NCBI GenBank assembly: GCA_963791345.1
Contig: CAWBRS010000021.1
Span: forward strand, 208,225-272,224
Length of the DNA stretch: 64,000 bases
Direction: 5' to 3'
From: an uncultured Thermoleophilia bacterium
Lineage (GTDB): Bacteria > Actinomycetota > Thermoleophilia > UBA2241
A model generated the notes under the pieces. It had not been told where the DNA came from and made no database searches. It was given only the letters and a program-made list of their open reading frames with translations. Positions 1-64,000 of the stretch are shown here, piece by piece; position 1 is the first letter of the stretch, and every line of letters starts with the position of its first letter. Made by a program: the position numbers and the translations under genes.

Positions 1-109
1 GCCAGCAGGTACGACCCGCCGTAGGGCATCTGCGGCAGGTACAGCGTGCGGCCCTGGAGGCCGAACGCCTCGACCAGCTTCTGGAGCTTCGGGTCTGTGG
101 CTCGTCGCC
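1..109 (-). CDS. Partial acyl-CoA dehydratase/activase-related segment; either a continuation of the activase or a separate downstream gene
   Basis: The minus-strand translation ..KLQKLVEAFGLQGRTLYLPQMPYGGSYLL runs off the window edge. No clean start codon follows the activase TGA at 110-112. Confidence 0.3.
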
Positions 110-3100
110 TCAGACACGGCCGAGCGGCACCTCCTCGGCGGCCGGCGCGCACGGCCGGCTCGTCGCCCTGCGACCACCAGCGCAGGAAGCCCTTGCTGTC
201 GAGATAGGCCTCGCAGCGGGTCATCGCCCCGGCGTCGTTCTGGTGCTCGTCGAACTGCAGCGTGAGGAACGGCTTGCCCGAGGCCTCGCGCACGTAGTGC
301 TTGATGTAGGAGTCGGGGCCGCACTTGAAGTTGGTCAGGTAGATCAGGTGCAGGTGCTCGCGGTCGTGCACGAAGCGCGCCGCCTGGAGGATCTTGCGCC
401 CGTAGTTCCAGTACATGTTGGGGACGATGTCGCTGACGTCGAGGCCCGCGAGCGGCAGGAAGTCGAGCGGGATCAGGTTGACCCCGTAGAACTTGCGCAG
501 CTTGCGCGGGATGTCCATGTTGACGCCCTTGTCGTACATGTTGTACGGCCGGCCCATGAGGACGATGCCGAGCTCGCCGGCCGCCTCGAGAGTGGCCAGC
601 GCCTCGGCGCCGGCGGCGGCGAGACGGTCACGGAAGGCGTCGTGGGCCGCGGTGGCGGCGTCGAGCGCCGCGGCCACCCGCGACTTGTCGACGCCGAGAG
701 GGCCGGTGAGCTCGGAGAGGTCGCGCAGGAGGCCCTCGCGCCCGTCGCGGAAGCGCACGCGAGGGCTCAGGATCTTCTCGATGTGGTCCTCGATGCGCGG
801 CGCCCGGCGGATGACGAAGGGCAGCGTCTGGCCCCAGGGGCAGGCGTGCGAGTTGAACTGCGGGAACTCGGTCTCCTCGTTGACCACGTTGGGCACGAAG
901 ACCCAGTCGACGCCCTCGCGCAGGAGCCACTCGACGTGCCCGTGGGCGACGCGGATCGGGAAGCAGGGCTCGGCGACGGTGAGGTCGACGCCCGCCTCGC
1001 GGATCGCCTTGTCGCTCTCCGGGGAGAGCACCGGGCGCAGCCCGAGGTGGGCGAAGAACGTCGCCCAGTACGGGCAGCCGGTCGTAGGTGTACATGGCGC
1101 GCGGCAGGCCGACCGTCGGGGCCGCCGCGCCGGCGCGCTCGACGGCGGCCCGGTACGGCTCGAGCATCGCCTCTTCGCGCAGCGCGATGAGGTCGGCGAT
1201 GACCGGCTCCTTGTCGACCTTGGCCGGCTTGCGGTAGCGGTCGGAGCATTTGTCGCCCCAGTACGTCTTCGTGCCCTCCACGGTGAACTGGCGCACGTCG
1301 CACTCGTTGGTGCAGCCCTTGCAGACGAAGTCGACGACCGTGTAGTCGACCTCGTCGAGATCCCAGCCGCGGAAGGTCGTCGGCTCGCCGGTGCGCTGGG
1401 CGCGCTCGCGGGCGAGCAGCGCCATGCCGAGCGCGCCCATGACGCCGTTGTAGGGCGGCACGACGATCTCCTTGCCGAGGATCTGCGAGAAGGCCGCGGC
1501 GACGGAGTCGTTGTAGGCCGTGCCGCCCTGGAAGAAGATGCCGTCGCCGACCGTGCGCTCGCGCACCAGCCGGTTCAGGTAGTTGTAGGCGATCGAGAAG
1601 GCGAGACCGGCGACGAGGTCCTCCTTGCGCGCGCCGCGCTGCTGGAAGGCCATGACGTCGCGCTCCATGAACACCGTGCAGCGCTCGCCGAGGCGGATCG
1701 GCGCCGCCGAGGAGAGGGCCAGCTCGGCGAACTCGCCGATGATCTGGATGCCGAGCTTCTCGGCCTGCTCCTCGAGGAACGAGCCCGTGCCGGCGGCGCA
1801 GGCCTCGTTCATGGCGAAGTCGACGACGATGCCGTCCTGCAGGGAGATGAACTTCGAGTCCTGGCCGCCGATCTCGAAGATCGTGTCGACCGTGCGGCCG
1901 ATCTGCCGGGCGATGAAGTCGGCGCCCGTCTTGTGGGCGGTGATCTCGTCGGTGACGAGGTCGGCCCCGCGTGAGCTCGCCGATCAGCTCGCGCCCGGAG
2001 CCGGTCGTGCCGACCCCGCGCAGGCGGATGCGGTCGCCGAGCTCGTCGCGGATCTCGGCGAGGCCCTTGTTGACGACCTCGACCGGGCGCGCGTCGGTCT
2101 TGGTGTAGATCTCCTTGAGCACGTCGACCCTGCTCGTCGGCGACGACGAGGTTGGTCGAGACCGAGCCGACGTCGATGCCCAGGTAGACGTCGACCGGCA
2201 GCGTCTCGGGCCACTCGTAGGGCGTCGCCATGTCGCGCAGCAGGCGCACGCGCTCCATCGACGAGCGGTTCGGCGACCGGGAACTCGGCGGCCGGCAGGC
2301 GCCCCTCGTCGAGGGCGACGGCGCCGCGCTCGCGGGCCTCGCTGCGCTCGGCCTCGAGCAGCGCGGCCCCGACGGCGCCCATGCGAGGAGTGGTACTCGG
2401 GCACGATCAGGCCGCCGTCGTCGAAGCCGAAGGCCTCGCGCAGGGCGCGCACGGCGCCCTCGTTGGCGGCGACCCCGCCGATGAACGCCACCGGCGGCTC
2501 GACCAGCTTGCCCTTGGTGATGGCGCCCTTGAAGTTGCGGATCACGGCGTCGCAGAGGCCGCGCAGCACCTCGGGCGGCTCGTAGCCCTTCTGCTGGGCG
2601 TGGATCATGTCGCTCTTGGCGAAGACGCTGCAGCGCCCGGCGATGCTGGCCGCCTTGCCGGCGCCGAGCACGATGTCGCCGACGTCCTCGATCTCGTAGA
2701 GCAGGCGGCTCGCCTGCTGGTCCATGAAGGAGCCGGTGCCGGCGGCGCAGTCGCCGTTGCTCTGGTAGTCGGCGATGCCGACCGAGCCGCCGTCGCAGGC
2801 CGCCTCGAGGCGGATGAACTTGGAGGTCTCGCCGCCCATCTCGAAGACGGTGACGACGTCGGGGTGCAGGGCGGCGACCCCGCGGGTGATGGCCTTGAAC
2901 TCGTTCTCGAAGTCGGCCTCGAGCGCCTCGCCCACGAGGCGGCCGCCGGAGCCCGTCACGCGCACGCCGGCGATGGCGCCGTCGGGCAGGGCGGGGCGCA
3001 GGTCGTCGAGGAGGCGCTGGACGGCCTCGCTCGGGCTCCCCTTGATGCGCCGGTAGGCGACGACGAGCAGCGGCCGGCCGTCGACCAGGGTGAGCCCGTC

Positions 3101-3226
3101 GGACGGGGCCTGGAAGAGGGCGGCGTGGTCGCGCAGCAGCCGCTCGTACAGCCCGACGTCGTCGGCACGGCCCACGAGGGCGGCCTTCAGACTGATGCAG
3201 CCGATATCGATACCGAGCCAGGTCAT
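110..3226 (-). CDS. CoA-substrate-specific enzyme activase with two BcrAD/BadFG-type ATPase modules and a dehydratase-like C-terminal region; frameshifted as sequenced
   Basis: Motifs MTWLGIDIGCISLKAA, NGDCAAGTGSFMDQQA, VYLGIDVGSVSTNLVV and MNEACAAGTGSFLEEQAEKLG are present. Downstream motifs include FVCKGCTNECD and, read from the DNA, NFKCGPDSY. The frame switches near 2390, 2135, 1965 and 1085; the 1085 break is an extra C in a C-run. Confidence 0.8.
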
Positions 3227-3596
3227 GGGGGTGACATCGAGCCTCCGCGAGGGGTCACTGCCGCCCGGTAGCGTACCCGCCCGCGGCGGCCCGTCGCAAC
3301 CGGGAAGCAGGACGGCGGCGGTCCGGCTTCTCGACCGGCCTCCGGGGCGCGCGGCGACCCGCGGCGAGCGGGCGAAGACGGCGGCGGCCGCTCCGGGGGC
3401 CGCGGAAGGTCGGGGGCCGCGCACCCTCGTAGAGGTGGCGCCGCTTCGGCCCGCCGCGGCGCGATCGTGCACCCCGGCGGACGCGTGACGTCATCCCCCC
3501 TACCCCATCGTCGACCTTCGCGGCCGGGCGGCGCGCCCGTAGCATCGGTGGCGCGCCGGCCGGCGTCATCGGCACTCACACGACAGGGGGTCACCC

Positions 3597-4391
3597 GTGG
3601 ACCAAGCCACCCCGCTCACCAACAGCGAGCGCCGCGACGACGTCGCCTACCTCGCCGAGTCCTTCGCCGCCGCCGCCCGCCGACCCACGCCCGTCCTCGA
3701 CGACGAGGCCTGCGCGCGGTTCGCCGAGGCCGACGCCGACGAGCAGGCGAGTCTCTTCTTCACGCTGCTCTGCTACGGCGCCCTCGCCGCCCAGCCGGCG
3801 CCCGAAGCCGTCGTCGACGCCGACTGGCGGCGCTTCGTCGACGCCGACGTCGTCGGGCGCGTCTTCGCCGGCGAGTTCGACCTGCGCGACTACGCCATCG
3901 ACCCGCCGGTCTCGCGCAGCGACAGCAAGGGCAAGATCATCGACTTCGTGCGCCTCGCCGAGACGCGCGACACCTGGTCGCGCCTGCTCCCGCAGCCGGC
4001 CGAGCCCGAGGTCGTCGTCGACGTCCTCTACGCCGCTTCCGGCGGCGCGCTCAAGTCGCGCGCCTTCTGGGTCGTGCGCGAGATGCGCCGCCTCGGCCTC
4101 TGGCATGAGGAGGCGCTCGACCGCTTCGCCTTCGTGCCCGACGGGCGCGTGCGCAAGCGCTCGGTGCGCATGGGGCTGATCGACCTCCCCGAGAAGGCCG
4201 ACACCTTCGCCGACATGAAGGCCGTCTCCCGCGCCCTGCACGCCGTCATGCGCCTCAACGGCGACGGCGCCGCGGGGTTCGACCTGCCGGTGAGCTGGGC
4301 GGCGCAGCGCTGCGAGCTCTGCGACGCCGCCCGCATGGCCTCGTGCCCCGTGCCGCACTGCCGCTGGCGGCGCAGCCACGCGGCGGCCTGA
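3597..4391 (+). CDS. Hypothetical protein, possibly HhH-GPD-like, with a C-terminal CX2CX7CX4C cluster
   Basis: Intact 264-aa ORF with a GTG start after AGGGGG. FVPDGRVRKRSVRMGLID resembles the PVDTHVxRVxxRLGL helix-hairpin-helix segment of EndoIII-type glycosylases. The C-terminus reads CELCDAARMASCPVPHC. Confidence 0.55.
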   Translation: MDQATPLTNSERRDDVAYLAESFAAAARRPTPVLDDEACARFAEADADEQASLFFTLLCYGALAAQPAPEAVVDADWRRFVDADVVGRVFAGEFDLRDYAIDPPVSRSDSKGKIIDFVRLAETRDTWSRLLPQPAEPEVVVDVLYAASGGALKSRAFWVVREMRRLGLWHEEALDRFAFVPDGRVRKRSVRMGLIDLPEKADTFADMKAVSRALHAVMRLNGDGAAGFDLPVSWAAQRCELCDAARMASCPVPHCRWRRSHAAA

Positions 4392-4473
4392 CGACGGGGC
4401 GGGCCGGTCGCGTCCACGCCGGCGCGATCGCCGCGTGAAGGCGGTGCGGCCGGTCGGGTCGCGGCGCACGAGC

Positions 4474-4511
4474 GAGGCCGGAGCGGGCGGGTATCCGCCC
4501 GCTCCGGCCTC
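4474..4511. terminator. GC-rich hairpin between convergent genes
   Basis: Perfect 17-bp stem gaggccggagcgggcgg / ccgcccgctccggcctc with a 4-nt loop. There is no U-tract. Confidence 0.5.
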
Positions 4512-4515
4512 GCCG

Positions 4516-7038
4516 TCACAGCACCGTGATCACGCACCTCTTGACTTCGTACTGCGGGTTGCCGGCCTGGTCGACCGCCTTGAAGGTGGCGATGTACTTG
4601 CGCCGCGCCGGCGGCGTCCAGGCGGCGACGTGCGTCACGCCGGTGGTCACCCAGCCGAGGTAGAGCATCTTCACCACGACGCCGTCGCTGGCCCGCGCGA
4701 TGGTCACCGTCACCTTGGCCGTCGGGCTCCAGGCGTCGGACACGCTGTAGCGCATGCGCACCGTCGAGCCCAGGGTCACCGCTGCGGTCAGCGGCGCCGT
4801 GATGCGCGGCTTGGTGCGGTCGAGCGTCACGTTCTTGGCGACCGTCGAGGCTCCGAGCGCGCCGACCGCCTCGACCCGGGCGCGGTACACCTCGCTGGCG
4901 AGGGCGAGGCCGGCGTCGTCGAGCCCGTCCCAGGTCACGCCGTGCACCCCGGCGGCGAGCTCGCCGAGCTCGAGCGTGCGCACGACGACACCGTCGAGCA
5001 GGATCAGGGCGCGCGTCGTCGCCGGGCGCGTGAGCGTGAACCCCAGCAGCGTCTCGTCCTTCACCGCGTCGCCGTTGGGCGAGAACGAGGGTGGCGCGGG
5101 CGTGAGGTAGCCGACCGTCAGGTCGAGCCGCACGGGCAAGACCGTCACGCCCGTGTTGCCCGCCGGGTCGCGCACCTCGAGCTTGACCTGGTAGGCCCCC
5201 TCCGGCGCGCGCTTGAGCACGTCGTCGACGGGGATCTTGCCGTCCCACGGCACGGTCACGCGCGTCGTGCCGACGCTCTTCCAGCCGACGAGCTTGATCA
5301 GGAGCGTGCCTGCCTCGTCGAGCACCGAGACCCGCATGACGACCGGCTCGGCGCACTTGAACTTGAGGCGGGCGGTGTCGATGAAGGCGTCCCCGTTCGG
5401 GCTGAAGAACTGGGACCCCATGGCGCACTCGACCGGCACGGGGGCGGCCGTGTCGACCACGACCTCCATCGTCGCGGCCCGCGCCGTCCCCTGCGGGCTC
5501 GTCGCCGAGACCACCATCCGGTACGGGCCGTCGGGCACCACCGTGCCGGCGTCCGACATCCCGCCCCAGTCGGTGGAGACGTACTGGCCGCGGCCGGTCT
5601 TGGTGCGCACCACGGTCCCGTCGGCGGCCTTGACCTGCAGCGTCCAGTCGAGCACTTCGGAGCCGACGAAGCTCAGGGTGAGCCCGTCGCGGAAGTCGTC
5701 GCCGTTGGGGCTGATCACCGTGCGGGTGACCTTCACGTTGTAGATCTTCGGCAGCCCCATGCCGCCCACGGTCTTGCGCACGGCGGGCAGCAGCGCGTAG
5801 AAGGCGTCTCCCGGGCAGGCCGTGTAGTTCGCGTTGCGGTGGCCGGAGATGACGTTGAAGGTCACGGTCGAACCCTCCGTGTACTTCTGCGTCGCATAGC
5901 AGACCATCTCGGCCTTCGCCACGGGGTTGATGTGGTGCACGTCGAGCTTCCACGCCAGGAGGCGCTTGAGCGAGGTCATGGCGGCGCTCGGCGGAGTCAC
6001 GGTGCCGAAGCTCCCGATGACCGAGATGCCGGTGCTCGAGGTGTTGAACCCGTACGTCTGGGCGCCGATCGGCGCGTTGGTGATCCCGCCGTAACGGCCC
6101 TCGTAGATGACCCCGTAGCGGTCGATCAGGAAGTTGTAGCCGATGTCGCTCCAGTCGAGCGCGTGCGTGTGGTAGTAGTAGATGCCGCGCACGATGGCCG
6201 GGGCGTCGGCGGCCGAGTACGAGTTGCTCCCGGCGGTGTGGTGCACGAAGGCCATCTTGAGGGGCGCGAAGTCGGGGCTGCCCGTGCGCCAGTCCTCGTT
6301 GGCCCCCCACTGGCTGCGCAGCATGATGGCCGGCTTCGTGGTCATCGCCTGCGCCTCGGGTGCCGGGGTGAGGCCGCCGAGCGTGCAGGCGACGCTCCGC
6401 GCCGCGTTCGTGAGCGTGTCCGCCAGCGTCGCGTCACCGCTCGTGTTGAGGAAGACGAGGCGCGGCCCCGGCACCCGGCGACGGGTCCCGTCCGCCGCCG
6501 TCACCGCGACCTGCACGAAGCGCGCCTCGCCCAGCCAGACCGGGTCGGTGAAGGCGCGCGGGGCCTGCCCGCCCTCCTCGGCGACGCGCTCGACGGGCGC
6601 CGCGACCCACTCGCCCCAGGAGCGGCCGTCGGCGCTGGCCCTGAAGTGCACGGTGAGCGCGTCGACGCCGGCGGCGTCGTCGCAGAGGAGGCCGACCATC
6701 TCGTAGCGCATGCCGGCGTCGATGCGACTCACGGCCGCGCCGGCGGGCGGCGCGTCCGTCACCGCCGCGGGGTCCGCCGCCGCGTCGGCCAGCTTCTCTG
6801 CCGTCGCACCGGCGGCCGCCTCGGCGGCCGTGCCGCCCGCCGCTTCAGCGGCGCGCGTGACGATGAGGGGGTCTTCGGGGGCGACGGTCTTCGCCCGCAC
6901 CGGCGGCGCCGTGAGCCACGCGGCCGCAGCGGCGCTGACGCGCGGCACCGACCACAGGGCGCCCAGGGCGAGGCCGGTGACGATCGTGACGGCCGCGAAA
7001 CGACGGGCGCGGCCGGAGATGGCGGACGTCGCTCTCAT
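4516..7038 (-). CDS. Secreted N-acetylmuramoyl-L-alanine amidase (Amidase_2/PGRP fold) with several FlgD-Ig-like repeats
   Basis: Intact 840-aa ORF with a GGGGGAG RBS and signal-like N-terminus RRFAAVTIVTGLALGALW. Amidase core motifs are FVHHTAGSN, GYNFLIDRYG and ISGHRNANYTACPG. Repeated ISPNGDDFRDG / FSPNGDAFIDT / FSPNGDAVKDE modules follow. Confidence 0.85.
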   Translation of the reverse strand: MRATSAISGRARRFAAVTIVTGLALGALWSVPRVSAAAAAWLTAPPVRAKTVAPEDPLIVTRAAEAAGGTAAEAAAGATAEKLADAAADPAAVTDAPPAGAAVSRIDAGMRYEMVGLLCDDAAGVDALTVHFRASADGRSWGEWVAAPVERVAEEGGQAPRAFTDPVWLGEARFVQVAVTAADGTRRRVPGPRLVFLNTSGDATLADTLTNAARSVACTLGGLTPAPEAQAMTTKPAIMLRSQWGANEDWRTGSPDFAPLKMAFVHHTAGSNSYSAADAPAIVRGIYYYHTHALDWSDIGYNFLIDRYGVIYEGRYGGITNAPIGAQTYGFNTSSTGISVIGSFGTVTPPSAAMTSLKRLLAWKLDVHHINPVAKAEMVCYATQKYTEGSTVTFNVISGHRNANYTACPGDAFYALLPAVRKTVGGMGLPKIYNVKVTRTVISPNGDDFRDGLTLSFVGSEVLDWTLQVKAADGTVVRTKTGRGQYVSTDWGGMSDAGTVVPDGPYRMVVSATSPQGTARAATMEVVVDTAAPVPVECAMGSQFFSPNGDAFIDTARLKFKCAEPVVMRVSVLDEAGTLLIKLVGWKSVGTTRVTVPWDGKIPVDDVLKRAPEGAYQVKLEVRDPAGNTGVTVLPVRLDLTVGYLTPAPPSFSPNGDAVKDETLLGFTLTRPATTRALILLDGVVVRTLELGELAAGVHGVTWDGLDDAGLALASEVYRARVEAVGALGASTVAKNVTLDRTKPRITAPLTAAVTLGSTVRMRYSVSDAWSPTAKVTVTIARASDGVVVKMLYLGWVTTGVTHVAAWTPPARRKYIATFKAVDQAGNPQYEVKRCVITVL

Positions 7039-7163
7039 GACTCCCCCTCAGTGTCGACAGCTGCGGCGGCTTGCCTTAGCCGCTCTTCGGCCCCGGAGAG
7101 CGCGATTCCTCCGTGCGGGCGCGGACCTCCGCCGGCGGGCGGGCGCGCGGACCTCCGCGTAAC

Positions 7164-7202
7164 GGGCGGGGGCGCCGGCGCTGCGCGCCGGCGCCCCCGC
7201 CC
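7164..7202 (-). terminator. GC-rich hairpin downstream of the radical SAM gene
   Basis: 17-bp stem gggcgggggcgccggcg / cgccggcgcccccgccc, located about 10 nt after the stop at 7212. Confidence 0.45.
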
Positions 7203-7211
7203 CAGGCCGCG

Positions 7212-8648
7212 TCAGTGGACGCCGACCGTCTCGTCATCCATCGTCTCGGCCCCGAGCGCACTGCGGCTCGCCACCGGGCCGTGCCCGTTGCCGCCGGCCT
7301 CGCGCCCGGCGACGTAGCAGTCCCAGACCGGGGCGTAGACCCGGTCGACCTCGGTCGAGTACTCGTCGATGTCGCGGCTCAGCTCGGTGAAGAGGCTCTC
7401 CGCCCCGGGGTGCGTCGGCCGGGCTCCGGTGAGCGCCATGATCTCCCGCGACTGGTGGGGGTTGTCGATGAGCATGCACGGCTTGAACAGGTTGTGGCTG
7501 AACGGCTGCCGGCTGCGGATCTCGCGGAAGAAGGGCGAGTTGAAGGCGTCGGCGAGACTCGTGTCGCGGATGTTGTCGGTGGCGAAGTGGGTGAAGATGC
7601 AGGGCTCGACCCAGCCCTCGCTGTCGATGTGCATGTAGTGCTTGCCGGCGATGCAGCCCTGGACGTACGGCGCGTCGCCCCAGAAGTCGACCGTGAAGAT
7701 GGGCTTCGTGTCGCGGAGGCGCCAGATGCCCTCGCGGAAGGCGTTGCGCTCCTCCGCCGTCAGCATCGGCGCCACGCTCGGGTCGCGGCCGATCGGCATG
7801 TAGAGGAAGTTCCAGCTGAGCACGGCCCCGCGGGCGACGAGCGGGTCGACCCACTCGTCGCTGACCAGCATGCGCCAGTTGTCGCGCGTCACCGTGGCCG
7901 AGTAGCCGTAGAGCACGCCGCGCTCGCCGAGCAGGTCCATCATCGCGAGGAGGTGGCGGTAGACGCCCTTGCCGCGGCGCGCGTCGGTCGACGCCTCGTC
8001 GCCCTCGAGGCTGAGCATGGGGGCGACGTTGCCGAGCCCGGCGAGCTCGTCGACCAGGCGCTCGTCGAGCAGCGTGCCGTTCGTGTACACCTGGAAGTAG
8101 CACTCCTGGTTCGCCGCCGCGAGATCGAGCAGCCCGTCGTACATGAACGGTTCGCCGCCGAGGATGGTGAAGAAGTAGACGCCCATCTCGTTGGCCTGCT
8201 CGACGATGCTCTGCAGCAGCTCGGGCTCGAGGTCCTGGTCGGGGGAGTACTCACCGGCGAAGCAGCCCGCGCAGCTCAGGTTGCAGCGCATGGTCGGGCT
8301 GATGAGGATCGTCGTCGGCGCCCAGAGACCCGGGGCCTGGGCCATGAACTCCTTCCGCTTGGCGACGCCGCGAAGAAGCGTGTTGATGATAAGGCACTCG
8401 ATGAAACGCTCGCGGCACTTCGGACTGAGGTCCCGGCTCACGTGGCGGGCGATGCCCAGGGCGGGGTGATCCGCCTCGATCTGGCCCTTGACGTGACGAA
8501 CGACGCCCTTGTACTCGTCGGGGGTGACCTTCTCGGCCAGCTGCATCGTACGCAGGATCTTCTTCTTGTCGCCGCTGCCGGCCATCTTCAGCATCTCGTT
8601 GATGATGCGTCGCTGCACGCTGCTGTAGAGGCCCGATGTGCGGCTCAT
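7212..8648 (-). CDS. Radical SAM enzyme with a C-terminal auxiliary-cluster (SPASM/twitch-like) region
   Basis: Intact ORF. The CNLSCAGC (CX3CX2C) motif follows ISPTMR. Later cysteines lie in GCIAGKHYMHIDSEGWVEPCIF..KPCM. The ATG at 8648 is preceded by GGAGGG. Confidence 0.85.
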   Translation of the reverse strand: MSRTSGLYSSVQRRIINEMLKMAGSGDKKKILRTMQLAEKVTPDEYKGVVRHVKGQIEADHPALGIARHVSRDLSPKCRERFIECLIINTLLRGVAKRKEFMAQAPGLWAPTTILISPTMRCNLSCAGCFAGEYSPDQDLEPELLQSIVEQANEMGVYFFTILGGEPFMYDGLLDLAAANQECYFQVYTNGTLLDERLVDELAGLGNVAPMLSLEGDEASTDARRGKGVYRHLLAMMDLLGERGVLYGYSATVTRDNWRMLVSDEWVDPLVARGAVLSWNFLYMPIGRDPSVAPMLTAEERNAFREGIWRLRDTKPIFTVDFWGDAPYVQGCIAGKHYMHIDSEGWVEPCIFTHFATDNIRDTSLADAFNSPFFREIRSRQPFSHNLFKPCMLIDNPHQSREIMALTGARPTHPGAESLFTELSRDIDEYSTEVDRVYAPVWDCYVAGREAGGNGHGPVASRSALGAETMDDETVGVH

Positions 8649-9037
8649 CGCACCCTCCCTCCCCTCCGCGCGGCCGCGCCCTACGGTCGCGCGGTGACGT
8701 CGTCGGCGGTGCACGGGCACGACCAGGGGCGCCGCCGCGGCCCGGACCGCGCCCTCGGCCCGCCGGTGCCCTCGGCCCGCCCGTGCAGGCGGCCGGTGTG
8801 CAAAGAGTCTACCACCCGAAGGGCCGCCCGAGCCTGTTGCGTGCCCGCCGTCGCACCGAACGGGTGCCGGCGGCCTCGAGGCGGCGGTACGGCGAGTGTC
8901 GCAGCGGGCGTGCCGGCGGGTGCCGGCGGGCGCTCAGGCGTACGCCGGCGGGCGCCGCAGCCGGGCCCGTCGCCCGGGCGGCTACACGTACCCTGCCAAT
9001 TCGTCTAAGGAGTCAGGCACGCGCGCCGATACAGACA

Positions 9038-9124
9038 CAGAGCGAGAAGGGCAAACCTGTCGTGAGGCAGGGACGCAAAGCCAGAGGTCTTGGATGCTCA
9101 AGATAGCTCGGTTGCCGAATTCAG
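9038..9124 (+). promoter_or_regulatory. Candidate c-di-GMP-I (GEMM-I) riboswitch aptamer
   Basis: GGGCAAACC (9049-9057), a 6-bp stem CCUGUC/GGCAGG closed by the GNRA loop GUGA, GGGACGCAAAGCC (9070-9082) and a 3' strand AUAGCUCGGUUGCCGAAU. This matches the Vc2-type signature as I remember it. It lies 127 nt upstream of the ATG at 9251. Confidence 0.7.
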
Positions 9125-9250
9125 ACACCGTGGTCTTCTGCCTCCACCCCTTGCCGCGCACTCCCGCCTCCCGGGCATCCTGAGACCGGTCGCCCGCTCG
9201 GCGCCCGGACGCGGGCGACGAGAGGAGCCCCCCGAGTGGAGGCGAGTGAG

Positions 9251-10946
9251 ATGAGAAGGCACATCCTTACCCTTGCGGTCCTGGCGCTGCTGTGCGCCGC
9301 CGTCTGGCCGGCGGCCGCGGCGGCCGGCGACCAGGGGCTCGGCGCCGCCGTCGACGAGAGCGTCGTCGTGGCGCTCGACGCCGCCGAGGGCGAGGCGGTG
9401 CCCGTCATCGTGTTCGCCCCCGGCCACCTCGGCGACGTCGGCGCGCAGCTGCCGAAGGGCGTCGAGGTGACGGAGCTCGCCGCCGTCGACGCCGTCGCCG
9501 TGTGGCTGAGCGCGCGGCGAGATCGCCGAGCTCGGCGACGAGCCGTGGGTCGAGTACATCGTCGCCGACAACCCCGTCTACGGGATCGGCGTCGCCGCGA
9601 TGGACGTGACCAACCTCGCCATCGGGCTCGGCGACCTCGCCGCGCTCGGGGCCGACGCCCCCGCCGGGCGCGGCGTCACCGTCGCCGTGATCGACAGCGG
9701 CGTCACCGTGCACGACGACCTCGGCGACGAGCGCCTGGTCGGCTGGCGCGACTTCGTGAAGCGCCGGAAGGAGCCGTACGACGACGCCGGCCACGGCACC
9801 TTCGTCGCCGGCCTCATCGCCGGCGACGGCAGCGCCTCGCTGCCGCTCGACGAGGGCGGCTTCGCCACCGTGCAGTTCCGCGGCGTCGCACCGGCCGCCG
9901 ACATCGTCGCCGTCAAGGTCCTCGACAAGTTCGGCCGCGGCCGCGCCTCGAGCCTGATCGCCGGCATCCTCTGGGCGGTCGAGCAGCGCGACGCCCTCGG
10001 CATCGACGTCATGAACATCTCGGTCGCCGGCACGCCGGCCGGCCCGGTCGAGGTGGACCCTGTGGCGCAGGCCGTGCGGACCGCCTGGGAGGCCGGGATC
10101 ACGGTCGTCTGCGCGGCCGGCAACGAGGGCGAGTTCGGCCTCGGCGGCATCCTCAGCCCCGGCAACGAACCGCACGTGATCACCGTCGGGGCCACCGACA
10201 CCAAGGAGACACCCGAGGTGGCCGACGACCGCGTCGCCGCCTACAGCTCCTACGGCCCGACCCTGTACGACGAGTACGCCAAGCCCGACCTCGTCGCCCC
10301 GGGCAACCGCAACATCTCGCTGCGCACGCCGGGCAGCTACATCGACAAGACCTTCCCCGAGAACGTCATCCCCGTGGAGGACTACTGGGACGCGGACGCC
10401 CTGGCGGCGGTGTCGCCCGCGCCGGAGTCCGACTACCTCATGCTCTCCGGCACCAGCACGTCGGCACCGGTGGTCGCCGGCGCCGCCGCCCTGATGCTCG
10501 AGGACGACCCCGAGCTCACGCCCGACGACGTCAAGGTGCGCCTCATGGCGAGCGCCGACCCGGTGCCCGGTGACGGCGGGCGACGCCTACACGCCAGCAG
10601 GGCGCCGGCACGATCGACGTGCCCGAGGCGCTGTCGCTCGACGACCTGTACGCCGACGGCCCGGCGCTCTCGGCCGACCTCGGCGACGGCGACGACGATC
10701 CTGCCGACCGACGTGTACCTGAGCTGGGCGAAGTACGCCTGGACGAAGTACGCGTGGACGAAGTACGCGTGGAGCAAGTACGCCTGGACCAAGTACGCGT
10801 GGACGAAGTACGCCTGGACCAAGTACGCGTGGACGAAGTACGCCTGGACCAAGTACGCGTGGACGAAGTACGCCTGGACGAAGTACGCCTGGACCAAATA
10901 CGCGTGGACCAAGTACGCGTGGACGGTGCTGATCGAGGGGCAGTGA
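9251..10946 (+). CDS. Secreted subtilisin-like serine protease (peptidase S8) with a C-terminal (KYAWT)n repeat; frameshifted as sequenced
   Basis: Signal peptide MRRHILTLAVLALLCAAVWPAAAAAG and an I9-like propeptide are present. The catalytic triad motifs are VAVIDSGV, HGTFVAG and SGTSTSAPVVAG. The frame switches near 9515, 10575-10620 and 10690. Confidence 0.85.
10725..10926 (+). repeat. 15-bp tandem repeat, about 13.5 copies, with an underlying 30-bp alternation, encoding (KYAWT)n
   Basis: tgg-acg/acc-aag-tac-gcc/gcg is repeated in frame. Variation is almost entirely at synonymous third positions, with one Thr-to-Ser change. Confidence 0.95.
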
Positions 10947-12479
10947 CCGGGGTCGCTCAGAGCGAGCGTCCCGGCGAGACGGCCGCGCGCACGCACGCGG
11001 CCGTCTCGCTCTACGTCGCCCTCATCGCGACGGCCGCCGTCGCCGCGGGGCTGCTGGCGGTGCTCCGCGACCCGTCGCCGCTGCCTCTCGACCTGCGTCG
11101 CCTTCGTCGCCCTCGCGACGGTGACCGACCTGCGGGAGGTCCGCTTGCCGGTCGTCGGCGTCGTCACGCTCTCCTTCGTGCCGGTGCTCGCGGCGCTCAT
11201 CGTCTTCGGCCTCTGGCCGGCCCTGCTCGTCGCCGCCGTCTCCGGCCTCGCCACCGCGTGGTTCACCCGCGACCCGGTGAAGATCCTCTTCAACGCCGCC
11301 AACTACGCCCTGTCGACGTTCCTCGCCGGGCTCGTCTACCTGGCTCTCGTCCCGGCCGGCGAGCAGCTCCTCGACAAGGTCCTGCCGACCTTCGCCGCGA
11401 CCGCCGTGGACTTCTTCGCCAGCACCGTCATGCTCGCCGGCGTCGTCGCCATGGCCAGCGGCGAGCGCGCCCTGCGCATCTGGCGGCAGAACTACCAGTG
11501 GGGCCTGCCGAGCTACCTGACGGGCTCGACCATCGCCCTGCTCGTCGCCTGGCTCTACCTCGCCTTCGGCATCGCCGGCCTGATCCTCGTCCTGCCGCCG
11601 CTCTACCTCATCTACTACTCGTACGACATCTACGTGAAGCGCGTGCGCGACACGGCCGCCTTCGGCGCCGAGATCGCCTCCTTCAAGGAGGAGCTCGTCG
11701 CCTCGACCGCCCTCCACGACGAGCTCCGCGCCACGCAGACCAAGGTCGCCGCCGAGATCGAGCGCGCGCGCCGCATCCAGCACGACCTGCTGCCCGCGGC
11801 GGCCCCCGACGTGCCGGGCCTCGCCCTCGAGCAGCGGATCGAGTTCCTCGGCGAGATGGGCGGCGACTACTACGACTACCTCGACTTCGGCGACGGCCGC
11901 CTCGGGGTGGTCTGCGGCGACGTCATGGGCAAGGGCCTCGCCGCCGCCCTGATCATGGCGATGGCGCGCTCGCTCCTGCACGACGCCGTCGCCCCGGGGC
12001 GCTCGCCGGGCGACGTGCTGCACGACGTCAACGAGTCGCTCTCCCGCGACCTCGAGGGGCAGAGCCTCCCCTACTTCCTCACCCTCACCCTCCTCGCCTA
12101 CGACCCGGACGTCCGCACCGCCACGGTGGCGAGCGCGGGTCACAACCCCGTGCTGGTGCTGGGCGAGGACGGCGCGCGGCGCCTGCCGGCGCAGGGCGCC
12201 GTCCTCGGCGTGCGCGCCGGACTCGACTTCCCCGAGGACGTCATCGCCCTCGGCCCCGGGGACCGGCTGGCGCTCTACACCGACGGCCTGACCGAGGCGC
12301 GGGCGCCGGGCGGCGAGCTCTTCGGCGTCGACCGGCTGGAGGAGTCGCTGGCACGCTGCCGTGGCCGCAGCCTCGGCGACGCGCTCGGGGCGACCTGGGC
12401 TGAGGTCGCCGCCTTCCGCGGCGAGACGCCTGCCTCCGACGACGCCACCCTCCTGCTGCTGGAGGTGGCGGCGCGATGA
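10943..12479 (+). CDS. Membrane-anchored PP2C-family (SpoIIE/RsbU-like) serine phosphatase
   Basis: The part 11121-12479 is an intact 452-aa ORF with multiple TM helices, then RRIQHDLLP, GGDYYDY, VVCGDVMGKG, LYTDGLTEA and ASDDATLLLLEV. A likely N-terminal extension starts at the GTG at 10943, which overlaps the protease stop (GTGA), with one frame break near 11090. Confidence 0.75.
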
Positions 12480-13295
12480 AGACCATCGACGAGATCCGCC
12501 CCGACGAGCGCGAGGTGCAGGTGACGCCCGAGGACGGACCGCTGCCCTGCTCCCTGCACGTCTACCGCTACCGCCGCGCCGGCGGCCGCATCGAGGCGGT
12601 GGTCGGCGCCTACGACGCCGGGCTGCCCGAGGAGGACCTGATCGCCCAGGCCGACGAAGCGCTCGAGCGGGCGACCTTCATGTGTTACGCGGTCGCCCAG
12701 GCCGGGGACTTCGTCGAGGACGAGCTCTGCTTCGTCCCCTGCGGCGAGCACTGCGAGATCCTCAGCATCCACACCAACGGCTGGCAGCGTCACTACGGCG
12801 ACCACCGCCGCAGCCTGATCGAGATCCTCAGCGATCTCGCGGCGGCCGTCGCCTGCGGCCGCCTCCGGCTCCTCGACACCGACCAGCTCGCGGCCGAGGC
12901 CGCGGCCGGCGACGAGCTGCTGCACATGGCGATCGACGAGCCGCGCGCGCTGAGCAAGGCGCGGCGCGCGGTCGACGCCCGCCTCACTGCCGAGGGGCTC
13001 GACCCCGCCCTGCGGCGCACCACCCTCCTCCCCATCTCCGAGGCCGTCACCAACATGCTCCTCCACGGGGGCGGCTCGGGTGAGCTCACGTTGCGCCGCC
13101 TGCCCGACCGCCTGCGCGCCGTGGTCAGCGACCGCGGCCCCGGGCCTCAACTTCCTCAACTGGATCGAACCGCCCGACGTGAGCGGGCAGGCGTCCATGG
13201 GCTACGGCTTCAAGATCATCACCGAGAACCTCGACGTCGTCGGGCTGCACACGCGGCCCGCCGGCACCACTCTGCTCCTTGACCGTATCGTCTGA
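12476..13295 (+). CDS. RsbW/SpoIIAB-like anti-sigma-type serine kinase (HATPase_c_2) with an extra Cys-containing N-terminal domain; one frameshift
   Basis: The start overlaps the upstream stop (ATGA). The C-terminal half reads ISEAVTNMLLHGGGSGELTLRR..VSDRGPG | LNFLNWIEPPDVSGQASMGYGFKIITENLD..LLLDRIV, with a frame break near 13145. The N-terminal ~130 aa contain CFVPCGEHC. Confidence 0.7.
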
Positions 13296-13319
13296 CGAGG
13301 TAGGAAATCATGTTGCAGA
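13274..13319 (+). repeat. Copy A of a 46-nt imperfect direct repeat (kinase 3' end / RBS / STAS start)
   Basis: The core gaccgtatcgtctgacgaggtagg (13281-13304) is identical to 16334-16357. Confidence 0.9.
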
Positions 13320-13624
13320 CATCGATAGTCCCCGGTCCCGCCCCCACCATCTTCCTCGCCGGCGAGATGGACCTCGACTGCGCCGACGGGCTGCGCTCCG
13401 CCGTCGCGGGCGCCGCCCGCGGCGCCCAGGCCGTGACGCTCGACTTCAGCGGCGTCGAGTTCATCGACTCGTCGGGCACGGGCATCTTCGTGCGCCTCTG
13501 TCTCGATCTGAAGAGCCAGGGCGTGCCGGTGGTGGCCCGCAACCTGACCGCGCCCGTGCACGGCGTCTTCGAGATGCTGCGCGTGCGCGAGCTGGTCGGC
13601 GAGGACGTGCTGCCGGTCGCCTGA
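13310..13624 (+). CDS. STAS-domain anti-sigma-factor antagonist (RsbV/SpoIIAA-like)
   Basis: Intact 104-aa ORF. TLDFSGVEFIDSSGTGIFV carries the conserved phosphorylatable DSSG serine. A GAGGTAGG RBS precedes the start. Confidence 0.85.
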   Translation: MLQTSIVPGPAPTIFLAGEMDLDCADGLRSAVAGAARGAQAVTLDFSGVEFIDSSGTGIFVRLCLDLKSQGVPVVARNLTAPVHGVFEMLRVRELVGEDVLPVA

Positions 13625-13706
13625 GCGAGCGGACCGCCGAGCTGACGGGCCGCTCGAGACGACACCGGGGCGGGCCTCCGGGCCCGCCGCCTCCCGTGGG
13701 TGGCGA

Positions 13707-13748
13707 GACGGGCGGGGCGGCGAGCGTACGCTCGCCGCCCCGCCCGTC
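13707..13748. terminator. GC-rich hairpin between convergent genes
   Basis: Perfect 20-bp stem gacgggcggggcggcgagcg / cgctcgccgccccgcccgtc. Confidence 0.5.
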
Positions 13749-13766
13749 AGCGTCGCCGAGGCTCCC

Positions 13767-15005
13767 CTACTGACAGAAGGCCACCAGGAACTCGTCCCAG
13801 TTGGTCTGGGCACCGAAGGCCAGCGTCGTGCGGTAATCGGTCAGATTGTCGGCCGTGTAGCCCTTGAGCTGGGTCGCGGTGCTCGGCCACCAGATGGCGA
13901 CGCCCTTCGCCTTCGCGACCTTGCTCGAGCCGTTCGTCCAGTTGAGCGTGACATCGCTGGTCACGGCCGCCATCACCGCGTCGCACTTGGCCTTGATGAG
14001 CGCGTCGGCCACCTTGAGCTTGATCTGGTAGGCGGCGTCGTAGAGGTCCTTCTCGGTCTTGTCGGTGAACATCTGCGTGTTCTTCCACGCCGTGAGGTAG
14101 GCGCTCTTGTAGACCGGCAGTCCGGCCGTGAGGGCGATCGCCCACTGATCGACGGCCGTCTTCAAGGTGGTGAAGCGCGTGTCGAGCGCCAGCGACGAGT
14201 ACGTGATGCTGTCACCCAGGGCGGTCGCGGCGATCTTGTCGCTGACCTGCTGGGCGGTCATCGTCGGCGTGGCGCGGATCGCGCTGATGACCTGGTCGTA
14301 CTGGATGCCCTCCCAGTTGGTGTACTGCTCGGAGCCGGCCATCGCCTGGGCGTAGGGCTGCCAGTTCGCGGCGATCTCGATCATCTGGCGCTGGCAGCAG
14401 TCCCAAGCGACGGTATCGACGGCGCCGGCCGTCTGCATGGCGGTCACTTGCTCACCGTCGTCGAGGCTGTCGGCGCTGGTGTCGTCGCGCATGTTCCAGT
14501 ACTTGGGGAACCACATGTAGCCGTGGTCCCAGAAGACGAGCAGGTACCTGCTGGCCGGGCAGTTGGCCTTCGTCCAGCTGACGAAATCGCTGAGCGTCTG
14601 AGGGTCGCCCATGTTGCGCTCGCCCCAGTCGGCGACGGCGCTGGGCGCGTCGGGCAGCATGCCCTGGGTGCAGTAGAAGAGCTTGGTCGTCTGCCAGTCG
14701 CCGTACGTCGTGTCGTAGCCGGGCCCGCGGTCGGCGAGGGCGACGACATTGACATCCGCGTTGGAGCCCAGGGCGCTCAGCTCGTCCCTGAGGTCGAGGG
14801 TGACGTAGTTCTCAAGGTTGTTGTCGCCGACGATGTAGACCATCACCGTCCAGGCCTTGGAGGGCTGGGGGAACGTGGTGCTCGCCATCGCCCTGTCCGT
14901 CGTGACGGCGGCTGCGACGACCGTGGCGATCAAGGCGATCGCCGCCACCAGGACGATCGCCGTGGTGGTGGAGCCTCGGTTCGACTGAAGCCTTCTTCCG
15001 AACAT
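13767..15005 (-). CDS. Membrane-anchored clostripain-family cysteine peptidase (peptidase C11-like)
   Basis: Intact ORF. The start is taken at MFGRRLQ after GGAGGAGG. A TM anchor AIVLVAAIALIATVVAAAV is present. Family motifs are WTVMVYIVGDNNLE, LLVFWDHGY and VAWDCCQRQM (His/Cys dyad context). Confidence 0.75.
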   Translation of the reverse strand: MFGRRLQSNRGSTTTAIVLVAAIALIATVVAAAVTTDRAMASTTFPQPSKAWTVMVYIVGDNNLENYVTLDLRDELSALGSNADVNVVALADRGPGYDTTYGDWQTTKLFYCTQGMLPDAPSAVADWGERNMGDPQTLSDFVSWTKANCPASRYLLVFWDHGYMWFPKYWNMRDDTSADSLDDGEQVTAMQTAGAVDTVAWDCCQRQMIEIAANWQPYAQAMAGSEQYTNWEGIQYDQVISAIRATPTMTAQQVSDKIAATALGDSITYSSLALDTRFTTLKTAVDQWAIALTAGLPVYKSAYLTAWKNTQMFTDKTEKDLYDAAYQIKLKVADALIKAKCDAVMAAVTSDVTLNWTNGSSKVAKAKGVAIWWPSTATQLKGYTADNLTDYRTTLAFGAQTNWDEFLVAFCQ

Positions 15006-15191
15006 GGAATAGCCTCCTCCGTTGGACTGTCCACGACTCACACCCGCGTCGTCTCGTGACGACCTGGATCACTGGGGCAGTGTGATGATTCACCGGAGCG
15101 AGGAGCGCCGCAAGCACAGACTGACGCCGGTGTACGTATGAATGGTATCTTGGCGAAGGTTGCGTGAATGTAGGTACGGCAGGGGGGGATC

Positions 15192-16253
15192 GTGACCGTC
15201 ACGCACGAGTCAGAAGTAGCCGCGGGTGCCCGCTCCCCGAGCGACGACGAGTGCCTCGAGTGGCTGTGGCGGCGGCGATACTCGACCAACGGCCGAGACG
15301 CAGAGTGCCCACAGTGCGAGCGTCTGCGGCACCACCACCGCATTCGCAGCCGCCGCTCCTATGCCTGCGACCACTGTGGCCACCAGTTCTTCCCCACAGC
15401 GGGCACGCCGTTCGGCCGGTCGAGCACACCGCTGTCGACCTGGCTCGAGATCGCGCACCTGTTCATGACCGAGGCCGATGACGTCACCGCGAGAGAGATC
15501 CAGCGACGCTTTCGCCTCGAGTATCGCACCGCGCTGCGCGTCAAGGCGCGGCTGCGTGACGCGCTGGCCGATGCGACGGAGGCTCCACTCGTCACACACG
15601 CAGTCAACGACTTGTTCGGGCGTGCCGGAGCCAGACGACGAGCCTCTCGCGTGGACCCGCGTACGCGCGCCCGCGTGAACAACATCCGCGCCGTCGCCGC
15701 TCGTGTCTTCGCCCAGCGGGGCTTCGCCCACACGTGCGTGGCCGACATCGCCGCCCTGTGCGGTGAGTCCAGCGCCGTCATCCGACATCATTTCGGCAGC
15801 AAGGACGAGCTGCTCCACGCCGCCATGCTGTGGACCCAGGAGCAGGGTGCGACACGCCTGCGCGAGCTCATGCGCCGCGAGCGGGACCCCCGCCGGCGCC
15901 TTGAGGCCCTTCTTGAGATCGCGCTGCCCACCACCGACGAGATCAGAGACGAGTACCTGCTCTGGCTCGACGCGTGGGCGCGGTCACGCGGCGAGCGTCG
16001 CTTCGACCAAGAGGCGATCTTCTCGGTATGGCACAAGACCGTCGTCGCGGTGGTGCGAGAAGGTGAGGCCGCGGGTGTCTTTCGCCTCTCGCACCCGCCG
16101 GAGGACTTCGGCGACGCCTTCGTCGCGTTCGTCGACGGGCTGTCGTTCAAGGTGGTCGAGCACTATGCCGAGATGCCGCTCGATCGCGCGCAGCATCTGC
16201 TTCGGCAGTGGGTCGGCGATCAGTTGGGCCTGGTATCACCGCCCTCCGGGTAG
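15192..16253 (+). CDS. Fusion regulator: IS1595-type transposase zinc-ribbon/HTH N-terminus joined to a TetR/AcrR-family regulator
   Basis: Intact 353-aa ORF. The N-terminus ECLEWLWRRRY..CPQCE..YACDHCGHQFFPTAGTPFGRSSTPLSTWL..REIQRRFRLEYRTALRVKARLRDAL matches the N-terminal module of IS1595 transposases. No DDE domain is present. The C-terminal half carries the TetR HTH FAQRGFAHTCVADIAALCGESSAVIRHHFGSKDELL. Confidence 0.75.
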   Translation: MTVTHESEVAAGARSPSDDECLEWLWRRRYSTNGRDAECPQCERLRHHHRIRSRRSYACDHCGHQFFPTAGTPFGRSSTPLSTWLEIAHLFMTEADDVTAREIQRRFRLEYRTALRVKARLRDALADATEAPLVTHAVNDLFGRAGARRRASRVDPRTRARVNNIRAVAARVFAQRGFAHTCVADIAALCGESSAVIRHHFGSKDELLHAAMLWTQEQGATRLRELMRRERDPRRRLEALLEIALPTTDEIRDEYLLWLDAWARSRGERRFDQEAIFSVWHKTVVAVVREGEAAGVFRLSHPPEDFGDAFVAFVDGLSFKVVEHYAEMPLDRAQHLLRQWVGDQLGLVSPPSG

Positions 16254-16326
16254 TCGACGTGATCGGCTGAGCCGCGCCTCGGGCTCGGTGGTCGCCCGGC
16301 GGTGCGCACGCGGAGGGCGCCGCCTC

Positions 16327-16372
16327 GCTCCTCGACCGTATCGTCTGACGAGGTAGGGAACTATGTCTGCGA
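16327..16372 (+). repeat. Copy B of the 46-nt imperfect direct repeat; a remnant of a kinase 3' end, RBS and ATG
   Basis: It reads ..EGAASLLDRIV* then gaggtaggg..atg. About 39 of 46 nt are identical to 13274-13319. No STAS-like ORF follows. Confidence 0.85.
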
Positions 16373-16427
16373 CCCCGCCGCCCGCGCGTCAGGGCGGCGG
16401 CGCGGCCTCGTGCCGCCGCCCGGGGCC

Positions 16428-16841
16428 TCAGAGCGTGAAGGAGAGGCTCCCGGCGCCACCCGAGGTGTCGCCCGCCGCGTCGGCGGCCGGCTCCGCCGGG
16501 TCGGGCGTCGGCGTCGGCGACGCCGTAGGGGTCGGCGACGGGGAAGGCTCCACCTCTTCGAGGTAGAGCACGCCGGGGTAGTCCGCGAACTGCCTCGACC
16601 CGGCTTCGGGGTCCTGCCCGAGGACGACGGCATCGGGCACGGTCGCGGGGTCCAGGTCGCCGGGCATGACCTTCGGGACCAGCAGGAAGCCCGCGTCGGC
16701 CCACGCCTGGACCGCCTCGGCCACCGTCATGCCGACGACGTCAGGCGTGATGATGCCGCCCGGCTTGGCCTGGGCGTTGATCGTCGCGAAGAGCGCGGCC
16801 GCGGCCGCCCAGACGACGATCACGGTGATCCAGCGTCTCAT
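16428..16841 (-). CDS. Small secreted PASTA-like domain protein with a Pro/Thr-rich tail
   Basis: Intact 137-aa ORF with a GGGGGAGAGG RBS and signal/TM segment WITVIVVWAAAAALFA. PDVVGMTVAEAVQAWADAGF is PASTA-like. Confidence 0.6.
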   Translation of the reverse strand: MRRWITVIVVWAAAAALFATINAQAKPGGIITPDVVGMTVAEAVQAWADAGFLLVPKVMPGDLDPATVPDAVVLGQDPEAGSRQFADYPGVLYLEEVEPSPSPTPTASPTPTPDPAEPAADAAGDTSGGAGSLSFTL

Positions 16842-17008
16842 CCTCTCCCCCGATGCGCTCGCTCGCAGAGCTCATCCTGCCGCCCTCAGGCGTCGTCTTC
16901 AAGCGTCGACGTCCGAGAGAGGCGAAGGCACGCGGCGATCGCCGGGGGGCGGGGTCAAGTCCCGATGTGTCGTGTACGTCCTGAAGAAGCAATCCCGGCA
17001 GAAGAGCT

Positions 17009-17094
17009 TCCGGGAGTGTCACACGGCTACCGGAGCCACTGTCGCAGAGGAGCCGAAGCCGCGTCCGGGAGTGGAACACACCTGCCGGAGCCAC
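17009..17094. repeat. Two copies of a 31-nt motif spaced 55 nt apart, in the spacer beside tRNA-Phe
   Basis: tccgggagtgtcacacggctaccggagccac (17009-17039) versus tccgggagtggaacacacctgccggagccac (17064-17094), 26 of 31 identical. Confidence 0.8.
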
Positions 17095-17142
17095 GGTGGA
17101 AAGGATGTACCGGAACCGCACACGGGCGGCGGAGAGGGAAGC

Positions 17143-17218
17143 TGGTGGCGAGGCCCAGAGTCGAACTGGGGACACCATGATTTTCAGTCATGTGCTCTAC
17201 CAGCTGAGCTACCTCGCC
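17143..17218 (-). tRNA. tRNA-Phe (anticodon GAA) with encoded CCA
   Basis: The reverse complement is GGCGAGGTAGCTCAGCTGGTAGAGCACATGACTGAAAATCATGGTGTCCCCAGTTCGACTCTGGGCCTCGCCACCA. It forms a 7-bp acceptor stem, a D-arm GCTC/GAGC, an anticodon loop CTGAAAA and a T-loop TTCGACT. Confidence 0.95.
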
Positions 17219-17418
17219 ACCGAATGAATGAGGGCTCGATAGAGCCCGACCATGCTACCCGCGAGCCCCTGAGGGGGTCAACCGACGACGGAGGCTGACG
17301 AGACTGTCCGTGAGCGCAGACGGAAGACGGCGAAGGGGCGGCGGCTGCCTGCGCAGCCGCCGCCGCGCTTCGCCGTCCATCGTCAGTCGATCGCGGTCGA
17401 CCCGGCCCCGGCGCCGCC

Positions 17419-18129
17419 TCACCCCTCCGAGGTGTCGAGCTCGGACTGCTCCTGCACGACCTCGGCCTGCTCGTCGGGCAGGAAGACGTGGATCAGCTCG
17501 CGCTCCTTGCCCGGCTGCAGCACGCAGAGCACGTAGTCGCCGGGCAGGATCTCGGTGGTGCCGCGGGCCAGCATCGCGTGCCCGGCGCGGATGATCGCCG
17601 CCAGCAGCACGCCCTCGGGCAGGGCGATGTCCTGCACGTAGGTGTTGGCGAAGGCCGAGTTCTCGCTCACCTCGAGCTCGACCAGCTCGACGTTCTCGCG
17701 CTTCAGCGACAGCAGGTGGACGAACTTGTGCACCGGCAGGTGCCGGATGATGAGCGACAGCATCGCGGTCGTCGCGCAGATCGTGTTCTCGAGGCCGAGC
17801 AGGTCGAAGGTCGGCTGGTTGAACGGGTTGTTGACCCGGGCCACGACCTTGGGCACGCCGAACTTCATGTCGGCGACCTGCGCGATGATGATGTTGTCCT
17901 CGTCGTCGCCGGTCACGGCCACGACCATGTCGGCGCGGGCGATGCCGGCGCGCTCGAGCACCCAGACCTCGGTGCCGTCGCCGAAGACGAGCGACTCCGC
18001 GAGCTCCTCGGCGATCAGGTCGTAGCGCGACTTGCGCTGCTCGATGAGGGCGATCTCGTGACCGAGCCGGCGCAGCTGACGGGCGGTGTTGAGGCCGACC
18101 TTGCCTCCGCCCACGATGAGCACGAACAC
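17419..18129 (-). CDS. RCK protein with TrkA_N and TrkA_C domains (KtrA/CeoB-like), copy 1
   Basis: Intact 236-aa ORF. The Rossmann motif is MFVLIVGGGKVGLNTA. It is a paralog of 26373-27083. Confidence 0.85.
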   Translation of the reverse strand: MFVLIVGGGKVGLNTARQLRRLGHEIALIEQRKSRYDLIAEELAESLVFGDGTEVWVLERAGIARADMVVAVTGDDEDNIIIAQVADMKFGVPKVVARVNNPFNQPTFDLLGLENTICATTAMLSLIIRHLPVHKFVHLLSLKRENVELVELEVSENSAFANTYVQDIALPEGVLLAAIIRAGHAMLARGTTEILPGDYVLCVLQPGKERELIHVFLPDEQAEVVQEQSELDTSEG

Positions 18130-18132
18130 GGC

Positions 18133-18549
18133 TCAGCCCTCCCTGATCCCGCACGCCATGACGGCGTCGAACAAGGCCTGGCGCACGTCGCTCGTCGGGC
18201 AGAAGGTGCGCACCCCGGCCTTGGCGTACAGCTCGGCCCGGTGCGGGTCGTACACCCGGGCCACCGAGCAGCGCACGCCGAACTTCTTCTGCGCGATCTG
18301 CACGCAGACGAGGTTGGTGTTGTCGCCGTCGGTGCAGGCGACGAACGCGTCGGCACGGGCGATGCCGGCCTGCCGCAGCACGTCCCAGTCGAGCGCCCGG
18401 CCCTGCACGAAGTCGCCGGGGAAGTCGTCGCCGAGCAGGTAGAAGGACTCGGCGTCCTCATCGATGATGGCGACCTCGTGGCCCAGGGCCACGAGGTCAC
18501 GCGCCAGCCCGGAGCCGACGCGACCGCATCCTGCGATCACCACGTGCAT
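18133..18549 (-). CDS. TrkA_N-only RCK protein (CeoC-like), copy 1
   Basis: Motif MHVVIAGCGRVGSGLARDL. A GAGAGGTG RBS precedes the second ATG. It ends 3 nt before the next gene. It is a paralog of 27087-27509. Confidence 0.8.
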   Translation of the reverse strand: MHVVIAGCGRVGSGLARDLVALGHEVAIIDEDAESFYLLGDDFPGDFVQGRALDWDVLRQAGIARADAFVACTDGDNTNLVCVQIAQKKFGVRCSVARVYDPHRAELYAKAGVRTFCPTSDVRQALFDAVMACGIREG

Positions 18550-18628
18550 GTTCACCTCTCACCGTCGAGGGCGCCGGCGTGTCTGGCCGGCCGAGGGCGA
18601 TCTGCGCCCGCGGCCGCGCCGCCGCGCC

Positions 18629-20878
18629 CTACTCTTCGCTTCTGTTCGCGTTCTCGACGTCCGGCGCCGTCGGGGCGTTGAGCGCGCTCTCGCCACCGTC
18701 CGTGACGGTCGTCGCGCCGGCCCCGGTCACCGCGACGCCCTCGGCGGGCGCCGCCGTGTACGACCGGCGTCTTCGCTCGTCGGCGCCGCCGAGCCCTCCA
18801 TCGGGTAGAACCGCGGCACGAGGTTCACGATGACCTCGCATGGGGCGTGCTGCAACACGTAGTCCACGGTGCGCCCGAAGACGCGGTCGGCGACGCGCCG
18901 CTTCTTGACGCTGCCGAGGATGATCACCTCGGAGCGCCGTGTCGTCGCCTCGTCGACGATCGCCCGCCCCGCCTGCCGCGCGGTGATCACGATGGGCGTG
19001 AACCTGACCTTGAACTGGCTGGCGATGAGGCCGGCCGCCGCCAGCACCTTGCCGGCCTTCTCGCGCTCGTCGACCAGCCGTGCGTCCAGAGGCAGGTTGA
19101 GCGGCACCTCGAGCACGTAGAGGCCGTCGATCGCCGACTTCTTCTCGGTGGCGAGCTGGCAGGCGAGCACCATCATCTCGTCGGTGATGCGCGAGCCGAC
19201 GATCGGCACGAGGATCTGGTCGTAGTCGATGTCGGCCTGCATCGTGATGGGGATCGACGTGCGCGCCACGGTGCCGGTCAGCGAGTAGCCCTTGGCCCGG
19301 CGGTAGACCACGTACGTCACGAGGCCCACGCCGATCCAGCCGAAGGCGATGATGCGGCTCAGGCTCGCCTGATAGGCCACGATGACGAGCCAGACGGCGA
19401 ACGTGCCCAGGCCGCCGATGACGGCGGTGAGCGGCAGCGAGCCGCCGCGCAGCCGGAGGTTGAGCGGCGCGCGCCAGGGCCGCTCGAGCGCCGGCTCCCT
19501 GAAGCGCAGCACGATGACCGACAGGTGCGCCGCCGTGAACGAGATCATGGAGCCGAAGATGTAGAGGTCGGCGAGCAGCTCCGTGCTGCCGGGCAGCATG
19601 AGGACGCAGGCGGCGACGCCGAACACGATGATCGAGACGTAGGGCGTGAGCCGCCTCGGGTGGACGTGACCGAGGACGGGCGGGAGCTGACGGTGCTGAC
19701 CCAGCGAGTAGGTCAGCCGCGACACACCGATGAGGCCGGCGTTGGTGCGCGATGACGAGGATCGTCGCCGCAAGGATGCCGACCCAGGGGGCGAGGATGG
19801 CCCGCATCCAGCCGACGCTGTCGGGCATGAAGCGCACCATCCCGAGCACCGGGTCTTCGAGGTAGTTGCTGCCCAGCTGGGTCCCGTAGAGGCGCGTCAC
19901 CTCTTCGCCGTCGATCACCTCCACCTCGCCGGTCGGCTCCTGCTCGGGGATGACGGTCGCGTCGCCGACCTCCTCGACCGGCACGTACACGGTGACCTCG
20001 GGATCGCTCGCCAGCACCCACGTGCCCTCCGGCTCGCCGGGCGCCACCTCGACCGGCTGGGTCAGGCCGCTGACCGGGTCGACGGGGACGACGTTCGAGC
20101 CCACGCGCATCACCGAGAGACCGGCGAGCGGCATGCCGATGTAGACGACGAGGACGACGACGATCACGTAGTTGATGGCACGCGGCACGTCGCGCCCCGG
20201 GTTCGTCGCCTCCTCGGCCATGTTGGAGACGGTCTCGATGCCCGTGTAGGCGACCGTGCCGATGGCGAGACCGTAGAGGAACTGCTCCCAGGTCGGCGCG
20301 ACGCCCCAGTGGATCTGCTCGAGCAGGATCCGGGGCTCGAGCAGCAGCACGAGGGCGATGGCCACGATGAGGAGCTGGGTGGCCAGGTCGAGCACGGCGA
20401 GGACGATGTTGAGCCGCGCCGCCTCCTTGATGCCGACCACGTTGACGACGATCAGGGCGGCGGCGACGAGGATGCCGCCGATGGCGTTGTAGGGGAACTC
20501 CTTGAGGACGGGCACGAAGACCGACAGGTAGTGCGGCACGAAGAGGGCGGAGATGGCGATCGTGGCCGTGTAGACGAGCATCTGGCCCCAGCCGATGCCG
20601 AAGCTCACGAACTCGTTGAAGGCGCGCCGTGCGAAGCTGGACGCGCCGCCCGCCTCCGGCATCGCCGCGGTGGCCTCGGCGTAGCTCCACGCCGTGCACA
20701 TGAAGAGCAGGCCGGTGATGATGAAGACCAGAGGCGTCGCGCCCATGGCGGACACGGCCACGACGCCGAGGGCGTAGTAGATCGACGAGCCCACGTTGCC
20801 GTAGGCCGTGCTGAAGAGCGCCGGGACGCCCAGGACCTTGTGGAGGCTCTCGCCCTCTCTGTGTTTGCGTCGCGCCAC
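18629..20878 (-). CDS. APC-superfamily permease fused to a C-terminal universal stress protein domain, copy 1; frameshifted as sequenced
   Basis: The N-terminus is MARRKHREGESLHKVLGVPALFSTAYGNVGSSIYYALG, followed by multiple TM segments. The Usp part is ILVPIVGSRITDEMMVLACQLA..EVIILGSVKKR. The middle section (about 18760-19745) lies in another frame, which implies two indels. Confidence 0.8.
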   Translation of the reverse strand: MARRKHREGESLHKVLGVPALFSTAYGNVGSSIYYALGVVAVSAMGATPLVFIITGLLFMCTAWSYAEATAAMPEAGGASSFARRAFNEFVSFGIGWGQMLVYTATIAISALFVPHYLSVFVPVLKEFPYNAIGGILVAAALIVVNVVGIKEAARLNIVLAVLDLATQLLIVAIALVLLLEPRILLEQIHWGVAPTWEQFLYGLAIGTVAYTGIETVSNMAEEATNPGRDVPRAINYVIVVVLVVYIGMPLAGLSVMRVGSNVVPVDPVSGLTQPVEVAPGEPEGTWVLASDPEVTVYVPVEEVGDATVIPEQEPTGEVEVIDGEEVTRLYGTQLGSNYLEDPVLGMVRFMPDSVGWMRAILAPWVGILAATILVIAHQRRPHRCVAADLLAGSAPSAPARPRSRPPEAAHALRLDHRVRRRRLRPHAARQHGAARRPLHLRLHDLVHGGAPVGHRAALQGAGARAALARAAQPPAARRLAAAHRRHRRPGHVRRLARHRGLSGEPEPHHRLRLDRRGPRDVRGLPPGQGLLADRHRGAHVDPHHDAGRHRLRPDPRADRRLAHHRRDDGARLPARHREEVGDRRPLRARGAAQPASGRTAGRRAREGRQGAGGGRPHRQPVQGQVHAHRDHRAAGGAGDRRRGDDTALRGDHPRQRQEAARRRPRLRAHRGLRVAARPMRGHREPRAAVLPDGGLGGADERRRRSYTAAPAEGVAVTGAGATTVTDGGESALNAPTAPDVENANRSEE

Positions 20879-20970
20879 TCAGGTCACGTCGGGGGCGCGA
20901 CGTCACCGTCGGCTCCCGGGGCATGCGTCCGCGCCCACGGGCCCGGCGCCCGCCCCTCCATGAGGCGCGA

Positions 20971-23140
20971 CTATAGCAGGCTCGGAGCCGGGAGGCACGG
21001 CGCCGGGAGGCACGGCGCCGGCCCGCCGGCGTCGCCTCCCCGATGCTCGCCCCGTCGGTGCGGTAGTCGCGCGGCACGAGGTTGAGCAGCACCTCGCAGG
21101 GCGCGTAGTCGATCACGTGGTCGACCGTGCTGCCGAAGGCGCGTTCGGCGATGCGCCGCTTCTTGACCGTGCCGAGGATGATGACCTCGGAGCGGCGCTG
21201 CGTCGGCCTCCTCGACGATCGCCCGCCCGGCGTGGCGCGCCGTGACGATGATCGGGGCGAAGTGCACCTTGAACTGCTCGGCGATGAGGCCGGCCGCGCC
21301 GAGCACGCGCTCGGCGCGCGCGCGCTGCTCGCGGAGCTCGGCGTCGAGCGGCAGGTTCAGCGGCACCTCGATCACGTAGAGCGCGTCGATCGCCGAGCCC
21401 TTCTCGGTGGCGAGCTGACAGGCGAGGACCATCATCTCGTCGGTGATGCGGGTGCCGACGATGGGCACGAGGATGCGGTCGTAGTCGATGTCGGCCTGCA
21501 TCGAGGCCGGCACGACGACGCGGGCGATGGTGCGCGTCAGCGAGTACCCCTTGAGCTTGCGGTAGACGACGTAGGTGACGATGCCGACGCCCATCCAGAG
21601 GAAGCCGATGAGGCGGCCCTCGGCGTGCGTGGCCACGACCACGCACCACACGGTGAAGGTGCCCGGCGCCGCCGATGATCGACAGCAGCGGCAGGGAGTA
21701 CCCGCGCACGCGCACGTTGAGCGGGCTGCGGAACGGCCGCGGGGTGTCGGGCTCCTTGATGCGCAGGGCGACGACGGCGACGTGCGCCGTGGTGAACGAG
21801 ATCATCGCCCCGAAGGCGTAGAGGTCGGCGAGCAAGCTCGTGCTGCCGGGGATGATGAGGAGGCAGGCGATGAGGCCGAACACGATGATCGCCACGTACG
21901 GCGTGAGCCGCCGCGGGTGGATGCGACCGAGCAGCGGCGGCACCTGCCGGTGGACGCCGAGCGAGTACGCCAGGCGTGACACGCCGATCAGCCCCGCGTT
22001 GGTGGCGATCACGAGGATCGTCGCCGCGAGGATGCCGACCCACGGGGCGAGGATCGCCGCGCAGCCACGCCAGCTCCTCGGGCATGAACTTGACGATGCC
22101 GAGGACCGGGTCCTCGACGTACGCGCTGCCGAGCTGGGTGCCGTGGAGCTCCGTGACCCAGCCGTCGCCCTCCTGGACGACCTCGCCGGTCGGCTCCTGC
22201 GCTGAGGTATCACGTAGTCGTCGCCCTGTCGCTCGACCGGCACGTAGACCGGCTGTCCGGGGTCGGCGGCGAGCACGTACGTGCCCTCGGGCTCGCCGGG
22301 CACGACCTCGGTCGCCACCGTTCTGTGCGTCGCCGGGTCGACGGCCACGGTGTTCGAGCCGACGGGCATGGCGGAGAGCGCGACGAGCGCCATGCCGATG
22401 TACACGACGAGCACGGTGGCGAGCACCATGTTGATCGCCCGCGGCACGTCGCGGTCGGGGTTGGCGGCCTCCTCGGCCATGTTCGAGATGGTCTCGATGC
22501 CGGTGTAGGCGATCGGTGCCGATGGAGATGCCGTAGAGGAGCTGGCTCCAGGTCGGCGCCGTGCCGAGGTCGATCTGCTCGATCAGGATGCGGCGGCTCG
22601 AGCAGCAGGATCACGCCGATCACCATGACCAGCACCTGGGTGGCGAGGTCGAGGGCGGCGAGCAGGACGTTGAGTCGCGCCGCCTCCTTGATGCCGATCA
22701 CGTTGACGACGACGAGCGACGAGGATCACGGCGATGCCGACGATCGTGTCGTAGGGGTACGTCCTGAGGGCCGGCCAGAAGACGGCCATGTAGTGCGGCA
22801 CGAAGAAGGCCGAGATGGCGATGGTGACGATGTAGTCGAGCATGAGCGCCCAGCCGGCGCCGAAGCTGACGAACTCGTTGAAGGCGCGGCGGGCGAAGCT
22901 CGACGAGCCGCCCGCCTCGGGCACCATCGCCGTCGCCTCGGCGTACGACCAGGCGGTCGTGATGAAGAGCAGCCCGGTGAGGGCGAAGACGATCGGCGTC
23001 GCGCCCATCGCGTACAGCGCGACGACGCCGAGGGCGTAGTAGATCGACGAGCCGACGTTGCCGTAGGCGGTGCTGAACAGCGCGGGGACGCCGAGCACCT
23101 TCTTGAGGCTCTCCCCTTCTCTGTGCTTGCGTCTGGCCAT
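20971..23140 (-). CDS. APC permease-Usp fusion, copy 2; at least 6 frame breaks as sequenced
   Basis: The N-terminus is MARRKHREGESLKKVLGVPALFSTAYGNVGSSIYYALG. Pieces are found in ORFs 22583-23140, 22210-22701, 21113-22480 and 20971-21651. The Usp part is ILVPIVGTRITDEMMVLACQLATEKGSAIDALYVIEVPLN. Confidence 0.7.
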
Positions 23141-23200
23141 GGTCTACCTCTGGAGGACGTACGGGTGTGGTCGCGCGATGGGCGAGGAGGCGGCGCGCGC

Positions 23201-23359
23201 TAGAGCGTGCGCCAGCGGAACGCGGCGTAGACCAGGAGCAGGATGCCGGCGACGAGCTGCATCGAGATCGGGCCAGAGACCGCCGGACGCGCCGTAGACG
23301 ACGAGGGCGACGCCCAGCACGGCGGCCACGATGGTGAAGATCTGTCGGGTCAGGCGCAT
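23201..23359 (-). CDS. Possible tiny 2-TM membrane protein (about 52 aa) with one frame break
   Basis: Read from the DNA as MRLTRQIFTIVAAVLGVALVVYGASGGLWP | ISMQLVAGILLLVYAAFRWRTL*. It has no recognisable family. Confidence 0.3.
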
Positions 23360-23452
23360 GTCCAAAGAAGAGCCGGCGCCGTGGGCGCCGGCCTTGGACA
23401 TCGAATGTAGCACCGCGCCATGGCCCTTACAAGCGGCGGATGGCCCCGCGCG

Positions 23453-24955
23453 CTACCGCCGCCAGAACACCGGCGAGAAGAGCAGAATGAGCGTGAAGAG
23501 CTCCAGGCGCCCGGCCAGCATGCAGAACGAGAGGATCAGCTTCGCGGCGGGGTGCATCCAGGCGAAGTTGTCGAAGGGGCCGATGTCGGCCAGCCCGGGG
23601 CCCACGCCCCCCATGGTCGTGGCGACGGCGGACATGGCGGTCGCGAAGTCGGCCCCCGTGAGCGACACCCCGGCCACGGCGATCACGTAGGTGATCAGGT
23701 ACATCCCGATGAACGCCGAGACCGACTGCAGCATGCCGGCCGTCACCGCCTTGCCGCCGAGGCGCGGCGGCGCGAGGGCATGGGGGTGCACGGTGCTGAA
23801 CAGCGCGCGCAGCGCCGCCTTGGAGAAGATGAGCACCCGGATCGCCTTCATCGCTCCGGCCGTCGAGCCGGCGCAGCCGCCCATGAACAGCAACATGAAG
23901 AGGATGTACTGGGTCAGCTCCGGCCACTTCTCGTAGTCGGCCGTCGCGAAGCCGGTGGTCGTGCCGGTCGAGACCACCTCGAAGAAGGCGTCCCGCACGG
24001 CGCGCGTCGCGGACACGTCCGAGGTGGCCCACACGAGCAGAGCGATGATGAGACTGCTGCCGATCAGCACGAGCGTGAAGAAGCGCCATTCCGGGTCCTT
24101 CAGCAGGGTGCGCGGCCGCCGGTTCAGGACCGCCCAGTGCAGCGAGAAGTTGGTCGCCGACAGCCACAGGAAGAGCACGATGACCCAGTCGATGTAGGCG
24201 CTGTCGAAGTAGGCGATGCTGGTGTTCTTGGTCGAGAAGCCCGCCGGTGCCGATGGCGCCGAACATGTGACAGAGGGCGTCGAAGAGGTTCATCCCGCCG
24301 AGAAGCAGGAGGACGGTGAGCACGGCCGACAGACCGAGGTAGATGAGCCAGAGGATGCGCGCCGTGCTGCGGATCCGCGGCGCGCAGGCGGTCGACCTCG
24401 AGACCGGGGGCCTCGGCGCGGTAGAGCTGCATGGCGCCCACGCCGAGCAGGGGGAACAGGGCGATGTAGAGCACCACGAAACCCATCCCCCCGAGCCAGT
24501 GGGTGAAGCTGCGCCAGAAGAGGAGACCCTTCGGCAGCGCCTCGACGTCGGCGATCACGCTCGATCCGGTCCCCGAGAAGCCGCTGACGCACTCGAACCA
24601 GGCGTCGACGGGGCCGAGGACGTCGGCGAAGACGAAGGGCAGCGTCCCCACGAAGCAGACGAGGAGCCAGCCCAGGCCGACGACGGCGAAGCCCTCGCGA
24701 CGCGAGAGGCGGAGGTGCGCGGTGCGCAGGAGGAAGAAGCCGGGCGCGCCGACCGCCACGCCGATGAGGATCGTCGAGGTGAAGGCCTCGACGGTCGCCG
24801 TCTCGCCGTAGTAGGCGGCCACGGCGAGCGGGATGGCCAGGGTGGCGGAGGCGCACAGGACCAGGCTGCAGAGCAGGAAGCCGACGCGCCGGGCCGGCCC
24901 GAGCGAGGCCGGCGACCGCGCCCGTGCTCCCTGGTGACGACGGCGACGTGGGCAT
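23453..24955 (-). CDS. trkH: Trk-type K+ uptake membrane subunit TrkH; frameshifted as sequenced
   Basis: Four pore-loop-like motifs are present: [18 protein letters not shown] (in an alternate frame), [10 protein letters not shown] and TTMGGVGPG. Frame breaks lie near 24915, 24400 and 24200-24260. Confidence 0.8.
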
Positions 24956-24971
24956 GGCGCGAGGAGCGGCG

Positions 24972-26321
24972 TCAGTCCGCGGCCAGCAGGCGCTGCAGGC
25001 GCGGTATCAGGGCCGGACGGGCGAAGAGCACGACGCGGTCGTCCTCCTGGATGACGGTGGCGCTGTCGGGGATGATGACCTCGTCGCCGCGCACGATGGC
25101 GCCGACCAGCGACCCGTGCGGCATGTGCAGGAGGGCGAGCGGCAACCCGACGATGCCGGAGCCCTTGGCGGCGACGAACTCGATGCCCTCCACGAGGTCC
25201 TCGCGGAGGGTGCGCACGGCGAGCACGCGTCCCCGGCGCGCGAGCTGCAGGATCGGGCTCAGGGCCGAGAGCAGGGGACTGACGACGACGTCGACGCCGA
25301 TCGCCGAGGCGAACGGCATGTAGTCGGGCGTGTCGACGAGAGCGACGACGCGGCGCGCCCCGAGCCGCTTGGCGAGCAGGGCCGTGAAGACGTTGTCGGT
25401 CTCGTCCCCCAGCGCGGCGACGAACATGTCGGCGCGCGCCACGCCCTCGTCCTCGAGCAACCTCTGATCCATGCCGTCCCCGTGAAGCACGAGAGTGTCG
25501 CCCAAGGCCCGCGTGAGCTCCTCGCAGCGGGCGGCGTCGCGCTCGACGATCTTGGTGTGGATCCCCGCCGCCGCGAGCCGGCGGGCGATGGCGACGCCCT
25601 CGCGCCCGCCGCCCGAGACGATGACGCGGCGCGTGCGCACCCAGCGCTTGCCGAGGCGCGTCATCGCCCTGCGCACCGCGTCGTGGGCGGCGACGAGGAA
25701 GAGGGTGTCGCCGGCCTCCAGCCGCAGGTCGGCGGACGGCGGGTTCACCACCTCGTCCCGGTACACGCCGGCGACCATGACCTTCTCGTTGGGGCGGCGG
25801 CCGAGATCGGTGACCGGCTTGCCCAGCATGGGCGAATCGGCGTCGACCTCGACGCCGACCGCCTTGACGCGTCCCTCGACGAACTCGAGGATGTCGCTCG
25901 CCCCCGGCGTGCCGGCGAGGGCCGCGACGGTCCACGCGACCTCCTCCTCGGGGCTGATGACGAGGTCGATGCTGAGCGAGCTCTTGTCGATGATGCCGGC
26001 GGCGCCCAGGTAGGCCGGGTCGTGAAGGCGCGCCACGCGCACGATCTTCGACGACAGCGTCTCGGCGATCAGGCAGGCGACGATGTTGGTCTCGTCGCTG
26101 GCCGTGACGGCGACGAGGACGTCGGCCGTGGCCAGCCCGGCCTCGAGCAGCACCGACGGGGTGCTCCCCTTGCCGACGAGGGCGCCCACGTCGAGCGAGT
26201 CCTGGAGGCGCCGCAACGCCTCCTCGTCCTGGCCGACGACCACCACGTCGTGACCCTCCTCCGAGAGCTTGCGGGCCACGTAGAAGCCGAGCACCCCGGA
26301 GCCCGTGACGACGATCTTCAC
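24972..26321 (-). CDS. trkA: Trk system regulatory protein TrkA (double N-C-N-C architecture)
   Basis: Intact 449-aa ORF with two Rossmann motifs, MKIVVTGSGVLGFYVA and VIVSGGGREGVAIA. Confidence 0.9.
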   Translation of the reverse strand: MKIVVTGSGVLGFYVARKLSEEGHDVVVVGQDEEALRRLQDSLDVGALVGKGSTPSVLLEAGLATADVLVAVTASDETNIVACLIAETLSSKIVRVARLHDPAYLGAAGIIDKSSLSIDLVISPEEEVAWTVAALAGTPGASDILEFVEGRVKAVGVEVDADSPMLGKPVTDLGRRPNEKVMVAGVYRDEVVNPPSADLRLEAGDTLFLVAAHDAVRRAMTRLGKRWVRTRRVIVSGGGREGVAIARRLAAAGIHTKIVERDAARCEELTRALGDTLVLHGDGMDQRLLEDEGVARADMFVAALGDETDNVFTALLAKRLGARRVVALVDTPDYMPFASAIGVDVVVSPLLSALSPILQLARRGRVLAVRTLREDLVEGIEFVAAKGSGIVGLPLALLHMPHGSLVGAIVRGDEVIIPDSATVIQEDDRVVLFARPALIPRLQRLLAAD

Positions 26322-26372
26322 CTCTGCCCTCCCGGCTGCCGCCGTTCGCTGCGCGTCATCACCGCACGACCC

Positions 26373-27083
26373 TCAGGTGCCCAGTGCGTCGGAGCTCGCC
26401 TCGGCCTGTACATCCTCGGGCTTGCGACTGGGGAGGAAGCTGCGGATCAGCTCCTTCTCCTTGCCGGGCTGGAGCAGGCAGAGGACCTGGTCGCCGGGCA
26501 GCAGGACCTCGTCGCCGTGGGCGAGGACCGCCGTGCCCCGGCGCAGGATCGCGGCCACGAGCACGCCGGACGGCAGGCGGATGTCCTTGACCGCGGTGTG
26601 GGCCGAGGGCGTCTCCTCGGTGACGGCGATCTCGACGAGCTCGACGTTCTCGCGCTTGAGCGAGAGGAGCGGCACGAACTGATGGACCGGCAGCTCGTGC
26701 ATGATCATCGACATCAGCATCGTCGCCGCGCAGACCGTCGCGTCGACGTCGAGGAGGTCGAAGGTCGCCTGGTTGCGCGGGTTGTTGACCCTGGCGACGA
26801 CCTTCGGCACCTTGTGCTTGAGCTTGGCGATCTGCGAGATCACGACGTTGTCCTCGTCGTCCCCCGTGACCGCGACGACCAGGTCGGCGCGGGCGATGCC
26901 GGCCTTCTCGAGGACCCAGATCTCGGTACCGTCGCCGAAGAGCATGCGCTCGCCGAGCTCGGGGAGCAGCAGGTCGTAGCGCGAGCGGCGCTGCTCGACG
27001 ACGATGACCTCGTGCTCGAGACGCGTGAGGCTGCGGGCGACGTTGAGCCCGACCTTACCGGCGCCGACGATGAGGACGAACAT
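26373..27083 (-). CDS. RCK protein with TrkA_N and TrkA_C domains (KtrA/CeoB-like), copy 2
   Basis: Intact 236-aa ORF starting MFVLIVGAGKVGLNVA. It is roughly two-thirds identical by eye to 17419-18129. Confidence 0.85.
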   Translation of the reverse strand: MFVLIVGAGKVGLNVARSLTRLEHEVIVVEQRRSRYDLLLPELGERMLFGDGTEIWVLEKAGIARADLVVAVTGDDEDNVVISQIAKLKHKVPKVVARVNNPRNQATFDLLDVDATVCAATMLMSMIMHELPVHQFVPLLSLKRENVELVEIAVTEETPSAHTAVKDIRLPSGVLVAAILRRGTAVLAHGDEVLLPGDQVLCLLQPGKEKELIRSFLPSRKPEDVQAEASSDALGT

Positions 27084-27086
27084 CGC

Positions 27087-27509
27087 TCACTCCCCCTTCC
27101 CGTCGACCCGGCAGGAGCGCACGACGTCGACCATCATCGTCCGCGCCTCCATGGTCGGGCACACCGTGCGGATCCCCGTCGTCTCGAAGAGCTGCGCCCG
27201 CAGCGGGTCGTAGACGCGGGCGATGGCGCAGGGGACCTCGAACTCGCGCGCCGCGATCAGGGCGCAGACGATGTTCGTGTTGTCGCCGTCGGTCGCCGCG
27301 GCGAAGGCGTCGGCGCCCTCGATGCCCGCCTTGCGCAGCACGTCCCAGTCGATGGCCGGGCCGACCACGTACTGGCCGTGGAAGTCGTCGCCCAGCAGGT
27401 CGAAGGCGTCGGCGTCCTCGTCGATGACGGCCACGTCGTGGCCCTCGGCGGCCAGCTGCCTCGCCATGCTCGACCCGACCCGGCCGCAGCCGGCTACGAT
27501 GATGTACAT
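27087..27509 (-). CDS. TrkA_N-only RCK protein (CeoC-like), copy 2
   Basis: MYIIVAGCGRVGSSMARQLAAEGHDVAVIDED.. is the tail of ORF 27087-29765. The start is 8 nt after the permease stop. Confidence 0.8.
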   Translation of the reverse strand: MYIIVAGCGRVGSSMARQLAAEGHDVAVIDEDADAFDLLGDDFHGQYVVGPAIDWDVLRKAGIEGADAFAAATDGDNTNIVCALIAAREFEVPCAIARVYDPLRAQLFETTGIRTVCPTMEARTMMVDVVRSCRVDGKGE

Positions 27510-27517
27510 CTCCTGCC

Positions 27518-29671
27518 TCACTCTCTCGCCGGTCCGTTGCCCGCCGGAGCTTGCGGTGCCCGCTCCGCCGGGTCGGATCCGAGTTCTGCCGCCGACCCGT
27601 CCATCGGGTAGTCCGACGGGACGAGGTTGACGAGGACCTCGTCGGGGGCGTTGCGCAGCACGAAGGTCAGCGTGTCGCCGAAGAGGCGCTCGCCGGAGGG
27701 TCGTCGCTTCACGGCCCCCATGATGATCACGTCGGCGTGCCACTCCTGGGCCGTCTCCACGATGGCCCGGCCCGGCTGGCGCGCCACGACGAGGTGCGGC
27801 CACGCCTCGACGCCGAAGTCGTCGGCGACCGCCATGGCCGAATCGAGGATCTGCTGTCCGCGCCGCTTCTCCGCGTCGAGCGGCGCGTCGAGAGGCTGCT
27901 CCATGGGGACCTCGACGACGTACACCGCGTCGATGGTCGCCCCCTTCTCGGCCGCGAGCTGGCAGCCCAGCACCATCATCTCGTCGGTCAGCCGCGTGCC
28001 CAGCACGGGCACGAGGATGTGCTGGTAGTCGACGTCGGAGACGGCCGTCGACGGCAGCTTCGTCTCCTCGGGCTGCCGCAGCAGCGGCCGCCGCGACCGG
28101 CGCCGGTAGATCACGTACATCGCGAGGCCTCCGGCGAGCCAGGCGAAGCCGACGAGGCGACCCGTGGAGTGGGTCGCCACCATCAGGACCCAGATCAGCG
28201 CCGTGGCCGCGCCGCCGACCACCGAGGGCAGCGGCAGGGCGGCGCCGCGGAACCTCACGCTGAAGGGCACGACGAAGGGTCGCGGCATCCCGCGCTCGCG
28301 ATAGCGCAGCACGATGACCGAGAGGTGCGTCAGGGTGAACGCCAGCATGGCCCCGAACCCGAAGAGCCCGAGGAGCGACCGCGAGTCGGTCAGCACGACG
28401 ACCGCCGCGGTGACGAGGCCGAAGAGCACGATGCCCGCGGCCGGCGTCATGCGCGCGGCGTACAGGCGACCCAGGGCGACCGGGACCTGGTGGTGCCGGG
28501 CGAGGGAGTACACGATGCGGGCCGAGCCTCCCACGATGGCGTGCGCGGCGAGGAAGAGCGCGAGGGCCGCGACCAGCGCGACCCACGGCGTGGCCACGTC
28601 CTTGAACCAGTCGAGCTCGTCGGGCAGACCGTCGACGAGACCGATCAGGGGATCTTCGAGGTAGGCGCTGCCGAGCTCGCTGCCGTACAGCCGCGTCACC
28701 GGCTGCCCGGCCTCGTCGTAGACGTCGCCGGTCGGCTCCTGCGCGGGGATCACGTACCCGGAGCCGTCGTCTTCGACGGGCACCACGACCGTGGTCTCCG
28801 GGTCGTCGGCGAGCACGAAGGTCCCCGGCCGCTCGCCCGGCGTGACGGGGACCGGCTGGGTCAGCCCGGTCTGCGCATCGACGGGGACGACGTTGGACCC
28901 CACGGGCAGCGCGGCGAGCGCGGCGACGCTGAGGCCCACGGCCAGGATGACGATCACCGGCAGCACGACGTTGATGGTCAGCGGGATGTCGCGCCCCGGG
29001 TGCGACGCGCTCTCGGCGCGGCTCGAGATCGCGTCCAGCCCCGTGAACGCCGCCGCCGCCAGCGGCACGGCGTACAGCAGATTCCCCCAGGTCGGAGCGA
29101 CGCCGAGGTCGATCTGGTCGAGGGCCAAGCCGACCCGGAACTGGGTCACGAGGCCGAGCACGAGGAGGACGGTGAGCGTGGCCAGCCCGAGGACGGCCGT
29201 CAGCGTGCTCAGACGCACGGACTCCTGAAGCCCGAGGACGTTCAGCACCACGAGCACCACCACGACCGCGACGCCGATCAGCATGTCGTACGGCGCCTCG
29301 CGCAGCGAAGGCCACACCGCGCCCAGGTAGTACGGGATGAACCAGCTCGCGATGGCCACCAGGATGACGCAGTCGAGGAGCAGCGCCCACGCGGCGACGA
29401 ACCCGGTCAGGGGGTCGAAGGCGCGGCGCGCGAAGCTGGTGACGCCGCTGGCCTCGGGCATCGCCGCCGACGCCTCGGCGTACGACCAGGCGGTGAGGAG
29501 AAAGACGAGGCCGACCACGGCGATGACGATCGGCGCCGCGCCGAGCGCGTACAGCGCGATCCCCCCGAGCACGACGTAGATCGACGAGCCCACGTAGCCG
29601 AAACCGGTGCCGAAGAGCCCGCCGATGCCGACCACGCCGCCGGCCGGGTAGCGATACCTCCTCCGCGTCAC
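27518..29671 (-). CDS. APC permease-Usp fusion, copy 3 (intact)
   Basis: The 735-aa ORF starts at 29725. I prefer the GTG at 29671 (VTRRRYRYPAGGVVGIGGLFGTGFGYVGSSIY) by alignment with copies 1 and 2. The Usp part is ILVPVLGTRLTDEMMVLGCQLA..DVIIMGAVKRR. Confidence 0.85.
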   Translation of the reverse strand: MTRRRYRYPAGGVVGIGGLFGTGFGYVGSSIYVVLGGIALYALGAAPIVIAVVGLVFLLTAWSYAEASAAMPEASGVTSFARRAFDPLTGFVAAWALLLDCVILVAIASWFIPYYLGAVWPSLREAPYDMLIGVAVVVVLVVLNVLGLQESVRLSTLTAVLGLATLTVLLVLGLVTQFRVGLALDQIDLGVAPTWGNLLYAVPLAAAAFTGLDAISSRAESASHPGRDIPLTINVVLPVIVILAVGLSVAALAALPVGSNVVPVDAQTGLTQPVPVTPGERPGTFVLADDPETTVVVPVEDDGSGYVIPAQEPTGDVYDEAGQPVTRLYGSELGSAYLEDPLIGLVDGLPDELDWFKDVATPWVALVAALALFLAAHAIVGGSARIVYSLARHHQVPVALGRLYAARMTPAAGIVLFGLVTAAVVVLTDSRSLLGLFGFGAMLAFTLTHLSVIVLRYRERGMPRPFVVPFSVRFRGAALPLPSVVGGAATALIWVLMVATHSTGRLVGFAWLAGGLAMYVIYRRRSRRPLLRQPEETKLPSTAVSDVDYQHILVPVLGTRLTDEMMVLGCQLAAEKGATIDAVYVVEVPMEQPLDAPLDAEKRRGQQILDSAMAVADDFGVEAWPHLVVARQPGRAIVETAQEWHADVIIMGAVKRRPSGERLFGDTLTFVLRNAPDEVLVNLVPSDYPMDGSAAELGSDPAERAPQAPAGNGPARE

Positions 29672-30134
29672 GCCGCCACCGCTCCGGCCGCGCGACGCCC
29701 GGCCCGCCGCCCGGCCGACGGGCACCGGCAGACGGACCGTGACACGCAGCAGCGCGGCCCCGCACCGCTCAGAGCGGTGCGGGCAGCCTCGCCGCGTGCG
29801 GCATCAGACAGACGTACGACCTGTCGCGTCTCGTGCATAGCCATCCAAGGAACAGCCGGCGCCGCGGCGCCGGCCCGCAAGCCGAATCGACCGGCGGGCC
29901 AGGCCCCCTGCGATCGGCCCGGAAGCCGCGCCGCGGCGCGGCGCGGTCTCCCGGGCCAAGGGCCTGCTCGCATCGTCGTCACTACGTGAACAAGACATCA
30001 AGATAGGGCAAGCGACATAAAGAAGTCGTAAAGGCGACGCGCTCGCCGAAGCGCAGCGGCTCGCAGAGCGGCGAGCCGCTTCCTCCGGCGCACGGCGCGA
30101 GCTCGGCCTCGCGTGACCCTCGCCGACCGCGGAC

Positions 30135-30178
30135 GCGACGGGGGCGGGGGCGCCTGCCGGCGCCCCCGCCCCCGTCGC
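30135..30178 (-). terminator. GC-rich hairpin downstream of hppA
   Basis: Perfect 20-bp stem gcgacgggggcgggggcgcc / ggcgcccccgcccccgtcgc with loop tgcc. Confidence 0.5.
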
Positions 30179-30204
30179 GCTTCGCCCGCGCGCTGCTCCC
30201 GCCG

Positions 30205-32312
30205 CTACTGGACCAGGAACGGGATCACGAGCAGGGCGACGATGTTGATGACCTTGATCATCGGGTTGATGGCCGGGCCGGCGGTGTCCTTGTAGGGGTC
30301 GCCGACCGTGTCGCCGGTGACCGCCGCGGCGTGGGCCTCGGAGCCCTTGCCGCCGTAGGCGCCGTCCTCGATGAGCTTCTTGGCGTTGTCCCACGCCCCG
30401 CCGCCCGAGGTCATCGAGATGGCGAGGAAGATGCCGGTGATGATCGTGCCCATGAGCACGCCGCCGAGCACCAGGTAGGCCTTGTCCCAGAAGACGAGCG
30501 CGACGATGATGGGCGTGAGCACCGGGATCGCGGCCGGCAGCATCATCTCGCGGATCGCCGACTTGGTGACGATGTCGACGGCCTTGCGCGTAGTCCGGCT
30601 TGCCCGTGCCGTCCATGATGCCGGGGATCTCGCGGAACTGACGCCGCACCTCTTCGACCACCTGCCCGCCGGCCTTGCCGACGGCCTTCATGCAGAGCGA
30701 GGCGAAGAGGTAGGGCAGCAGGCCCCCGAGCAGCAGGCCGATGAGGACCCACGGCTCGTTCACGCGGAACATCTCGATCACGCCCTCGCCGAAACTCTCC
30801 TTCAGGTCGTTCGTGTACGAGACGAAGAGGATGAGGGCGGCGAAGCCGGCCGAGCCGATCGCGTAGCCCTTGGTGATGGCCTTGGTGGTGTTGCCGACCG
30901 CGTCGAGCGGGTCGGTGGTGTTGCGCACCTCTTCGGGCAGGTCGGCCATCTCGGCGATGCCGCCGGCGTTGTCGGTGATGGGGCCGTAGGCGTCGATGGC
31001 GACGATGATCCCGGTCATCGAGAGCATGGCCATGACGGCCACGGCGATGCCGTACAGCCCGGCCTCGCCGCCGCCGGCGACCTCGTAGCTCACGAGGATG
31101 CCGGCGCCGATGGCGACCACGGGCAGGGCCGTCGACTGCATCGAGACGGCGAGGCCCTGGATGATGTTGGTCGCGTGCCCGGTGACGCTCGCCTTGGCGA
31201 TGCTCTTGACCGGGTTGTAGCGCGTCGCCGTGAAGTACTCGGTGATGATGACGATCAGGGCGGTCACGACGATGCCGCTGACGGCACACCAGAACATGCG
31301 GTTCACGCTCGGCATGCCGGCGGCCTTGACGGCGTCGTTGTCCAGCATCCAGTAGGTGACCGGGTAGAAGAGCGCGATCGCGATGACGGCCGCCGCGGCG
31401 AGCCCCTTGTAGAGCGCGTTCATGATGTTCTGGCTGCTGCCGAGGCGCACGAAGAAGGTGCCGATGACGCTGGCGATGATCGACACGCCGCCGAGGACCA
31501 GCGGGTAGGTGACGGCGACGCCGACCTCGGGCCAGAAGAGGAAGGCGAGCAGCATCGCCGCCACGGCGGTGACGGCGTAGGTCTCGAACAGGTCGGCCGC
31601 CATGCCGGCGCAGTCGCCGACGTTGTCGCCGACGTTGTCGGCGATGACGCCGGGGTTGCGCGGGTCGTCCTCGGGGATGCCGGCCTCGACCTTGCCGACC
31701 AGGTCGGCGCCGACGTCGGCGGCCTTGGTGAAGATGCCGCCGCCGACGCGGGCGAAGACCGAGATGAGGCTGCCGCCGAAGCCCAGGCCGACGAGCGCGT
31801 AGACCGCGTAGTCGCCCCAGAACTTCGTGCCCAGCCAGTAGTACACGGCCACGCCGAACAGCGCCAGACCGACGACCAGCAGACCGGTCACGGAGCCCCC
31901 GCGGAAGGCGACCTTGAGCGCCGGGCCGAGACCCTGCTTGGCCGACTCGGCGGTGCGCACGTTGACGCGCACGCTGACCATCATGCCGATGTAGCCCGCG
32001 GCGGCCGACAGGCAGGCGCCGACCACGAAGCCGACGGCGGTCACGACGCCGTACGTCCAGCCGCGCTCGGTCAGCCCCAGAGCCACCAGCAGGATGACGA
32101 ACACGACCGACGCCGACCATGGCGATGGTCCTGTACTGCCGGTTCAGGTAGGCCTTGGCGCCCTCCTGCACGGCGCCGGCGACCTCCTGCATCTTGGCGT
32201 CGCCTGCCGGCAGGGCCATCAGCCAGCGGATCAGCACCACGCCGTACGCGACGGCGACGATGGCGCAGATCACGGCGACGAGCATCGCGTTGTCAGACAC
32301 CCAGCTTCCCAC
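30205..32312 (-). CDS. hppA: Membrane-bound ion-translocating pyrophosphatase; two frame breaks
   Basis: Motifs [54 protein letters not shown] and [22 protein letters not shown]. An AAAGGAG RBS precedes the GTG at 32312. Frame breaks lie near 32100 and 30590. Confidence 0.9.
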
Positions 32313-32423
32313 TTCCTGCTCCTTTCGCGGCCGGCACGGGCCGGCGCCCGCACAGCGCCGCGCGGCGAGGACCGCGCGGCGGTTGGCGTCATGACCGGGT
32401 GAGGCGAGCGCCCCGCGCGGATC

Positions 32424-33293
32424 TCAGCCCAGGTACTTGCCGATCAGCAGGTCGAGCTTGACCCTGGTCGCGGCCGGGATCAGCTCGGCCGGGGTGTTGA
32501 TCGCGTGCTCGACGGCGTGGTGGCACGAGCAGTCGCGCGCGACGTCGAGGGCCGGCACGACGGCGCGCACGATGGCCTGCGCCGTCTCGACGTTGCGGCG
32601 CACGTTGGCGAGGACCTGCTCGAGCGAGACGTCCTCCTCGCCCTCGTACCAGACGTCGTAGTCGGTGACCAGGGCCATCGTCGCGTAGCAGAGCTCGGCC
32701 TCGCGGGCCAGCTTGGCCTCCTGCAGGTTGGTCATGCCGATGATGTCGAAGCCCTGGCGCCGGTACACGTTGGACTCGGCGCGGGTCGAGAACTGCGGGC
32801 CCTCGATGCACACGTAGGTGCCGCCCTGGTGCACGGTGGCGCCGACGGCGCGGCCCTGCTCGACGACGACCTCGGAGACGTACGGGCAGAAGGGGTCGGC
32901 GAAGCCCATGTGCACGACGACGCCCTCGCCGAAGAAGGTGCTGGGCCGCGCCTTGGTGCGGTCGTAGAGCTGGTCGGGCACGACGATGTGCAGCGGCTCG
33001 AGCTCTTCGCGCAGGCTGCCCACGGCGCTGGCCGAGAGGATCGTGCGCACGCCGAGCTTCTTCATGCCCCAGATGTTGGCCCGGTAGTTGACCTCGGAGG
33101 GCAGGATGCGGTGGCCGCGCGCGTGGCGTGGCAGGAAGGCGACCGGCACGCCGCCGATCTCGCCGAGGAAGTAGCTGTCGCTCGGGGCACCGAACGGGGT
33201 GTCGAGATCGACCTCGCGGGCTCCCTCGAGCAACTCGTAGAAGCCGGAACCGCCGATCACGCCGACGACGGCTGCGTCCTTGACGCCCGCCAC
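32424..33293 (-). CDS. mtnP: S-methyl-5'-thioadenosine phosphorylase
   Basis: Motifs VVGVIGGSGFYEL, FLPRHARGHRILPSEVNYRANIWGMK and IIGMTNLQEAKLAREAELCYATMALVTDYD. The GTG at 33293 follows GGGGAGGG. An alternative upstream ATG lies at 33344. Confidence 0.85.
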   Translation of the reverse strand: MAGVKDAAVVGVIGGSGFYELLEGAREVDLDTPFGAPSDSYFLGEIGGVPVAFLPRHARGHRILPSEVNYRANIWGMKKLGVRTILSASAVGSLREELEPLHIVVPDQLYDRTKARPSTFFGEGVVVHMGFADPFCPYVSEVVVEQGRAVGATVHQGGTYVCIEGPQFSTRAESNVYRRQGFDIIGMTNLQEAKLAREAELCYATMALVTDYDVWYEGEEDVSLEQVLANVRRNVETAQAIVRAVVPALDVARDCSCHHAVEHAINTPAELIPAATRVKLDLLIGKYLG

Positions 33294-33479
33294 CTCACCC
33301 TCCCCTTCGGACCTTGGGCCGTCGGGAGTATACAAGGTGGCCATCGGGCGGCAAACTTCGTTGCGGACGGCGACCGCCGCGCCCTAGAATCGCCAGCGAC
33401 CGGCGCGGCGCGCGTCGGTCGCCGCGGCGTCGGCCCGCGCCCCGGACCGCCGCATCCGCCTGCCGAAAGGAGACGTCAC

Positions 33480-35468
33480 ATGGCCGAGGCACCCGAAGCC
33501 GCCGACCACATCATCTGGGAGCCGTACGGGGACTACCTCGAGAAGAGCAACGTCCGCCGCTTCATGGACGCCCACGGCATCGCCACGCTACGACGAGCTC
33601 ATCGAGCGCTCGACGAGCGACGTCGCCTGGTTCTGGGAGGCCGCCCTCGAAGACCTCGGCGTCGTCTGGGACGAGCCGTACGACACCGTGCTCGACGAGT
33701 CCGACGGCTTCCCCTGGGCGCGCTGGTTCGTGGGGGGCAAGCTCAACATCGTGCGCAACTGCGTCGACCGGCACGCCGCCGGCGAGCGCGCCGACCACGT
33801 CGCCGTCGAGTGGGCCTCCGAGGGCGGCGAGCGCCGCTCGGTGACCTACGCCGAGCTCGACCGCGAGGTGTGCCGCGCCGCCAACGCGATGCGCGCCGCG
33901 GGCGTCTCGCCCGGCGACACGATCGGGCTCTACATGCCGATGGTCCCCGAGCTGGTCACCGTGTTCTACGCGGCGCTCAAGATCGGCGCCGTCGTCATCC
34001 CCGTGTTCTCCGGCTTCGGCGCCCAGGCCCTCGCCACGCGGCTCGAGGACGGCGGCCTGCCGGCTCGCTCTTCACCGCCGACGGCTCGGTCCGCCGCGGC
34101 AAGCGCATCGCGACCAAGCCGGAGGCCGACCGCGCGCTCGAGTCCGCCGCCTGCGTCGAGAAGGTCGTCGTCGTCGACCGCCTCGGCGCCGAGGCGCGCG
34201 CGGCGAGCGGCCTCGAGATCGTGATGAAGCCCGGCCGCGACGTCTGGTGGAGCGACTTCCTCGCCGGGCAGGCCGAGACCTGCCCCACGGAGAGCCTCGA
34301 CGCCGAGCACCGGTCGCTCGATCATCTTCACGTCCGGCACGACGGGGCGCCCGAAGGGCACGGTCCACACCCACGTCGGCTGCCTCGCGCAGATGGCCAA
34401 GGAGCTCGGCTACGCCTTCGACGTCAAGCCCGACGACGTCTTCTTCTGGGTCACCGACATCGGCTGGATGATGGGCCCCTGGGAGCTGATCGGGGTCCAC
34501 TTCTTCGGCGCCACCGTCGTCCTCTTCGAGGGCGCGCCGAACTGGCCGCACCCGGGTCGCGCCTGGGAGGTCTGCGCCGAGCTGCAAGACCACGCACCTC
34601 GGCATCTCGCCCACGCTCATCCGCCTGCTCATGAGAGAGAGCCTCGAGCACGTCACCCGTTTCGACCTCTCGAGCCTCAAGTACCTGGGCTCGACCGGCG
34701 AGCCTTGGGACCCCGACTCCTACACCTGGTTCTTCGAGCACGTCGGCGGCGGCCGCATCCCGATCATCAACATCTCGGGCGGCACCGAGATCGTCGGCTG
34801 CTTCCTGCTGCCCTTGCCGATCACCGCCCTCAAGCCGACGACCCTGCGCGGCCCGTCGCCGGGCATGGCGATCGACTGCGTCGACGACGACGGCGAGCCC
34901 GTGCGCGAGCAGCTCGGCTACCTGGTCTGCCGGCGTCCGGCGCCGTCGATGACGAAGGGGTTCCTCAACGACCCCGAGCGCTACCTCGTGACCTACTTCA
35001 GCCGCTTCGGCGAGGACGTCTGGTTCCACGGCGACTGGGCCTACGTCGACGCCGACGGCTTCTGGTTCCTGCGCGGCCGCGCCGACGACACGATCAAGGT
35101 GAGCGGCCGGCGCACCGGCCCCGCCGAGATCGAGGCGGCGCTGCTCGAGCACCCGGCGGTCTCGGAGGCCGCGGCCGTCGGCGTGCCGCACGAGATCAAG
35201 GGCGAAGGCGTCGTCTGCTTCGTCGTGCCGCAGCGCGACGTCGAGGAGTCGGAGGAGCTTCGCCACGCCCTCGAGCAGCAGGTGGTCGACGTCATGGGCA
35301 AGACGATGCGCCCCGAGCAGGTGCGCTTCGTCGAGCGCCCTGCCCAAGACGCGCTCGGCCAAGATCGTGCGCGGCGTCATCCGTCGCGTGCATCTCGGCG
35401 AGGACCCCGGCGACCTGTCGAGCGTCGAGGACCCCTCGATGCTGAACGGGATCAGGGACTCGCGCTGA
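33480..35468 (+). CDS. AMP-forming acetyl/acyl-CoA synthetase; about 5 frame breaks
   Basis: AAAGGAG RBS. Read across frames: WFVGGKLNIVRNCVDRH, IIFTSGTTGRPKG, WVTDIGWMMGPW, GSTGEPW, GDWAYVDADGFWFLRGRADDTIKVSGRRTGPAEIE and LPKTRSAKIVR. Breaks lie near 33590, 34060, 34320, 34590 and 35340. Confidence 0.8.
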
Positions 35469-35793
35469 GCGCCGGCGGCGCCGGGCCGGCGACAGCCGGC
35501 CCGGCGCCGCCCCCGCGCCCCGGGGCGCGAGCCCCCGAGCCGCGCGACCCCGGCCGCGCTCCGGGCCGCGGCCCACGAGCCGCGACCCCGGGACGACAGC
35601 CTACTCGCGCGATGATAGGCTTTGATACATCCGACGATCGGCCGATCGGGATGTGAGTCGGGGCTCCCTTCGGCGCCCGCAGGCAGGTCGTCGCCGGCCC
35701 TTCGCTCCTCACCTGTGCCGGCGCGCGACCGCGGCGCCGCATCCGTCCCGTCCGCATCCTTGCCGAGCGCTCAGCGCGACGAAGGAGTGGAAC

Positions 35794-36492
35794 GTGCCCA
35801 AGAACAAGGTCCTCCCCATCGCCGAGGCGATGTCGCACATCAGGTCCGGCATGAGCATCGCCGTCGGGGGGTTCATCGGTCAGGGCGACCCCCTGACGCT
35901 CATCGACTACCTGAAGACGATGGACGTCAAGGATCTGACGATCTACGAGAACGACGCCGGCTTCCGCGAGCGCGGCATCGTCGAGCTCGTGCGCCTGGGC
36001 AAGATCAAGAAGGTCGTCGCCAGCCACGTCGGCACGACTCCCTACATCGGTCAGGCGATGAACGAGGGCCTGCTCGAGGTCGAGGTCGTGCCGCAGGGCA
36101 CGCTCGCCGAGCGCATGCGCTGCGGCGGCGCCGGTCTGGGCGGGTTCCTGACGCCGACGGGCGTGGGCACGATGTACGGCGACACGCGCGACAACGTCGA
36201 GCTCGACGGGCGCACGTACCTGCTCGAACGCGGGCTCAAGTGCGACGTGGCCATCATCCGCGCCCACGCCGGCGACACCTGGGGCAATCTCACCTACCGC
36301 GGCACCTCGCGCAACTTCAACGTGCCCGCGGCGACGTGCGCCGACTACGTGATCGCCGAGGTCGAGAACCTCTACGTGCTCGGCGAGATCGACCCCAACG
36401 CCATCCACACCCCGGGGATCTTCGTCGACGCCGTGGTGCGCGCCAACATCGACTACTGCGTCATGCGCGAGGAGGCGCTGGGCAATGACTGA
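35794..36492 (+). CDS. CoA-transferase subunit A (3-oxoacid/acetate CoA-transferase family)
   Basis: GTG start after GAAGGAG. Motifs GMSIAVGGFIGQGDPLTLI and VVPQGTLAERMRCGGAGLGGFLTPTGVGT. Confidence 0.85.
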   Translation: MPKNKVLPIAEAMSHIRSGMSIAVGGFIGQGDPLTLIDYLKTMDVKDLTIYENDAGFRERGIVELVRLGKIKKVVASHVGTTPYIGQAMNEGLLEVEVVPQGTLAERMRCGGAGLGGFLTPTGVGTMYGDTRDNVELDGRTYLLERGLKCDVAIIRAHAGDTWGNLTYRGTSRNFNVPAATCADYVIAEVENLYVLGEIDPNAIHTPGIFVDAVVRANIDYCVMREEALGND

Positions 36493-37153
36493 GGACCGCA
36501 AGCAGATCATCGCGTCCCGTGCCGCGCACGACCTCCGGGACGGGCAGATCATCAACCTGGGCATCGGTCTTCCGACCCTGATCGCCAACTACGTCCCCGA
36601 GGACGTCGACGTGGTCATCCAGACCGAGAACGGCGCCGTCGGCGTCGGCCCCCGGCCCGACCCCGGCTGCGAGGACCGCGACCGCGCCAACGCCGGCAAC
36701 GGTCCCATCACCATCGTCGCCGGCGGGTCCTACTTCGACTCCTGCACGTCCTTCGGCATGATCCGCGGCGGGCACCTCGACGCCACCTTCCTCGGCACCC
36801 TGCAGGTCGACGAAGAGGGCAACATCGCCAACTACTGGATCCCCGGCAAGATGCTCGCCGGCATGGGCGGGGCGATGGACCTCGTGACCGGCGCCAAGAC
36901 GGTCTACATCGTGACCGAGCACTGCGCCAGGGACGGCAGCCCGAAGCTCACGAAGCGCTGCACCTTCCCGCTGACCGGCGCCAAGGAGTGCGACGTCATC
37001 ATCACCGAGCGAGCCCTCTTCCGCCGCTACCCCGACAAGGGGTTCGTGCTCGAGGAGGTCGCGAAGGGCTACACCCTCGACGACATCGCCGCCTGCACCG
37101 ACATGGGCTATACGGTGGCCGACGACGTGAAGCTGGACGCCTACGGCGGGTGA
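36485..37153 (+). CDS. CoA-transferase subunit B
   Basis: Intact 222-aa ORF overlapping subunit A by 8 nt. Motifs INLGIGLPTLIANYVP and IQTENGAVGVGP (catalytic Glu context). Confidence 0.85.
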   Translation: MTEDRKQIIASRAAHDLRDGQIINLGIGLPTLIANYVPEDVDVVIQTENGAVGVGPRPDPGCEDRDRANAGNGPITIVAGGSYFDSCTSFGMIRGGHLDATFLGTLQVDEEGNIANYWIPGKMLAGMGGAMDLVTGAKTVYIVTEHCARDGSPKLTKRCTFPLTGAKECDVIITERALFRRYPDKGFVLEEVAKGYTLDDIAACTDMGYTVADDVKLDAYGG

Positions 37154-37233
37154 CCCGCTCCGGCGGCGACGGTTGAGGCGCGGCGCGGCGCGGGTATCTC
37201 CTGCCCACGACTCAGCCGCCCCCGGACCAAGGA

Positions 37234-37506
37234 GTGCACATGCCGGCGGAGCTCAGGGAGCGTTTCAGCCGCAAGGAGTGGAAGAACTGCTGCGGCAAGG
37301 GCTGCAAGAAGTGCGACATCGCCCAGGCCTACATCGGCGAGTACGGCAAGAAGGACGGCCTCGACCGCCTCAACGACGACCGCGCGGCGGTCAAGGCCGG
37401 CAAGGCCTCGGCCAAACCCGGCAAGAAGGCGGGCGCAGGCAAGAAGGCCGCCAAGGGCAAGAAGGGCAAGCACGGCGGCAAGAAGAAGGCCTCCGCCAAG
37501 GCCTGA
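37234..37506 (+). CDS. Small basic protein: an N-terminal CCxxGCxxC motif (Oxidored-like-type) and a Lys/Ala/Gly-rich histone-H1-like tail
   Basis: Intact 90-aa ORF. The N-terminal motif region is FSRKEWKNCCGKGCKKCDIAQAY. The tail is KAGKASAKPGKKAGAGKKAAKGKKGKHGGKKKASAKA. Confidence 0.6.
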   Translation: MHMPAELRERFSRKEWKNCCGKGCKKCDIAQAYIGEYGKKDGLDRLNDDRAAVKAGKASAKPGKKAGAGKKAAKGKKGKHGGKKKASAKA

Positions 37507-37521
37507 CGAGCCCGATCACTT

Positions 37522-37579
37522 GTGTGTGAACGGCCGCGGCCGCCCGAGAGACCTCGGGCGGCCGCGGCCGTTCACACAC
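37522..37579. terminator. Very long perfect hairpin between convergent genes
   Basis: 27-bp stem gtgtgtgaacggccgcggccgcccgag / ctcgggcggccgcggccgttcacacac with loop agac. Confidence 0.55.
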
Positions 37580-37615
37580 CCTCCGCCGCTCGACCCCAGT
37601 CGGGCGGCCGCGATC

Positions 37616-39458
37616 TCAGAGGCGGGCGAGAGCGCGCGCCAGCCGCCCGCCGAACTCCTCGCCGGCGATCGTCGGCCAGACCGCCGGGAAGCCGGCGATG
37701 AGCTCCTCCATCTCCTGCTGCCGCGCCGCGAGGTAGCGGGCCGCGCCGGCGTCGACGACGATGGTGTTCGGCGCCGGCGCCCCGTCGCCGGGGGCCTGCC
37801 AGCGGCCGTGGGTCAGGTAGTCGCGCACGAGACCGCTGGCGACGACCGCGTCCTGCAGGTCGCCGAGGTGGTCCTGGAGGCCCTTCATGGTGGCGATCAG
37901 GGGCAGCGCGCCGCGCCCCAGCGGCGCCGCGAAGAACTCGAGCGTGTAGCGCAGCGCCTTGCCGGCGATGCGCAGCTCGTGGAAGCGCGTGAGCGGCGCC
38001 CCCGGCCCGACCAGGGCCCCGGCGCCGAGCACGTCGGCGACGTCGCGGTGCAGCAGCATGGGCAGCACCTGGGCGACGGTGCCTTGGCCGCCCGGTGCAG
38101 ACAGTCGCTCGGGCGGCTCCTCGAGCAGCTCCGCCATGCGTTCGACGAAGCGACGATACCGCCGGCCGTCGAGGTAGGCGATGAGCTCGGCGCGACGCGC
38201 GGCGTACTCGAGGTCCCACGCCGCGAGCAGGCCGTCGAGCTCACCGCGACGGCGCTGCGGCAGCCGCTCGACGTACTTGACGGCCTTGCCCTTGAAGACG
38301 TCGAGGTCGCGCACCACGCCGAGGCGGCGCCCGGTGCGGCGCATGCCCTTCAGCGCGGGGTGCACCTCCTGCGTGTCGAGATACGGGGCGAAGATGCGCA
38401 GCGCCATGCGCATGCGCCGTGTGGCGACGCGCATGTCGTGCAGTTCCTCGGGATCGTCGCCGAGGCGGGTCCCCTTCTCGTGCGCGAGCATCTTGTTGAA
38501 GTGCAGGCGCAGCACCTTGACGGCGGCGAGCGCCATCGTGTCGTCGCGCTCGATCGGCGGCCGTTTGCGGCGCACCTGAGCGCGGTCCGGGGCTCGGGGA
38601 CGACGGCATCGCGGCCTCGGCGGCGGCGGCGTCGACGACCGCCGTGGCCACGGCTCCCGCCGCCGCTTCGGGCACGGCCGCCTCGGGCGCGGCAGGTGCG
38701 GCCGCCCCCGCCGCCGCGGAGGGGTCGTCGGCGGTCGCGACGACAGACTCGGCGTCGGTGGCCGCCGTGACGGCCCCGCGGTCGGGCGTTGGGCCGGGCG
38801 TTGAGCCGGGCGGGTCGGCCGTCGGCGCCGCCGTGCCGGTCGGCACGGCGGCGCCGAGGCACTCGAGCGCGCGGGCGAACTTGGCCCGGCTCTCGGGCTT
38901 GAGGCGGAAGCGGCGACGCAGGGCCCTGGTCAGCGTGGCCAGGTCATCCTCATCGCCGTCACCGCGCAGCTCGAGCTCGAGCTCGAGCCAGCCGCGCTCC
39001 CCGGCGTCGCCGACGACCTCGACCTCGTCGAGGCTCAGCTCGCCGACCTCGCGCTCGCCGTCGGAGACGACACGCGTGCGGCGCCGCTGACGGAGCTCGA
39101 CGAGCGGCGCCAGCGACGCCCCTCGAGCCACCGACTCGACGCGCTTGCGCAGCTCACCCTGGGGCCACTCCTTGACCGGCACGTCCACGGCGACGAGGGC
39201 CTCGAGCTCCTCGCGGCGCAGCACGCCGTCGGCGGCCGTCGCCAGCCCCTTGAGCGTGAGGCGCACACCGTCGCCCGTCTCCCGCCGGCGCAGGTAGTAG
39301 CCGGCCGTGAGGAAGCGGCGGTCCGCCGTGTCGAGGAAGACGTCGCCGTCGCGCCGGTCGGCGACCGCGCCGAGCGCGTAGCCGGCGAGCCGGCGGGCGC
39401 GGGCGAGCCGCTCCAGCGTGTCGTCGTCGGGTACCGCGAACTTGGCCTCGATCTCCAT
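37616..39458 (-). CDS. CYTH (triphosphate tunnel) - CHAD fusion protein; one frame break
   Basis: The N-terminus MEIEAKFAVPDD..RLTLKG..RREELE.. is CYTH. An Ala/Pro-rich linker follows. The CHAD region contains HDMRVATRRMRMALRIF..HELRIAGKALRYTLEFF. The break lies near 38590. I prefer the ATG at 39458, 9 nt after GGGGGAGG. Confidence 0.8.
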
Positions 39459-39463
39459 GCCGC

Positions 39464-39952
39464 TCAACCTCCCCCGAGCTGCGAGGGCGGCAGGAGCCAG
39501 GCGAGCTCGGCCGCCTTGAGGTCACCGTCGGCGGCGTCGACGCGCGCCAGGCCGCCCTTCTTGCACACGACGCGCCCGCCGCCGATGAGAGCGCCGATGA
39601 CGCTGCTGAAGTCGGGCTCGTGCCCGACCAGCATCAGCGCCTTCGGCGTGCCGTGCCCGGCGACGACGGCGCGCAGCGCCCTGACGTCGAGCCCGCCGGC
39701 CAGGCGCTCGTCCTCGACCACGCCGACTCCCGGGCCGGCGGCCTCGGCGACGATCTCGGCCGTGCGCCGCGCACGTACCAGGGGGCTGGTCACGATGACC
39801 TTGAGCCCGAGGCTCATGGCGGCGATGGTCCGCGCTTCGCGCGCCATCGCCGCTTCGCCCTCGGGCGTCAGCGGCCGCAGATCGTCGTCCCCGCTCCAGT
39901 CGGCGCGCGCCATCGCCCGCCCGTGGCGCAGGAAGTACAGCTTGACGGCCAC
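39464..39952 (-). CDS. SixA-type phosphohistidine phosphatase (histidine phosphatase superfamily)
   Basis: Motifs VKLYFLRHGRA (RHG motif) and LMLVGHEPDFS. The GTG start lies 2 nt after the ppk stop. Confidence 0.75.
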   Translation of the reverse strand: MAVKLYFLRHGRAMARADWSGDDDLRPLTPEGEAAMAREARTIAAMSLGLKVIVTSPLVRARRTAEIVAEAAGPGVGVVEDERLAGGLDVRALRAVVAGHGTPKALMLVGHEPDFSSVIGALIGGGRVVCKKGGLARVDAADGDLKAAELAWLLPPSQLGGG

Positions 39953-39954
39953 GC

Positions 39955-42252
39955 CTACTCCCCTCGCTCCCACGCCGCCTCGCGGGCGCGGGCGACGTAG
40001 TGCTCCTGGGCGTCGAGCGGCGTCTCGTCGGGCCCCGGGCTGAGACGCTCCCAGCTGCCGTCCGGGTGGAGCACACGGCCCTTCACGTTGTCGGCGAGGT
40101 AGGTGGCGAGGATGTCGTCCCTGATCTGGCGCACGATGCCGCGGTCGAGCACCGGGAAGAGGATCTCGACGCGACGGTTCAGGTTGCGCGGCATGAGGTC
40201 GGCGCTGCCCAGCAGCACCTCCTCGTCGCCGCCGTTGCGGAACCAGTAGATGCGGCTGTGCTCGAGGAAGCGGCCGACGATGCTCTTCTCGGTGATGTTC
40301 TCGCTGACCCCCGGGATGCCGGGTCGCAGGCAGCACATCCCGCGCACGATGAGCTCGACCTTCACGCCGGCCTGCGAGGCCCGGTAGAGCCTGCGGATCA
40401 TCGGCTTGTCGACGAGGGAGTTCATCTTGAAGACGAGGTGCGCCTCCTCCCCGCGCCGCGCGTGCTCGATCTCGCGGTCGATGCGCTCGGCGACCTGGCG
40501 GCGCATGTGCTGCGGGGCGACGAGGAAGCGCCGGTACTGCACCTCGGCGGCGTAGCCGGTGAGGGCGTTGAAGACGGCGGACGCGTCGGCGCCCATGTCC
40601 TCGTCGCAGGTGAGGTAGCCGAGGTCGGTGTACTGGCGCGTGGTGACGCTGTTGTAGTTGCCGGTCCCGAGGTGGACGTAGCGCCGCACGCGGCCGCCCT
40701 CGCGACGCACGATGAGCATGATCTTGGAGTGCGTCTTGAGGCCGAGGAGGCCGTAGACGACGTGCACGCCCTCGTGCTCGAGCGCCCGCGCCCAGCCGAT
40801 GTTGCTCTCCTCGTCGAAGCGCGCCTTGAGCTCGAGCAGGACGGCGACCTGCTTGCCGTTGCGCGCCGCCTCCATGAGCTGCTCGACGACCGGCGCGTTG
40901 CGGCCCACGCGGTAGAGCGTCGTCTTGATGGCCAGCACGTCGGGGTCGTCGGCCGCGGCGCGCAGCAGCTCGACGACGGGGTCGAACGAGTCGTACGGGT
41001 GATGGAGCAGCACGTCGCGCTGACGGATGGCGGCGAAGAGGTCGGTGCCCTCGACGCCCTCGAAGGCCGCCGGCAGCGATTGCACGAGCGGCGCGTACTT
41101 GAGGTCGGGGCGGTCGACGTCGGCCGCGCCCCAGAGGCTGCTCAGGCCGAGCGGCGCCGCCACCGGGTAGAGCTCGTCCTCGGTGAGCTCGAGGTTCTCG
41201 CGCAGGATGTGACGCACGTGCTCGGGCATCGTGTCGTCGATGGTCACGCGGATGACCGAGCCGAAGCGGCGCCGCTGGACGAAGGCCTCGATCGTCTCGA
41301 GGAGGTCGTCGGCCTCGAGCTCCTGGATCGCGAGCTCGGCGTCGCGCGTCACCCGGAAGGGGTGCGCCTCGAGCACCTCGAGCCCCGGGAAGAGGGCGTC
41401 GAGGTTGGCGGCGATGACCTCCTCGAGCCAGGTGAACCAGCGCTCGCCCTCGGCGGCCGGTGCCTCGGGGCGCCGGCCGGCGGCGGGCGCCGGCGCCGGC
41501 ACCAGCCGCGGCAGCGACCGCGGCACCTTGACGCGCGCGAAGCGCGTCTCGCCCTGCGGGTCGCGGATCAGCACGGCGAGGTTGAGGCTCATGTTGGAGA
41601 TGTGCGGGAACGGCCGCCCGGGGTCGAAGGCGAGCGGCGTGAGGACCGGGTAGACCTGCTCGTCGAAGTAGGCGCGGAGCGCCACGCGCTGCCCCTCGTC
41701 GAGGGCGTCGTGGCCGACGATGTGGATGCCGGCCGCCTCGAGCTCGGGCAGCAGCTCGCTGAAACAGTGGCGCGCGTCCTTCATGAGCTGCCAGGCGCGC
41801 TCGCGCACGAGCGGCAGCAGCCGCTGCGGCGTGTAGCCGTCGGCGGACTCCTCGGTCACGCCGGCCTCGACCTGCTGGCGCAGGCCGGCGATGCGCACCA
41901 TGAAGAACTCGCCCAGGATCGAGCCGATGATGCCGACGAACTTGACGCGCTCGAGCAGCGGGTTGCCGGGGTCGCGCGCCTCGTCGAGCACGCGCTCGAA
42001 GAAGTCGAGCATGCTGAGCTCGCGGTTGGTGTAGAGCTCGGGGCGCCGCAGATCGGCGTCGGGGTCGGTCTCGGGTGCGACCGCGGTCTCGGCGGACGCC
42101 GTGACGTCGCCGTCACTCGCCGCCGCTGCTGCCTCGGTGGCCTCGACCGCGGCAGCCGGGGCTCCCGTCGAGTCCGTCGTCGCGCCCGCGGCGGCCTCCG
42201 TCGCCGGCGCCGCCGTCATCTTCTCCTCCACGAGTGCCTCCCCGTCCGGCAC
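39955..42252 (-). CDS. ppk: Polyphosphate kinase 1
   Basis: Intact 765-aa ORF. Motifs YTNRELSMLDFFERVL, FFMVRIAGL, HSKIMLIVRREGGRVRRYVHLGTGNYN and GSADLMPRNLNRRVE. Confidence 0.92.
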   Translation of the reverse strand: MPDGEALVEEKMTAAPATEAAAGATTDSTGAPAAAVEATEAAAAASDGDVTASAETAVAPETDPDADLRRPELYTNRELSMLDFFERVLDEARDPGNPLLERVKFVGIIGSILGEFFMVRIAGLRQQVEAGVTEESADGYTPQRLLPLVRERAWQLMKDARHCFSELLPELEAAGIHIVGHDALDEGQRVALRAYFDEQVYPVLTPLAFDPGRPFPHISNMSLNLAVLIRDPQGETRFARVKVPRSLPRLVPAPAPAAGRRPEAPAAEGERWFTWLEEVIAANLDALFPGLEVLEAHPFRVTRDAELAIQELEADDLLETIEAFVQRRRFGSVIRVTIDDTMPEHVRHILRENLELTEDELYPVAAPLGLSSLWGAADVDRPDLKYAPLVQSLPAAFEGVEGTDLFAAIRQRDVLLHHPYDSFDPVVELLRAAADDPDVLAIKTTLYRVGRNAPVVEQLMEAARNGKQVAVLLELKARFDEESNIGWARALEHEGVHVVYGLLGLKTHSKIMLIVRREGGRVRRYVHLGTGNYNSVTTRQYTDLGYLTCDEDMGADASAVFNALTGYAAEVQYRRFLVAPQHMRRQVAERIDREIEHARRGEEAHLVFKMNSLVDKPMIRRLYRASQAGVKVELIVRGMCCLRPGIPGVSENITEKSIVGRFLEHSRIYWFRNGGDEEVLLGSADLMPRNLNRRVEILFPVLDRGIVRQIRDDILATYLADNVKGRVLHPDGSWERLSPGPDETPLDAQEHYVARAREAAWERGE

Positions 42253-42401
42253 GCGGCGCCCGCCGGTGACCGCGTCGCCGCCGGTCGCGCGGGTCGCCCG
42301 GGTGCTCGGTCGAACGTCGCCCCTCAGAGCCCGGACCGCAACCTCGCCGCAGAGCGAGGACCGCCAAGTATATGCCCCGTGTGTGAGCGCGCAACGCGAG
42401 C

Positions 42402-42437
42402 GGCGGGCGGCCGGGTCGTCAGACCCGGCCGCCCGCC
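42402..42437 (-). terminator. GC-rich hairpin downstream of the NifU-like gene
   Basis: 16-bp stem ggcgggcggccgggtc / gacccggccgcccgcc with loop gtca. Confidence 0.45.
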
Positions 42438-42463
42438 GCGACGTCGAGGCGCGCGGTGCGCCG

Positions 42464-42697
42464 TCAGAAGCCCATGTTCTCGACGCGGTCCACGCCGGGG
42501 ACCACGTTCTTGAGGTGGCGCTCCACCCCGTTGGTCAGCGTGAGCTGCGACATCGGGCAGCCTGCACAGGCGCCCTGGAGGCGTACCTGGACGACACCGT
42601 CCACCACGTCGACGAGCTCGATGTCGCCGCCGTCGGCCTGGAGAGCCGGGCGGACGTCGGCGAGAGCCTTCTCGACCTGCTCTTTGATCTCGGTCAT
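42464..42697 (-). CDS. NifU-like (Nfu C-terminal type) Fe-S scaffold/carrier
   Basis: Intact 77-aa ORF. Motifs ADGGDIELVDV and LQGACAGCPMSQLT. Confidence 0.85.
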   Translation of the reverse strand: MTEIKEQVEKALADVRPALQADGGDIELVDVVDGVVQVRLQGACAGCPMSQLTLTNGVERHLKNVVPGVDRVENMGF

Positions 42698-43149
42698 TGC
42701 TGGTTCACCTCCTCGTCGCGCTGCGGGCGGCTGCCGCGGAGGGGGTCGCCCTGCCGTGCGGTCAAGGCCGCGAACGTCGTCTGTTCGAGCTCCCCCTTGA
42801 GGAGGGCTTCGACAGAAGTCCAGAAGTCATGCGTGTCGCACGGGGTCTCGGCGCACGGCTCGAGGTTGGCCCGGCAGCGGCACAGCGTGATGGGTCCCTC
42901 GACCGCCTCGTAGACCTCGCGCACGGTGACCTCAGCGGCCGGCCGTGCGAGCACGACGCCGCCGCGATTGCCGCGCTGGGTGCGGACCACCTCGGCACGC
43001 GCCAGCTCGCGGATCACCTTGGCCAGCCCGCTGCTGGGGATGCGCTGCGCGGCGGCGATCTCGTCGGTGTGCACCACGTGACCGGGCCCGCGCTTCGCGA
43101 GCTCGAACACGGCGCGCACCGCGTAGTCTGCCTGGGTCGAGAGTTTCAC
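42694..43149 (-). CDS. Rrf2-family transcriptional regulator (IscR/NsrR-like, Cys-containing)
   Basis: Intact 151-aa ORF. The N-terminus MKLSTQADYAVRAVFELAK carries the wHTH. Cysteines lie in ITLCRCRANLEPCAETPC. It overlaps the downstream gene by 4 nt. Confidence 0.85.
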   Translation of the reverse strand: MKLSTQADYAVRAVFELAKRGPGHVVHTDEIAAAQRIPSSGLAKVIRELARAEVVRTQRGNRGGVVLARPAAEVTVREVYEAVEGPITLCRCRANLEPCAETPCDTHDFWTSVEALLKGELEQTTFAALTARQGDPLRGSRPQRDEEVNQQ

Positions 43150-43327
43150 AGTCCCTTTGTATCAAAAAAGGAGGGATTTGTCTACTTTGACCCTCGTCAA
43201 GGCCGCGGGGCGGGACGCGGCGCGGACCGCGTGGCGGAACGCGAGGCGGAGCGCGGCCACCCGCGGCGGCGCTCCGGAGCGCAGCGCCCCGCGCCCCGCG
43301 CCCCGCGTCCGGCGCCGCCTGAGGATG

Positions 43328-44575
43328 TCAGGCGCCGAGCGGGAGCTCGACGGGCGCCTCGGGCGCGCGCGTGAGCGCGCGCAGGCCGTCGCGCTCGACG
43401 ACGAACGTGTTCTCGACGCCGACGGCGCCCACGCCGGGCAGCACGAACTTGGGCTCGAGGGCGAACACCATGCCCTCCTCGAGCGGCGCGTCGCTCGTCG
43501 TCAGCACGGGCAGCTCGTCGAGCTCGAGCCCCACGCCGTGCCCGATGAAGCGCACCTGCTCGGGGCCGAAGCCCATGAAGTTGGCGCCGAGGCCGCGGCG
43601 CTCCGCCGCCGTCACGGCGGCGTCGTACACGGCCCGGCAGGTCACCCCGGGCCGCGCCGCGGCCACCACCGCGGCCTGCACCTCGAGGGCCACCGCGTAG
43701 GCGTCGCGCACGGGGGCGGGCAGCGGCCCCAGCGAGAGCATCCGCGTGAAGTCGGCCGTGTAGCCCTCGCGGACGGCGACGAAGTCGAAGACGATCGGCT
43801 CGCCGGGCCCGATCGGTCTGAAGCTGACCCCCTGGGCGACGGCGGGGCTCAGACCGGTGCCGGCCAGGGGCGTGTCGAGGAAGCTCGGCGCCGTCGCGCT
43901 CGGCCCGCTCAGGAGCTGCCCGTAGAACATCTCCTGGTTGAAGCCGCGCATGCGGATCACGCCCTGGTGCCCGAGCCGGCGGGCCTCGGCCTCGACCAGC
44001 CCGGCGAACTCGGCCTCGGTGAGGCCGGCGCGCAGCACCCGGGGAGCGAAGGCCCAGACCGCGTCGGCGAGCGCCGCCGCCGCGGCGATGCGCTCGATCT
44101 CGTAGGGCGACTTGACGGCGCGCTGGCGCACGACGGCGCGGCCGACGTCCTCGGCCGCGGCGCCGGGCAGGAGGGCGAGCAGCCGCTCGTAGACGGCGAC
44201 GGGCAGCACGTCGAGCTCGAGGCCGACGCGCCGCGGCAGGCCGCCGGCCATCGCCCGCAGCGCGTCGGTCAAGCCCCGCGGGCCGTCGAGCGCGACGACG
44301 CGAGGCAGCGGCGACTCGCGCCGCGCCCGCTCGACGCTGCGGCGCACGAAGAGCGTCGCCTCCCCCTCGGCCGGCACGTGCAGGTACGACTGCTGCACCG
44401 TGCCGCTGAAGTAGAAGAGGTCGGCGTTCTGAAGGATGAGCGCGGCGTCGAGCTGGCGCTCGCGCAGCGTGAGCTGGAGGCGCGCGAGTCGGCGCTCGAC
44501 CTCGGCCGCCGGGGTCGGCGTCGCGCCGGGCTCGACGAACGGCGGCCCCGCCGCTGCGGGCGGTCGCGCGGCCAT
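43328..44575 (-). CDS. M24-family Xaa-Pro aminopeptidase
   Basis: The start is taken at MAARPP (44575). A creatinase-like N-terminal domain is followed by a pita-bread fold: DFVAVREGYTADFTRM, IGHGVGLELDELP, VFALEP and GVENTFVV. Confidence 0.8.
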   Translation of the reverse strand: MAARPPAAAGPPFVEPGATPTPAAEVERRLARLQLTLRERQLDAALILQNADLFYFSGTVQQSYLHVPAEGEATLFVRRSVERARRESPLPRVVALDGPRGLTDALRAMAGGLPRRVGLELDVLPVAVYERLLALLPGAAAEDVGRAVVRQRAVKSPYEIERIAAAAALADAVWAFAPRVLRAGLTEAEFAGLVEAEARRLGHQGVIRMRGFNQEMFYGQLLSGPSATAPSFLDTPLAGTGLSPAVAQGVSFRPIGPGEPIVFDFVAVREGYTADFTRMLSLGPLPAPVRDAYAVALEVQAAVVAAARPGVTCRAVYDAAVTAAERRGLGANFMGFGPEQVRFIGHGVGLELDELPVLTTSDAPLEEGMVFALEPKFVLPGVGAVGVENTFVVERDGLRALTRAPEAPVELPLGA

Positions 44576-44583
44576 CCCGCGGC

Positions 44584-45588
44584 TCACACGGGCAGGGTCG
44601 TGACCCGCGCCACGACCAGCCCGATGAGCACCGCGGCAGCGATGGCGAAGACCCAGATCTCGCGCGGGCCGAGCGGCCCGCGCAGGCCGCGGTCGCCGAA
44701 GCGCATGAGGGCGGTGATCAGCGCGGCCCCGCCGATGAGGCCGCCGACGTGCCCCTGCCAGGAGATGTTGGGGATCGTGAACGTGATCACGAGGTTGAGG
44801 ACGATGACGAACCCGAGGCTGCGCACGAGCTGCTGCGCCATCAGGTCGCGGCCGCGGTTCATGTAGGCGTAGGCGAAGAGCGCCCCGAAGAGGCCGAAGA
44901 TGGCCCCCGACGCGCCCACCGTCGCCGTCGTCGGCGGCGAGGCGGAGAGCACCAGCACCGAGCCGGCGAACCCGGAGAGGACGTACAGAAGGCTGAAGCG
45001 CACCGAGCCGACGACGCGCTCGAGGTACCCGCCGGCGATGTACAGCGCCCACATGTTGAACAGCAGGTGGAAGACGCCGGCGTGGAGGAACATCGCCGTG
45101 AACAGGCGCCAGTACTCGTCGTTGAGCACGACCAGCGCGGGCACGAGGGCGCCGAACCCGCTCAGCGTGCCGTAGCGCGGCAGCGGCGACCCCAGCGCCT
45201 CGAGCAGGAAGTCGAGCACGAAGACGACGACGTTGGCGGCCAGCAGGGCGCGCGTCACCGGGGCGCCGACGACCGCGCGCCCGCCCGTCGCCCAGCGCGA
45301 GCGCATCTGGTCGCGCGTGATCACGCGCGCCCTTGTCGACCCGGTCGACCCGGTCGACCCGGCCTGCTGCTCTCTCATGCACTCGGGGCAGCGGAACCCG
45401 ACCGCGGCCGGGATCATGCACTCGTAGCAGATCGGCCGGCCGCAGTTGGCGCACGACACGCCGGTCTCACGGTCGTGGTGCCGGTAGCAGTAGCTGACCT
45501 CGAGGTCGTCGGGCATGGCGATCTCGAAGTCGGGGGGCAGCTCGGAGGGCGGCGGCGCGGGCGGGGTCGGGAGCTCGGGGTCCGCCAT
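44584..45588 (-). CDS. Rhomboid-family intramembrane serine protease with an N-terminal zinc ribbon
   Basis: The start is at MADPELP. The zinc ribbon is CYRHHDRETGVSCANCGRPICYECM..RCPEC. Rhomboid motifs are FLHAGVFHLLFNM and GASGAIFG. Confidence 0.8.
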   Translation of the reverse strand: MADPELPTPPAPPPSELPPDFEIAMPDDLEVSYCYRHHDRETGVSCANCGRPICYECMIPAAVGFRCPECMREQQAGSTGSTGSTRARVITRDQMRSRWATGGRAVVGAPVTRALLAANVVVFVLDFLLEALGSPLPRYGTLSGFGALVPALVVLNDEYWRLFTAMFLHAGVFHLLFNMWALYIAGGYLERVVGSVRFSLLYVLSGFAGSVLVLSASPPTTATVGASGAIFGLFGALFAYAYMNRGRDLMAQQLVRSLGFVIVLNLVITFTIPNISWQGHVGGLIGGAALITALMRFGDRGLRGPLGPREIWVFAIAAAVLIGLVVARVTTLPV

Positions 45589-46022
45589 CAGCCCTCCCGG
45601 GTCGCGACCGGGAGGCGCCCGAAGAGCTCGAGGAGCCAGTCGGGCAGGGCGACGGCGCGCCCGCTGCCGGCGTCGACGCAGGCCAGCCGCGTCCAGCCGG
45701 TGGTGACCAGCTCGCCGTCGCGCGTCACCTCGTAGTCGAAGTCGAAGGACGCCGGCCCGACGCGCCCCCTGAGGAGCGTGACGTCGAGGAGGTCGTCGAG
45801 GTGTGCCGGTCGCCGGTAGCGCACGCGCGCCTCGATCACCGGCAGGTGGAACCCGCGGGCCTCGACCTCGGTGATCGGGCAGCCGAGCGCGCGCAGCAGC
45901 TCGACGCGCGCGACCTCGAAGTAGACGAGGTAGTTGGCGTAGTAGGCGACGCCGGCGGCGTCGGTGTCGGCGTAGCGCACGCGCACCTGGGTCGTGAAGC
46001 GCGGCGCCTCGAGGGCATCCAT
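45588..46022 (-). CDS. YbgC/4HBT-type acyl-CoA thioesterase (hotdog fold)
   Basis: The N-terminus is MDALEAPRFTTQVRVRYADTDAAGVAYYANYLVYFEVAR. Its stop overlaps the rhomboid start (TGATG). Confidence 0.8.
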   Translation of the reverse strand: MDALEAPRFTTQVRVRYADTDAAGVAYYANYLVYFEVARVELLRALGCPITEVEARGFHLPVIEARVRYRRPAHLDDLLDVTLLRGRVGPASFDFDYEVTRDGELVTTGWTRLACVDAGSGRAVALPDWLLELFGRLPVATREG

Positions 46023-46122
46023 GGATTCGAGTGTAGCACAGGGTCGTCCGCGGCCCGGACCGGCCTCGACGGCGGCCGGCGACGCCCGGCGCGGCGCCGG
46101 CCCGGAGCAGGGCCGCGAAAGA

Positions 46123-46159
46123 GGGCGGGCGCGGCGCCGTGATGGCGCCGCGCCCGCCC
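46123..46159 (-). terminator. GC-rich hairpin downstream of the aminotransferase gene
   Basis: 16-bp stem gggcgggcgcggcgcc / ggcgccgcgcccgccc. Confidence 0.45.
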
Positions 46160-46201
46160 GCGCTCGTCCGCCGGCGCGCTCGCGCCGGCTCGCCGCCTCG
46201 C

Positions 46202-47476
46202 TCAGGCGAACACGACCTTGGCGGCCTCGTCGAAGATGCCGATCGCGAGGTCCATCTCGGCGTCGCTGATGCTGAGCGGCGGCAGGAAGCGCACGCCGTT
46301 GCCCTGCGAGCAGGCGCCCATGAGGATGACCTTGTGCTTCTGGCACTCGGCGATGAACGCCTTGGCGACCGCGGCGTTGGGCTCCTTGGTGCCGGGCTGC
46401 ACGCACTCGATGGCGAGCATGAGACCCTTGCCGCGCGCCTCGCCGATGACGGGGTACTGGGCCTGCTTGTCCTTCCAGAACTTGAGCAGCTTCTCGCCCT
46501 GCTTCGCCGCGTTGGCGAGCATGCCGTCCTCGACCATCGCGTCCATGGTCGCGACACCGGCGGCGCAGGCCACGGCGTTGCCGCCGTAGGTGCCGCCCAT
46601 CGAGCCGGGCAGGCACTTGTCCCAGAGCTCGTGGCTCGCGGCGATGGCGCCGAGCGGGTAGCCGCTGGCGATGCCCTTGGCCATCGTGAGGATGTCGGGC
46701 TTGATGCCGTAGTGCTCGTGGCAGAACCAGGTGCCCGTGCGGCCCATGCCGGCCTGGATCTCGTCGACGATCAGGCAGGCGCCGATCTCGTCGGCGATGC
46801 CGCGGAGCTGCTGCATGAACTCGGGCGTCGGCACGATGAAGCCGCCCTCGCCCTGGATGGGCTCGACGATGATGGCGGCCACGTCGTCGCCGTAGATCTC
46901 GGCGCGCAGCACGCGGCGCACGTCCTCGATGGCGTAGGCCGTCGGGTCCTCGCTGGCCGGCGTGCGGAACGGATAGCAGTAGCGGGCGTGGTAGATGCAC
47001 GGCACGAGCGGCTCGTGATGGCCGCGGTAGTGCACGGCGGAGTCGGTGAGCGCCATGGTGAGGTGCGTGCGGCCGTGGAAGGCGCCCTGGAAGGCGATGA
47101 TGCCGGGGCGCCGCGTGGCCTGCTTGGCCAGCTTGACCGCGTTCTCGACCGCCTCGGCGCCCGAGTTGGCGAACATGATCTCGTCCATGCCGTCGGGCAG
47201 GATGCCGACGAGCTTCTCGGCCAGCTCGAGCATGGGGCCGTGGCGGTAGATGTTCATCTGCGCGTGCGGGAGCTTGGCGGCCTGCTCCTGCACCGCCTTG
47301 ACGACCTTGGGGTGGCAGTGGCCGGTGTTGACCACGGCGATACCGACGACGAAGTCGAGCCACTTGCCCCCGTCGGTGTCGTAGACCCAGCTGCCCTCGG
47401 CGTGGTCGAGCGTGATCGGCGCCACCGGCCCGAGGAAGTGGGGCATGTGCTTCATGTGAGCGGGCTTGTCTGCCAT
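46202..47476 (-). CDS. Class-III PLP aminotransferase (4-aminobutyrate aminotransferase-like)
   Basis: Intact 424-aa ORF with a GGAGG RBS. Motifs FANSGAEAVENAVKLA, IVDEIQAGMGRTG and TMAKGIASGYPLG. Confidence 0.85.
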   Translation of the reverse strand: MADKPAHMKHMPHFLGPVAPITLDHAEGSWVYDTDGGKWLDFVVGIAVVNTGHCHPKVVKAVQEQAAKLPHAQMNIYRHGPMLELAEKLVGILPDGMDEIMFANSGAEAVENAVKLAKQATRRPGIIAFQGAFHGRTHLTMALTDSAVHYRGHHEPLVPCIYHARYCYPFRTPASEDPTAYAIEDVRRVLRAEIYGDDVAAIIVEPIQGEGGFIVPTPEFMQQLRGIADEIGACLIVDEIQAGMGRTGTWFCHEHYGIKPDILTMAKGIASGYPLGAIAASHELWDKCLPGSMGGTYGGNAVACAAGVATMDAMVEDGMLANAAKQGEKLLKFWKDKQAQYPVIGEARGKGLMLAIECVQPGTKEPNAAVAKAFIAECQKHKVILMGACSQGNGVRFLPPLSISDAEMDLAIGIFDEAAKVVFA

Positions 47477-47696
47477 GGACGGAACCTCCGTAGAGAGCCT
47501 TCTGCCGGGACGACGCGCATGGACGACCTCGGGGCCGCTCCCGCGGGCGGGCGACGGCGCCGCGAGCCCTGCTCGCAGCGGACGAGCAGGGGTCGAGCGG
47601 TACTCTAGCAGACGCTCCCCTCCGCCTCAGTACAAGGCCGCGCGTGCAGGCCACTATTCGACGTCCGCGTTTGGACATTCCGTACAGTGCGGCGCG

Positions 47697-47725
47697 TTGA
47701 CAGGCCAGGTCGCGTGCGGTAGATT
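47697..47725 (+). promoter_or_regulatory. Sigma-70-type promoter of rex
   Basis: TTGACA (47697-47702), a 17-nt spacer, then TAGATT (47720-47725), about 70 nt upstream of the start at 47793. Confidence 0.6.
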
Positions 47726-47741
47726 GTGAATCGGTTCACAG
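47724..47741 (+). promoter_or_regulatory. Rex operator (ROP box) overlapping the -10 element
   Basis: TTGTGAATCGGTTCACAG fits the Rex consensus TTGTGAA-N4-TTCACAA. The Streptomyces ROP is TGTGAACGCGTTCACA. Confidence 0.75.
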
Positions 47742-47792
47742 CGTTCGCTCTGTCACGAATCCAGGGCGGCCCGCGGACGAACGGGAGAGCAG

Positions 47793-48495
47793 GTGGTCTC
47801 ACGCAAGACGGTCGCGCGCATGAGCAGGTATCGCCGCCTGCTCACGGCCCTGCACGCGGCCGGCACCGAGAGCATCTACTCGCATCAGCTCGCGCGCCAC
47901 GCCGTGGTCAGTGCCCCGCAGGTGCGCCGCGACCTCATGGCGATCGGCTACTCGGGCAGCCCCAACAAGGGGTACGACGTCGCCGCCTGCATCGCGAGCA
48001 TCGCGGCCTTCCTCGACGGCGACGCCCGGCAGGACGTGTGCCTGGTCGGGGTCGGCAACCTCGGCCGCGCCGTCCTCGCCCACTTCGCCGAGGCGAGCCC
48101 TTCGGTCGCGATCGTCGCCGCCTTCGACAGCGACCCGGCCCTGCGCGACGCGGTCGTCCACGGCTGCCGCTGCTTCGGCGCCGAGCGCATGGAGCAGCTG
48201 GTGCGCGACCTCGGCATCGACATCGCCGTGCTCACGGTCCCCGGCGAGGCCGCGCAGCAGGTGGCCGACACCCTCGTGCGCGCGGGCGTGAAGAGCCTGA
48301 TCTCCTTCGCCCCCACGCCCCTGCAGCTCCCGCACGAGATCTTCGTCGAGTACATGGACATCACCGCGGCGCTCGAGTCGGCGGCCTATTTCGCCCGGCT
48401 CGGCGCCCGTACGAACGGCAACGGCGAGGCCGGCGAGGCCGAGCTCGCACCGATGGTGCGGCAGCTCGGCTCGCTGCTGGCGAGGAAGAGGATGA
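47793..48495 (+). CDS. rex: Redox-sensing transcriptional repressor Rex; the 3' end is uncertain
   Basis: Motifs RMSRYRRLL, SHQLA....SAPQVRRDLMAIGYSGSPNKGYDV and VCLVGVGNLGRAVL (Rossmann). As sequenced the frame runs on without a stop. A TGA at 48493-48495 in the +1 frame overlaps the next ATG. Confidence 0.8.
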
Positions 48496-48919
48496 GACTC
48501 GAAGAGCTCGCAAAGGACATCGGGGCCCGCGTCGTCACGCCGGGCCGCCCGGGTGGCACCGAGGTCACCCGCATCTACGCCGGCGATCGCGTCAGCGACC
48601 TCCTCAACGAGGCCTCCGACACGACGCTGCTCGTGAGCAACCTGGCCAGCGTCCAGATGCTCCGCGTGGCCGAGCTGATGGACGTGCCCGGCATCTGCTT
48701 CGTCGGCGGCATCGAGCCCGACGACGATGTCATCGAGCTGGCGCGCGCCAACGGCACCCTGCTCATGGTCTCGCCCGTCGGGGTCTTCGAGACCTGCGGC
48801 CTGATCTACCGCTACCTCGGCGGCGAGCGGGAGCAGGGCGCGAACGGCGCCGCCGCGAACGGCGGCGCGGCGCGCCGCAGCGCGAGACCGGCGGGCGCGG
48901 CGCCCGGGACGGAGGCTGA
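48492..48919 (+). CDS. DRTGG-domain protein, copy 1; the 3' end is uncertain
   Basis: MRLEELAKDIGARVV..RIYAGDRVSDLLNEASDTTLLVSNLASVQMLRVAELMDVPGICFVGGIEPDDDVIELARANGTLLMVSP matches the small DRTGG proteins I recall from hydrogenase loci. The end is assumed to be the frame-2 TGA at 48917-48919. Confidence 0.55.
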
Positions 48920-48927
48920 CCGGCGGC

Positions 48928-50624
48928 GTGCAGTACCTCACCTACACGATCCGCGGCAACGACTACAACGAGGCGGGCGCCGCCTCGCGCCTGGTGAAGC
49001 ATCACCTGAAGCGCGTCGGCGCCGACCCCGAGGCGATCCGGCGCACGATGATCGCCGCCTACGAGGCCGAGATGAACGTCGTCATCCACGCCCACCGCGG
49101 GGTGCTCGAGGCGCGGCTCGGCGACTGCCGGGTCGACGTCGACGTCGTCGACGAGGGCCCCGGCATCCCCGACGTCGAGCAGGCGCTGCGCGAGGGGTTC
49201 TCGACGGCCTCGTCCGAGGCCCGCGCCCTGGGTTTCGGGGCCGGCATGGGCCTGCCCAACATCCGGCGCAACAGCGACACCCTCGAGATCGACACGACCC
49301 CGGGCAAGGGGACGCGCGTGAGCTTCAGCGTCAGCCTGAGGCCCGCCTGCCCGACCGACGTCGAGCGCCCGCGCTCGGTGGCCGTCGCCCCGGGGCGCTG
49401 CCGCCAGTGCCTGCACTGCCTCACCGCCTGCCCGACGGCCGCCCTGCGCGTGCGCGACGGCGAGCCCCTGCTGCTCGAGCACCTCTGCATCGACTGCACC
49501 GCCTGCGTCGCCGTCTGCGAGCCCGCCGCCCTGACGATCGACGAGACCGGCGGCGAGCCCGAGCGCGCGACCGAGCTCGTGGCCCTGCCGCCGGCCTTCC
49601 TCGCCGGCTTCGGCGGCGAGGCGCCGCCGGCCGTCGTGGCCCGCGCCGTCGAGACCGGCGGCTTCGCCCGCGTCGTCGCCGCCGACGGCTACGAGCACGC
49701 CCTGCACGACGCCGTGCTCGCCATGGCTCGCGAGGCGGCGGGCGGCGGCGCGACCGGCGGCGAGACCGAGAGCGCGGCGGGCGCGACCGCCGACACGACG
49801 CCCGACGAGACGGCCGCCGCGACGCGCCCCGGCCGGCGGCCGCTGCCGCTGATCTCGCCGGTCTGCCCCGCCGTCGTCAATCTCGTCGAGCTGCGCTTCC
49901 CCTCGCTGCTGCCGCACCTGGCGCCGTTCGCCTCGCCCTGGGAGGCGCTGCAGGACGACGCCGGCGGCGCCTCGGCGACCTTCGTCGTCTCGTGCCCGAG
50001 CCAGCGCACCGCGCTGCTCGAGCGGCGCGCCAGCGGCCTGCGCGGCATCATGACCCCGGCGCGCCTGCGCGAGCGTGTGGCGCCGCTGCTCGCCGGCCAC
50101 GAGGCCGTCGCCGGGCCGGCCCACGGCGCGTCGGCGGCCGCTGCAGCCGAGGTCGACGGACCGGGCGACGCGACGGCTCGCGGCGACCGCGAGACGCTGG
50201 TCGTCAACGGGTTGTCGCACGTCCTGCGCGTGCTCGAGGAGCTCGAGGACGGCCTCCTCGACGACGTGCTCGCCGTGCGAGCCCTACGTCTGCGACGGCG
50301 GCTGCTTCGGCTCGCCGCTGCTCGCCGAGGACGCCGCCGTCGCCGCTCACCGCTGGCGCGGCGGCGCCGCTGCGCCGCGGCCCCGGGGTCGCCCGCCCGC
50401 CGCACCGCGCGCCGGCGGCGCGCCCCGGCATCCGCCTCGACGCCGACATGTCGCGCGCCATCGCCAAGCTCGCCCGTCTCGACGAGCTGACCCGCTCGCT
50501 GCCCGGGCGCGACTGCGGCGCCTGCGGCGCCCCGACCTGCGCGGCGCTCGCCGAGGACATCGTCCTCGAGCGCGCCGCGCGCGCGCTCTGCCCGTACGTG
50601 ACCGAGGAGGAGGCACAGTCATGA
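48928..50624 (+). CDS. RsbW-type serine-kinase-like HATPase fused to a 2x[4Fe-4S] ferredoxin, an [FeFe]-hydrogenase-large-subunit-like domain and a C-terminal Fe-S (DCGACG) domain; two frame breaks
   Basis: HATPase part: EAEMNVVIHA..VDEGPGIPD..GFGAGMGLPNIRR..GKGTRVSF. Ferredoxin part: CRQCLHCLTACP..CIDCTACVAVCEP. Hydrogenase-like part: ISPVCPAVVNLVE and, read from the DNA, VEPYVCDGGCFGSP. The tail is LPGRDCGACGAPTCAALAEDIV. Breaks lie near 50270 and 50390. Confidence 0.7.
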
Positions 50625-50973
50625 CGCTCGACGACATCGCCCGCGAGCTCGAGCTGGTCGAGCTCGTACGCCCAACGAGGTGGAGCGCGCCGCCGAGATG
50701 ACGCGCGGCTACGCCTCGGACCTGCTCAGCGACGTGCTCGCGCACGCCCCGGCCGACGGCGTGCTGGTCACGCTGCAGGTCCACCTGAACGTGGTCGCCG
50801 TGGCCGGACACGCCGACCTCGCCGCGGTGATCTTCGCCGGCGGCCGCCGGCCCGAGGACGACGTCGTCGCCAGGGCGGCCGAGGAGGGCCTTGCCCTCTA
50901 CGGCTGCGAGGCCGACACCTTCGAGATCGTCGGCCGCCTGTACGCCCTCGGGGTCAAGGGGAGCCATGCGTGA
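50621..50973 (+). CDS. DRTGG-domain protein, copy 2; one frame break
   Basis: ATGA overlap with the upstream gene. The sequence reads MTLDDIARELELVELV | ..EVERAAEMTRGYASDLLSDVLAHAPADGVLVTLQVHLNVVAVAGHADLAAVIFAGGRRPEDDVVARAAEEGLALYGCE. The break lies near 50670. Confidence 0.6.
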
Positions 50974-51753
50974 AGCTCTGCACCGCAGACCTGCACGTCC
51001 ACACGGCGCTCTCGCCCTGCGCGGACGACGAGATGACGCCGCCGCGCATCGTGCGAGCGGCGCTCGCGGAGGGGCTCGCGATGATCGCCGTCTGTGACCA
51101 CAACACGACCGGCAACACGGCGGCCGTGCAGGCGGCTGCGGCGGCGACCGCCGTGCAGGCGGCCGCCCTCGACGCGGCCGCCGGCGACGGGCTCGCCGTC
51201 ATCGCCGGCATGGAGATGACGAGCGTCGAGGAGTGCCACGTGGTCGGCCTCTTCCCCGACGCCGAGGCCGCCGCCGGCGCCGGCGCCGAGGTCACGGCCC
51301 TGCTGCCCGCGGCCGACGAGGGCTACGCCGACTTCTTCGGCGAGCAGCGCCTGCTCGCCGCCGACGGCACGCGGCGCGGCGCCGAGCCGGCCGCGCTGGC
51401 GACGGCGACGCCGCTCGACGTCGACGCGGTCGTCGCGCTGATCCATCGCCACGGCGGCGTCGCCGTCGCCGCGCACGTCGACCGGCGCTCGTTCGGCGTC
51501 ATCGGCCAGCTCGGCTTCTTCCCCGCCGGAGGCCGGCTTCGACGCGGTCGAGGTCTCGCGGCACGTGACGGCCGACTCGCCCAAGCTGCGCCGAGTTCGC
51601 CGTCTACGGCCTGCCGCTCCTGCGCTCGTCCGACGCCCACACCCTCGACGCGATCGGGGCGGCGCGCACCGCGCTGCGCGTCGCCGCGCCGACCTTCGCC
51701 GAGCTCGTGCTCGCCCTGCGCGGCCTCGACGGCAGGAGCGTGGCCTTGCATGA
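50970..51753 (+). CDS. PHP-domain (polymerase/histidinol-phosphatase-like) metal-dependent phosphoesterase; two frame breaks and an uncertain 3' end
   Basis: GTGA overlap with the upstream gene. Motifs ADLHVHTALSPCADDEM, IAVCDHNT, AAHVDRRSFG and, read from the DNA, LLRSSDAHTLD. Breaks lie near 51525 and 51590. Confidence 0.65.
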
Positions 51754-52234
51754 CCTCTCGCTCTACCTGCTCGACCTCCTCGAGAACTCCGTGCGCGCCG
51801 GCGCGACGGTGGTCGCGACGCAGATCGTCGCCGACCGCGACGCCGACGAGCTCACGATCCGCGTCGAGGACGACGGGTGCGGGCTGCCGGTCGAGCCCGA
51901 GCAGGCGCTCGACCCCTTCTTCACGACCAAGACGAACAAGAAGACCGGCCTCGGCCTGAGCCTCTTCCGCCAGGCGGCCGAGGCCGCCGGCGGCGGCCTC
52001 AGGTGGGCCCGTCCGACCTCGGCGGCGACGGCGGTGACGGTGCGGATGGGCTACGCGAACGTCGACCGGCCGCCCCTGGGCGACCTGGCGACCAGCCTGC
52101 TGGTCATGGTGGCGACCAACCCGGAGGTCGAGTTCCGGGTCGACCTGCGCGACGGCGACGCGAGCCTTCGCCTGCGCGGCGCCGAGCTGCCCACAGCGGC
52201 TCGGACGCACTGGTCGCCTTCCAGGAGGCAGTGA
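51746..52234 (+). CDS. Small stand-alone HATPase_c-like ATP-binding protein
   Basis: (L/M)HDLSLYLLDLLENSVRAGA..IRVEDDGCGLP..DPFFTTKTNKKTGLGLSLF. A TTG start at 51746 is assumed. As sequenced it is in the same frame as the PHP tail. Confidence 0.55.
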   Translation: MHDLSLYLLDLLENSVRAGATVVATQIVADRDADELTIRVEDDGCGLPVEPEQALDPFFTTKTNKKTGLGLSLFRQAAEAAGGGLRWARPTSAATAVTVRMGYANVDRPPLGDLATSLLVMVATNPEVEFRVDLRDGDASLRLRGAELPTAARTHWSPSRRQ

Positions 52235-52293
52235 CATGACCGACGACCTCCCTGCGAAGCAGATCGCAGCGGAACGACGACGAAGGAGAACGA

Positions 52294-52834
52294 ATGAGCG
52301 ACCAGGCGAAGTCGTGCACCTGCTGCACCGAGGAGCCGACCGAGGAGGAGCTCCTCGAGCGCCTCGACGCGGTCATCGCCGAGTACAAGGGCAAGCCCGG
52401 CGCCCTGATCCCGGTGCTGCAGCTCGCCCAGGGCATCTTCGGCTACCTGCCCGAGGTCGCCCTCAAGCACATCGCGCGCGAACTGCGCAAGCCGTACAGC
52501 GAGGTCGCCGGCGTGGTCGGCTTCTACTCGTTCTTCACGACCGTGCCGCGCGGCAAGCACCTCGTCCGCATCTGCCTCGGCACCGCCTGCTACGTGCGCG
52601 GCGGCGTCCAGGTCCGTGATGGACGCGTTCAAGAAGCAGCTCGGGATCGACATCGGCGGCACCACCGAGGACCGCCAGTTCTCGCTCGAGATCGGCCGCT
52701 GCTTCGGCGCCTGCGGCCTCGCCCCCGTGATCATGATCGACGACGACGTCCATCACCGCGTCAAGCCCAAGCGCGTCGACGAGATCCTCGCCCAGTACGC
52801 CGACGAGCCCGTCCTCGCCGAGAGGAGCGCCTGA
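52294..52834 (+). CDS. hydC: NuoE-like [2Fe-2S] subunit of an electron-bifurcating-type [FeFe]-hydrogenase (HydC/HndA-like); one frame break
   Basis: AAGGAG RBS. Motifs LIPVLQLAQ, RICLGTACYVRGG and GRCFGACGLAPVIMID. The break lies near 52610. Confidence 0.8.
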
Positions 52835-52835
52835 C

Positions 52836-53209
52836 ATGGCGGACAGGATCACCAGCCCCGACCAGCTCAAGGCGCTGGCCGAGAAGGCCAAGGCCGACAT
52901 CGACCTGCGCGACGGCCGCAAGGAGACGCAGGTGACCGTGCACATGGGCACCTGCGGCATCGCCGCCGGCGCGCGCGAGATCGTCGCCGCCTTCATGACC
53001 GAGCTGACCGCCACCGGCGTCACCTCGGCCAGCCTGCACCAGACCGGCTGCGCCGGCCTCTGCGAAGAGGAGCCGATGGCGACCATCACCCAGGCCGACG
53101 GCACCCTGTACCGCTACGGCCTGCTCGACAAGGCCAAGGTGCACACGATCGTCGTCGAACACACCTCGTCGGCGGCACCCCCGTCGAGGCGTACCTCATC
53201 AAGACCTGA
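52836..53209 (+). CDS. Thioredoxin-like [2Fe-2S] ferredoxin (HndB-like); one frame break
   Basis: Motifs VHMGTCGIAAGA and QTGCAGLCEEEP. The tail, read from the DNA, is EHLVGGTPVEAYLIKT*. The break lies near 53160. Confidence 0.7.
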
Positions 53210-53225
53210 GAGCGAGTGAACGACT

Positions 53226-56200
53226 ATGGCTGACGTGAGAAGTCACTTCCTGATCTGCACCGGCGGCGGCTGCATCGCCTCCGGCGCCCTCGACGTGAGC
53301 GAGGCCGTGCGCGCCGAGCTCAAGGCGCGCGAGCTCGCCGGCGAGGTCGACGTCGTCGAGACCGGCTGCCTCGGCCCCTGCGTGCAGGGCCCCGTGGCGC
53401 TCGTCTACCCCGACGGCGTCTTCTACCAGAACATCAAGGTCGACGACGTGCCCGAGATCGTCGAGGAGCACCTGCTCAAGGGCCGCGTCGTCGAGCGCCT
53501 CGTGAGTCACGCGCCCGGCACCGACCGGACCCAGGCGGAGATGGACGACATCCCGTTCTTCAACCGCCAGGTCAAGATCGTGCTGCGCAACTCGCGGCAT
53601 CATCGACCCGCTCAACATCGACGAGTACATCGCCCGCGACGGCTACCAGGCCCTCGCCAAGGTGCTCACCGAGATGACCCCCGAGCAGGTCGTCGACGAG
53701 GTCCTCGCCTCCGGCCTGCGCGGCCGCGGCGGCGCCGGCTTCCCCACCGGGATGAAGTGGCGCTTCGCCCAGCAGCAGGACAACGACACCAAGTACATCC
53801 TCTGCAACGCCGACGAGGGCGACCCCGGCGCGTTCATGGACCGCTCGGTGCTCGAGGGCGACCCGCACTCGCTCATCGAGGGCATGGTCATCGGCGCCTT
53901 CGCCATCGGCGCGCACCAGGGCTACGTGTACGTGCGCGCCGAGTACCCGCTCGCCGTCGAGCGCCTCGAGCACGCGCTCGGGCAGGCGCGCGAGTACGGC
54001 CTGCTCGGCAACGACATCATGGGCAGCGGCTTCGACTTCGACCTCGAGATCCGCATGGGCTCCGGCGCCTTCGTCTGCGGCGAGGAGACCGCGCTCATGA
54101 CCTCGATCGAGGGTCACCGCGGCGAGCCGCGCCCGCGCCCGCCGTTCCCGGCGGTCTCGGGCCTCTGGGGCAAGCCCAGCGTGCTCAACAACGTCGAGAC
54201 CTTCGCCAACATCGCGCCGATCATCCTCAAGGGCGCCGAGTGGTACGCGAGCACCGGTACCGAGAGCAGCAAGGGCACCAAGGTGTTCGCGCTCGGCGGC
54301 AACGTGCAGCACACCGGCCTCGTCGAGGTCCCGATCGGCATGCAGCTCGGCGAGCTCATCTACGAGGTCGGCGGCGGCATCCCGAACGGCAAGGCGTACA
54401 AGGCCGCCCAGCTCGGCGGCCCCTCGGGCGGCTGCATCCCCAAGGAGCACCTCAACGTGCCCGTCGACTACGCCACCCTGCAGGAGCTCGGCGCGATCAT
54501 GGGCTCCGGCGGCGTCATCGTCATGGACGAGGACACCTGCATGGTCGACATCGCCCGCTTCTTCCTCGAGTTCACGCAGGAGGAGAGCTGCGGCAAGTGC
54601 CCGCCGTGCCGCGTCGGCACCAAGCGGATGCTCGAGATCGTCGAGCGCATCTGCCACGGCGAGGGCGAGGAGGGCGACATCGAGCGCCTCATCGCCCTCG
54701 GCGAGTCGATCAGCCAGACCGCGCTCTGCGGCCTCGGCCAGACGGCGCCCAACCCGGTGCTCTCGACGATCCGCCACTTCCGCCACGAGTACGAGGCCCA
54801 CATCAAGGACAAGTACTGCGAGGCCGGCGTCTGCTCGACGCTGTTCAAGGCGCGCTGCTCCAACGCGTGCCCGGCGAGCGTCAACATCCCCGGCTTCGTG
54901 AGCCTCGTCGGCGAGGAGCGCTACGACGACGCGCTCAAGCTGCACCGCGAGCGCAACCCGCTGGCCAGCATCTGCGCCCGCGTCTGCTTCCACCCCTGCG
55001 AGAGCAAGTGCATGCGCTCGAGCCTCGACGGCGCCCTCGCGATCCGCCACGTCAAGCGCTTCATGGTCGAGCAGGAGAAGGACGCCGCAGCTGCCGGAGA
55101 TCCTGGAGAACGCCGAGAACGCGGCCCGCAAGGTCGCCGTCGTCGGCTCCGGGCCCGCCGGCCTCTCCGCCGCCTACTTCCTCGCCCGGCTCGGCTACAA
55201 GCCGGTCGTGTTCGAGGCCGAGCCCAAGGCCGGCGGCATGCTCGTCCAGGCCATCCCGGCCTACCGCCTGCCGCGTCCCGAGCTCGAGCGCGAGATCGAG
55301 ATGATCGAGGCCATGGGCGCGCGCTTCGAGTACGGCAAGGCGCTCGGCCGCGACTTCACGCTCCAGAGCCTCAAGGACGAGGGCTACGAGGCCGTGTTCG
55401 TCGGCGTCGGCGCCCCCGCAGGGCATGGGCATCGGCGTCCCCGGCGAGGACGGCCCCGGCGTGTACGACGGGCTCTCCTTCCTCAAGCAGTACAACGTCC
55501 ACGGCACCGGCGAGGTCGGCAAGAACGTCGCCGTGATCGGCGGCGGCAACGCGGCCATCGACGCCGCCCGCACCGCCCTGCGCCTCGGCGCCGAGTCGGT
55601 CAAGATCCTCTACCGCCGCACCCGGGCGCAGATGCCGGCGTGGGGCGAGGAGATCGACGCCGCCGACCTCGAGGGCATCGACATCATGACGCTCGTCGCC
55701 CCGGAGGAGATCCTCCGCGACGCGAGCGGCAAGGTCACCGGCGTGCGCTGCAAGGAGATGGCGCTGGGCGACTACGACCGCAGCGGCCGTCGCCGTCCGG
55801 TGGCCGGCCACAACCCCGACTTCGTGGTCGAGGCCGACACCGTCATCGCCGCCATCGGCCAGAAGCTCGACGCCGCCGCCGTCCTGGACGGCACCGCCGT
55901 CGAGCTCAACCGCTGGGGCTACCTCGCCGGCCGACCCGAACACCGGCCAGACCTCGGTCGACTGGGTGTTCACCGGCGGCGACGCCGCCACCGGCCCGTC
56001 GTCGGTCGTCGAGGCCATCGGCGCCGGCGAGCGGGCCGCGGCCGGCATGGACGAGCTCCTGACCGGCGCCAACCACGCCTTCTGGCGCCGCGACATCGAG
56101 CCGCCGACCTTCTTCGACCCCGACGCCGACCCCGAGCTGGTCGATCGTCACGAGGTCGAGGAGCTGGCCGGTCGCGGCCCGCGTCACCAACTTCGACGAG

Positions 56201-56284
56201 GTCGAGCTGGGCTGGGCCGCACAGGTGGCCCTCGCTGAGGCGAGGCGCTGCCTGCGTTGCGACTACGGCAAGTACGGCTCGTGA
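53226..56284 (+). CDS. hydB: NuoF-like flavoprotein subunit (HydB/HndC-like) fused to a GltD/NfnB-like NAD(P)H:FAD oxidoreductase module; about 5 frame breaks
   Basis: The N-terminal 2Fe-2S Trx-like part is [14 protein letters not shown]. The NuoF core carries [27 protein letters not shown] and [10 protein letters not shown]. The GltD-like part carries [55 protein letters not shown] and a C-terminal [13 protein letters not shown]. Breaks lie near 53600, 55085, 55420, 55935 and 56165. Confidence 0.8.
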
Positions 56285-56301
56285 GCAAGGAGAGCAAGAG
56301 G

Positions 56302-58074
56302 ATGCCAACCCTGACCATTGACGAGATCAAGGTCGAGGTGCCGGAGGGCACCACGGTCCTTCAGGCGGCCCGCCAGGCCGGCGTGAAGATCCCCACCCTC
56401 TGCTTCCTCGACGACGTCCAGTCCATCGGCGCCTGCCGCGTGTGCCTCGTCGAAGTCGAGGGCGCCCGCACGCTGGTCGCCTCGTGCAGCCAGCCGGCGA
56501 CCGACGGCATGGTCGTCAAGACCAACACCGGCAAGGTGCGCGACGGCCGCAAGATGGTCGTCGAGCTGCTCCTCTCGGAGCACGACGGCGACTGCCAGGT
56601 CTGCGGCCGGTCCGCCGACTGCGAGCTGCGCACGCTCGCCGACGAGCTCGGCATCGGCGACCTGCGCTACGAGGGCGAGAAGACCTTCCGGATGATCGAC
56701 GAGAGCACCCCGGCGCTCATCCGCGACACCGGCAAGTGCATCTCCTGCCGCCGCTGCGTGACGGTGTGCAACGAGGTCCAGGAAGTGGGCGGCCTGTTCG
56801 CCCAGGGCCGCGGCTTCGCCACCCTCATCGGCCCGGCCTTCTCGCAGAACCTGAGCGACGTCGTCTGCGTGCAGTGCGGCCAGTGCGCCGCCGTGTGCCC
56901 CGTGGGCGCCATCCAGGAGCGCAACCAGATCGACGAGGTCTGGGACGCGCTCGAGGACCCCACCAAGACCGTCATCGTGCAGACCGCGCCGGCGATCCGC
57001 GCCGCGCTCGGCGAGTGCTTCGACTACCCGGCCGGCACCCTGGTGACCGGCAAGATGGTCGCCGCCCTGCGCCGGCTCGGCTTCGACGCCGTCTTCGACA
57101 CCGACTTCACCGCCGACCTCACGATCATGGAGGAAGGCACCGAGCTGCTCGTGCGCCTCAAGAAGGCGCTCGTCGACGGCGAGCAGGTCGCTCTGCCGCA
57201 GTTCTCCAGCTGCTCCCCGGGCTGGATCAACTACATGGAGCACTTCAACCCCGACATGCTCGCCAACCTGAGCACCTGCAAGAGCCCGCAGCAGATGTTC
57301 GGGGCGATCGCCAAGACCTACTACGCCGAGAAGATCGGCGTGAAGCCGGAGGACATGGTCGTCGTCTCGGTCATGCCCTGCACCGCCAAGAAGTACGAGG
57401 CGGCGCGCCCGGAGATGAACGACAGCGGCGTGCAGGACGTCGACATCGTGCTCACCACGCGTGAGCTCGGCGCGTTCATCAAGCAGGCCGGCATCGACTT
57501 CCGCAGCCTGCCCGACGAGGAGATGGACGCGCCGCTGGGCATCAGCACCGGCGCCGCCGACATCTTCGCCAACACCGGCGGCGTCATGGAGGCGGCCCTG
57601 CGCACGGCGTGGGAGATCGTCACCGAGACGCCGTTCCCCTTCCCCAACCTGCACGTCGAGCCCATCGAGGGTCTCGAGGGCGTGAAGGTCGCCACCGTCA
57701 AGGTCGAGGGGGCCAAGGGCGACTGGGCGTTCCTCGAAGGCGCCGACCTCAAGGTCGCCGTGGCCCACGGCCTCGGCAACGCGCAGAAGGTCATCGACCA
57801 GGTCAAGAGCGGCGAGGCCGAGTACCACTTCGTCGAGGTCATGACCTGCCCCGGCGGCTGCATCGGCGGCGGCGGGCAGCCGCGCTTCACGACCAACGAG
57901 GTGCGCATGAAGCGCATCGAGGCCATCTACCGCGAGGACGAGGGCCGCGAGCTGCGCAAGTCGCACGAGAACCCCGCCGTCTGCGCCCTGTACGAGGAGT
58001 ACCTCGGGGCGCCGTGCGGCGAGATCTCGCACCACCTCCTGCACACCCACTACTTCGAGCACGACCGCGTCTGA
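56302..58074 (+). CDS. hydA: [FeFe]-hydrogenase catalytic subunit (M3 architecture: 2Fe-2S, a His-ligated 4Fe-4S, two 4Fe-4S clusters and an H-cluster domain)
   Basis: Intact ORF. The start is taken at MPTLTIDE. N-terminal cluster motifs are CFLDDVQSIGACRVC, HDGDCQVCGRSADCEL, CISCRRCVTVC and CVQCGQCAAVCP. H-cluster motifs are P2 VMPCTAKKYE, P3 EVMTCPGGCIGGGGQP and an atypical P1 SSCSPGW. Confidence 0.9.
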   Translation: MPTLTIDEIKVEVPEGTTVLQAARQAGVKIPTLCFLDDVQSIGACRVCLVEVEGARTLVASCSQPATDGMVVKTNTGKVRDGRKMVVELLLSEHDGDCQVCGRSADCELRTLADELGIGDLRYEGEKTFRMIDESTPALIRDTGKCISCRRCVTVCNEVQEVGGLFAQGRGFATLIGPAFSQNLSDVVCVQCGQCAAVCPVGAIQERNQIDEVWDALEDPTKTVIVQTAPAIRAALGECFDYPAGTLVTGKMVAALRRLGFDAVFDTDFTADLTIMEEGTELLVRLKKALVDGEQVALPQFSSCSPGWINYMEHFNPDMLANLSTCKSPQQMFGAIAKTYYAEKIGVKPEDMVVVSVMPCTAKKYEAARPEMNDSGVQDVDIVLTTRELGAFIKQAGIDFRSLPDEEMDAPLGISTGAADIFANTGGVMEAALRTAWEIVTETPFPFPNLHVEPIEGLEGVKVATVKVEGAKGDWAFLEGADLKVAVAHGLGNAQKVIDQVKSGEAEYHFVEVMTCPGGCIGGGGQPRFTTNEVRMKRIEAIYREDEGRELRKSHENPAVCALYEEYLGAPCGEISHHLLHTHYFEHDRV

Positions 58075-58125
58075 GACGCGGCGCACGGAAGACGGCGGCC
58101 GGGCGCGTGGGCGGCGCGCCCGCGA

Positions 58126-58151
58126 GGCGGCCCCGGGAGACCGGGGCCGCC
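58126..58151 (+). terminator. GC-rich hairpin downstream of hydA
   Basis: 11-bp stem ggcggccccgg / ccggggccgcc with loop gaga. Confidence 0.45.
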
Positions 58152-58237
58152 TCCGGGGCCGCCGCGAGCCGGCCGAGCCATAGTCGCCGCAGCGACTACT
58201 GGGGGCCCGAAGGCCACGCTATACTGAAGGCGGAACA

Positions 58238-58646
58238 TGAGCGCAGAGCACAGGCACTGATACTCATCGTCGACGACGACTTCGACTTCCTCGAGATCAA
58301 CCGCATCATCCTCGAGGGGGCCGGCTACCGCGTGGTCACCGCCACCAACCCCGCCGAGGCGCAGACGCGCATCGACGCCGAGGCGCCCGACCTCGTCATC
58401 ACCGACCTGATGATGACGAGCATCGACGCCGGCTTCGCCTTCGCCGCCCGGCTCAAGGGCGACCCGCGCACCGCCGGCGTGCCGATCATCATCAGCACGT
58501 CGGTGAGCAGCGCGCTCGGCCTGAACTTCCGCCCCGACTCGGCCGAGGACCTCGCCAAGATGAACGTCGACGCCTACTTCGACAAGCCCATCGACGCGCA
58601 GGCGCTGCTCGCCAAGGTCGGCGAGCTGCTCGCCGCCCGCGGCTGA
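58238..58646 (+). CDS. Single-domain response regulator (CheY-like receiver); one frame break near the start
   Basis: Motifs [28 protein letters not shown] and YFDKP. The ATG at 58238 follows a TATACT -10-like hexamer and is out of frame with the receiver body. The break lies near 58255. Confidence 0.7.
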
Positions 58647-58667
58647 TGCGCCGCCGGGTGCCGGCCG

Positions 58668-60740
58668 ATGAACGAAGACAGAGTCCCCTACCTCCAGCTC
58701 GTCACGACCATCCGGCGAGAAGTGCCGCCGGTGCTACACCTGCGTGCGCGAGTGCCCGGCCAAGGCCATCCAGATCGAGGACGGCCAGGCGAGCGTCATC
58801 CAGACGCGCTGCATCGGCTGCGGCAACTGCGTCACCGTCTGCAGCCAGAACGCCAAGCAGGTGCTCAGCGGCATCGAGGCCACCGAGGACCTGCTCGCCG
58901 GCGACGCGCCCGTCGCGGCGATCGTGGCGCCGAGCTACCCGGCCGAGTTCACGGAGTGCAGCACGGCCGGCCTGGTCGGCGCCCTCCGCGAGCTCGGGTT
59001 CGCCGAGCGTCCACGAGGTGAGCTTCGGCGCCGACCTCGTCGCCGCGCGAGTACGCCCGCCTGCTCGAGCGAGGACGACGGGCGCCACATCGCCACCACC
59101 TGCCCGGCGGTGGTCAGCTACGTGCGCAAGTACCACCCCGACATCCTCGACCGCCTCGCGCCCATCGTCTCGCCGATGCTGGCGATCGCGCGCGTGCTGC
59201 ACAAGAAGTACGGGCCCGAGCTCAAGATCGTCTTCGTCGGGCCCTGCATCGCCAAGAAGGGCGAGGCGCGCTACGAGCAGTTCGAGGGCGAGGTCGCACG
59301 CGGCGCTCACCTACGTGCGAGCTCCGCGCCCTGCTCGCCGCGCGCGGCGTCGAGCCTCGACCGTCGCGCGACGCGCCGGCGACGACTTCGACCCGCCGCA
59401 CGGCAGCCTCGGCGCCCTCTTCCCCATCACCCGCGGGCATGCTGCAGGCGGCCGACCTCGACGAGGACCTGCTGAGCGGCGACATCGTGAGCGCCGACGG
59501 GCGCGCAGAACCTGGTCGAGGCGATCACCGACTTCGAGCACGGCGACACCGAGGCGCGCCTGCTGGACATCCTCTGCTGCGAGGGCTGCATCATGGGCGC
59601 CGGCTTCAGCTGCGAGGAGCCGGTCTTCAAGCGCCGCTCGGACGTCAGCGCCGAGACCCGCGCCCGCCAGGCCGGCTTCGACCAGGCGGCCTGGGAGGCC
59701 GCGGTCGCGCGAGTACGCCGACATCGACCTCTCGCGCACCTTCGCGCCCTTCGACCAGCGCTTCGACGACATGCCGACGCAGGAGGAGCTGCGGGAGATC
59801 CTCGCGCGCATGAACAAGTACGGCGACGAGGACGAGCTCGACTGCGGCGCCTGCGGCTACGACTCCTGCCGCGACCACGCGGTCGCCATCTGGCAGGGGC
59901 TCGCCGAGGTCGAGATGTGCCTGCCGTACTCGGTCGAGGAGCTGCGCAAGACCGTCGACGAGCTGCAGCAGTCCAACCTCTCCCTGGAGACGACCAAGGA
60001 GGCGCTGGTCAAGAGCGAGAAGCTCGCCAGCATGGGCCAGCTCGCGGCCGGCATCGCCCACGAGGTCAACAACCCGCTCGGCATCCTCCTGCTGCACGCC
60101 AACCTGCTGCTCGAGGACTGCGAGGACGACACCGCAGGACGGCCGAGGACGTCAAGCTCATCGTCGACCAGGCCAACCGCTGCAAGAAGATCATCTCCGG
60201 CCTGCTCAACTTCGCCCGCCAGAGCCGGGTGGTGCGCCAGCCGACGGACCTCACCAACCTGGTGGCCGAGGTCCTGCGCACGCATCCCCGTCGCCGAGGG
60301 CGTCTCGGTGGAGGTCGACGACCACCTCGAGGACCCCGATCGCCGAGCTCGACGGCGACCAGATCGTCCAGGTGCTCACCAACCTGCTCACCAACGCCCA
60401 GCACGCGATGCCCGACGGCGGCACGCATCACGGTCACGCTCGACGGCACCGAGGAGAACGTCATCGTCACCGTGCGGGACGAGGGCACGGGCATCCCCGA
60501 CGGAGAACCTCGACAAGCTGTTCAGCCCGTTCTTCACGACCAAGCAGGTCGGCAAGGGCACGGGCCTCGGCCTCGCCGTGACCCACGGCATCGTCAAGAT
60601 GCACCGCGGCCAGATCACCGTGGAGTCCAACGCCGACCCCGCCACGCGGCCCGACCGGCACCACGTTCAGCATCTCCCTGCCGAGGTACGAGGCGGAGAC
60701 GGACGTCCCGGCCAGCCTGCAGGAGATCACCGGGAGCTGA
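58668..60740 (+). CDS. Sensory [FeFe]-hydrogenase-like domain fused to a histidine kinase (2x[4Fe-4S] ferredoxin, H-cluster-like domain, DCGACG Fe-S domain, HisKA, HATPase_c); many frame breaks
   Basis: Read across frames: [25 protein letters not shown]-cluster-like motifs are [21 protein letters not shown] and [12 protein letters not shown]. The Fe-S domain is [19 protein letters not shown]. Kinase motifs are [33 protein letters not shown] and [15 protein letters not shown]. Confidence 0.75.
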
Positions 60741-60743
60741 GGC

Positions 60744-62044
60744 ATGAACCCCGACCCGACAGCCCGCGAGAGCCTCATGGACCCGCAGCAGGTCACGCTC
60801 AAGGTCGTCATGGTCGACGACGAGGAGGCGCTCTGCCTCGGCGTGCGCCGCATCATCCAGAAGTACAAGGTGCACGTCGCCGACGTGCTCGTCGACGCCG
60901 ACTACGAGTTCCGCTACTTCACCAGCGGCGAGGACTACCTCGCCTGGCTCGGCGAGGGCGGCGAGGTCGACCTCCTGCTGCTCGACCTCAAGCTGCCGGG
61001 CGTCGGCGGCATGGACGTCCTCGACGCCATGAGCGCCCAGGGCCGTGAGGTCCTCACCATCATGATCACGGCCTACGCGACCTTCGAGACGGCCGTCAAG
61101 GCGACCAAGCTCGGCGCCTACGACTTCCTCGCCAAGCCGTTCACCCCGGAGGAGCTCCGCTACGCGCTGCGCAAGGCGACGAGCCAGCTCATCCTGAGCA
61201 AGCAGGCGCGCAAGCTCGCCGAGGAGAAGCGCGAGATCCGCTTCAACTTCATCTCGGTGCTCGCGCACGAGCTCAAGGCGCCGCTCAACGCCGTCGAGGG
61301 CTACCTCAACATCCTGCGCACGACCGAGGCCGACCAGAACCTGCAGATGGTCGAGCGCAGCATCGTGCGCGTGGACGGCATGAAGAAGCTCATCATGGAC
61401 CTGCTCGACCTCACGCGCATCGAGTCCGGCCAGCGCGAGCGCGTCGATCAGGCGCCTCGACCTGCGCGAGCTGGCCAAGGCGTCGATGGAGCTGTTCGCC
61501 GTCGACGCCGAGCGCCGCGGCATCACCGTGAAGCTCGAGGACGCGCGACGACGTCGAGCTCCTGGCCGACCCCGGCGAGGTCGAGATCGTCTTCAACAAC
61601 CTCATCTCGAACGCCGTCAAGTACAACCGCGACGGCGGCGCGCGTGCAAGGTCAAGCTGAGCCGCAAGGGCGACGCCGTGACGCGTCACCGTCAGCGACA
61701 CCGGCATCGGCCTCAGCGCCGAGGAGGCCGGCAAGCTGTTCAACGAGTTCAAGCGCATCAAGAACGAGCAGACGGTCAAGATCCTCGGCAGCGGCCTCGG
61801 CCTCAGCACGGTGCGCAAGATCGCCAACATGTACGACGGCGAGGCGAGGGTCACGAGCGAGCCCGGCGTGGGCAGCACCTTCACGGTCACGCTGCACGAC
61901 GCGCCGCCGGCGGCCGCGGGCGAGACCGGCGAGCCGCGCGACGCCGCCGTCCGGCGGCGCCGCAGCTCTGATCGAGCGGCCCCGTCTTGGCTCGCGACTT
62001 CGCGCCTGTGCGAAGATGTGCGATACTACCAGCGACGCTCGTGA
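60744..62044 (+). CDS. Hybrid receiver-histidine kinase (REC, HisKA, HATPase_c); at least 4 frame breaks and an uncertain 3' end
   Basis: Motifs [63 protein letters not shown] and [12 protein letters not shown]. Breaks lie near 61445, 61545, 61650 and 61685. Confidence 0.75.
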
Positions 62045-62275
62045 CCCCTTGCACAAGCGGCCGCACGATGCGTTAGATACTGAGCGCAGCTGAGGCCAGT
62101 ACCGAACGTGGATCCTGTGGAGTGAGCGGCCAGCACTCGACGTCACTCTCGTCCGTCCCTGCCTCTTCGGCACCCGCCGTGGTCGTCCGCGACCGGCGCT
62201 CGTGTGCGCCTCGCGACGGTCGCGCGGCGGGCGACCCGCCTCGCCAGGGGGAACAGAAACGGACTGAAGGAGTGC

Positions 62276-62651
62276 GTGGTGCCCAAGATTCTCATCGTTG
62301 ACGACGACCCGGACATCGTCGATGCCGGCCGCCTGGTCCTCGAGCGTGAGGGCTACGAGGTCGTCGGCGCGCCCAACCGCGCCGAGGGCATGAAGAAGCT
62401 CGAGGAGATCAAGCCCGACCTCCTCATCCTCGACGTCATGATGGAGGAGCCGGACGACGGCCTCCGCATGGCGCGCGAGATCCGCAAGAACGGCAACGAC
62501 GGTGCCGATCATCATGCTCACCAGCGTCAACGCGGCCATGGGCCTCAACATCGACAAGGACGGCGAGATCGTCCCGGTCGACGAGTTCCAGCCCAAGCCG
62601 GTCGAGCCGCAGACGCTGGTCGCCAAGGTCAAGAAGCTCCTCGAGCAGTAG
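62276..62651 (+). CDS. Single-domain response regulator (receiver); one frame break
   Basis: A GAAGGAG RBS precedes the GTG start. Motifs KILIVDDDPDIV, PDLLILDVMMEEPDDG and, read from the DNA, PIIMLTSV...FQPKPV. The break lies near 62500. Confidence 0.7.
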
Positions 62652-62664
62652 GAGAGGACTCCAG

Positions 62665-63165
62665 ATGGCAACGACCACGACACCAAGACCAGCTCGCGCC
62701 GACGTCGCGGCCCTGGTCGAGAAGCTCGGCCCGGGCAGCAGCTCTCTCATCCCGATCCTCGCGGATGTCAAGAGGCGCTTCCACGAGGTCGACTCCGAGT
62801 CCATGCAGACCATCGCCGACGTGCTCGACATCCACCCCGTGGAGGTCTACAGCGTCGCCTCGTTCTACGCCTTCCTGCACGGCGCCCCCGAGGGCCAGTT
62901 CGTGATCCGGCTCTGCGGCACGCTCTCGTGCGACTTCGCCGGCAAGGACGCCGTCGCCGACGCCCTGCAGAACGAGCTCGGCGTCGGCTTCGACGAGTCC
63001 ACCGACGACGGTCTCTTCACGCTCGAGTGGGCGAGCTGCGTCGGCATGTGCGACCAGGGCCCCGCCCTGCTCGTCAACGACCGAGGTCCACACGCGGGTC
63101 ACGCCCGAGCAGGTGCGCGAGATCGTCGCCGCCTGCCGGGCCGCGCCGCGGCCGAGGAGGGCTGA
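62665..63165 (+). CDS. Second NuoE-like [2Fe-2S] subunit; one frame break
   Basis: Motifs LIPILADV, IRLCGTLSCDFAG and ASCVGMCDQGPALLVND. The break lies near 63085. Confidence 0.7.
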   Translation: MATTTTPRPARADVAALVEKLGPGSSSLIPILADVKRRFHEVDSESMQTIADVLDIHPVEVYSVASFYAFLHGAPEGQFVIRLCGTLSCDFAGKDAVADALQNELGVGFDESTDDGLFTLEWASCVGMCDQGPALLVNDRGPHAGHARAGARDRRRLPGRAAAEEG

Positions 63166-63168
63166 GCC

Positions 63169-64000
63169 GTGGCGACCACGATCGAGACCAGGGCAACGCC
63201 CTCACCTACGAGACCATCGAGCCCGAGGCCGGCCTCAAGGCGGCGCTCGCGATCAGCCGCGCCGACCTCGTCGACTTCGTCGCGCGACAGCGACCTCAAG
63301 GGTCGCGGCGGCGCCGGCTTCCCCACGGGCATGAAGTGGGACTTCTGCGCGGCGGAGAAGGCCGACCAGAAGTACATCATCTGCAACGCCGACGAGGGCG
63401 AGCCCGGCACCTTCAAGGACCGGGTCATCCTCACCCGAGTTCGCCGACCTCGTCTTCGAGGGCATGACCATCGGCGGCCGCGCCATCGGCGCGTCGCTCG
63501 GCATCGTCTACCTGCGCGCCGAGTACACGTACCTGCGCTCGCACCTCAACGAGGTCATCCAGCATCGTCGCGCCAAGGGCCTGCTCGGCCACGACATCAT
63601 GGGCGTCGAGGGCTTCGACTTCGACATCCTCGTCGCCATGGGCGCCGGCGCCTACGTGTGCGGCGAGGAGACCGCCCTCATCGAGAGCCTCGAGGGCTTC
63701 CGCGGCGAGCCGCGCAACCGCCCGCCGTTCCCGGTGGTCGCCGGCCTGCTCAACAACCCGACGGTGGTCAACAACGTGGAGACGCTCGCCTCGGTGGCCT
63801 GCGATCTTCGCCAAGGGCGCCGACTGGTTCAAGGGCTTCGGCACCGACAAGTCGACCGGCTACAAGCTGTTCAGCATCTGCGGCGACTGCGAGAAGCCGG
63901 GCGTCTACGAGTTCCCGTGGGGCATCACGGTCGCCGAGCCTGCTCGAGGAGGTCGGCGGCGACGGGCGCCAAGGCCGTGCAGATCGGCGGCGCCAGCGGC
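63169..64000 (+). CDS. Second NuoF-like flavoprotein subunit; partial at the window edge, with several frame breaks
   Basis: Read across frames: [44 protein letters not shown] and NNVETLA. Confidence 0.7.

Follow-up and report, generated by a model that had tools for sequence, protein, structure and literature searches.

A histidine kinase fused to a HydS-type [FeFe]-hydrogenase-like domain, a candidate hydrogen sensor between two hydrogenase operons of a Thermoleophilia bacterium

The sensor gene described here is a real further member of a kinase-fused, hydrogenase-like protein type that had already been noted from sequence, in HydDB group C and as 'BfuT' in passages of a 2024 mSystems paper (PMC11406978). 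It sits between two hydrogenase operons in a 64,000-nucleotide stretch of Thermoleophilia DNA (the window), and the locus probably encodes a cytoplasmic soluble histidine kinase with a complete HydS-type, putatively sensory [FeFe]-hydrogenase input. The window was translated in three frames, and Pfam was run on the frame-repaired proteins. Both confirmed the gene order given in an earlier note on this DNA (hydA, a receiver, a ~690-aa protein, a REC-HisKA-HATPase kinase, and a receiver), whose coordinates, 58238-62651, match the start of the first receiver (REC1) and the end of the last (REC3) within 3 nt. The features of the region are as follows.

47725-47740, + strand: Rex-operator-like perfect palindrome TGTGAATCGGTTCACA, 53 nt ahead of the rex-like gene
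47793-48835, + strand: C-terminally extended Rex-like redox repressor, ~347 aa, end approximate (translation)
48930-50600, + strand: second, divergent HydS-like module, ~525 aa, frames broken and coordinates approximate
56302-58074, + strand: hydA1, large subunit of the catalytic [FeFe]-hydrogenase, intact (590 aa, counted from the ATG of the orthologue)
58237-58649, + strand: REC1, stand-alone receiver, 136 aa (three-frame translation, Pfam, orthologue comparison)
58668-60740, + strand: HydS-type putative sensor with fused histidine kinase, 684 aa after removal of 19 inserted bases (translation, Pfam, orthologues, model)
60744-61969, + strand: REC-HisKA-HATPase kinase (REC::HK), ~408 aa, 3' end noisy (Pfam, orthologue)
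61970-62269, + strand: spacer of ~300 nt, the sole sizeable gap of the cassette (Rfam, promoter and terminator scan)
62270-62654, + strand: REC3, stand-alone receiver, 123 aa, opening the second hydrogenase unit (Pfam, orthologues)
62665-64000, + strand: second hydrogenase, NuoE2 and the first part of NuoF2, inside which the window stops

The catalytic subunit HydA1 matched Fe_hyd_lg_C (E 2e-96) as well as Fe_hyd_SSU and Fer2_4, and the spacer contained no Rfam family, promoter consensus, or terminator consensus. The cassette is co-located with hydrogenase and maturase genes: in the genomes of relatives, NuoF2 is followed by HydA2, a GAF-kinase, hydG, and hydF, and hydG, hydF, and a TM1266-like gene are found <10 kb away.

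Translation and Pfam bore out the domain order proposed earlier for the sensor, namely two [4Fe-4S] motifs, an H-domain, an Fe-S domain, a linker, HisKA, and HATPase. Two Fer4 matches were detected at residues 14-63, Fe_hyd_lg_C at 82-310 over the full model length (E 3e-46), FeS (PF04060) at 389-418, HisKA at 454-516 (E 6e-12), and HATPase_c at 559-669 (E 2e-27). No PAS family was found in the sensor at E values up to 0.01, and a helix leads directly to HisKA. Within the gene, the motifs are located as follows.

58723-58842, + strand: two [4Fe-4S] ferredoxin motifs, C19 C22 C25 C29 and C48 C51 C54 C58 (invariant in 30 homologues)
58912-59607, + strand: H-domain (Pfam, HMMER alignment, conservation, Foldseek)
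59095-59106, + strand: H-domain motif TTCP
59239-59265, + strand: H-domain motif GPCIAKKGE
59566-59589, + strand: H-domain motif DILCCEGC
59843-59920, + strand: C-terminal Fe-S domain CGACGYDSC-x16-C with C389, C392, C397, and C414 (PF04060, invariant)
59921-60013, + strand: helical linker beginning right after the last cluster Cys, predicted helix 415-436 (AF2 secondary structure)
60014-60222, + strand: DHp/HisKA domain (Pfam, conservation, model)
60059-60061, + strand: phospho-acceptor His461 in AHEVNNPL
60351-60692, + strand: HATPase_c with N box N571, G1 box DEGTGI, F box FSPFFTTK, and G2 box GTGLGL (Pfam, conservation)

Residues were mapped by HMMER alignment of the sensor to solved hydrogenases. 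The four H-cluster ligands of CpI, C300, C355, C499, and C503, correspond to C144, C192, C301, and C304, respectively, and T143 occupies the position of the proton-relay residue C299; retention of all four Cys and replacement of the relay Cys by Thr had both been claimed from the DNA alone. The positions of CpI M353 and M497 are taken by G190 and L299. The last ligand pair reads CxGC, whereas the CPGGC (CxxGC) of CpI has one residue more; that an H-cluster binds at this spacing is presumed from membership of the family. In an AF2 model of the sensor (pLDDT 77, with linker residues 435-455 poorly modelled at pLDDT <50), the N-terminal 430 aa retrieved DdH, CbA5H, and CpI in Foldseek (E 2e-19, TM 0.61-0.68), and the C-terminus retrieved ZraS (9jfj; TM 0.58-0.60). 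The kinase part carries the class I histidine kinase boxes, with H461 in the H-box, N571, and the G1, F, and G2 boxes. Matches to the NCBIfam curated equivalogs (AtoS, ZraS, PhoB, and others) were all far below cut-off, as for AtoS (192 bits where 646 are required).

The sensor reading frame is broken in the window. Compared with its orthologue, the gene contains 19 inserted bases and lacks one, in 19 indels comprising 18 insertions (17 of one base and one of two bases) and a single one-base deletion; none is a multiple of three, and none lies inside a homopolymer. When the inserted bases were deleted, an open reading frame without internal stops was obtained, 92% identical to intact 684-aa orthologues from Thermoleophilia metagenomes. 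REC1 contains 1-nt insertions at 58248 and 58250, which shift the frame just past its ATG at 58237, and there are about five breaks in REC::HK and one in the coding part of REC3. If these frameshifts were genuine, the sensor gene and some of the relay genes would be true pseudogenes in the present genome, and the 19 indels in the 2.07 kb of the sensor against none in the adjacent 1.8-kb hydA are a pattern that uniform read error would not predict. However, similar one-base insertions are also scattered across NuoE, NuoF, NuoE2, and NuoF2, different genes of the same cluster are broken in sister assemblies, the only premature stops are those created by the shifts, and the 18:1 bias toward insertions suits a read-error signature better than decay. 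The dN/dS of the sensor was 0.18, showing that it is under purifying selection, and because this value is near that of the intact hydA (0.14), sequence error is the best reading of the frame breaks in the window. We therefore consider loss of the gene quite unlikely.

Conservation was examined in a set of 30 homologues with 34-81% identity. The eight ferredoxin Cys, C192, C301, C304, and the four C-terminal Cys were invariant, as were N571, D599, G601, G603, and G627-L630 of the kinase, while C144 and H461 were retained in at least 90% of the homologues. Position 143 was never Cys. The earlier note had allowed that the hydrogenase-like and kinase parts might prove to be separate genes, but more than 100 intact fused clusters were found, indicating that the two parts form one gene. 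At least 120 sensor-like clusters, nearly all of 660-690 aa and up to 92% identical, have the Pfam families of the sensor in common (Fe_hyd_lg_C, FeS, HisKA, HATPase_c, and families of the Fer4 type). The fused kinase was present in about 45 of the 150 nearest representatives at 50% identity, and elsewhere the same input module is joined to GGDEF, sigma-54 activator, and PAS-kinase outputs. In a survey of 35 loci, the fusion was found in at least 10 phyla; the fusion gene adjoins a REC::HK kinase in 32 loci and a stand-alone receiver in 28, forming a three-gene cassette with them, and hydA lies directly upstream in 27. The hydrogenase-kinase fusion is a widespread candidate hydrogen sensor.

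A HydS-type core consists of N-terminal 2x[4Fe-4S], an H-domain without C299, and a C-terminal Cx2Cx4Cx16C motif, and characterised HydS proteins with this core turn over slowly, tolerate CO, and stabilise Hred (PMC8163306). The sensor contains the eight Fer4 Cys and exactly Cx2Cx4Cx16C, and has lost C299, M353, and M497; the likeness to HydS-type proteins drawn earlier thus holds for every element of the core. Only TmHydS from Thermotoga maritima (group C/M2f) and TamHydS from Thermoanaerobacter mathranii (group D/M2e) have been characterised biochemically, and their sensory role is still called putative (PMC8924675). Like the sensor, both have 2x[4Fe-4S], a four-Cys H-domain, Cx2Cx4Cx16C, and no Cys at CpI position 299, and both have a multimeric group A hydrogenase encoded beside them. 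The sensor resembles TmHydS in the Gly at the M353 position and TamHydS in the Leu at the M497 position. By contrast, the outputs differ: TmHydS has a C-terminal PAS domain and TamHydS lacks any output domain, whereas the Fe-S domain of the sensor runs straight into HisKA-HATPase without PAS, and receivers are encoded alongside. Assignment to the TmHydS-type subclass M2f, which requires a PAS domain after the C-terminal cluster, was rejected.

In the passages of PMC11406978 available to us, BfuT is encoded beside bfuABC in Hydrogenedentota and Caldithrix, combines a group C hydrogenase-like part with a histidine kinase as the sensor does, and is described from sequence and predicted structure only. 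Both BfuT and the sensor adjoin the bfuA/hydA gene of a NuoE-NuoF-HydA cluster, and from architecture and synteny we infer that the sensor belongs to the same family as BfuT WP_006928132.1. These passages contain no mention of receiver or REC::HK partners, of a two-hydrogenase layout, or of Thermoleophilia. Our literature search found no biochemical study of any kinase-fused member, in agreement with what had been stated before. For the putative H2 sensing and signal passage of groups C and D, a member with a fused kinase is a useful test system: the kinase and the likely receivers next door offer a direct readout as autophosphorylation and phosphotransfer with versus without H2, and with receivers encoded adjacently the question of partners would be largely answered. 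This advantage belongs to the whole family in at least 10 phyla and not to the copy in the present window, which first needs a corrected sequence.

In the mechanism that we propose, H2 would reach an H-cluster held by C144, C192, C301, and C304. With Thr in place of the proton-relay Cys, and Gly and Leu in place of the two Met flanking the di-iron site, slow turnover and a long-lived reduced, H2-bound state would be expected. The change in the H-domain would pass via the Cx2Cx4Cx16C domain, whose C414 sits where the helix into the DHp domain is predicted to begin, and would determine the balance of kinase and phosphatase activity at His461. The C-terminal [4Fe-4S] cluster of TamHydS stayed unreduced under 1 atm H2 (PMC13104023); a simple redox relay via this cluster is therefore unlikely, and the Cx2Cx4Cx16C domain is taken as a structural coupler only. 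It is possible, though clearly less probable than H2 sensing, that the sensor instead reads cellular redox state or electron flux. Reduced ferredoxin or NAD(P)H could act via the two N-terminal [4Fe-4S] clusters, or the protein could be an extra 'T' subunit docked on HydABC; by either route the kinase output would reflect how the hydrogenase or electron pool stands. The N-terminal clusters are those reduced in TamHydS and are essential for its integrity (PMC13104023), and the position of the gene directly after hydA in 27 of the 35 loci, together with its naming as subunit BfuT in passages of PMC11406978, is consistent with this reading, as is the Rex-like NADH sensor that heads the same cluster. 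However, the four H-cluster ligands, needless in a pure ferredoxin-type sensor, are retained across phyla, and maturase genes co-occur in the locus. As for the Rex-like gene, it is the first of a conserved cluster and opens the hydrogenase island, and its orthologues carry Put_DNA-bind_N and CoA_binding (Pfam). The palindrome upstream of it is the sole match to TGTGA-N6-TCACA at ≤1 mismatch in the 64 kb, where 0.66 would be expected by chance.

The measurable H2 turnover of TamHydS and TmHydS (PMC8163306) also raises the prospect of a slow catalytic hydrogenase whose kinase domain regulates something unrelated to H2. We regard this as highly improbable, since every member is without the proton-relay Cys, the kinase is joined to the Fe-S domain by a continuous helix in the predicted model, and the input module behaves elsewhere as a sensor domain on GGDEF, sigma-54 activator, and PAS-kinase outputs.

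We turn to the proteins that may act downstream of the putative H2-sensing kinase. REC1 matched Response_reg (E 4e-17), with 129 of 136 residues identical to its orthologue, and REC3 matched the same family (E 8e-20). The three domains of REC::HK matched with E values of 7e-21, 1e-12, and 4e-26, and 377 of its 409 residues were identical to the orthologue; the same architecture occurs in Bacteroidales. The acidic pocket, phospho-Asp, Thr/Ser, and Lys of all three receivers are readable in the corrected sequences as DDD...D(L/V)MM...(S/T)...KP. None of the three has an output domain in Pfam, as had been proposed, and no DNA-binding regulator that could serve as output was found within the window or within 10 kb in Thermoleophilia relatives. 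The term "phosphorelay" used previously did not hold in the strict sense: none of the four proteins had an Hpt match in Pfam, and the second kinase carries its receiver at the N-terminus, not the C-terminus. A weak PF10090 match lay inside the ATPase domain and was discarded as a phosphotransfer domain. We envisage that phosphoryl groups would pass to REC1 and to the receiver of REC::HK, so that the two kinases would form a network and not a His-Asp-His-Asp relay, with REC3 as a further receiver that heads the second hydrogenase operon in the present lineage. In the DivJ/PleC-DivK-DivL-CckA system, a single-domain receiver and a second kinase act downstream of a sensor kinase. The cassette may resemble such a network in wiring only, lacking Hpt and receiver output, with no membership at the sequence level. 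NCBIfam gave sub-threshold matches to the DivK family. The logic is also that of HoxBC/HoxJ/HoxA ([NiFe] group 2b), in which a slow, inhibitor-tolerant hydrogenase and a histidine kinase control hydrogenase genes (PMC8163306). The metal site and fold of HoxBC are, however, unrelated to those of the sensor, and HoxBC and HoxJ are separate proteins joined via a PAS-like region with an NtrC-type DNA-binding output, whereas the sensor is a single polypeptide with no DNA-binding partner seen.

The two operons differ in their NuoF subunits. The NuoF of hydrogenase 1 (~1017 aa) includes a fused GltD-like NAD(P)H domain; that of hydrogenase 2 is a minimal protein of 399 aa and may be non-bifurcating. 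REC3 comes first in the hydrogenase 2 operon and is tightly coupled to it both in Thermoleophilia and in the distant Melioribacteraceae, where its orthologues (45-51% identical) precede NuoE2, and it could be a phospho-dependent regulatory subunit of hydrogenase 2. On a speculative and rather unlikely view, the cassette would be a non-transcriptional H2 switch between the two hydrogenases, in which the HydS kinase reads the partial pressure of H2 and thereby decides which enzyme carries the flux.

Finally, the group C1 label that had been attached to the sensor is open to doubt. The HydDB definition of C1 is indeed 'histidine kinase-linked (putative)' (PMC5037454), but according to passages of PMC11406978, HydDB files the type bearing a histidine kinase domain under C3 (reference WP_006928132.1), and the C1 members studied, from Hydrogenedentota, have a bare HATPase_C without H-cluster motifs. 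As far as these passages go, this description fits the upstream HydS-like module and not the sensor. The upstream module was matched by tblastn at 49396-49950 and is 26% identical to the sensor over 412 columns. Pfam of its orthologues gave the order SpoIIAB-like HATPase_c_2, 2xFer4, a degenerate H-domain, and a Cx2Cx4Cx16C FeS domain, and the module matched an anti-sigma F factor model with an E value of 1.6e-13.

Three-frame translation of 58.1-62.7 kb (+) gave sensible protein throughout, with the frame switching repeatedly, in a window of ~70% G+C. Pfam analysis of proteins stitched across frames, set between the neighboring genes, gave the following layout.

56302-58074, +, hydA, the catalytic large subunit of hydrogenase 1; intact and directly upstream of the cassette
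58237-58649, +, REC1, a stand-alone receiver (Response_reg, E 4e-17)
58668-60740, +, the sensor, ~684-686 aa, with two Fer4 motifs (residues 14-63), Fe_hyd_lg_C over the whole model (82-310, E 3e-46), small FeS domain PF04060 (389-418), HisKA (454-516), and HATPase_c (559-669)
60744-61969, +, REC::HK, a REC-HisKA-HATPase protein
62270-62654, +, REC3, a second stand-alone receiver
11 nt past REC3, +, start of a NuoE-like gene

The gene order and the domain order of the fusion protein (two Fe-S motifs, H-domain, Fe-S domain, HisKA, and HATPase) were those read by the earlier note, whose coordinates agree with ours to within 3 nt. The feature is real, and the main point of that note stands. Between 52 and 64 kb, the 300-nt spacer ahead of REC3 included, nothing matched Rfam at gathering thresholds, and a scan of 57.9-62.8 kb for sigma-70 and terminator consensus sequences gave nothing exceeding shuffles. 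No NCBIfam model reached its cut-off for naming any cassette protein.

The stitched sensor retrieved over 100 clusters whose proteins are intact, 660-690 aa long, and identical to it in Pfam set, in agreement with the prior view that the hydrogenase-like and kinase parts form one gene. The best matches were 88-92% identical, and those with names were Thermoleophilia bacterium MAG proteins. At 89-92% nucleotide identity, contigs encoding intact orthologues were collinear with the window. When window 58668-60740 was aligned to one intact orthologue (92.4% nucleotide identity), 19 indels were detected, none a multiple of three and none in homopolymer context: 18 were insertions, one adding two bases and the other 17 a single base, and the remaining one was a 1-base deletion. 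The corrected ORF comprises 684 codons without internal stops, and its product is 92.4% identical to the orthologue in amino acids. Scattered single-base insertions were also present in NuoE, NuoF, REC::HK, REC3, NuoE2, and NuoF2, while in sister assemblies other genes of the same cluster were broken instead. Against the orthologue, dN/dS came to 0.18 (sensor), 0.21 (REC::HK), and 0.14 (the unbroken hydA). A true pseudogene is a less likely rival reading of the broken frames; these results together indicate that purifying selection acts on the sensor gene and that its frame breaks are most likely sequence noise. Homopolymer-type read error was rejected as their source because the insertions lie outside homopolymers. 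Across 52300-64000, most genes are broken by non-homopolymer single-base insertions, with none in 56340-58175 (hydA, 1.8 kb) or 53600-55080 (NuoF core), an uneven spread that uniform read error would not predict.

Sensor residues were mapped to solved hydrogenases by HMMER alignment. As compared with CpI, a reference catalytic [FeFe]-hydrogenase, C144, C192, C301, and C304 occupy the H-cluster ligand positions C300, C355, C499, and C503, with one residue deleted between the last two to give CxGC. The proton-relay residue C299 is replaced by T143 and lost, and G190 and L299 stand in place of M353 and M497, which flank the di-iron site. In an alignment of 30 kinase-fused homologues (34-81% identity), the eight ferredoxin Cys, C192, C301, C304, the four Cys of the C-terminal motif, and the kinase N, G1, and G2 boxes were invariant, and C144 and H461 were retained in at least 90%. 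Position 143 was T, S, P, A, L, N, W, or F, and Cys in none. The C-terminal motif, CGACGYDSC-x16-C, is an exact Cx2Cx4Cx16C, the pattern that defines the putative sensory subclasses M2e/M2f (PMC8163306). No HydS-type structure was found in the PDB copy searched. In an AlphaFold2 model of orthologue P0001 (pLDDT 77, pTM 0.60), a helix (415-436) begins right after the last cluster Cys, C414, and is followed by the two helices of the HisKA domain (DHp), 446-480 with H461 and 485-514. Foldseek matched the first ~430 residues of this model to the D. desulfuricans, CbA5H, and CpI hydrogenases (E 2e-19, TM 0.61-0.68) and its C-terminus to the ZraS kinase core.

The best-supported reading of these features is that the sensor would act as an H2-responsive histidine kinase. 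That the H-cluster ligands are retained and maturase genes lie nearby speaks for a genuine H-cluster in this candidate. A mainly catalytic enzyme is an unlikely rival reading; the proton relay and both flanking Met are lost, as in the two characterized HydS proteins, which are slow and CO-tolerant and have a stabilized Hred state (PMC8163306). For the H2-responsive kinase, the helix that runs unbroken from C414 into the DHp in the model would offer a physical path to His461. Because H2 does not reduce the C-terminal cluster of TamHydS (PMC13104023), that of the sensor is assigned a putative role as a structural coupler and not a redox relay.

We examined gene context in 35 loci with a kinase-fused sensor. 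A REC-HisKA-HATPase gene adjoined the sensor in 32 (of the three loci lacking it, at least two end at a contig edge), and a stand-alone ~130-aa receiver did so in 28. hydA lay directly upstream in 27/35, a position that also speaks for a less likely rival reading of the protein as a redox or flux sensor or a hydrogenase subunit. hydG or hydE was present within 17 loci, and a second NuoE-NuoF-HydA lay downstream in six. In Thermoleophilia relatives (74-92% identity), the full gene order is retained: rex, SpoIIAB-like HydS paralogue, 117-aa protein, PHP, HATPase, NuoE, 2Fe-2S protein, NuoF::GltD, HydA, REC1, sensor, REC::HK, REC3, NuoE2, NuoF2, HydA2, GAF-kinase, hydG, TM1266-like, aspartase-like, and hydF. 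The whole window layout is also present in Melioribacteraceae loci, in which a REC3 orthologue (45-51% identical) opens the second hydrogenase unit. Six Melioribacteraceae/Ignavibacteria loci (L024-L026, L029, L030, and L039) have the entire ~14-kb order NuoE-NuoF-HydA-sensor-REC-REC::HK-REC-NuoE2-NuoF2-HydA2-kinase in common with Thermoleophilia, which suggests that the module was transferred horizontally as a whole.

Given their conserved adjacency, REC1 and the receiver of REC::HK are the likely phosphoacceptors. The earlier note called the system a phosphorelay, a term that does not hold in the strict sense: Pfam detected no Hpt domain in the four cassette proteins, and the receiver of the second kinase sits at its N-terminus, so that the arrangement reads as a two-kinase network. 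No further receivers were found in the 64-kb window by tblastn with the three cassette receivers, nor any DNA-binding regulator within 10 kb of the cassette in Thermoleophilia relatives. Such regulators do adjoin the cassette in other phyla, as REC+HTH_8 (locus L034) and NtrC-type REC-sigma54-HTH_8 (locus L008).

The 426-aa sensor module, searched against 1.84 billion representatives clustered at 50% identity, gave 990 relatives at E <=1e-30, with a directly fused kinase in ~45 of the best 150. Other fusions, assessed by a phmmer screen and Pfam on a 10-protein sample, were PAS-HATPase, kinase-REC, HisKA_3, GAF-GAF-kinase, GGDEF, and a sigma-54 activator with HTH_8. In six proteins of other organisms (P0147, P0154, P0157, P0163, P0172, and P0185), the 2xFer4, H-domain, and FeS module is joined to other outputs: GGDEF, a sigma-54 activator plus HTH_8 (with or without PAS), GAF-GAF-kinase, or PAS-kinase-REC-REC. 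With such varied signaling outputs, the module behaves like a portable, modular sensor domain. Full-length kinase-fused members (41-57% identity) turned up across many lineages when GTDB species genomes were scanned:

Desulfobacteraceae, Anaeromyxobacteraceae, Polyangiaceae, and Bdellovibrionales
Planctomycetota (Kuenenia among them), Verrucomicrobiota, and Bacteroidales
Melioribacteraceae and other Ignavibacteria
Elusimicrobiota, Spirochaetota, Neomarinimicrobiota, and Syntrophorhabdaceae

HydDB describes [FeFe] group C1 as "histidine kinase-linked (putative)", of undetermined role (PMC5037454). In a 2024 Hydrogenedentota study, the protein with a histidine-kinase domain, beside bfuA as in Caldithrix abyssi (DSM 13497), is the group C3 "BfuT", and the C1 members studied there (Hydrogenedentota) have HATPase_C only and no H-cluster motifs (PMC11406978). 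As worded there, the C1 description fits the upstream paralogue of this locus and not the sensor, and the C1 label previously given to the sensor is therefore probably wrong. This paralogue (~48930-50600; positions 399-1985 in the relative locus L005) has an N-terminal SpoIIAB-type serine-kinase/anti-sigma ATPase, an H-domain that is degenerate (SCPGQR lacking the Lys, CDGGC), and, like the sensor, the Cx2Cx4Cx16C motif. Four Bacteroidales loci (L012, L035, L041, and L042) contain, besides the kinase-fused gene, a second HydS-like one (~620-630 aa) that lies upstream of nuoE on the opposite strand and in which phmmer found no kinase; this accords with a remark on "two bfuT" in the same study (PMC11406978). 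That the class is known from sequence only, as noted before, still holds: reviews (PMC8924675) and a 2026 paper (PMC13104023) describe the sensory role as putative and the partners as unknown. The sensor is a Thermoleophilia member of this known, biochemically untouched family. New here are the evidence that the frame breaks are noise, conservation shown residue by residue across phyla, the cassette of sensor, REC, and REC::HK that is itself conserved, and the recurrent two-hydrogenase layout with a receiver opening the second operon.

The HydA1 motif L1 (57180-57200), and HydA1 and HydA2 of locus L005, read (S/T)SCSPGW versus the textbook TSCCPGW, with Ser where the [4Fe-4S]H ligand Cys is expected. 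TSCSPGW was rejected as an oddity or error, since 18 of 30 sensor-linked HydAs of other phyla have it, as does the solved bifurcating HydA1 7q4v, which marks it as a natural variant; a literature text search found nothing relevant on it. In the hydrogenase 1 flavoprotein (53226-56300; L005, 4593-7652; ~1017 aa), NuoF is fused to a GltD-like Fer4_20/Pyr_redox_2 NAD(P)H domain, a fusion also present in Planctomycetota loci L023 and L034, and hydrogenase 2 has a minimal NuoF of 399 aa. The conserved hydrogenase island opens with a Rex-like gene (47793-48835; 347 aa, with a long C-terminal extension). A perfect Rex-operator-like palindrome (47725-47740), the sole such box found, lies 53 nt upstream of it, and no Rex box was found within the cassette. 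Together, palindrome and gene suggest that the whole cluster may be under NADH/NAD+ control. Elsewhere in the window, Rfam identified a tRNA gene (17146-17218, -; RF00005, 71 bits) and a full-length c-di-GMP-I-GGC riboswitch aptamer (9041-9120, +; 69.9 bits, with a gathering score of 59; E 1.7e-14).
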